A stretch of DNA of 58,774 bases, filler included, from Bipalium vagum (lineage: Eukaryota), in assembly GCA_037834085.1 (NCBI GenBank). It is 2 parts of 2 records of this genome, joined end to end, with 100 filler letters (N's around TTAATTAATTAA, not from the genome) between each part and the next. Parts side by side here need not be neighbours in the genome. Positions count along the whole stretch, not along the records: positions 29,485 to 58,774 come from JBBMKC010029991.1; 1 more part is not named here. One strand, given 5' to 3'. Position 1 is the stretch's first letter; each line of letters opens with the position of its first letter. The translations under genes and the position numbers were made by a program. The notes beneath the pieces are model-generated. The model was not told the origin of the DNA. It searched no databases and worked only from the letters and a program-made list of their open reading frames with translations. Shown here piece by piece: positions 1 through 58,774 of this stretch.

Positions 1-439
1 GTTATAATTAGAAAGACTATTGATTTGAGAACTTTTTATAATTTAAAACATGGATTTAAATCTGTATCTTTTATTAAAATTTTTTTAAATTTAATTTTTT
101 GAATAATATAAATATAAGTATTTACTAATGGGCTATATGAAAAAATCTTGGAATGCTGCATTTGATTTATTTTTATAACTATAAATTATATGTAGTTTTA
201 AAAATTCATTATTTATTGTATTAGCTCATAAAATGTCAAGATCATTTTTCAAATTAATTCTAACTTAATGCAGTTTGAAATTTACGTACTTCTCGAAAGA
301 AAAAACCCGATCATTTAGCTGTGATCAATATTTTTGTGGAAAAAGGATTGAAAGGTTATACAAATCTATAATGAAATGGTAAAAATAGCAAATGAATATA
401 TATACAAAAGCTTTTTTGATCAATTCTATGAAAACATTC

Positions 440-612
440 TTGAGAAAAGATCTGATGAAGCTATAGCAGCTGCAAATGAGTATTTTGAAAGGCTTGCGGA
501 AAATCATTTTCGGGATTGTATAAATAAATTGAAGATTATTTTAATGAATAAATTTTTGTGACTTATAAAGTTCTTTTTTATTTTCGTTCATGAAATTTTC
601 AAGTAGCCTAAT
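440..612 (+). mobile_element. mariner transposase 3' remnant (irritans-like)
   Basis: ORF 376-561 contains DEAIAAANEYFERLAENHFRDCINKL, resembling the mariner C-terminal EEV....YF.....F..GI..L segment; it also resembles the relic at 29206-29384. Confidence 0.55.
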
Positions 613-2514
613 AAACATAAATTTCATCTATATTAAAATTTTCTTCTGTTTCCTTTTATTAATTTTTAATTACTTTTTAGTTAAAATATTCCAAGAAAAT
701 TATAAGATATTATTTAACTACAAAATTTTAAAAAATTAAAAATAATAACTAAAGTCAATTATTATAATTAATGATGAAATATTTTTAAAAAAAAAAGAAT
801 AAAAAAGTTAACATCAAAGATTAAATTAATAATCAATAATTAATTAAACTAAAATGAAAAGTAATTAATTAATTATCAAACAATATATTAAATATATAAC
901 AAAAATTTTATAATTAAAAAAAATAATTGATGTAATAAAAAATTATTAATTATTTCTAATCCTTTTATATTTCAACGAAACCAAGAAATAATTTTCTTAA
1001 AAATCTTGATGTCTGAAGATTAATATAATAACAAAATCCTAAATTTTAATCTATTTCATTTTAATATTTTTATTTTAAAAAAATAATAGTAAAAAAATAA
1101 AATTATCAAAATTTTAAAATTAAATTTAAACTAATATTTTAAAATAATATTTTTTTTAGTATTTTTTGATATTTAACTTAAACAAACAAACAAAAATTTA
1201 ATAAATATTATATAAATATTATATATATTAAATAAAAATTATTATTTATATTCATTTAAAATCGATGAATTAATAAAAAATTTCAAAAATATATTTTAAC
1301 GATTTCTGTGATATGAAGATAGATTTTATTTTATTTAAAAATAGATTAATTTAAAAGCTGTCACACTCCTTTTAAACCTGAATTTTGTAAAGCCACTTAT
1401 GCGTATGGTGTTATGTCATTTAATATAATTCTGTCTTGTAGGATCTTCCGGATAGTCAGACTGAAATGTCAGAAGAAATTGAAGAGATTTATTTAGACTG
1501 AAAATCACACATTCCACAATATCTCGTTTCGACTTCAAAATAGCTTTCATCGTTTTACAAACAGTTACGACATTATTGCTTTTATTATATGAGAAATATT
1601 GTCAATTCACATTGTCTTTGTAAAAGACTCAACGTTCAATTTCAGCTTTTCCGATGATGATGATGATGATGATGATTTCTATCTTTCCCATGACCTTGAT
1701 GACAATATTTTTGATGACAAATATTACATTTCCCTTTTCAGTGGCTGTTTGAAATCATCTCATCGATTAAAAGACCTGTCAAACGTTTCATCGCCGAGGC
1801 TCTGTGAAAGAAGATTTCGAACAATTCTCAATATCTCTTTTAACATTTCTTTCTGTGAAGCTGGTATTACAATGAATAAAGGAAATAGATCCTAAAATTT
1901 AATGTGTGAAGAAAGGCATTAAACTCCCTCAGAGAAAATGGAAGCTTGCGTGATTGGAATCGAATTCCTTAGAATGTCACATTGGCTAAAGAAAGCTGAG
2001 GAAATAAAAAGGAAAAACGATTTGAAACGATACGGAATAAAATATTGTGAAGTGTCAATATTAGACAGTAAATATTTTTCAGAAATATTTAAATGAATAA
2101 AATAATTTGTTTTGTTTTAATGATATAAAAAGATTTAATTATTATTAATATTTTATGAAAAATCCATTAAAAAAATCAAAAATAAATACGTTGAAAATAA
2201 TATAAATAACTGTTTTAATCCTTTTGTTATTGCAAACATTGGAAAATATTTTTGAATATAAAAAGAAGAATTATAAATATTTCTACTTATTCGTAATCAT
2301 ATAATATTTCAAGGTCGACATTGTTATACAAATAAAAAATGATGTATACAAATTCACATAAAAAAAGTTCTTGCTGATTTTTTTTCTAATTCCTTTTTAT
2401 TGATCAACTCATCCCAAAAAATATCAAAATAAAATCTACTCAAAATAATATAATATTCTTAACAGTTTCTTAGATATATCTATTGAAATATCAATTATTG
2501 ACGGTTGATTATAC

Positions 2515-2620
2515 CTGGCATATTGTCCTTTGAAATTTTCTTCGTAGCTAGACTCACTGAAAGCGGAATCAGGAACAAAGTCTTTATTCTCTAACAGTTT
2601 TTGGTTACATTCTGGTGTAT
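2515..2620 (-). CDS. Internal exon encoding the start of a discoidin (F5/8 type C) domain; DDR-like receptor gene
   Basis: Minus-strand acceptor ttttctctcattcag, 106-nt exon, donor GCCAG|gtataa; phase 1 to phase 2. Translates to TPECNQKLLENKDFVPDSAFSESSYEENFKGQYAR, matching the C...L.....(I/V)PDS..S.SS......AR pattern that opens DDR discoidin domains. Flanking exons not located. Confidence 0.7.
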
Positions 2621-5600
2621 CTGAATGAGAGAAAATGAAGAATTAATTATATTTCAATCATCCATATACATATTTTGCCTGTTCTCCCACAGAATGCGAA
2701 ATTTCAAATATAACAATATGTTCCATTAAAAATATATTATATTTATTAATAATGAAATTATTATTATTATTAATCAATTTATTATTAATCATAATAATAA
2801 TAAAATTTATAATAAAAAAATTTTGATTTCTTTCTTTTCTTCATTTTAAATATAATAAAACCATTGATTAATTTAATTGATTTAATTTACTGTCGTTAAA
2901 ATGAAATGTTTTAATTAATCAATATACTGACTGTATAAAAACTGAGGAAATAAGACTGTTATCTGTCAATTTTGTATGAAAATATAATTTATTTAAATTT
3001 TTATATATATTTAGAAATTACATAAAAGCAATTTTGTTTAAATGAATAACTGATGAAAAAATGTTAAATTTAAATATGAGTTTCGATTTGAAAGTTGATT
3101 AAATGTATTGTTATTATGGAAATAGAAATTCCCCTAAAGCTGCAATAAAGACTTCACAACAGTTTATTATTGGTTTGGCGGTAAAGATCGACTTGAAATG
3201 GAAAAATGAATAAACGAATAATGTTCCTGTTTTGCTACAAAAGAGCTGCAAACTTCATTATTGTTCATCCCACAAACAATTGAGTTAATTTTATCGGTTA
3301 AAGGAATTCATTTCGAGAACATAATATAGGGAAAACTACTGTATTTCATTTATTAAATATGGTATGTCATTAATGATATAAGTTTTTGTCCATTTCGTAC
3401 CTCATTCCTCTTTTCCTCATTTTTCATACAATCCGTATTTCATAACTTTATATAAATTATATTTAACAAAAACCATTAAAATAATTAATTAATTAATTTA
3501 ATCACAAGAATAATTCATATTTAATCGCATTTTCAAGAGAGTTATTGAAATAATTTTCTTTTTGTTTTGTTTTAACTAAAAGCAAAACAACTGTTAAACT
3601 GTGTAGATGATATGAATACACAAGAGAAAAGAAAAAACTGAAAGAAATAATTGAGAAAGAAATCAATTGTTTAAAGAAATTTTTAATTTAACGTGGAAAT
3701 GACTTGCCTGGCTATTTTAGGAAGAGAAATTGTTCAACTTTATTTATTTATATTTAGACAAATGATCCATTAAATCATCGTTTGAAGAGAACCTTGAAAA
3801 ATATCCTCCACTTCAATGTTAGACAAAGTCGATGTATCTATTAAGCTGGCAACCATTAATTTTTCTGTCAATCCCCAACTCTTAAACCTAATTAATGTTT
3901 TTATGAAATGTATTTCATATAGAAAAAGTGTGGATTAAATCTGATTTTATATGTGAATCTAATCAGATAAAAATAAGTCATAAAAACTGTCAAAATCCAA
4001 AAATCTTTACTTTTCTGGAGTTTACAACTCATGGCTGCAGAAGCAAGCCTCAGCCCGGGAGGAGCAGTGAAGATCATTATTTATGAAATTAATCACATAT
4101 CATACTACTCATATCAGATAAGTGAGCTCCTAGGAATGGAACCCATTTTAGTTATTTATTTATTTATATATTTATTTATTTTCCAATGAAATATCGATTA
4201 GAATATTCGACTATTTCGTTATTAAATATTTCAACAGTTGTTTTCAAAAAGAACGATTTTAATTAACTATTTAATTAACAAAATTCTCAAACCTAAATTA
4301 CTTTTTCAATTAATAAATATGTAAAACAGATGCACCCTAACAGAAATAATGAATTTTGGAGCAAGAAATTTGTTAAAATTAGTTTATCAATTTTTCAAAC
4401 TCTTTTTAATAATAATAATAAAATCAATTTTATTTATATGACAATGAAAAATATAAATAATAAAATTGACATAATATGTCCAAATCTTCTTTATTTTCTA
4501 AGACAAAAATAATTACCAAATGTTGAAGAGTGAAATTAATTTCCTTCCGTTTTTATATTAACATTTCTTAATAATTTATAAAAATTACAATAATAATAAT
4601 AATAACAATAGTAATAATAATTATTAATTATTAATAATAATTAATAATAATAATTGAAAATAATAATAATAAGCATAATAATTAAAAATAATAATAATAT
4701 TAATTATTAATAATTAATAATTAATAAAAATAAAAATAATAACTGTATTATAATTATTATTGCTGTAAACAGAAACCTATAATTATATGTTTGTAAATTA
4801 AAAATATGAATATTATATTATCGTCTCATAGAAAAAAAAAATTTAATTATTATTCTTTTTTTTACCAATATAAATTGAGAATATCAATTTTCAATTTTAT
4901 TATTTTAATTATTTGATTATTTCAATTAATAGTTGAATATATTTTTTGTATTTTGTTTATATTATTATTATTATTATTAATTAAAACAATTATAACAAAT
5001 TAACCAATTTTTTATATATTTGAAAAAACTTACAATTTTAATGTAAGGTCTTAAATATTAATATTGATATGAAATAAAATTCCGGGGACTTTTTAAATAT
5101 ATTTGGAAAATATATTTTAAAAATTAATTCAACAATTTTATAATAATAAAAAAATGCAAAAGTTATAATAATATTTTCTGAAAATTGAGATTTATATTTT
5201 AAATCGATTTTGGACCGCAGTGAATGGAGATTTATTTGCGAGATATTCTTATTTTATGCATAAAAGTTTTAATAATTATTTATATTTCCAACAACAATAA
5301 ACCTTTCTATATTTGTAAATATATGTCCTGTTCCCCATGTAAAATAAAAGAAAAAATATGGTAGACACTTCCAGACAAAATGTGTTATTTTTTATTGTAC
5401 TATTTTGCACTCCTTTGGATATGTGAACAATGTTTCTGGTGAATAACATGGATATTTTTATTATTTATTTTATTATCATTGGCTTTTTAATATGATATAT
5501 TTTCGTCAATCTTTAAGAAGGATGGTGGAAATATTAATATCTTCTCAAACTATATACCCTTTGTGAACATGAAATTAAACAATAAAACCCTTGGGGATCG

Positions 5601-7296
5601 ACCCAAAGAGTCACAGTCGAGATTATAATCCTTATGAAATATAAAATAAATTGTGAAAAATTAATACCAATCCAAATAAAGTTAATTAAATTAATTATTT
5701 TTCTTCTGTTGAAGTCCAAATGTCTTATTAATTTGTTAGGAGAAAGGGGTATCCAAAAAGACAGGAAAACTTGTTGTCTGCCCTGTGGACTTAAATGAGC
5801 TTTGCGGATCTAGTGACGCAAAGTTTTTCAATGATTATGTTTCATTACAAAAGGCTTCTTTCCATAAGATAACGTTTACCAAGAGTACTTAGCTTTCACC
5901 CAATTATCAGGCTGCATCCTGTGATTTTTGACGGTCTTCGTCTACAGCAGCATCATATGCTGGAATTGCCCATCAAAGTAACATATTTCTACAGATTCAC
6001 TGTTAATTAGAGGATGTCGTGCAAACTATGTGGCTCGCATAATAAGCCTACATTTCTCTTCGACAATACTAAACCAGCAGATAGAAACTCTTTAGAAGTC
6101 GAAAATCTTGACCTTGTGCAGGAACGTTTTTGTCACAACTCGAAACAGCCTTAAGATGTCCTTTCTGAAACAACCCAGCACTTCGCTACATCTTTTCTAA
6201 CTGATTTTCAACATTTTTATTATAAAATCAGTTATTTCTTAATTTCATCGATTCATTAAACACCTCTCTCTAGAAAATCTCTTGCATTTTTCCTTTATCA
6301 ATGTTACCTAGCGTTCAAATGACTTACATTTTCCTTCATTCTTGATATGGGGTTTCTTGGGGTAATTGCCCTTACAGTCGTGCATGGGCAATGTCGAGAA
6401 GGGATCTCAAGTTGCGTGACTCACGTTGGCAGAAGATTACCAACACATGTATTATAAAGGCAATTGTGGGTTTAGAATTCGCTCAGTCGAGATCCACTCA
6501 GTTCGATCATACAGAGGTTCACATTCAATATTTGTTTTCCCAATGAAACAGTCAAGTTCAATTTGAGCCATTATTGAGATAGTCCAGTCCTCTTCAAAAC
6601 CATTTGCAAATACTTACAGTATGATTAATATAAGAAAAGCTCAATAACATAACAATTGAATTAATCTTTCCTTTTTGGAAATTAAAAACTGTTATGACTC
6701 TTTTGACAAGGTTCAGTACAGGCTAGATCGAAAAATATGAAGATCCGAAATGTACGAGTGATTTTTTTGATAGAAAATAACGGCCAAAAAGAATCATAAT
6801 CAATTGTGTTACATATTCCATATATATGGATCATAAACCGGGCTGAGAAGTGAACCGACAGTGATTTAAAGCACCATCATTGAATGGAATATTTTGAAAA
6901 GAATATTATTTTTTTTATTAATAAGAAAAAAATATTTATTATTCTTCTCTATTGATAATTGGAAGATTAGAAAGGAAATTATTTAGTTCACGGAAATTGA
7001 CTTTACCGTTTCAGTTTAGTACAGTCTTTTAAGGAAGAAAACCAGAAATATTTCTTTGGAAAGAAAACGTGATAAAAGGTAACAGAGAGAGAATGTGATT
7101 TTTAATTTATTTTTCCAAACAATAATATTAATAAAATGCGTTGTTGGGTTCTCTTTTAAAGACTAAAACTCTTTACGTTTTGTTTAAATTTAACTATCAA
7201 AAATTCGATTTTTATTTTAATGATATTCTCACTTTATTTTAAATGACATTGGAAATAAGATTGAAATTTATTTATTTTTTCATTTTCACTCATATA

Positions 7297-8566
7297 CATG
7301 GTGTAGATAAAAAGGACACTAAGATTTCAATTTTTAATTACAGATAAACTATATATGGTCATCTCCAAACTCTACAACCAATGTAATATTTATTTATTAA
7401 ATTTAATTGTGTTCAATATTTGTACCGGTTAATTCAATATAAAGTTTCAAATGTTTTTGAAAAGAAACAGCCTTTGAACATTTTGAAGGAGTAATTTTTT
7501 GTTGAATCATCAATAATTAAATTCACAATCTTTGGATAGTTCTGGGCTTTCTTGAGTACACCAAGTTTTAAGAAAACAAAAAATTCGAAGGGAGTAAATC
7601 TCTTGACCTATCAGCCCAAATCATTGGTCAGCATTCTTCGAACTATCTTCCTGGAAATAATTGGTCTAAGAAACTACTGGAAATTCTAGTATAATGAGTT
7701 TGTGTGCCTTCTTGCTGGAATCTTGTGTTTAAACTATATTTTTTATGTAAGGTGGGTAAAAAAACAAAGTTTTAACATTTCCTTATAATTATCACCATTT
7801 ATGTTTTCGCTGAAAAAGAATGGACCACAAAAACGTGTTTGAGAAATCCATCACCAGAATTTTTTTCTTGATTGAAATTTTTGAATGGTTTAGATTTCTC
7901 CGCACCTCAAATTCGACAGTTATGACGATTAATGGAACCGTCAAGACTAAAAATTGCTTCTTTAAGAAAAAATTATATTTTGCATAAAGCTGCAATCATT
8001 TTTGATTTTTTCCAACAATTCCTCACACATGCTTATCCCTGATGATTGGTGTTCTTCATTAAGTTTTTCTGTTAATTGAATTTAAGAATACATATCAAAG
8101 TCACATAGCAACACTTTTTCAATATGAGTATGCGATATTTGGAGTTCTTTGGCAACTAGTGTGAGTGAAGTTGTTGGATTTCCTGTGAAATGTTCTGCAA
8201 TTTTACCCTTCTTTGTCAGGTCCATAGAAGGTCTGTGATGTTAGGGAATTATGAACAATTCCAATTTCAATAAAATTTTGATAAACATTCCTAATTGTAC
8301 TGTCCATATGGATTACTTTTCGTTTTCTTGTTTCTAACTCTCTTCTGACTAAGGTAATTAATTCCAATTTGACCATGAAAGAACAATTTCCATACCTTCA
8401 ATAACACACATTGCCAGATTGTTGCAAACACCTAAAGACAAAATATATAACAAAAAATCAAAATAAATAAAAAAAGGTTTAAATGCTTTTAGTATTGTTG
8501 GGTTATCATGTTCAATTTCAGTGTAATTAAAGATTAAAATCCTTGTGTTACTTTATCTACACTTCG
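7297..8566 (-). mobile_element. rosa-type (DD41D) Tc1/mariner element, degenerate, with TIRs
   Basis: TA-flanked ends CATGGTGTAGATAAAAAGGACAC and (revcomp) CGAAGTGTAGATAAAGTAACAC. Minus frame FQQEGTQTHY...FLDQLFPGR*...WADRSRDLLPSNF has exactly 41 codons between the second and third catalytic positions. Confidence 0.8.
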
Positions 8567-9077
8567 TACATATGTAAATAAAAGTAAAGTGTTTTGAAAG
8601 TGACAATGAAGTAATGTGAACTTTTCACAAAAATAACTTTTAATAAATAATACTTCTTCTACCAATTCGTTATACTTGATCCTAGATTTCTCTAAGAGGC
8701 TTATTCCATTTTGAAGTGTGGTTTTGGTACTTTTAATGAAGGATTAAACCAGAAAAAGCAAAAGATAAGCTTCACTGTCAGCTAAATCCAGTAAATATAG
8801 TCATTGTTTAAGCGATCTATACTTTAACTCTTTGAATTTGGTCGTTATAAAAAGTGAAGTTGCGGATTATCTAGTTCAAAAAAGGAGATTTCCCAATTTC
8901 TTGAATTTTTTTCATCCAACATATTTAATAATATTTTGAATTTTGTTCATATTAATTTTTACGAATGACATTGTATAAGATAAAAGATGATTTAGAAAAA
9001 TAGTTACCCCTTCATGTATGTCATGTTCAAATAACTTGTTTGGAAACTATATAAAGCTCAACAAATAAATAAGTAAT

Positions 9078-9612
9078 ATTAGAGGTATACATAAGTTCAC
9101 ATTACTGATATATATATGGATTTTAAGTAATATTAATAATAATTTAACATATAAAAATTTATATTTTGTATAAGTAAGTCAATATTGATTATGTTTATAG
9201 CATTAATTTGATAATTAATTTAAATTAATCAATTCATTTCCAGAAGTTATAATGAAAGTAGATAAAATACATATACGCCACTGCATGTTGTTTTTGTGTA
9301 ATTAGAATAAAACATCAGCCAAAGCAACTCAGATCATTTTCAATACATATGTTGATGGAGTAGTAGCCGAGAGCTCATATGGCCATTGGTTTCGACGCTT
9401 CAAAAGTCGTGATTTGATATAAAAGCTAAAACGATTTTTTGACGATCTCACGAGATGATATCGGATGGCTTGGAAACACTTTTGAAAGAGGATTCTACTC
9501 AATCGAGTTAGAATTGGCAAGAAGGTTACATGTTAACCAGAGCACCATAATTCGACGGTTACATCAGTTGAGGAAAAAATTGTATAGAAGGAAGATGGGT
9601 TCCCCATGATTT
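9078..9612 (+). mobile_element. mariner 5' remnant (N-terminal HTH to WVPH)
   Basis: From ATG 9252: MKVDKIHIRHCMLFL...WFRRFKS, later GRWVPHDL; stops and frameshifts; truncated. Confidence 0.8.
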
Positions 9613-10894
9613 ATTATTTGACATTATTATTATCATTATTTTATTATATTAATATTAATATTATCATTACATGTCATTATGTACATAGGAGCTTTATCGT
9701 CTCATTATTATTGATTTCTGCAGAAACCTTTACAATTCTCTTATTGAACAAGTCACACTGACAAGCTCCATCTGTGTATTACCTAATGAATACCAACTGC
9801 CAATGCTACAAAACACTTCCGTCTTTTAAAAAAGAGAAAATTAAAACAAAGTCTGTAAATTAATTTGGCAGTAAATAAGCATAGGTTATATCGAAAATTT
9901 ATACTTTATCCTCTCACAATAAAAAAATATTTCCATTGACATTAATAATTTCATTACCAATTATCAGTATGTAATTGAAAGTCTGCTTTCATTGCTTATT
10001 TTATGAGAAACAAGAGAGTTTATTTTAAGTTGAAAAGATATTTTTTATTTTTATCATTTCTCTAATTACTTTGCTATCGTTGAAATAATGCCCGGATGAT
10101 GCGCAGCTGCTCTGGTACATATCAGTCGATGGAGATCAGCCATCCACTAGCTTAGAGCTATTAAATTCATTTCTTTTAATAATTTCTTGTTTAATAATGT
10201 TTTATCTTGGTTTTTCTGGAGAAATAAAACGATTATCTTTTCCACAAATTTCGTTTATCATCGGTTTTTCAACAGAAAACGAAATGAGAATTGTTCAACA
10301 GTCATTAATCGTAAAAAGACGTTTTATTCAATTTTGCATCAAGACTCAATTATCCATAGCTCCTCTTTTCAACGGTGAATTAATATTTCTCATTCAATAT
10401 ATTAAATGAATTAATTAAAACAATTTATTCTTATGTATCAACATTATTTCGTCGCCGATTTTCATTATGTGAGAGATCGATGTCTTGCATTCAATTAGGC
10501 TTTGGTTTGAACATGTTTTGATAATTTTATTAATTAATTCCATTGACTTATTGATTTGTTTTGTCTTAGGTATTTTAGGCTTGCATTTCACGCTTTCATT
10601 CATCCCTAAACGAGTATAATGTTTTTGCAAGACTTGTCGATCCATGTGAGGTTTAATTTGAAGAAAATTAGACTTTTTAATTAAACAATAACAATTGCCT
10701 CTAATTAATTTAAGTTCACTGACTTCATATTAATTTAATTTAATATTCTCCACTTTTATTGGATAAAATTTATATTTTAGAAATTTATTAAATTAGAAAT
10801 TTTCACTGAAGATTTTATAATTTGATAATATTGGTAATGTAAAATATTAATTTTAAAGGGTGATTTATTACAATTTATAATATTTTTTTAACAT

Positions 10895-11330
10895 ACAGAG
10901 CAAAATATACTTATCCCCAAAAAAGTGTCATAGATTATAAAACGAGATTTCCACGAAAAAACTGTATTAGTCATCATATAAACACTTAGTTTTTTACAAT
11001 TAATAACTATTATGGCCTCCTCTTTTGTCAATACATTTCTGGAATCTTCTCCCAATGCTTAAAATAATATCTTGATAATTCTCCTGTGATATCAGTACAT
11101 ATTTGTCTATTGAACTTTTGGCCATTTTTTCTATTGTAGTTACTATATGATTATAATTTTGTTTAACACGTCAACCAAAACCATCACAAGCATGTTTCAT
11201 AGGCAACATATCAGAAGATCATGCTGACCATGGAAGAACTAGTTACATTTCTGACACACAAGGCATCAGTCAATATTTTTGCAGTGTGTAGCCTTTCATT
11301 ATCATGCTACAGCAAAAGATTGTGTTGGAA
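10895..11330 (-). mobile_element. Tc1 3' remnant
   Basis: Minus strand HDNERLHTAK, LPWSA*SSDMLPMKH and RRFQKCIDKRGGH are degenerate QDNARPHTA, WPARSPDLSPIEH and C-terminal motifs. Confidence 0.7.
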
Positions 11331-11489
11331 TCAGTCACATTAATCAGACGGTATTTAAAACACTTGAAATGGAAAAAGATTAATACAACGAGTACAATGA
11401 GGACAATGAGAAAGATATTTTTAAAATTCAGAGACTACGAGAGTTTGTAATCTTTGAAAGTCAAACACTTGAATATAAGAAATATGTGA

Positions 11490-11805
11490 AATAAAGATCA
11501 CCTGATTTCTTCCTTTGAGGATATCTGGAGACAGGTACATAGAAGAAAACTAAAATATATCAAAGACCTGAAAGATATTATTCAAATGAAGGCAGCCAGA
11601 AAATCACCAGGAATGTGTCAAAGCGTTATGAATGACTCTTATAATCGCCCACTTAAGTGTATTAAAATTAATTGTCATTCTGTAGAAGAATATTAAATTT
11701 TAGTAAATAAATGTTAGCATGTCAAATTTTTTCAGTCTTTTATTAATATATTTGGCGGTATAACATTTTAAGATGGAATACTTATTTTGTACATATCCAG
11801 CGTGT
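11490..11805 (+). mobile_element. rosa/maT-like 3' remnant
   Basis: SPDFFL*GYL motif (degenerate DFFLWGYL) followed by a TIR-like end ...cagcgtg|ta. Confidence 0.55.
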
Positions 11806-12629
11806 ATTATAATTAAATGAAAAATTGAATAAACATTTTTTGTACTACGAGAAAAAATCAAAATGATTTCATACAAAATTATATTAAACTCGGTTGACTG
11901 TTAAAAAAAAAGAAAATAATTTATTAAACATTGTTTCCCCACAAAATCCTCCCACACTGTTATATTAATTACAATGAATCCATACGAAACGTTAACAGAA
12001 ATGTTAATATTGTAATATATGGGGAAAGCGAAGGTTAGAAATACGGTTGGAATATCAGTCCAGAAAAAGAATACTAAAGGAAAAATTAATAACAATACGA
12101 GGTTTACTTCACAAAGTCCCATCTCTGCCGATTCACATTTCCGACAAGTCCTGCTTTGAGCTCAACTTCCCATTGTATCAATTTATAACATGTGAAACTT
12201 GCAGGGTTGAATAAAATTATTATTAATTATAACATCAAAGATGCAATAAATGAATGAAGAAAAAATAATTTGTTTTTTTTCCATTTCAAATGAAATATTT
12301 CACCATATGCATTTATTTTCATATTTTATTAAATAATAATATTATTTTATATTATTTTTTCAATTTTAAAAAATTATTAAATTTCATTTTTCTGTATTAA
12401 AAAAAGAAAATTTTTGTTTTAATATCAATTCGATATTTTCTACATCAGCGAAAGGCTGAAATCTTCAATATTCTTTGTAGTAAGTACGCGAGATTTTACA
12501 TATTTAATATGAATTCGCGTCTCTGACTGTTATTGATTGTAATTTTATACTAAATTTATTCCATTGACTAATAGAAAATTTTCATATTTTTCGATATTGA
12601 AATAATCTTTTGATAATAAAGGAAAAAAC

Positions 12630-12631
<2 letters not shown>

Positions 12632-12668
<37 letters not shown>
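12632..12668. repeat. (ATT)n microsatellite
   Basis: Directly visible run of about 12 units. Confidence 0.9.
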
Positions 12669-15600
12669 CAAAAATTTTATTATTTTTTATTTTTTATTAT
12701 TTTTTTTATAATTATTATATTATTAATAATATTATTGTTTTTAATAGTTTATTTTAATTCTTATAGTTAATTATTATAACATTTTATTTATTATTATATT
12801 ATTATTACTATTTTTATTATATTTTTAAGTTTTTTCAAAAAATCGATTTTTAACACCGGACACATTATTTTTCTGAATATCGCTAAATACAACCTAGGAA
12901 AAATAAAAAATCATGTATCGACTGCTTTCTTTCCTTGATTGAAAGGAAAATATTTATTAATCAAAACATTTTATTAAAATGAAAGAAAAAAAATGAAAAT
13001 TACTATTTAAAATCTTCTCTTCAATTAATACTTTAAAAAAATTATTTTAATATTAAAATTTTTTTTCATTTATTATTAGCAATATAAAAATTATGAAAAA
13101 CTCATTACTAATATTTATGGATGTTTTTTTTACTATTAATAATAATATATATTTTTTTGTTTTAATTAAATTATCGATACAAATAAAATTATTTAAAATT
13201 GCATACGCTGTTTTGCTTAAGATAATATCACAGGCTGAGATTTTAGACGTTAAGTTAATTAATTTGTGTCAATAATTAATAATTTTTAATGCAATTTTCA
13301 ATTATTGCTGGCTATTTTTATGCTGTAATGTATTTCTAATTAAAACAAAAATATTTTTCATATAATCTGAGAAAAAGAAACTAAAAATAAATATTAAAAA
13401 GGCCTGTAATATACAACGAATTCAGGCTATAATATTGAACTTAAAATAGATTTTTTTCCAGTAAGATTTTTCTTTTCTTTCTTTTACTGTATTACTTGAA
13501 TGCACTGAAAAACTAAATGAAAATAATATTTTATTTCGTTGATGATTTCCAATTAATGCAAATAAAATTTAATATCTAATCTGACATAATAATTTATAAA
13601 CAATCCTCATCAAAAATTGGCCTCATTTAAATTAATGTGAATTAGGTTTGATTTTTTTTTTTGATGAAAAAAAAATTAAATTATTTATTTATTTTTAATA
13701 AAATAAATTTCGTCACCAATACGTTCGCACATATAAGTCTTCTTCATATAAAGATTTTCTCGACAAAAAAATAATTCAATAAATAATGATCAGAAATACA
13801 TTCTCTAACACTAATTTTCACTGAATTCATCAGAAAAGAAATTAAATAAAAATTAGTTTTTTTGTTTTAATAAGTTGTTTTAGAAAATTTTCCGTCGACT
13901 TTTACGCCGAAAAGCTTACAAAATACCCACTACAATTTTCGTGTTAATTTTATTAATTTATCCGATATCTGTTTATTCTACGATATTGTTCTTCCATTCC
14001 CAATGTTGACATTGTTTATTAAATTAATTCTATTGGATTTATTCCATTCATTAATTATTTACTATGTGGTCTATTGATATTTATTATTGTATATTTATTA
14101 CTGCTTATAGTAGAAATATCCAATCAAATTTTGTGAGGTCCAACAGTGACCATTTATTTTTATTACGGTTTATTTATTTATTTTTACTATTTCTTTTGTT
14201 GGCGTTGTAAAACCTTTGATTTCATATTGCGTAAACATTTCTTTTTCGCTTTTCGCAATTTATTTTTTCATCAATATCCACTTGACATTAATTTTCCCCT
14301 GAAAATATTAATTGATTAATTGCTTGTTAATTTATTTTGGTATATCTTGATGTTAACTTTATTAGCTTTATTTTCAATAATGAAAAATTAGAAATGTCGG
14401 CATTTTTTTATTTTTTATAACATAATTATGGAACAAAAATCGTACATTATCAAAAAAATTCGTTTCTCCCAGTTCACACGACTCCCCTGGTAAATTGACA
14501 TTTTTAAATTCACCAATCATGAAGATGGTAATTTTTAAAATAAATCATTAATAAATTCATTTTATTTAAAAATTAAAGTATTTTCTTTTTTTTTATCAGT
14601 CTGTTCTGCGTTCCCAAAGACTTTATACAAAATCCATTAATAATGATGATATTTATATAAAATGATTGTCTCAATATTTCCACAGACAAGTATTATACAG
14701 TATTTGCAATAATATCAAGTACCTCTCGAATCCAGTAACAAAAACAATAGTTTTTTTGTATAAATATATAACTTTTAGTCATAAAACAAATATTTTTTTT
14801 AGAAAATCCATTAGTTAATTGTTAAGTAGAATTTAATTTTTATAAAAAATAAATTTTATCATTTATTATCATCAGTACAATAAAGTACAATTTCTACATC
14901 AGTCTTACAAGTTATCACTGGAGATAAAAATAAAATATAAATAAATAAATAATAACAGAGATCGGTGGAGGGGGGGGGGTGTTCGAGATGCTTTATACAT
15001 CACAAAATTCTTCTTGAACATCTCCCTTTAACATACTCTGCCTTGAGTTAATTCACAACTCAAATGTTACTGTCATTCACACTGCAGATTTTGCAAGTTT
15101 TAAAACGATAATTGCTTGACACTTCCAGCTTATCGTCATGTTGAGATCAAAAAAGAACATCAATCAAAATGAAATAATTTCATTGTCAAGTCTTCGCATT
15201 AATCTTACTATATCTCAACTGCTATTATCAATTATTAATATTATTGATTATTTGCTCTTCATCGTGTACATATAAATTCAATAGTTTTTCTTAATTAAAT
15301 TTGAATTTAAATATAAAAAATATAATTTCGTTCGGGTAAGTTTTTGTATAATTGAATACATAAATTTAACAACTTATGAAAATTAAATCGAAAATGGGAA
15401 CCATAAAAAATTTTAAACGAGTTTTAATCATAAAAATTTTAATTTACAAAAATAAAATAAATTCTTATCATACTCCCTTATAAATATTTTGAATTTTCCA
15501 TTAAAAACCTATCGAATTAAAAGGATATAAAATTGTTCTCTAGAAATATTTTCAATAGTTTTGCAAAATGAATATTGAAATATTTGCAATTATAAATGAA

Positions 15601-16178
15601 ATAAACTTACATGGAGAACCCATCACTTTAAGATAAGTGATAAATGCAATTAATAATAATCCCTTCAAAAGCATTTTATTTTCATTGTTGTATGATAATT
15701 ACATAAAAAATATTTTCCATTGACAGAATTAGAAGTCAAACTAATTATGTAAAATAAATAAGACAATATTAAAATTTTAATTCATGAATATATATACATA
15801 TATATTGTTTTTATAGGTGAATTTATATTTCCCATACATGATTGGTTGTAATTATTTTCTATATTTATCAGTCTAAAAATCACAGTATAAATTTTGCATA
15901 AAATTTTTTATTAAAATTAATTTTCTAATTTAATTTAGTTAAAACAAAATTTAAATGAAGATTCATAATTATATCAAATCTTTTGTAAGAATGATAAATT
16001 ACCAATTGTTCTAAATTAACTTATTTTATTTTAATCGTTTGTTTTGTTAATACATTTTGCGTAAATTCAAATTGCCTGAAACAAAGAAACTTCAGCCTTT
16101 TGTTGACGTTATTTTCCATATATATCAATTTTACATAGATTTTGATTATTTTTATAAAGATAGATATTATTTTTACAA

Positions 16179-17207
16179 ATGGTATTGTTAGTTGATGGCA
16201 AAATAGTTAACATCACTCCCGATGAATTAAGAGCTCTTTTACGTGATCAACCATGTTCCCGTGAAGCTTTTAAGTTCCAGAAACAAAATTATGAGGTAAT
16301 TGAAAATAATAAACATCTTTTATATCTACATCAACGGGAAATGGCCATAATTACAGAACGGGATCCGGGAGTGTGCTTCATAGGAACAGATGATGCTACC
16401 ACTTGTCATTTTATAGTTTTGGATTGTTTAAATGCCGGTTTAATCGGTGCTGCACATCTTGATGGATGTGACACGGAAGTATTTTTCGATACTTATGTGG
16501 ATCTTGTGCGCAAAGCATTGAGCAAATACATCTATTTACGAAACTTGCCATCGGCACCGAAAGGTAATTCGAAACAATTGGAAAACAACATGTCGAAAGG
16601 TGCCTTTGAAATTTCTGTGTTTGTAGTCGGTGGGTTTGTTGATGATAAAGGCCTATCCGCACAATTGTCCACAGAGATCCTTATGATAATGATCAACAAA
16701 TATATCGATATCAATTTTCAATTGCAACTGTTTTGCGTTAGCGATCTCAACAACCGAGTCCAAGGCGGATACAATTTCCCGATCATTCGAGGTGCCCTGT
16801 ACAATACTCGAGTTCACAAGATATACCCAGCAACTTTCACCAACTATTCTAAAGAACCGTACCGTATTTTGCGATCCACACGGTTCTGTTGTCCGGAAAC
16901 CCTTTATAACGTGTACAACACTGATCACAATTTTCTTCATCTCGATAATTTCAATTATAACGGCACAGAAAATAAGGAATACTACTTGCAGTTGTCACAA
17001 GCTCCCGACAGCACTTTGCGACTCATGTCCACATCTCCACAACAGGAGAAGGATGACTATGAGGCGTCGTTGAGAACCATTTTCAAATTTATGTACGACT
17101 ATCCTGAGCCAAAAATAACGGTTTACGATCGCGAGTTCGGCATCCGTTACGTTTGTAATGCAGAAACAGGCGAATGGGAAGAATCAAAAAAGAAAATGCA
17201 TTATTGA
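16179..17207 (+). CDS. NTAN1: Protein N-terminal asparagine amidohydrolase, uninterrupted ORF
   Basis: 342-aa ORF with QRE, GTDDATTCH (catalytic Cys76), HLDG (His93), VGGF.D, YPATF and STSP..E motifs of the NTAN1 family; GC content above the flanks. Confidence 0.93.
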   Translation: MVLLVDGKIVNITPDELRALLRDQPCSREAFKFQKQNYEVIENNKHLLYLHQREMAIITERDPGVCFIGTDDATTCHFIVLDCLNAGLIGAAHLDGCDTEVFFDTYVDLVRKALSKYIYLRNLPSAPKGNSKQLENNMSKGAFEISVFVVGGFVDDKGLSAQLSTEILMIMINKYIDINFQLQLFCVSDLNNRVQGGYNFPIIRGALYNTRVHKIYPATFTNYSKEPYRILRSTRFCCPETLYNVYNTDHNFLHLDNFNYNGTENKEYYLQLSQAPDSTLRLMSTSPQQEKDDYEASLRTIFKFMYDYPEPKITVYDREFGIRYVCNAETGEWEESKKKMHY

Positions 17208-18299
17208 TTTGTTTTTCATTTTATTTTATTTGCTTTGGGATTGCTTTTATTGTCACAATTCAGTTTTTCTTTTTCTGTGTCTGTCATACATTGATATATA
17301 ATTTCCAGTCAATTTTTCACAAGTTTTCTATTAATATTTTAATTGGTTTATTTATTGATCGTCTCAATTGGTAAAGGAGAAACTGATATGTTAATCTAAG
17401 AACGAGTGGTCGTTTTTAAATTTGAAAATGGAAAAATTTTTGTGCTAAATTGTGTTAAAATCAATTTTTGTTGATAAGACAAGGCCCTCGAGAAGGGTTC
17501 TCAAGAGTGAGTGTCTCCTCTTCAATTATGAAGTAGTAGAATAATTTGAAGATATCCAAGCTTTTGGAAAGATGATGTCTTTTGATTTGTTTCCATTACA
17601 CGTAGTTTTTAGGTTTTACTATTAATAAATAGAAAATACTCGATTTTTAGTGTAATTTGGCAATTGCTTTTTATTAAGGGGATTATAAGTATAAATGAAA
17701 ATATTATTAAGGGTGCAGTAAATTAGCCATTATAATTAACACTCACTGACTTTAGGTAAAATTGTATTAAAGAATGATAAAAGGGTGGAGGTAATCATTT
17801 AAGGGTTTTGGTTACTATGATTGTTTTGTGAAGATTTTAGGTTGTAGAAGTTGTCAAATCAAGTTTTAACTCATTCATCTGAAACCACTGGTTGTAAAGA
17901 AAATTCTTTAGCACGCTTAATTTTAATTAGATTTGATTTTTTTACATTATTAGTATGGTTAAATTATGAATTGTTAAGTAATTTAATTGAATGATTGAAA
18001 AAGACAAAAGCAGTAGTCTGCATATAAATACCATTAGCTGAAATCATATATTTATATTACTAATATAATTAAATTTTTTTAAAATTGTTGAGGTTCGACT
18101 CCTATATTTTAACCTGTAAATACAATTTTTGGTGAAAAATAAAATGCTGGCTAATTTATTATTAATTAACAATATAGTTTTGGGAACAACTGCTGATTTA
18201 TAATCAGTAGCATGCCATCTTAAAATTGTTTATATTTTTTCGAAATTTTTAAAAATTCAATTTATTTTTTAGTAATATTTAATTATAGAAGGTACATCA

Positions 18300-20545
18300 T
18301 GATTGACAACTTACCTGGCAAATCAGAGACGCTAAAATCAACTGCAAAATAGTATATAAGCCAATGAAGGTTCATTATTTCACATAAGCAATATCGAAGC
18401 AAAATTTGGAAGAACATAATCTAAGAAGAGAGATTTCGAAAAGCTTTGAGATCTCTAAACGTGGCGGAGGGATTTATACTGGGTGAAGTATAAGAAAAAG
18501 CGCGGATGCATTTGTGGCAGATAAATGGGATATCGGATGCACCAGTCTACTTAAACATAGAATAGTTACAAGAGGAGACCCAATAAATGTTAGGCCATGG
18601 AGGCAACCAATTCATCTTGAAGACAAAATTATTGAAACGATTGAAAAGTTATACATGAAAAAAATCATCAGGAAGTGCAACTCGGCCTGAAATACACCAC
18701 TGATATGCGTGTGAAAGAAAAAAATGAAGGACATTAGATTTTGTCTAGAGTTTCGACGACAGGCCTTCCCTTCGCCGAATGTAGATGAGATGTTGGACAG
18801 ACTTAATTAAGCTGCTTATTTCAGCTCTATCGACCTCGGACAGGCTTATTACCAAGTAGAATTGGATGAAGATTCGAAGGAGAAGACAGCATTTTCGACG
18901 AAAGCAGGACAGCTCTGTTTTAATCACATGCCGTTCGGAATTGCTGCAGCACCAGATACATTCCAAGAATTGATGACCAAATTCCTAGGAGACACGAGAG
19001 GAGATGTCTTGTATCTAGATGGCATTCTAATACACTCTGAAGACCTAGAAGAACATTACGAACGCTTAAATGAAATGGTGATGAGAATCGAATCAGCAGG
19101 TCTAAGATCAAACCCAGACAAATGCTCATTTATACAGAAAGAAATAAAAATTTTTGGGAATATTATAAGCAATGACAGTGTGAGAGCCGACTCTACGAAA
19201 GTCGATGCTATAAAGAAATTTGATCGCCCAAAGTGTGTAAAAACGCTTTGAAGTTTTCTAAGCCTTTGCAACTATTATCGGGGTTTCATCAAAGGTTATG
19301 CAAACAAGGCTAGAGCATTAGAGAAATTTTATGGACGGAACAAAAAGAAACTAATTTGGACAGAAGCGTGCAGTACAACCTTCTCAGAGATAAAAACAGC
19401 CCTTACCAATCCACCGGTGCTAAATTACCCAGACATACGAAGAAAATTTATTCTAGATACGGACGCCAGCTTTGATACGATTGGAGCAGTACTGGCTCAC
19501 AAAGACAATAAAGGTAGAGAAAGAGTAAAAAAAGCAACATTTATTTTAATAAACACTTTTCTTCTCGTCTTTTCCGTGTAGTTTTTAATATTCTAGGATT
19601 CTTTTAATCTTTTCTTAGTCATCATCATTCGTCTGCTTGTTTCTTCACTTGATTTTTCTTGCCGTTCATTGCCTTGACCGGTTGTGCTTCAAAGAAAAAG
19701 ACAAAATACATTTACTTTTCTCACCTCTTATCAGTTTTACAGCTCCTATTTTTGAAAAAACCCCACAAGAAAAATTAAACAAGAAAGACATATCAGACAA
19801 GCTTAACTGAGTCTTAACTGGATATGGATCCCATGCAATGTCCTCCAACGAGAGAGGATACTACATTACCCGAAAGGAGCTCTTATCAATTTACTATTTC
19901 TGCAATCATTTCAAACACTATCTTTATGGTAAAAGATTCATATTAAGGACAGATCACAAAGCCATTACATTCATGATCACATCAAAAAAACCGATCACTC
20001 CACAGTTCCAGACTTGGATAAATTATTTAAGCGGCTTAGATATGAAACTAGAATATCGACAGGGAGTCAGTCATCTGAATGCAGACGCAATGTCAAGGTT
20101 AAAATGTGAAATAAGTTCACATTGCCAAATGATGCACGAAGAACCAAAAACCGAAAAAGTAAAGACACGGGTACTGACAATAACGACAAACGAAGATTAC
20201 AAACGGCAGCATGACAGCAATGAAATTAGACAAATAAAGGAAAGAATTGCCAAAGGACAAGATTTAAGATTTATCGTAATTAACAAAGTCGTCCGTACTA
20301 GGAACGGACGAATATGAATACAAGGAGATAGATGTGAAGAAATGATCAAAGAGACATATAAAAAACGGTGTCATGCTGGAAATGAAAAGACGTTGAGATA
20401 TCTACAAGACAGATGCGAAATGACAAGATGAGTGCCAGAGTAAGAACATATGTTCAGAGTTGCGGAGTGTGTCAAAGGACCAAATCAGTGACGACAGCCA
20501 TGATAGAAGAAACAATAAGACTATATGCAAGGAAACTAGTATACC
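18300..20545 (+). mobile_element. Ty3/Gypsy pol relic (RT, RNase H, start of integrase)
   Basis: DLGQAYYQV, KTAFST, MPFGIAAAPDTFQ, YLDG (for YLDD), FILDTDAS, RKELL, LRTDHKA, NADAMSR, then CHAG and CGVCQ of the integrase zinc finger; stops and frameshifts; no paired LTRs seen. Confidence 0.93.
19529..19817. mobile_element. 289-bp insertion inside Gypsy RNase H
   Basis: Removing it restores the frame GRERV-TGYGSHAMSSNERGY; TAA occurs at both junctions (19526-19528 and 19815-19817). Confidence 0.7.
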
Positions 20546-20749
20546 GCGAAACTATATTTAACTATTTTTATTTTAATAATTATTAAAAACCTTTTTATTT
20601 TCCTCAAAGTATGGTTTTCCCTACTACATTAAATATATTTTATTTTATTTATTTATTTTTTTAAATATTTTTTTCATATTTTCCATATTTTATAAAAAAA
20701 TAAGATGAAGAAAAAAGTTTTAAAAAGTTATATTTTCTCTTTAAAAAAG

Positions 20750-21440
20750 CAAGACTTGCTTTTGAAATCAAAGGTTTTGCTAGATCAATAAATCAACAAT
20801 AACAAAACTTCGAATAAATTTAAATAATCTAACTGACGAAGAAATAATGAAAATATCAAGAAAATTTCCTCAAAACAGATATTATTAAATAATCATGAAC
20901 ACCATAAATTATAAATGAATTATAAATATAAAATTAAACTTCCTTTTGTAATCTATGCTGATATTGAATGTATTAATCAGAAAATAAATGAAATAAAATT
21001 AAAAAGTAATTATCAAGAAATATCATTAAATGAATTCTAGTTTAATCCAAATGAAATAAATAATTATAATTATATCACTAATTATATTAAAAATATAAAT
21101 AAAAATTTATATGAAAAAATCTTCACGCATACTTTTATTAAATTTAAACATAAAACATCTTGCGTTTATTTTAACTTAATTTGTTATTATCCTAATTTAT
21201 TGCAAAATCAAGAGTTTTTATTTACAGGAGAAAGCTGTATAAAAGATTTTTGCAAATGGGTTATAAAATATAAACCTTTTTTTGAAAAATTACTAAAAAC
21301 AAACATTCCCTATAACTTAACAGAAGAAGAAAAATTAAAACAAAATGAAAATAATATTTGATATTTTTGTGAAAAAGAAATTGAAAATATAACTGATAAA
21401 GTAGTTGATCGTGATCATTATGATGGAAGTTTATTGGAAA
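20750..21440 (+). mobile_element. Maverick/Polinton-type protein-primed DNA polymerase B relic
   Basis: KIKLPFVIYADIEC (exonuclease I motif), LFTGESCIKDF, and LTEEE...NI*YFCEKEI...KVVDRDHYDG (degenerate C..C...KVRDHCH.TG endonuclease-VII-like motif), in the expected order. Confidence 0.8.
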
Positions 21441-21778
21441 AAATATCATAAATACGACCACTACTTAACTGACATTTTAAAAATTACCGATTTTCATTGT
21501 CGAAGTTAAATAGTTGTACATTTAAATTTAAAATATTTATTTTAAAAATGAGTGAGTTTTGTTTTTTATTTTCATATGATATTATGGATAATCAGCGAAA
21601 CATTTACCTTTAATTTTCAGTATGTTGAAAATTGACCCAAGTGGTTGTGGAAAAATAGAATTATTATATAAGATGTTATTAACTCTAAATTATATTTTCA
21701 AAAAAAATGTTCTACAACCTGCTTTTAAATAAGATAACCAAAAAACAAAAAGTTGATTACCAAAAATGATAAAATAAA

Positions 21779-21968
21779 TGTTACTTACTAAGGACCTGCT
21801 TGAGTTTCCTTTCAAATCTGTACACTCTCAATTCAAATCAATTTCTTTCAATTGTAATTCTCAACTTCAATTTAATGCTCACTCTTTTCAATTCTCAGCT
21901 TTACTTAATTCTGACTCTAAACTCTGCTACTTCATTAAATAAACAGTAGCAATTTGGTGAAAGTAACA
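21779..21968 (+). repeat. Candidate solo or partial LTR
   Basis: TGTTACTT...AAGTAACA inverted termini, AATAAA near the 3' end, pyrimidine-rich body; no TSD seen. Confidence 0.35.
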
Positions 21969-22059
21969 GCGTCCAAAACTTATATGATCGGGATAAGTGA
22001 TTTTTACAACAATTACAGCATTATTGACTGAATGATATGAGGGATGGGGTTTTCATCAT

Positions 22060-22490
22060 TGTTAATTGAAGAGAAGCAGAATTGATAAATCAGGCTGTGA
22101 CCAAAAAGCAATTGTGATATTTTCCTCATCCGAAAATTCCACTTGTGTGTCTGCCTGCCCTAGTTGTGTGGTTTCTTACCCACCAACCGACTGTCAGTAT
22201 ACAGTTTCTCTTTTTTTCGTGGTAATGTGTGTGTATGATTGTGCAGGTATGTGTCCACCTGCCAAATATATTGCATTTTACAGGTTCTCCCATCTCGCTG
22301 GCTTAACTACAATTTTAAATGCAGATAGGTGTGTGATTCGTTGGCATCAGTAATTGAGAAAGTAAATGAACATTGTCTGCTGTGGTCTATCACCGAAGAT
22401 ACACCTTCTTCACTACACCTGTTCATTGACATTGCGACTACCGTCTCCTACCTTTTATAAACTGATGACTGCAGCACAACTCCAGCAGCA
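22060..22490 (-). mobile_element. Highly decayed Tc1 fragment
   Basis: Minus strand QVEFSDE motif preceded by weakly Tc1-like sequence; GC-richer than flanks. Confidence 0.4.
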
Positions 22491-22879
22491 AAACCAAACA
22501 AAATTTTAAATTTAAATAAAAAAATTTTTTTGTTTTATTTTTTTCAAAGCCCAATTATTTTCCAACCATTGTTCATACAATTCACAAATAAAACAAGCGA
22601 ATGATAAATAATGAATTTAATAAAAACTTGGATTTAGATTTACAATTATTTAAATAGTGATTTTTTTCATGAGTATTCGATTCTACATGTGTAACAAATT
22701 ACAATAAAAATGAATAAATATATTATTAATAATAAAATTATGCTAAATATAAACAACAGTAATTACAAACATGAATGGGATTACAAAAATGGATCTTATT
22801 AAAAATGATTAGATAAAAATAAAAATTATTTATTTTATTTTTAAAAATTAAATAAAGTTGAATAGTAAAACAATTTTCT

Positions 22880-24484
22880 TCATAATGCCAGTTGAAATGT
22901 ACCGAATTTCATTTCTCTTTCGCCGGTTTTTACTTCAAGTTCTTCATCTAATCTTTCCTGCAACTGTTGAAAAGTTACAGCCACTGGTTGCGAAGGTTCT
23001 TTGGCATATATAGCAAAGAACTCATTTGGTAATTCTAAACTGCACACGTTGTACTCAGTGATATTTCTAAATTTATAATATTCAATATTCTCAACCAAAG
23101 CTATATCAATAGATTTTGATGTAATAATGTTTTTCAACCATAAACGTTTAAATTCTTTAGTATATCCTAAACCTCTCACTGATTTAGGTTTAAGGCAAGA
23201 CATCAAAAACTTTATAATACTTCTATTGTTTTCTGTCATTTGATTTTCCAGTATCTTCATTAAATAATTTGTATGAACATCCGCATCAAAAATGCATCTA
23301 ATTTCAAATAACCTTAATTCGATTTCTGAAAGAATATTAATATCGAAATCTTTAGCAACCCCCAAGCTAATTTCATAGGTAGTTATAAAATTCAAACCAA
23401 ATATAAGTTCCATTATTATCAACCCTATTCCATATAGATCAGTCATAAAGTCTTGAGTACCATTTTTAATAGGAAAATCTTTATGTCGAATTCGTTTATA
23501 TATTTCTTCTTTATCCATAATCATATTGTAATGAATTGTTGTTTCCGGATCAGTGTATTTTTTGTTACCACAAAATGTAATATTTTTATCATAGAGATCC
23601 AGCTTAGTCAATTTATCAGGTTGCACCATGTGAACCGAAGAATGTCTATCAAACCACTTTACCCTTTGAGCTAATCCTAAGTCTGCTATCTTTAAATGAC
23701 CTTTGTTGGAAACTAACACATTTTCTGGTTTCAAGTCATTATGAACTAAATTTCGATTGGCTAAATATGACAAACCTGCCAACAATTCAAAGGAATAAAT
23801 AAATCCAATTGTTTCTATATCCAACCCCATTTTGGATTTGTATACGTTGTATATATCTGTTACAATATTTCTTTCAAGAAATTGATCCATAAAAATAAAC
23901 ATATTTAGTTCTATTTCGTCAACATAACTCTGTAAATCACCAATACAGTATTCAAAGACTAACCAATAAGCTTCGAAAGATTCATCTTGAAAAGCACCAT
24001 ATAGTCGAATAACAAAAGGACTGTTGTTAGCTCTCATATATGAACTTTTTTCCGTTATTATTGTCAGCATATTGAATAAGAACCTGTTTTTACCTTCCTT
24101 ATGTTGTGTAGTTACCTGTTTGACAGCATATACGCATTTATCTATGCGATCTTCAGCTTTGAATACTGTACCAAAAGCACCTGAGCCCAAGTAGTGAAAG
24201 TTTACTAAGCGATCAGGCCAATATGTTGGCATTCGATGTGTTGTAATGATTGTTTTCATTCTCTCCTCATTAACTCTTTCTATAGATAAAAGCTCGATAC
24301 AGTTTTGATAGTAATATTCTTCACTTGCTGACAAACCCCATATTAATATTCTAGTGGTTTCATCGTCATTGTAAATAGGGGCAAGTCTTCCGCAAATTGG
24401 AACAACCGGTTTGTGTTTAATGTTTGTAGAGGGGGAATATTTTTCAAAGGCAATTTCCCAACCTTTTACTGGAGATAAAAACAT
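22880..24484 (-). CDS. Divergent Ser/Thr-type protein kinase, uninterrupted ORF, non-RD
   Basis: 534 aa: LGSGAFGTV, YAVK, WLVFEYC, HNDLKPEN, KIADLG, CGNKKYTDPE, TDLYGIG. Subfamily not assignable by eye. Confidence 0.92.
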   Translation of the reverse strand: MFLSPVKGWEIAFEKYSPSTNIKHKPVVPICGRLAPIYNDDETTRILIWGLSASEEYYYQNCIELLSIERVNEERMKTIITTHRMPTYWPDRLVNFHYLGSGAFGTVFKAEDRIDKCVYAVKQVTTQHKEGKNRFLFNMLTIITEKSSYMRANNSPFVIRLYGAFQDESFEAYWLVFEYCIGDLQSYVDEIELNMFIFMDQFLERNIVTDIYNVYKSKMGLDIETIGFIYSFELLAGLSYLANRNLVHNDLKPENVLVSNKGHLKIADLGLAQRVKWFDRHSSVHMVQPDKLTKLDLYDKNITFCGNKKYTDPETTIHYNMIMDKEEIYKRIRHKDFPIKNGTQDFMTDLYGIGLIIMELIFGLNFITTYEISLGVAKDFDINILSEIELRLFEIRCIFDADVHTNYLMKILENQMTENNRSIIKFLMSCLKPKSVRGLGYTKEFKRLWLKNIITSKSIDIALVENIEYYKFRNITEYNVCSLELPNEFFAIYAKEPSQPVAVTFQQLQERLDEELEVKTGEREMKFGTFQLAL

Positions 24485-24929
24485 GATCTTTTATATTGAT
24501 TATTATTTATATTTAATGAAAAATCAATAGAATTTAATTTATGAATAATATTTTTAGTATTATGTATTTTATCTTAAATTTATTTATTATCTCAACATAA
24601 ACTAATTTTTGTTCGTAAATAAATTTAGGATTTTTCATGATCATAGAAAGATCAATGCTCCTTATTCTGTTCCATAAAATGTAATTTTGTGTTTATCTGT
24701 CATTATTGTTAAACTATGAATGTACTGATTATTCTAAAAATCTTTTCGGACTTCATTTGATTTAAATACCGAAAAATAGGCATTTGTTTTAAATTACAAA
24801 TTAAATCAACAAATTATTTATAATCATTCGAAAAGCTTAAGATTTCTTATTTCATTAAATTTTAATTAATTTTTTAAATTATAAATTTATATATTGTTTT
24901 AAGTATAACATTAATTTAAATTTCTTTAG

Positions 24930-25410
24930 ATTAGGTTATTTTCGACCAGTGGAGACCCAATTTATAGATTAATTAGATGAAAATTATATGGTACATGAAT
25001 TAAAGCACCAAAACAGGTTAGCAGATTTTTCTAAAACGTAATCTCATTTTGATAACGGGATTTATCACCTTTTTTCAGCCTAGCCTTATCAAGATGACAA
25101 TCCCCAACTCGTTCATTGTCTAGTTCCAAAACTAAATATAATTTTCTGTTTAACAATAAGAAAACAATTATTAACACAACTATTCCATCGGAAGAGAGCA
25201 CGAGGAGATTTTCTAATCGTTTTTACGTTTTGAAAATCAGACTAATTAATTACAGTTATAAAATGAAACAAAATCTTTGAGGATATATTAAATGAAGTTA
25301 ATTAGCTTCGATACCTCATATGTTCTTTAAGTCTAAATATAAAATTATAAATCCAGTTTTATTTTTCGCAAAGTGCTGTTCACCTGGATGATAATATAAA
25401 TATTTTCATG
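24930..25410 (+). mobile_element. CR1/L2-like LINE ORF2 3' relic
   Basis: HRKRARGDFLIVF (cf. RRLRGDLIEVYK) followed by FYFSQ (cf. FFSQRVV..WN). Confidence 0.45.
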
Positions 25411-25689
25411 ACCTTCAATTATTGATGAAAATTTGTAAATCTAAATATTCATTTGTCAACTTACGAATGATTTACCGATATGGTTTTATTAGCACTAGAA
25501 ATCGTTAAAAAGGTATATTATGTTTAATTTTAAATTTGTCTGAGACCATAGTTTTAGCTCCGTCTAAGTGATTCTACCTTTGTCTAGCGCAGGTAAAGCT
25601 TTTCGAGTTAAATTTATTCATTACATTTTAACAAGCAATTGGTAAATATATATTGCGTAGTAAATCTTTAGTCTTTCATTTTCTCGTCA

Positions 25690-25960
25690 ATTTTTGGCAA
25701 AGTGCCTTTCATTATCATAAGGAATCTTGACATTCACCAGATGAATTTAGAGTTTATCAGTTTCCAATTCCACTTCTGTCATGTCAATATCCAAGCCTAT
25801 TCCTCTTACGAAGTCCCTAGAAGAACTAACACATGGGCGTGTTTAATTGTCAGGTATTGTGGACTTAACGGACATTAGTTGAAGATGTGAATCTGGTTTT
25901 CCTGAGCAGTCTCACAAAGCCTAAAAACCACATTTTGATTCTTAATTAAGCTAAAGGGGT
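25690..25960 (-). mobile_element. REL-endonuclease non-LTR retrotransposon relic (R2/R4/NeSL-like)
   Basis: Minus strand RLCETAQENQIHIFN*CP...KH (CCHC knuckle plus RH motif), then VNVKIPYD (cf. IDV.IP). Confidence 0.55.
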
Positions 25961-25994
25961 GAAACCGAAGGGATAAATTACTATTAGTCTCCTC

Positions 25995-26670
25995 AATAGT
26001 CACCTCAAGTCTTCCTAATTGGTCACAATAAACCTGTCCTGTGATAGTTACGTTACGTGGTAAAAGATCATAATATATTATTCCACGATAATCTCACCAA
26101 ACAGACATAATTCAACGAGGATGAAGGTCTGGTTTGGCAGTGGGTATCGACTTCTGGCCAGGCGTAAGCCATTGCTTTTTTTCTTTTCATGTTGACGTAG
26201 CACACCAACTTCTCATCTCCGGTTACAATTCTTTTTGAAAATTATCGTTATTGAATCTTTGGAGAAGAGAAGAACAAGTCAACAATCTGCGCTTTTTGTT
26301 GTTTTTTCTTAAACAATGAGGAATCCATAACCCTTGCCTATGGACTTTGCCTAATTCATGACGATGAGTGGCAATGGTAGTATGGGGGAGACTTGAAGGT
26401 GATCTCCCAAATGATGCGTTGTACACATAGGATCTCCCTCGATAAGAGATAGAAGAACATTGTTATCCAAATTTGATGAACTTCCTCCTCTTCTTTCGGA
26501 AATATCAAAATTTCGGCCTTTAAATCTTCTTAAACCATCTTTGAAATTTGTCTAGTGACAAATTACATACAGGATAGATTGTTGATATGTTTTAAATGCA
26601 TTTAAACTGGTTGATCCCTCTCTAAATTCATATCAAACAATGCCTGATATGAATTTCTTCAGTATTCATC
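25995..26670 (-). mobile_element. mariner relic, 3' truncated
   Basis: MNTEEIHIRH, GLWIPH, TGDEK, LLPRNVTITGQVYCDQL. Confidence 0.85.
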
Positions 26671-26962
26671 TAAAATTAATTTTATCAAATTATTTAAAAT
26701 GTTGCAAAATTATTAAATTAAACTAATCAGTAAAACAACATGTTACAGAAATTAAATAAATAGTAATTATAATTTTTTTTAATTTATTATTTTATTAGAA
26801 GTTTAAGAGCTCGTTTAACATAGTTTCAATTTGTTTTACTAAAGTAAATACATCAGTTATTTTAGTTTGTAAAAGGGCGCTATATAAATAAAATAGAGGG
26901 TACGTGGTCAGATTTGAAGCAGAAAATACTAAAATCAATAAAATGTTTCAAATCACTATATA

Positions 26963-27537
26963 CAGTTCCCGCCAAAAGTCTATGGCCACCATGTAAAAAA
27001 GCCTATTTTATCTTTTAGTTATTTATTTTTTTATTGATAAATTTTTATTAATGATTTAATAATATTTTGTAGAGAAATCTAAATATGCTAGGTAAGGAAT
27101 TATTGCCAGTAAAACGGGCACAAATCATTGCCCTACATGAAATAGGATTATCAAATCGTGATATTTCTATTCAACTCCAAATTTCGCAATCTACTGTTGG
27201 CTATACCTTGCAGAGGGATGTCTGTCATCACGGTACTACTGACCGCTTTCACTCACTGCAACGATCTGGAAGACCTCCTGTGACAAGCAAACAGACAGAC
27301 AGAGTCATCCGCTTGCTTGTTGTAATCCATCCTACTACTACAGCATCTTATATGCAATCATCCCTCTCGCAAATTCCACATAAATTATTAAAATATAATT
27401 ATAAATGTTCTTGTGAACTTTTTTCTAATGTCGTTAACGTTCTTTACATTTGTTCTTAATAAATATTAATGACTAGAATCATATAAATGCTTTTTTCTAG
27501 AATTTTAAGAGTGGCCAAAGACTTTTGGCGGGGATTG
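26963..27537 (+). mobile_element. Internally deleted Tc1 element with 27-bp TIRs and an HTH-only ORF (27085-27459)
   Basis: TA-flanked CAGTTCCCGCCAAAAGTCTATGGCCAC versus revcomp CAATCCCCGCCAAAAGTCTTTGGCCAC (24/27). The ORF has the paired-like HTH and RSGRP motif but no DDE domain. Confidence 0.92.
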
Positions 27538-28429
27538 TATATATCACTAAAAGTAAAATGCTTTTATCAGTTTTCTGTAAGATCCGCCATTTGATTTCAT
27601 TGAATTTTTTTGTTTTTTTCTTTGTTATTGTTGCTGGGTTGGGTTGTGGAGTTAAGAATGAATTTGGCTTCAGGATTGGGAGTATCTGCAAATACAAAAT
27701 TTGATAAATCGTGCATTTTTTTATTAATTATAATTAAAAAAGAATTTAAAGGAAGACAAATTGATACGGATATGGTAAATTCGTTAGGTGAAGGAACTCA
27801 TTAATAACACAGTCAATAATTTGAGCATAGGATGCAAATTTGAAAGTGAAATGATTAAGGATTATTTAAGCAGTAGTTTTCATAAATTTTGTGAACAACA
27901 AATATTGATGAAATTTATGTTATTGTTAGTGGAACATCATGTATGTCTGTTGATTACTAAACTTGAACCTTTTAAACTTTTAAAAAAATATCGATTGTAA
28001 AACCTTTTAACTTTCAAAACGATAAACGATAAACTTTTAATCGATCAACTGAGCTAACAAATTGTTTTATAAAATATATTTTATATAAATCTAACAACTT
28101 TGTTTTTTAGTACAATTTTATTTTTGAGTTAAAAACCTAGATAAAGAGTTAAGAAAAAATTCAGATCATCCTTCGGTATCTTACTCTCAAGGGCCCTCAG
28201 TTAAAAATTCGGTTCTCCGTCATACTAGACGTGAAGAACACAAAAAATGAAAATACTGGGAAGTAAGAAAAAAGATAACAATTATTTGATCCTAAGGTAT
28301 TGAAATAGCTGTCCAATCCTTAGTATTTATTTAATTTAATTAATAACTTATAGTTCATAATTGAATAATAGTTTTTTTAATTTTTGCTTTGAATTATTAT
28401 TATTTATTTTGGAATCGGTTCACCTGTGA

Positions 28430-28923
28430 AAAAAATGAGACCAAAGATTTATTTTATTTTTATTTAATTTAATAATAAAAGTTTATTTAGATTTGTAGTC
28501 AAATCTAATAAACTTATCAAATAAAATAATTTACTAATTATTGAAGATTTCTCCTTGAAGCTGGTCACCGAGACGAATGGTTTAATAGTCCGTTATTTGT
28601 TCTAGATTAGAGTCTGCTGCTTTCCTCTGGCTATCTGCGTCTTCGGGTTTATTTGCGTCTATTGCGCCCTTCTGATTAATTTTGATTCGAATATTGATTG
28701 TCGGTTTTAGTCATCTTTGCTCTTCCTGACTGAGATATTCTTTAGAACTCTTGTTCTCTTTTATTTTGTATCTTTTTTGTGTCTTTTTTGTGTGTTTTGA
28801 TACTGAAACACTTCAGTATTTATATTATTTTATTTTTCTGTATTTTTAATTATAGTAACCTTATGTTACTATTTTTAGAATTTACCTTTAATTTTTTTGA
28901 CTATAAATTTATTTATAGTAACA
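28430..28923 (-). repeat. LTR-like segment
   Basis: Minus strand begins TGTTACTA, has a TATAAATA box and downstream AATAAA; GC-richer and strand-biased. Left boundary uncertain. Confidence 0.3.
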
Positions 28924-29205
28924 TTGATTAAAATGTTTTCCAAATATTTTATAAATTAATCATCAAAATGATTAATTTTTTAATTAATTAGAATAATAAT
29001 AATTTTTATATTTTATATATTATTTTATTATTTTGTTTAATATAATGTTATATTTTATATTCTATATTGTATTAAACAGACGAGAAGGAAAGTTATTAAA
29101 ATCGAACTCCGGGTTTTAACTTTTACATGAAACAAAAAAGTAAATAAAATTACACAGAATTATATTTTGTTTTTTTTATACATAAAATGAAACAATAAAT
29201 GATTA

Positions 29206-29384
29206 CTAAAGGTTGCGTGAAAAGTTCTGAAAGCAAAAAAGAAAAAACGTAAATTTTTTATTTAAATTCATATTATTATATAACATAGTCTCCTAGCAAT
29301 TCAACATATTTAGTCCAGTTGTTCTCCAACAATTCTATGCCATGTTTGAAGTGAGATTCCGGAAGGTCTGCAAAATACTGGTCT
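29206..29384 (-). mobile_element. mariner 3' end truncated by the assembly gap
   Basis: DQYFADLPESHFKHGIELLENNWTKYVELLGDYV, then TIR-like aaggttgcgtgaaaagttc. Confidence 0.8.
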
Positions 29385-29484
29385 NNNNNNNNNNNNNNNN
29401 NNNNNNNNNNNNNNNNNNNNNNNNNNNNTTAATTAATTAANNNNNNNNNNNNNNNNNNNNNNNNNNNNNNNNNNNNNNNNNNNN
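29385..29484. other. Assembly gap with artificial linker
   Basis: 44 N + TTAATTAATTAA + 44 N = 100 nt; the palindromic linker has stops in all six frames. Confidence 0.97.
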
Positions 29485-29554
29485 TTAACGAAACTTTGAT
29501 ATAACGAAGTAATTTGATCGGTCCCTTGAAATTCGTTATATCGAGACTGAACTG
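29485..29554. mobile_element. pogo/Tigger-like terminal repeat
   Basis: Revcomp reads TA|CAGTTCAGTCTCGATATAACGAA, with an inverted internal copy of GATATAACGAA, resembling pogo-type ends. Confidence 0.6.
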
Positions 29555-30089
29555 TATTATAATTATGATATTATAATCATTATCTTTTCAAAATAGCAGT
29601 TCGATTATACAAAAATTAGCTTTCGTTTTTAACAGGTAATCTTTACCGATTGACTTTTTTAAATTAATATATTCCTTTAAAATAAGTGCTCAAACTTATT
29701 CGAGTATTAATTAAATCTTTTTTGTTATCTTCTTTTCTTCTTTTTTCTGTTTATAGTTTACACAGTTGCTAGTTGGCAAACTACCAAAACAAAATTTGTA
29801 CCTAAAGATATATTGCCTTTGACAGTATTAATTAATTATCAGTTGTAAAAAATTGTATTGTAAACAATTTGTAAATAAATATTTTTTAAAAATTAAGTGC
29901 TCTCTTTGTTCATATTTAAATCGATTCAATTTACATTGTGATAATAATGTTTTATATGTGTACTTTGAGCGTTCACTAGGAAACCCTTATGATCATAGTT
30001 ATTTGGTTGAGTTAACTAAAAGTCCCTAAATCGATTTTCTTAACCAAAACATTTCATTCAAATCTAATTTTTTAGGAACTTAAAAATTG

Positions 30090-30755
30090 ATCTTCTTCGA
30101 CAATAGAAAACGACCAACGGCTTTACAAAAGTGAATCACCAAAATCTGTTTCAAAGCTCTTTTTCCTTTACACAAGCTTTTTATATCGGTTTAGTGAGAT
30201 GCTCGTGATATTATTGATTATTTCTATTTGTCAACTGGTGAAACAGTGAATTCGGATACTTACTGAGATTACTTAGACAAAATTCATGCAAGCTTCAAAA
30301 ATAGTGGTCTGTATTATGTAACCAATAGAGAACTATTCTTTTACAAGATAACATCAGTTTTCATGTCTCACTGAAAACTATTCCGAAACTTTTGAATAGG
30401 AATTTCTTCGTCATCTACCATATTAGGGAATGGCCTCCCTACAGTCCAGACATGAATCCCATGGAAAATGTAAGGAGAGAAATTAGAAACAGGATTTTTC
30501 AAATTCTCAAAAATTATTAGATAACGCACAAATATTGTGGAATACTTGGATGATGCCTATAAACAAAAATTAATACAAAGCATGCCATTCCATATTAGTG
30601 CGTTATCAAGGGACCAATACACGAAATATTGATTTTTTTTGTATGAAATACTTTAGTATTGATGTTCTTTATATGTGAAATATGACACCTAATAAATTAT
30701 ATTATTGGACTTTTACTGTTTATTCAGAGAGTGAGCAGTTCGTTCGACCATACTT
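30090..30755 (+). mobile_element. Tc1 relic
   Basis: QDNISFH and EWPPYSPDMNPMENV. Confidence 0.8.
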
Positions 30756-31331
30756 ATAGCTATTTAGTTATGATTATTGAATTGAAAGAGAATGTAAAGA
30801 TACTTTTTTTATATTTGATAAGTGACAAAATTTAATGAGAAAATCGACTTCAAAATATTGCACCTACTAATTTATTGTTATTTCTACTTGAAAAAGTTTA
30901 TATCTACAAAAAGAATTAAAAAAATTAAATATACCAAAAATGTTAATTACACATTTGACATAAACCAATTTCATCTACCTCAAAGGTGATGTTTTACAGA
31001 AACATGTGATTAAATAACAATTGTCATATAAATGACAATGCACATTATTTCGACAAAATTAAAGTCAATTCAATATAAAGATTATTCCAGTACTAATGAA
31101 ATTAAATTAGAAAAAATTCAAATTCACTTCAAAGATTAATAATTTTCCCAGGCACTTCAGTCGTTTTTACTATCTGGAAAAACACTAAAAGGAAAAAACA
31201 GAGACAGGTCTTCCCTTTGAGAAAATTGATTTTTTCTAAATCAGAAATCATTTTCATTGATTAATTTTTAAAAAATCCATATTTTTACACATTTATTTAA
31301 ATTCATAGGATATAAAATCTCAAAATTGATT

Positions 31332-32504
31332 TCAACAAAAGATGTTTTCCTTATCGCCTTGGACATCTTCCATCTTGATCGCGGACAAATTTGACTTTTT
31401 CTTGCTCAGAATCTTTTTCGGAAAATGTTTGGTAATCGACGTATCGCTGCTCTTTCGTTTCGACTTTGTCAACGTGGTCCTAGAGGCCTCTCCCACAACG
31501 GCGCATGGAGGAACGTTTTGAAAATGACGACGCAAGTGAGCCAAAATGTTCGAGTTGATTACGCTCCGTCCCGGTGTAAAGGAGAACTTGATTTTGGATT
31601 CGCAGCTTTTGCTCTTGAGACAAATATAACACAGGAAGCAGCCGCGATTGGTGGGCTGGAAGTCGTCATCGAGGATCTCATAAATGTTGAAATCGCTATC
31701 TCGAACCAAATGGCAATCGATAAATTTTATTTCAGCAGCCCGAATGATTTCGTCATGAATCAATTCACTACAGAGTCGAGCGTCGGCCAAGTCCAGTACC
31801 GTGGAGCTGCGGTTTCGATTGTCCTTCATCAACATTCCGACTGTAGATTCGTTGAGAGTGTCTGTGTAACCAAAGTGTAGTTCCATGTGACCGAAAATGT
31901 TATCGAGAATGATGTCGTCTTTGTTGTCGTTGTAGGTGAATCTATCGATGTGATCGCACAGATAGCCGTTTTGAGTGATTGAACAGGAAAAGAACCCAAA
32001 TCGGTCGACCTGTTCTTCCATGTCCTTAGGATGGTACAGAGTGAAATCGAGCTCTTTCAGATGATCGGATATTCCAAATTTGTCGAGAATACTCTTACGA
32101 ACCATGTCATGCAAAGCTCTGGGAAGCGCAACGCAACCCAGTTTCGCTAAATGAAGCATACTGTAGTTACAAATCGATTTCGACATAGCACTCTTGGTCA
32201 TTAGTGGTTTTCTGAACTTCCTGCTTATCGTCCGTGACGCAAACATTAGCCGATTCTTAAGGCAAGGAGACATCTTGAATTTTCCGGGATATTCTCTGAA
32301 AACATCAGCATCGATGTATTTATTGACGTTTTCCACAGGCATCAGGCTACACACAGTTCCGATATAGGTCTCCATGTCGCTGATAACTTTTTCATTAATG
32401 TTATCAATGTCATTAATTGTCTTAAATCCACACAACTCCAACCAATCGACCACCAATTCAGACGACGTCAAATCAAGAATGTTGTTCCTCAGATTTTCAT
32501 CCAT
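31332..32504 (-). CDS. Orphan protein (~390 aa): helical N-terminal domain, two tandem atypical C2H2/BED-like modules, basic tail
   Basis: Long GC-richer ORF. Likely start ATG 32504 follows a candidate 38-nt GT-AG intron (32507-32544). Internal repeat at aa 145-229 and 263-346 of the 408-aa track ORF; KSKRK and KKILSKKK are NLS-like. Confidence 0.8.
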   Translation of the reverse strand: MDENLRNNILDLTSSELVVDWLELCGFKTINDIDNINEKVISDMETYIGTVCSLMPVENVNKYIDADVFREYPGKFKMSPCLKNRLMFASRTISRKFRKPLMTKSAMSKSICNYSMLHLAKLGCVALPRALHDMVRKSILDKFGISDHLKELDFTLYHPKDMEEQVDRFGFFSCSITQNGYLCDHIDRFTYNDNKDDIILDNIFGHMELHFGYTDTLNESTVGMLMKDNRNRSSTVLDLADARLCSELIHDEIIRAAEIKFIDCHLVRDSDFNIYEILDDDFQPTNRGCFLCYICLKSKSCESKIKFSFTPGRSVINSNILAHLRRHFQNVPPCAVVGEASRTTLTKSKRKSSDTSITKHFPKKILSKKKSNLSAIKMEDVQGDKENIFC

Positions 32505-32673
32505 TTCTGAAAAGTAAAAACCCATTATTTTGCTAAACAAATACCGATTTGATATCAAAGTGATGGGTAATAATTTTACAGAAATTTAATTCGTTACAAC
32601 TGTTTCCATTGTTGACCAATGTAAATACAAAGTTAAATTTTATATTTTCATTTTAGTTGAATTAATTATAAAC

Positions 32674-32917
32674 ATGAATTGTTCAATATTAATTATGACA
32701 ATTAAAAATAAGATTTTGGAAGACAAATTGGGGCCGAAACTCATGCCAATTATGTATAGAATACTCCTCGGAATCATCTATTCCTCCGTACTTGTTTTGG
32801 GATTTTTTGGCAATCTTTGCACTTGCTTAGTGATAATAACTAATAAATATTTACATACGGCAATCAATGTCTACTTATTCAATCTTGCCGTTAGCGACAT
32901 CGTTTTATTATTGACAG
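32674..32917 (+). CDS. PRXamide (pyrokinin/CAPA/neuromedin U-type) GPCR, coding exon 1 (TM1-TM2)
   Basis: LGPK, GFFGNLCTCLVI, LHTAINVYLFNLAVSD; donor ACAG|gtaaag, phase 1. Confidence 0.9.
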
Positions 32918-35619
32918 GTAAAGAAATATTGTAAAAGGTATTGTAAAAATAATAGCTTGTTATTAATATATCTATGTATCTATAAAAGAAATATGAATAA
33001 TTACTTTAACGATGATATTAAAACATGAATAATTTAAAATTATTAAAAATTTTATTTATATAAACAATTATGATTCTTTGTCTGAGCTTATTAATATGTT
33101 TTATTAATTAATGAAATGAATTGATAAATGATGCAAATTCAAAACAATTTATATTTAATTAAATACCTATATATTTATATATTAAAAACTTTTAACGGAA
33201 AACTAAACACTTTTAATGGTCAATCAATATTGTATGCTTTATTTTTAAATAAATTTTATTAAATAGATATAAAAATGAAAATTAAATTTTAACAGGTGAT
33301 GCTTCACAAATTTTTCTGTCTTTCATTTGTCTTTAAACTTATTTTTTTAATGAATTATTGACTCAGAAAATCTTTAATTACTTAATTCAAAATCAAGATG
33401 ATTAATTTGTATTAAATTAGCCTTTAGCAATAGTATCTCTTCTCATTAGAGTTCAGGTGAATTAAAATTTAAAAATAATAATAAACAAAAATATTAAAAC
33501 TTTAATTTTAATCCTTTAAGTTCCAAATATTTCCTTTTAGAATGAAGTAGATAAGTCTTATTTGGTAAAATATTATAAGGTTCATGAAGCCAATCTTAGC
33601 GGATATGTTTGGGTAACTCTAGGAGATATTAAAATTCAGACAACAATTAAATAAATATTTCTTTGTCTAAAACACAATGAAATATAAAATATTGTTTTCA
33701 AAATCAAGAGAACAAGATTTTTATTCTACTACATTTCTAAAAATAATTAAAATTAATAAAACTTAATATTTTGAAAACTTCTTTTTCATAAAATAAATTT
33801 GGTAGATTTAAATTTTAAATAATTTATGAATAATCATATTAAAATTATATATATCATAATTATATATTTAAGATTAGTAAAATAATTAATTTCATAATAA
33901 TATTTTAAAATTAATTATTTAAATATCTAATTATTTTTTAAAATAATTAGTAGAAAATTATTGAAATATATAATAAAGATGAAAAGTCTACTCTCCTTTA
34001 AATAAAGAAAACATAATTTTAAAAATTACAGATATCTTACTAGAGCAATTTTTACTTTTTACATTTTTATTTACTATTAATGACCTTTTCCAATCTTGTA
34101 CTGTAAGTCAGTTTTGAAGAAATTTGTTTCTTTATTAAATAAAAATTAGAAACTCTATTAATTCTAATCTGAAATCTTGCAAAATTCAAAATAACAAAAA
34201 ATAAATGAATATGAATATTTCCATCCAAATACTTACACTTTAAATTTGTTTAAAGTGACGAAATAAAAAGAAAAAAACTAATATTTTTAATAATTATGTT
34301 AATTTCTCTTGAGGTTTTAAGGTTTATTCAACTTCAAATCTTAAACACAAAATAATTACTAAACAAAAGACTGTGGTTTTTAAAAAAAAGTTTTTTTCCA
34401 GTTACTTTATTAATAAATTAATGATTTCAAATATGTTAAATAAATAATGATTAAAATTGTTTTAATTATATAATAATAACTAATCTAATAATAAAATTTT
34501 AAAATATTTATTAAAATTTTATATTTATTCAAGAATTATATAAAAGATATTTATAATATTATTAAATACATCAGATATTTTGAAAAAATTTTTTAAAATT
34601 AAAAATATAATGAAAAAGAAAATTATCAGCTGTAAAACTAGTTTTCATAAGACAGACTTTTGCAAAATTCCTGAAATTAAATAAAATTTAAAAAATGAAA
34701 TTACTTTTTCAGTTTATTGATTATAGATTCCATAATTAAAAATGTCGTGTTTCGGTATTGGGACTAATATTCCATTAAAATGAATGTTACATAATTAGAA
34801 GTACAGTTTCCAAAAGTCTACTTTTTGTAAGATCTATTTCTGAAGAAAAAGAAAATTGTTGTACAAAATATTTACGTTATATTGAAAAAAAAAATACTAT
34901 ATAGTGAATCATGTCTGAATAAGAAATTCGACTATTTGAGGTTGCAGTTAAGGGAAGAAAAATAGCAAAGGTAAGTAGAAAATATTCATAAATAATTTTC
35001 GTGCTATCTGTATAATCTACTTCGAAATTGACTTAAATTAATAACTTTTAATTAAGTTAAAACAATTTTTCAATTACAAGTTGACTTTAAGTTAATAAAT
35101 AAATAAATAAAAAATGGCAAATTTTAAATAATTATTATATTTTTATCACGAATTATAAGAAAGCACTCATTTATAGATAGTATTAATCAAATTAAATGTT
35201 AGTTGAAAATAAATCGTTACAACCCACGACTAATTTTCAATTTATCTCACATTAAATATTAAATATTAGGTTAACACAAAAGTAATGTGATTTTACTAAT
35301 TCATATTTAATCAATTAATAAATTGTTTAAATATATTAAAACAATTTTTGGCGATTTTATGAAATAAGTTTAATGCCTAGATATTTTTCAAGTAATTTGA
35401 TGAGCATGATTTAAATTTATAGATAGACAACGTGCTGAATGAAATAACATATTGTATGATTCACGAATTTTATCATGATAAAACAGTATCAGAGGTTGCA
35501 AGCTCAATTAACTAAATCTGTCCGGATGCCATGTGTCAGAAAATATCAGACAGCTTCTTGGACAGAAAGTCTAAAATTCTGATTTAGCAGCTGCTCATAG
35601 GTGAGACAGGTCACCAATT

Positions 35620-36621
35620 GTGTGATGCTGAGATTATAGAGGCAATGATTAAAAAAAGTTCATGTCAAGCACTGTTTGAAATGAGTTCACAGTTAAAAAT
35701 CAACGGGGAAACAATTCACAGACCTTTTAAGATGATTAGAGAAATCAAGGTAAGAAAAATGGACGCCTCACCAACTTATCGATGGTCAAAGAAAAAGTCA
35801 GTTACAATATGCAAGACTCCTTGAATCTTATGATAAGTGATGACGAGAAATATCTTATGTCCGTCAATTCCACTCGTAAAAGATATCAGATTTTATGTTT
35901 GGAAGAAAATATTCAATGAGATTTGATGCTCAATGGAGCTACCAAAGGAATTCTGGTTTTTAAAAAATGACTAGAAATACAGTTTCTTTAAAAAAACTGC
36001 GAAAAGGTTATGCCTTAGAGAAGAGTAAAAGATCGCAATGCGAAAGCAGTAAAATCACAAGTGAGAAAGGTGTAATGAAAAATATGGACTAAGTCATGGG
36101 AATCGAAGCAAAGGCAATTGTATGATTTGGAGTACTTTCTCTTTGAATGGCTATACATCACTGCATCGAGCTTATGGTAGAAATTTGAATCCAGAACGGT
36201 AACAAGAACATTTTAACACTGGTCCATTGCCATTTATACGCAATGGACCAAATATTACCAGATGAAGGTCAATTTCAACAAGACAATGCTACTGTTTATT
36301 TCTCTACATAAAAAAGAAGTTCTTGAAGGTTCATGACGTTAATGTCTTTCTATAGCCCAGATATGAACCCATGGAATGCGTTCTGAAACGAGATTATGAG
36401 TTGCCAACTAACAGTGATCAGTTATTCTATAAGTTGGATGAAATATGAAATGACTTACCGAGCAGCACAAAATATCGCTTTATTTCGATTGAATCCACGA
36501 TTGACTGTTAAAACTTTTAATAACATTTCTTTTGATATAAAAGTTATTAGTTTATGTTTATTTCAAAAAAAGTGAAAATATATGTATTTAAACAGGTGTG
36601 TACTTCTCATTGTCCATGATT
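35620..36621 (+). mobile_element. Tc1 relic in GPCR intron
   Basis: FQQDNA and SPDMNP motifs, TIR-like end ...gtccatgattg|ta. Confidence 0.65.
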
Positions 36622-37566
36622 GTATAGTACACACTGATTATTTTTATTATTTGAAAATATTTTTATTTTTCTAAATCATCCTAATGACATTTTTATGGCC
36701 CAAGCGAATTCCAACGGGAAACTTGTCTCATTGTTCGGATTATCAATAAATTCTAAAAGAAAATTAAATCAAAGTTTCCTTTTTATCTTTTTAATTTTTT
36801 CTTGGAAAAACGAACAATTTGTAACTATCCATCTATTCTTTTCGAAAACATTTTAAATATTAAAAGTTATTTTCGAGGAAAGAAAAATTCTGAATATTAG
36901 TCCTATGAACATTCAATAGTACTGACATATTAGAGATAACTATTACTAAAAAATTATAATTTAAGAAATTCCTTTTGATTCTTAGTGAAATATAAAAAAA
37001 TGATTTTTTTACAAAATTTATTTATTATTTCATCCGTGTTAAAATTTTTTTACTTGGCTTTTGTTAAAAATAACGACATTATTTATATAAAATATATCAT
37101 TAAGCAAAATATTGAAATATCTGAAAAAATAAAAAAATTCAGTATTATAATAAATAAATCTCATCAGCGGTTTTCGTGGAATTTTTATTGTAAATTTTTT
37201 ATATTAAGATCCAGAACATTGCCTCACATCAATGAAATGAATTAATGAAATTACAATTAAAATATAATAGGATACATAAATATTAAATCTCGATTTATTT
37301 GTTTTAATACATACAAGTTTTAAAATTTTTTTTTATACAATTTATTGCAATAAACGTTTAATTTACAAAAATAATCTGGAGTTTACTTATCAGGAAAATT
37401 TTACAATTTTGTTGGTTTTATTATATTATATTATCTATATAATATTATATATATAAAAGTAATAATATATAAATTTTGTAAGGATAATTCCATATTTTGT
37501 ATATTGGAAAATTTTGGAAAATAACATCATTATAAATGCCGATCTATTTTAAAAACCGGGAAAATT

Positions 37567-37880
37567 ATGATACTGCAACACGTCAATGAGAGACTACATA
37601 CTGCTCGATTGACTCAAGAAAAGATGCAGATGGTTGGATGGGAGGTCTTACCACATCCTCTATATTCTCTTGACATCGCTTCATCAGATTATTACTTATT
37701 TCGATCTTTTCAAAATTATTTCAAAGGATAAGAGTTTCAAAATAGAAAAGACACCAAAGAAGTCTTATCGTCCTTCTTCGACTCAAAGAAAATAATTTTT
37801 TTTGCAAAGGCATTGAAACACTATCACAGAGATTGTCACAAGTTGTCCAGTCATTAGAGAATACACTGATTGACATTCAA
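37567..37880 (+). mobile_element. mariner 3' relic
   Basis: LQHVNERLHTA...WEVLPHPLYSLDIASSDYYLFRS. Confidence 0.85.
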
Positions 37881-49832: not shown

Positions 49833-52819
49833 AGTCTTAATCTCTCTTGTCGATCAAGCACATTTATCAGTGATCCGAATTATATATTATAATATAATAT
49901 AATATAGAATTTTACAGTTTACTATTTTAAAATAATTATGTTTAAAATATTAGATAAATTTATAAATTTATATATAAATATAAATAAATAAATAAATAAA
50001 TATTTATTTATTTATCATCAGTATTATTAAATATATATTTTAATTTCCTAAAATATTCTTTTCTATGATTTGAAATAATGAAATAGTTTTAAATATTTAA
50101 ATAAAAATATTTTTTAACAGTTTTAATACCAAGGGAATTAAATAATGTCAACTGTGCTATTTAATTATTTATTAAAATATTTCATTGAAGACTCACTCTG
50201 ATTTATAATTTTGAACATTTTGACATTATAAGGAAAAAAAATGAGCATCGCTTTTTTCTTTGGAAAACTAATCTCGATAATACTCATTTATAATAATTTC
50301 AGAAAATTATGTAAAAGGTAGAAAGCTTTTCGCTGTAACAAAATAATTTAAAAATTAATATTAAATATAAGACTTTTAAGACATTATAGTAGGTTTTATA
50401 TCTTGATTTTATATTTTGCCCAAGTAATCGCAGTAAGTATACTATATAATCAAGAACTATACCAGATCTACCTCTTGATTCATTTTAAAGGCTTGGTTTA
50501 CCAGATCTGACTTTTTTGAACCTGCGTTGAATCATCCGAATAGAAACTGCATCAGCTCCATAAACCTTTTAAAGATTCGTACTTTCTTATTAAGTAATAT
50601 TTGTAAAAATTAAATATAAATTTTATATTAAATTATTATTAGCATTATCAATGTTTTGGATATTATTATTTTATTTTTTTACAGTAAAGTTAAATTTAAT
50701 TATTATCTTATAAATTTAGTTAATATAACTCAAATTTGAAATTTACATAAATATTAAGAAAAAAATGATATTTTATTTTCTATTTGAACAAAAGTCACTC
50801 AACTGTGACAAAGATAAATATTAATCAACTCAAGTTTTATGTTAAATGTTTAGTTCGTAGTAGTTGACGGTAATGACTGGAACTGCATTTTCTATCTTTC
50901 TTCAGCATCCTTGTAGAACCTTTCCTCAGAGATGATGCAAGTCTTCACAGATTTTATCAAGTTTATTGTTTTGGCATATTGTACATTAAGTATGTTAACT
51001 TTAGAAAAAACAGTTTTGGATATTAATAAAATGGTCATTAAAAATCTTAAACAATAATGTTGCTATTAAACGTAACAAGTAACTTTCGATCGTAAATCAA
51101 TAACTCCTCACTACACAATGTTGTGTTCGTTTTACTGTTGCAGCTGCACAAATCAAAATTCAATTTGAATCAAAACCAATCACAATAAAACTTTATTAAA
51201 TCTTTCGACATAAATCTGAAACAATCTTCACCTGATAATAAAATCTAAAATCCATTCAATGTCTGAATATCAAAATCAATTCGAAAACAATCATTAAGTT
51301 AAATACAAATGCATATGAAACTAAGATAATTTATGATAAATGTTATAAATAATAATTTAAAAGAAATCACGAAAAGAAAAATAGAGATTAAAAGGTAATT
51401 TATGATAACCTCACCAGAAGCGACAGGGGTCCAAGGTCCTTTTTAGGTCACCTAGGGATTCCTAAACTCACTGTGTCCCCTTAGCAAATCCTTTTGTATG
51501 TCGATCAGCATGGATAAAAAAAATTACTGGTAATTGCGGCAATGATTCGGTAAGAAATCTTTAACAAGTGACCTCGGGAATCTGCAATTTATCTTCGTAA
51601 ATCAGCACGAATAACTTCGGGAATATGACTTCTTTTCCTAAACTGAAAATATTTGTCTTCACTGAAAATTCTTGTCCTTCACTGAAAAATATTAAATTTT
51701 AAATTTAAAAATGAATTTTTTTTATTATATATTTTCAAATATTTTATACCCAATCTTAAACTTAATAATAATAATTAAACTTAACAGAAATTTTTTTCAT
51801 TAAAAAAAATGAAATTTAATTTAATTGCTGAAAAATTTAATTCCTTTATAAATTATTTTTTTATTTATTTTTTGATTATAACAATCACAGTAGAAGATTG
51901 ATTATGGATAGAAGGTAAATCTGGTTTATTATTTCGAAACAATTATCAATTATCTGTGTAAAATTATAACAAGTAATATTTACTATTTACGATGTATTTA
52001 ATTCTTGATCAATGAACATTTTCATTTTGTGTTGTTGTTTATCTGAAGTACCGTTAAAGTAATATCGATTTATGTAACAATTAAAAAACAGTTTTCCTGC
52101 TTCATAAAACGTAGTTTTTTAATGAAATTAAATTTCTCATTTTAAAAGGAAAAATATTATTTTTACACTTTTCATATTTGAGATAAAATGGGATTTTTTG
52201 TTATTAAATCCAGAATAAATTTAATTTATCCAGTATAATAAAACTTTTATTTTCATTTGAAATGTTAAAATTTCCATTTTCATTATTTATTTAATGTTTT
52301 CAACATTTCACTTGTGACCTCTGTATAATAAATTGAAAACCTATATAAATAGAATCAATTGTTTAGGATTTTAAATCAATTCCATCAAAAAATGAGTTAC
52401 TTTTTTCATTATATTAGTATTATTTTGGAAAAAATAAAATGAATTAATAAACATTTTTTTATTTTTGAAATTCTAAATTAATAAAAATTGTTTTACGATA
52501 CATTTATAGAACATTATTATATTCATTATCAATATTTCCCAGACTTTAATTTGGTTATAAACAATTTCATTATTAAAACAAAATTTTTATTTTTTATTGA
52601 TGATGTAGATTCTACATTAAACTTAAAAATAAAAATATTAACAGAAATTATTATTTCAATTATTTTATTATTTTTTATTGTTAACATTAAGCTGTACATT
52701 AACAAAATTATTTCTCAATTCTTAAGTAAACTAAAAATCGATAGAAGAGTGGATTATAAAAAATGATAAATCCTTTACACCTTAAATCTTAAAATTGTCA
52801 TAATATTACAAATCTTGAA

Positions 52820-53198
52820 AAATTGGTGGTTGAAGATCCTTGCCAAACCCAAAATGATTTTGCTAAATCATTAACTGCTTCTCAATCTTCAATTAGCCGA
52901 CGTCTGAAAGCCATAGGAAAGATATAAAAAGTAGGAATATGGGTACCACACGAACTCAAGATGAAAGAAATGGAAAGACGTAAAGCTACAAATGAAATTT
53001 TGCTTACTCGACGAAAATGGAAAAGTTTCCTGCACCTATTGATTACGGGCTTCCTGAAAAATGGGAGAAAGTTATTATTAACGATGGAAAATATTTTGAA
53101 TAAATTATCCTTTCGTTTTATGTCTACTTATTATTTACATTCCTTGTTAAATAAAGAAATAATATTGTAAAAAAGGCCACTTTCAATGTATAAACTTA
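52820..53198 (+). mobile_element. mariner (Mos1/mauritiana-like), catalytic core deleted
   Basis: WVPHELKMKEMERRKATNEILLTRRKWKSFLHLLITG joined directly to LPEKWEKVIINDGKYFE* in another frame. Confidence 0.85.
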
Positions 53199-53299
53199 AA
53201 AAATTCTTCAAGAGATTTGATTGAAGATTTATAAAAATTGCTAAACTATTGAATAAAATTGGATAGGTTAAACATTTTTTTTCAAAAATTTCGAAGACA

Positions 53300-54440
53300 A
53301 TTTGTTAACTTGCGAAATTGCGAAAGAGAAGTTTTTAAAGAAAGATTAAGTTTAATGCGTTTATGAAGCTGAATTTGAAAAAGAGATTGAGTTAACGAAA
53401 TTGGTAAATGTAGAAGAAACAAAACCCATCAAATTAATGGATGGCATCCGACAGAAGAAACAGTCAGATAAAATTAATATAATAAAGAGCTACAGAGTCA
53501 CTGTTAGAAGTCTTCTCAGTCAAAGACAACAGAGTAAAGATTTTGGACATAAATCACCTTTTGCGGGATATACGAGACCTAGAATAAATTTTTTTCCTTA
53601 TGAAATAGACTGGATAGGATTGTTTAACAAAAAGAAAAGTTGAATGTTAACATGAAAATATTGAAAAATATCAGCTGAGATTTTCCAGAGAGGACAAATC
53701 CCACGTGTTTGCAATTGGAAGGAATTGTATAAATGTAAAAGAAGCGATCACCAAGATTTAGATTGATAGAGAAATTAAGAAGTACAGATCAGAGAAGAAA
53801 CAGGAATTTTTATGAAAGTAATCAATAAAAAAATGAAAATAGGATGAATATAGAAAATATTGATGTTATCGGAGGGAGACGATATAGTGAATGAGAATGC
53901 TCAGTACATATAAAAGACAGATGAGCTTGTGAACCATACACTAGAGTTCAGAAACTATTATACTTAAAGGATCGAGGTAGATGAGGAAGAAAGGCGAACT
54001 GCAGAGAAGTTGTATAATTTTTTAAGGAAAGAAATTTTAAAGTAGAGGAGGATCAAGTGAATGCGATTACAGGAAGTGAAGAAATGATTATATCATACGA
54101 CAAAATGTAAGAAGACCAGATGTTAAATTAAATGTGCACCGGTTGGAATTTGATATCCTACTGAACACAAAGGCTGAAAAGGTTGCTTTTAGAATTCAGC
54201 AATATGGTAACAGATTGATGTTGATATATCGATAAAGAGAATCAAAGTCATCTTAAAATCTTTGAATACCAAATTCTATTATGTGACGATACAAACTCAA
54301 ATAATTTGTGTAAAAACCATTTCTTGGTAAACAATTTTCTGCTATTTAAATGTGATGGCCAAAATTTTAAAGGAAGACAAGAAGACACATCAATTGAACA
54401 AAAGATAGATGGGAAATTGAAAGATCAATCATATCATAAT
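53300..54440 (+). mobile_element. Decayed purine-rich relic, possibly LTR-retrotransposon gag-protease
   Basis: A/G-biased coding-like composition similar to the Gypsy relic; ILLNTKA may be a degenerate LLDTGA. Confidence 0.3.
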
Positions 54441-54699
54441 CAATGATACAAAACAAACTCACTTTTTTGTTGAATTGTAACAAAATATAAAAACTAAGTT
54501 TATTTGAGGATCTTTAAGGAAAGAAAGTAAATAAAAATAACTGCATCAAGAACTCAATTGAGAGAAAAACCATTGAGTTGATCTTGATAAGACTTAGACG
54601 GTAGCGACTTTGCTGTTGAGACTGCTTCCGTTATGTTTACTTCTGACAAGAGATTTATTTCTATAGTTGCAGGTGAAAAGTGGCACAATTTGTTTTAAA

Positions 54700-55334
54700 A
54701 AATTAGTATGTCGTTTTAATGCGCTTTTTTTTCTTTAGATTTGATAATGTTCCCAATGATATTGATGTTAGCTCTGATATTAATCTCATTGTGGTTCTTT
54801 TTCGTTGCGGAATAGCTAGAATTTTGTGTTTTAGTGTTTCTCGGCATAATTTCTTGAGACCAGAATTGCTCTTAATTTTTGAGCGAACATCGGCTACATT
54901 CTTACCTTGATCGACACATTCTTTAGCTCTGAACCAGATACGAGAAATATTTTTATTGCATCTGTTAAATTCTTCAGCAACTGCCCTAATATTACCTTTG
55001 GAGAGTTTATTGTTTTTCGATTGTCTAAAGAGAGATTGTAGGATACCATTTCTTTGATCGAGACAGGTTTTTCTTTCGTTGACATGACTCCATCTTTTCA
55101 AAGTTTCAAATTTTAAAATAATTGATAAATCAATAATAAAAACAAATATTTAAAATTTTTCAAAATGTGAAATTTTTGGACCATATTATGCAAAGAAAAC
55201 GTGACTTAAGAGCATATAAATTAATGTACAGCTTGCTATGATCATAATAAATAAAAAAAGACAAGTTAATAATTAATGTTCTTATGTTTAACAAAAGCAT
55301 CAAAACGGACAATCATTTCTGAACAGAGAGGTGG
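54700..55334 (-). mobile_element. Plant-type (DD39D, Soymar/Osmar-like) mariner 5' fragment
   Basis: 132-aa ORF with KL..G....VA..F......SRIW.RA...DV.S..K...G.K...IP...RTT; end reads TA|CCACCTCTCTGTTC, similar to the CTCCCTCCGT Stowaway/DD39D terminus. Catalytic domain absent. Confidence 0.7.
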
Positions 55335-55449
55335 TATTTCATAGAAATTATTATCAAGGTCATGTTATTATATTTTTCGTAGTTTGTCTAATTTTTTTTT
55401 CAACTATACATTTATTTCTACTCACTTACATTATTTATCAAATATTTAG

Positions 55450-56013
55450 GACTGCCCAGTGAAATTCTGTATTCAGTAGGGAATGCATATCCTTGGATTT
55501 CAGGAAATTTCTATTGTCACCTACGAGCCATGGTTTTGGAGATGTCGTCAGTTGTGAGTGTCTTGACAATAACAGCTTTTACAATCGAAAGGTATATTGC
55601 GATTTGCCATCCTCTGAAACAATACATCATTTCTACAATTCAAAGAAGTTCTATTTCTGTTATCTGCATTTGGATAATCGCTTCAATATCCTCTGTACCG
55701 TATGGTATATTGTGCAAATTAAATTATACAATTAACTTTCCAAACATTACATCGAATTATTCTGAGTGTCTCAATTCTCTAATAAATGAAGAAAATAGAC
55801 CCATTGAAGAATCAAATCTTTGTATTGGACCACGAAATGATAATTTCTATAATTTCATTATCAAAGCGTCCACCTTTCTTTTCTTTTTCATCCCTTTCGT
55901 CTTATTGATGATATTTTATTCTCACATAGCTCTAACATTGTGGAAGAGGAAAACGACAGCCTCTTATTCAACAAATCAACCCTCAGCCAGAAATGGAGTC
56001 ATTCGAATGTTAA
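55450..56013 (+). CDS. PRXamide GPCR, coding exon 2 (end of TM2 to start of TM6)
   Basis: Acceptor atttag|GA completes Gly: GLPSE...YPW...C...SVLTITAFTIERYIAICHPL...FFFIP...VIRML; donor A|gtacta, phase 1. Confidence 0.92.
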
Positions 56014-56529
56014 GTACTACATATTGATCAAAATTTTATGGAATTTATATTTTAAAGTATTTATAAAGGATTTTTTTGGAGAAGAGTTTTTTTTCACTTT
56101 TTACAACATTAAATACAATAATATTAATGAATTAAACACTCATCCGAATTAAAAGTCCTTTTTCGAAAAAAATTGATTGTAATTTTGATAGCCTTTTTCT
56201 TCTTCCCTTGTATCCTACACAAGTCTCCTTAAATTTAAACATTCTTGTTAATATCATTTATGGAAAAGATATATGAGGGGCTCTATATTTTAACGTAACC
56301 TCACTGTTTATTACTAAAATTTTAATAGACGATCCTATATAGTTAAGCATTAGAACTGGGTGTATATTGATAGAAATACATTGTCAAAATATTGTTTTCC
56401 ACAGTAAGACTGAGACACATCTACAAACTTTTTGAATCCTTCATAGTTGATTGAGTCGGCGGGATATTGGCTGCCGTAAAATATCAAGTTGGATAGGGAG
56501 GTCTGCTTGTGTCTTACATGGATTTTCAT

Positions 56530-56730
56530 CAACAAATTCTCAAGGTATTCTGTGATTTTTTTGAAGATCCAAATTTCCGTTTTTGAAGCAGTTGAACTAT
56601 TTTTTGATGTTTTATTCTCACTGTGCCTTCATCTGAAACCGAGATAACCATAACAGCCTCAAATGCTGTTTTCTTTAATTGGAAATAATTAACAATACCT
56701 AAACCTTGATTTTTTCTGGATGCCATTTGA
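56530..56730 (-). mobile_element. mariner N-terminal relic
   Basis: FQLKKTAFEA...EGTV, a degenerate first HTH. Confidence 0.45.
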
Positions 56731-57394
56731 ATTTTCGCTATTTTTTTGAAATACTAAAACAAAAATAAATTTTTATATGTATGTAAATATATTAATTAGC
56801 GATTATCTTAAATTTAAAATTTACTTATTTAAGAAAAAATTTCGATTATATTGTGACTTTCGAGCCATTTACTAAATAGGCATCTTTTCGATTTGTAGAC
56901 TTAACATATGTTGCTTATTCTAAGATCAATTTTTCACTGTCATTATTTTAATCATCCTTAGATGTATTTACTCTTGCAATATTTCACTTAGATATTGACA
57001 AAATTTCTTCTCTACTTTGTAGTCCTAAAAAAGTCCATTTATGTTTTTAAAAAAACTTTTATAAAGACTATATTACATGCTATTTTGCTTACCAAACAGT
57101 TTTAAAGGTCTTTTCATGGGCGGTATTGAAATCATTTAATTGTTTGTTTTCATTTGGTTTTTAAAACGTTTCCGTTTAATCAATTATTATTTTCCTTTTC
57201 ATATCGTCTAAGCTACCATTTTAATTTCTTTGAAGAATTTTAAGTCAACAACCTTAATTTTTTATATTTTTTATTTACAATATTATTTGAAGTATGTCAC
57301 GACATCTTTTGATCAAGTGACGAAATAGACATGAAAAATATATTAAAAATCTGAAATTTATAAATAATAATCGTTTGATTTAATTCGAAAACTT

Positions 57395-57395
<1 letters not shown>

Positions 57396-57455
<60 letters not shown>
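57396..57455. repeat. (AAT)n microsatellite
   Basis: About 19-20 units just upstream of the exon 3 acceptor. Confidence 0.92.
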
Positions 57456-57460
<5 letters not shown>

Positions 57461-57477
57461 TTATTTTTTCAATTTAG

Positions 57478-57591
57478 TTTTTGTGGTCATAGCATTTTTT
57501 ATTTCTTGGGCTCCTTTTCACACTCAAAGAATTCTAGCGACATTCAGACAATCTATTGAAGCCATCGATGTTGTGATCTACTACTTATCAG
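57478..57591 (+). CDS. PRXamide GPCR, coding exon 3 (TM6 to start of TM7)
   Basis: Acceptor atttag|TT; IFVVIAFFISWAPFHTQR...YYLSG; donor CAG|gtatat. The NPxxY exon was not found in the window. Confidence 0.9.
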
Positions 57592-58774
57592 GTATATTTT
57601 TATATAAAATATGTAAACATTTATTAAAATGGTTTTTTATTTCTATTTTAAGAGTTCATATTATAAAGATTTTAAATAATAATTTTTGTAAAAAAAGAAC
57701 AAAATGAACAAACTTAAATCACGTTTGGTAAATATGTACGAATTATTCCCGTTTCCTGAAAGAATAGTTATTAGTGCTGAAAATTCATTTTTCTAGATCA
57801 ATTGCAAGATATTCTCTCAATGTCTCGATTAAATATTAATCCAGGAAATAAACAGTAAAGGGTCTATTTTATTTTAAGACAACGCCAGACCTCTCATATC
57901 ATTAAAGCTATTCTTCAACTTAGAGAAACAAATAATGAAATTCTTCTGCGTCCTCCATCTCTAAGTTCATTGAATTTGATGAAATTCTCTTTGGTTAATA
58001 TAAGAATTTTCAGGTTCAATTTTATTTTATTTTAATGAATTTAGTATACCACAATCTAATAATAAACTGAAGGTTGTCCCACATGAAATGACAGATTTTA
58101 GTTTTATTACTTCAATGACTTGTTAATCAAGTAATTTTTATGATAATAATTATTGTAATATATCAAACTGAATCGCAAATTTTGCAAAGGTTTTCTCCTC
58201 ATATATCTAGTCTGTTATTCTTTCAAGAATATTAAAAAAAAATATTTCTAAGATCATAGCCGATAACTCATTAAAAATGGCTTATTACGCCTTATTTTCC
58301 TAAGGCCAGGTATATACACCAGGTATTTTAGGGTTTTTCTCATTAAAATAATTATTCTTGACCATCATTCTTGATTTTATTATTAATTGTTTAATTAATT
58401 CTATAATGATAATATATATATGATGCGCCAATTAAATCCGGAAGAAAATATTTGCAATAAATCTTAAATACTAATTTTGGAACTGAGTTTATACGTTATT
58501 TATATAAAAGATTTATTGATTAACTTAAAATTATTAATCAATTGTTAGATATAAATAGTGAGTTCGAAAGCAAGGCTGGTGTAATAGAAAATAGAAATTG
58601 AGATAGAAATTGGTAATTTTTTGAACCTTTTAGAATCGACAGTGTATGACATTAGATATTTTAATAAAAATGATTTCAGCAACTACCTTTGGAAAATTCA
58701 CAATCGATCTATGTTAAGAAAATGGAATTAATATTATTTATAATAATATTATAAATAATAATATTACTATTATT

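What the first reader, a model, noticed from the sequence alone, without database searches (positions are those of the whole stretch)
31332..32558. Orphan protein built from two copies of an atypical C-x8-C-x21/22-H-x3-H module
Seen: aa 145-229 and 263-346 of the track ORF align with one gap and share HD, KF, DF..Y, D, Q, G.F.C.I, C, F and NI..H...HF. Putative ligands are C192/C201/H224/H228 and C310/C319/H341/H345. An L.LA motif precedes both copies, so the unit is about 118-120 aa. The N-terminus (WLELCGF..I.DI.......DME...KFKMSP.LK..L) looks like a SAM-like helical domain and the tail is basic. Established: SN...HL..H endings resemble BED fingers, which are common in DNA transposons. Inference: a lineage-specific nuclear DNA-binding protein, possibly domesticated from a transposon ORF. 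It is intact while the neighbouring transposon relics are decayed.
Basis: partly seen in the sequence, partly recalled or inferred. Interest (0 to 1): 0.75.

Follow-up and report, generated by a model that had tools for sequence, protein, structure and literature searches.

The report
Flatworm SAM plus zinc-module nuclear protein
This is an intact gene for a member of an uncharacterised protein family found so far only in flatworms, built from a SAM-type association domain and two copies of a BED-like zinc module, so it is probably a DNA-binding regulator and is not an orphan.

Summary
The ORF is real, but it is not an orphan. The coding sequence runs from 32504 to 31332 on the minus strand and gives 390 aa from MDENL. 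It has a full-length 45%-identical homologue in Schmidtea mediterranea, annotated as a hypothetical protein. An exhaustive phmmer search found 28 further relatives. Every relative that carries a source name is a flatworm protein.

The internal duplication is confirmed: score 85 against 26±5 for shuffles. A family HMM built without copy 1 still finds copy 1 at 5.7e-9.

The family motif is C-x2-C-x27-H-x3-H, present in 34 of 38 modules. Only copy 1 uses C-x8-C. All four modules that lack the second Cys have Cys or His at +9.

No Pfam model matches, including zf-BED and SAM. I found no transposase domain, no convincing terminal repeats and no second copy in the piece.

The likely function, by inference only, is a SAM-associating, zinc-dependent nucleic-acid-binding nuclear regulator.

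The parts
31332..32504 (-). Coding sequence, 390 aa plus stop (TGA at 31332-31334), apparently a single exon; start at ATG 32504 (MDENL)
   Evidence: ORF. It is colinear over its full length with P0001. Homologues start MDE.... GC is 0.435 against 0.22-0.27 in the flanks. The chance of 408 stop-free codons is about 4e-11 to 5e-17.
32205..32504 (-). N-terminal SAM-like domain, aa 1-100, with an inserted stretch of roughly aa 50-78
31857..32126 (-). Zinc module copy 1, aa 127-216, diverged. The +3 position is Thr.
   Evidence: Module HMM i-Evalue 5.7e-9. pLDDT about 75-90. All four residues are kept in P0001 although this copy is only 30% identical between the two proteins. The +9 Cys/His pattern is.
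31506..31778 (-).
   Evidence: Module HMM 94.7 bits. pLDDT 87-97. 69% identical to P0001. The Cys and both His are invariant in A3.
31335..31505 (-). Basic, predicted disordered C-terminal tail, aa 334-390, with KSKRK and KKILSKKKS runs that could be nuclear localisation signals (inference)
   Evidence: 13 K/R against 6 D/E in 57 aa. pLDDT below 50.
31292..31297 (-). AATAAA polyadenylation-like hexamer beginning 37 nt after the stop
   Evidence: and sequence read. Consensus match only.
32505..32673 (.). 169-bp spacer between this gene's ATG and the ATG of the divergent rhodopsin-type GPCR gene; a possible shared promoter region (inference)

Best explanation
The ORF is a functional, apparently intronless host gene. 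It encodes a 390-aa member of an uncharacterised protein family that has been seen so far only in flatworms.

The family architecture is an N-terminal SAM-fold domain, a variable linker, and one to three copies of an ~85-aa CCHH zinc module. The module is predicted as helix, three strands, helix. A C-x2-C knuckle follows strand 2, and H-x3-H lies in the last helix.

In this gene and in its Schmidtea mediterranea counterpart the module was duplicated before the two species split. Copy 2 stayed canonical and conserved. Copy 1 diverged fast, lost the second Cys, and appears to use a Cys nine residues after the first instead.

Inferred mechanism, not shown: the SAM domain mediates self- or hetero-association. 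The zinc modules, which are BED/C2H2-like, bind nucleic acid, most likely DNA. The basic tail directs nuclear import. The protein would then act as an oligomerising transcription or chromatin regulator, in the manner of SAM/PNT-plus-DNA-binding-domain factors.
For: Gene reality:
- A 408-codon open frame in DNA of about 25% GC.
- Full-length homologue P0001 (S. mediterranea AFJ24787.1): E 1.5e-90, 45% identity.
- Conservation is domain-shaped: SAM 54%, copy 2 69%, copy 1 30%, linkers 19-35%.

Family:
- 29 hits at E<=1e-3 among 1.84 billion representatives.
- I looked up 20 of the 29. Eleven carry names, and all eleven are flatworms.
- A search with the S. japonicum member found 32 proteins. All the named ones are trematodes, cestodes or monogeneans, including S. 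mansoni Smp_179890.

SAM domain:
-.

Module:
- C-x2-C-x27-H-x3-H in 34 of 38 modules.
- The first Cys, both His and a Phe are invariant in A3.
- Secondary structure comes from a model with pLDDT 87-97 in copy 2.
- All 4 modules without the +3 Cys have Cys or His at +9, against 2 of the 34 canonical modules.

Age of the duplication:
- Copy 1 of the two species groups together (support 94/91), and so does copy 2 (98/90).

BED-like lead:
-.
Against: - No experiment or expression data exist for this gene. No RNA run holds it, and read laying was uninformative.
- No Pfam model matches, SAM and zf-BED included.
- The SAM sequence hit is not significant (E 0.26).
- The +9 ligand switch rests on probably only two independent lineages.
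Confidence: 0.6

Rival explanations
1. It is an RNA-binding post-transcriptional regulator. The helix, three strands, helix modules would bind structured or double-stranded RNA, and the SAM domain would either bind RNA, as in Smaug/Vts1 (recalled), or assemble granules.
Confidence: 0.15
2. It is a protein-protein scaffold. The SAM domain and the zinc modules would both serve as interaction domains without binding nucleic acid.
For: SAM domains are mostly protein-interaction modules (established knowledge). Copy 1 evolves fast, at 30% identity, as adaptor surfaces often do. No DNA-binding family matched.
Against: The tail is basic. The canonical module is nearly invariant across trematodes, cestodes and monogeneans, with a BED-like signature.
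Confidence: 0.15
3. It is a transposon gene, either active or recently domesticated.
For: The BED-like signature is only a lead. Tc1/mariner relics lie in the neighbouring GPCR intron. A few A/T-rich inverted pairs bracket the ORF (I4, I7, I8, I9).
Against: Those pairs are 71-78% complementary A/T strings in DNA of about 25% GC. None of 31 family members has a transposase domain. No second copy lies in the piece. Conserved orthologues occur across flatworm classes. The duplication is older than the split from Schmidtea.
Confidence: 0.04
4. It is a chance ORF or a dead pseudogene.
For: There is no RNA evidence for this species.
Against: Chance probability is about 1e-11 or less. There is a full-length conserved homologue with domain-shaped conservation. 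An AATAAA follows the stop.
Confidence: 0.02

Closest known systems
Schmidtea mediterranea hypothetical protein AFJ24787.1 / UniProt I1ZID3 (P0001)
   Same: Same architecture over the full length: SAM-like domain, diverged module with C-x8-C, canonical module with C-x2-C, basic tail. 45% identity, E 1.5e-90.
   Different: No function is recorded. Copy 1 is only 30% identical.
Neodermatan orthologue group (e.g. S. mansoni Smp_179890, O. viverrini T265_00944, E. granulosus 'expressed conserved protein')
   Same: They share the N-terminal SAM-like domain and the CCHH module. The module is almost invariant among them.
   Different: They have one module, not two. They carry long low-complexity linkers and N-terminal extensions and are 400-770 aa long. 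On the module tree they group with other free-living-type sequences, not with this gene.
BED zinc finger (Pfam PF02892)
   Same: C-x2-C ... H-x3-H with the Cys pair before a strand and the His pair in a C-terminal helix, and an SN(I/V)..HL..H ending. zf-BED clusters are the nearest named clusters by language-model features, at 0.76-0.78.
   Different: The Pfam model matches 0 of 31 proteins and 0 of 20 modules at E<=10. The Cys-to-His spacing is 27. There is an extra N-terminal helix and strand. No hAT transposase partner was found.
SAM domains (SLy1/SASH3, Hyphen/CNK, tankyrase, LEAFY oligomerisation domain)
   Different: No Pfam SAM model matches. The domain carries an insertion of about 30 residues. 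Oligomerisation is untested.

Membership tests
Unnamed flatworm SAM + CCHH-module family (defined here from the hits) | N-terminal ~100-aa domain matching the family profile | tested here: met
   107.5 bits, i-Evalue 5.4e-34. The window sequence was itself in the profile. The independent support is phmmer hits to the N-domain of P0002, P0003, P0004, P0008 and others at 1e-12 to 1e-16.
Unnamed flatworm SAM + CCHH-module family (defined here from the hits) | C-terminal ~85-aa module with invariant F, C, H, H | tested here: met
   Copy 2 scores 94.7 bits. Copy 1 scores 27.4 bits at 5.7e-9 and was not part of the profile.
SAM domain | Five-helix SAM fold superposable on solved SAM domains | tested here: met
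SAM domain | Match to curated SAM sequence models | tested here: not met
   No SAM family at E<=10 for the window protein or for any of 31 members. The profile against PDB gives E 0.26, which is not significant.
SAM domain | Self- or hetero-association | not testable with these tools
   Needs SEC-MALS, two-hybrid assays or a crystal structure.
BED zinc finger (PF02892) | C-x2-C-x(n)-H-x(3-5)-[HC] ligand signature (signature recalled) | tested here: met
   Copy 2 has C292-x2-C295-x27-H323-x3-H327. 34 of 38 family modules are canonical. Copy 1 does not meet it, because its +3 position is Thr.
BED zinc finger (PF02892) | Match to the Pfam zf-BED model | tested here: not met
   0 of 31 full-length members and 0 of 20 isolated modules at E<=10.
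BED zinc finger (PF02892) | Fold similarity to solved BED fingers | tested here: inconclusive
   Only the whole model could be searched. Copy 2 was 'barely tested' according to the tool. No BED entry was listed.
DNA transposon gene (hAT or other) | Transposase catalytic domain in the protein or its relatives | tested here: not met
   No Pfam transposase domain in 31 members.
DNA transposon gene (hAT or other) | Terminal inverted repeats and multiple copies | tested here: inconclusive
   Only weak A/T-rich inverted pairs were found. No second copy lies in the 29-kb piece. The rest of the genome could not be searched.
WRKY/FLYWCH-type fingers | C...C...H-x-H with the His pair on a strand (recalled); match to the Pfam models | tested here: not met
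   No such Pfam hit. The His pair is H-x3-H in a predicted helix.

The most novel reading that the evidence does not exclude
The ~85-aa module is a new, flatworm-restricted zinc-binding nucleic-acid-binding domain. It is absent from Pfam and is not merely a diverged BED finger. Joined to a SAM oligomerisation domain, it defines a phylum-specific regulator family. That family is kept as what looks like one orthologue per species in all major groups of parasitic flatworms, and it has expanded and tandemly duplicated in free-living ones. Its zinc site can move one ligand from +3 to +9.
Probability: 0.3. Interest if true: 0.65.

Novelty: new variant of a known kind. Interest (0 to 1): 0.45.

Why it matters
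Genes restricted to flatworms and conserved from planarians to schistosomes, liver flukes and tapeworms are few. They are sought as handles on flatworm-specific biology such as stem cells and tegument, and as parasite-specific targets.

This work turns an 'orphan' into a definable family with two recognisable domains, a clear ligand set and named orthologues in model species: S. mediterranea AFJ24787.1 and S. mansoni Smp_179890. RNAi, localisation and DNA-binding tests can now be designed.

The apparent shift of a zinc ligand from +3 to +9 in diverged copies is a small but testable point of zinc-finger evolution.

Tried and rejected
Searches that found nothing useful:
- The word-indexed protein search found nothing for the window protein. 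With the family alignment it found only 2 proteins, so it is insensitive for this family.
- The single-sequence AlphaFold model was useless, with pLDDT 31.
- Foldseek against PDB gave no row at E<=1e-3.
- The module profile against PDB sequences gave only E 0.8-3 rows: TRIM31 RING, CTCF and INSM1 C2H2 fingers, and TFIIE.
- Whole-protein ESM features gave unnamed arthropod and rotifer clusters at 0.88-0.90. These are a lead only and I did not follow them.

Readings considered and rejected:
- eledh (Smp_041540) as a possible relative. Passages read in PMC6039179 describe it as a schistosome-specific transmembrane protein.
- WRKY/FLYWCH.
- zfp-1 and zfp-1-1, the 'flatworm-specific transcriptional regulators' of PMC5927768. 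I saw that paper only as a search listing and abstract. From recall they have classical C2H2 fingers. I did not compare them.

Literature:
- Zero papers were found for AFJ24787, I1ZID3, six parasite locus tags or accessions and Smp_179890.
- 'BED zinc finger' plus 'planarian' gave one unrelated review.
- I recalled that AFJ24787.1 may come from Wagner et al. 2012. That paper (PMC3338251) is not held, so this stays unverified.
- Supplementary tables, which are closed, may list these genes in expression or RNAi screens.

Other checks:
- RNA evidence: none. Only one coded run, X1, of unrecorded kind, holds the DNA.
- Read laying placed only 17-22-nt low-complexity bits of three contigs and nothing on the ORF. 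The tool says a filter leaves records out, so this says nothing.
- The search of earlier findings gave no relative of this gene.
- dN/dS was not attempted, because no nucleotide sequence of any homologue was available.

Full report
**The sequence.** The window holds a 408-codon open frame at 31332-32558 on the minus strand, counted from a TTG. It sits in DNA of 22-28% GC, while the ORF region reaches 43.5% GC. A stop-free run of that length has a chance of about 4e-11 to 5e-17, depending on the composition assumed. Homologues begin MDE..., aligned with the Met encoded at 32504. An AATAAA begins 37 nt after the stop. The protein aligns colinearly over its whole length with its closest relative, so the coding part appears to be one exon.

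**The repeat.** Shuffles give 26.4 +/- 5.0, and 0 of 1000 reach 85. As an independent check, I built an HMM only from the family columns aligned to copy 2. It finds copy 1 of the window protein at i-Evalue 5.7e-9 and copy 1 of the Schmidtea protein at 3.2e-9. The proposed upstream 'L.LA' extension is not above chance: 1848 of 2000 shuffles reach its score.

**Not an orphan.**
- Pfam gave nothing at E<=10. PDB sequences gave only noise. The word-indexed search gave nothing.
- The exhaustive phmmer scan of 1.84 billion representatives gave 29 proteins at E<=1e-3 and 14 at E<=1e-10.
- The best hit is P0001, 389 aa, E 1.5e-90, 45% identical over the full length. It is S. mediterranea AFJ24787.1 / I1ZID3, annotated 'hypothetical protein'.
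- I looked up 20 of the 29 hits. Eleven carry names, and all eleven are flatworms: Schmidtea, Cichlidogyrus, Calicophoron, Spirometra, Fasciola, Paragonimus, Opisthorchis (its cluster also holds Clonorchis), Dicrocoelium, Protopolystoma, Schistosoma japonicum and Mesocestoides. Nine have no name. The other nine hits were not looked up.
- A search started from the S. japonicum member found 32 proteins. Every named one is from a trematode, cestode or monogenean. All are hypothetical or automatically named ('Sal-like', 'Zinc finger protein', 'Expressed conserved protein'). They include S. mansoni Smp_179890.

**Architecture of the family.**
- Most members have an N-terminal domain of about 100 aa, a variable linker and one C-terminal module.
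- The window protein, P0001 and P0013 have two modules.
- P0007 and P0027 have three and two modules and no detectable N-domain.
- On a maximum-likelihood tree of 37 modules, the two copy 1 sequences group together (94/91) and the two copy 2 sequences group together (98/90). The duplication therefore predates the split from Schmidtea.
- The tool warns of long branches for copy 1.
- Identity to P0001 is 54% in the N-domain, 30% in copy 1, 69% in copy 2 and 19-35% elsewhere.

**The zinc ligands.**
- In the 20-module alignment A3, one Phe, the first Cys and both His are invariant.
- Across 38 modules, 34 have Cys at +3, giving C-x2-C-x27-H-x3-H.
- Four modules lack the +3 Cys: copy 1 of the window protein, copy 1 of P0001, P0023 and P0025. 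All four have Cys or His at +9, against 2 of the 34 canonical modules.
- These four probably represent only two independent lineages, so the association is suggestive and not proven.
It is Asn in P0001, whereas C313 at +3 is conserved.
It is likely to be the functional arrangement only in copy 1.

**Structure.** With a 31-sequence alignment, AlphaFold2 gave mean pLDDT 78.8. The blocks were 80-96 for aa 1-100 (above 90 for seven of the ten blocks), about 75-90 for copy 1, 87-97 for copy 2, and below 50 for the tail. pTM was 0.41, so the arrangement of the domains relative to each other is not defined.

*SAM domain.*
- 21 of the 26 rows carry SAM in the entry title.
- The other five are the LEAFY oligomerisation domain, EphA2/SHIP2, liprin, SARM1 and TIR-1. 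From recall these are SAM or SAM-like regions.
- The second-look search agrees.
- The family sequence profile against PDB sequences picked the same SASH3/SLy1 SAM as its only two hits, at a non-significant E of 0.26-0.30.

*Modules.*
- Each module is predicted as helix, three strands, helix. The C-x2-C follows strand 2, and the H-x3-H lies in the last helix.
- No specific fold match emerged. Foldseek gave nothing at E<=1e-3.
- By the tool's own statement, copy 2 was barely tested.

**BED or not.**
- For copy 2, language-model features rank zf-BED and zf-C2H2_12 clusters nearest among named clusters, but only at 0.76-0.78. The tool calls this a lead.
- The Pfam zf-BED model matches none of 31 members and none of 20 isolated modules.
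- I therefore describe the module as BED/C2H2-like and do not file it as a BED finger.

**Transposon origin.**
- No transposase or other recurring Pfam domain occurs in the family.
- tBLASTn finds no second copy in the 29-kb piece.
- The inverted pairs that bracket the ORF are 71-78% complementary A/T strings.
- The Tc1/mariner relics (40519-40848, 45954-46580) and a DUF7769 fragment (54703-55101) lie in the intron of the neighbouring GPCR gene. They are unrelated to this ORF.
- The family's conservation across flatworm classes argues for an old host gene.

**Function.** This is inference. A SAM domain ahead of zinc modules with a basic, disordered tail (13 K/R in 57 aa) fits an oligomerising nuclear nucleic-acid-binding regulator. 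I put about 0.6 on that reading. I put 0.15 each on an RNA-binding role and on a pure protein-interaction role, and a few percent on a transposon gene or a non-gene.

No expression data could be obtained. No paper mentioning the Schmidtea or parasite counterparts was found in main texts. Supplements were closed.

Noticed in passing
window 32674-32934 (+), 55530-56027 (+), 57483-57707 (+): A rhodopsin-family GPCR gene (7tm_1, E 6e-7 and 1.4e-17) starts 169 bp from this gene's ATG on the opposite strand. Its first intron appears to span about 22 kb and holds transposon relics.
   Followed up: partly
window 40519-40848 (+), 45954-46580 (-), 54703-55101 (-): Decayed Tc1/mariner-type fragments inside the GPCR intron: a Sleeping Beauty-type HTH (E 2.2e-8), a mariner-like C-terminal piece without a Pfam hit, and a DUF7769 ORF (E 2.1e-13).
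   Followed up: partly
window 32505-32525 (-): The sequence ttttacttttcag lies directly before AAATGG, the start codon. This could be a splice or trans-splice acceptor just upstream of the start. An in-frame ATG 7 codons upstream (32525) is not matched by the homologues' starts.
   Followed up: no
P0007 and P0027 (proteins): These family members have three or two zinc modules and no detectable SAM-like domain. The module therefore also occurs on its own, in tandem arrays.
   Followed up: partly
P0023 aa 171-257 and P0025 aa 179-265: Two unnamed family members lack the second Cys of C-x2-C and carry His nine residues after the first Cys. This parallels the Cys at +9 in copy 1 of the window protein.
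   Followed up: partly
window 31425-31880 (+): A 151-aa ORF lies antisense inside the coding sequence. It is most likely a by-product of the GC-richer coding region.
   Followed up: no
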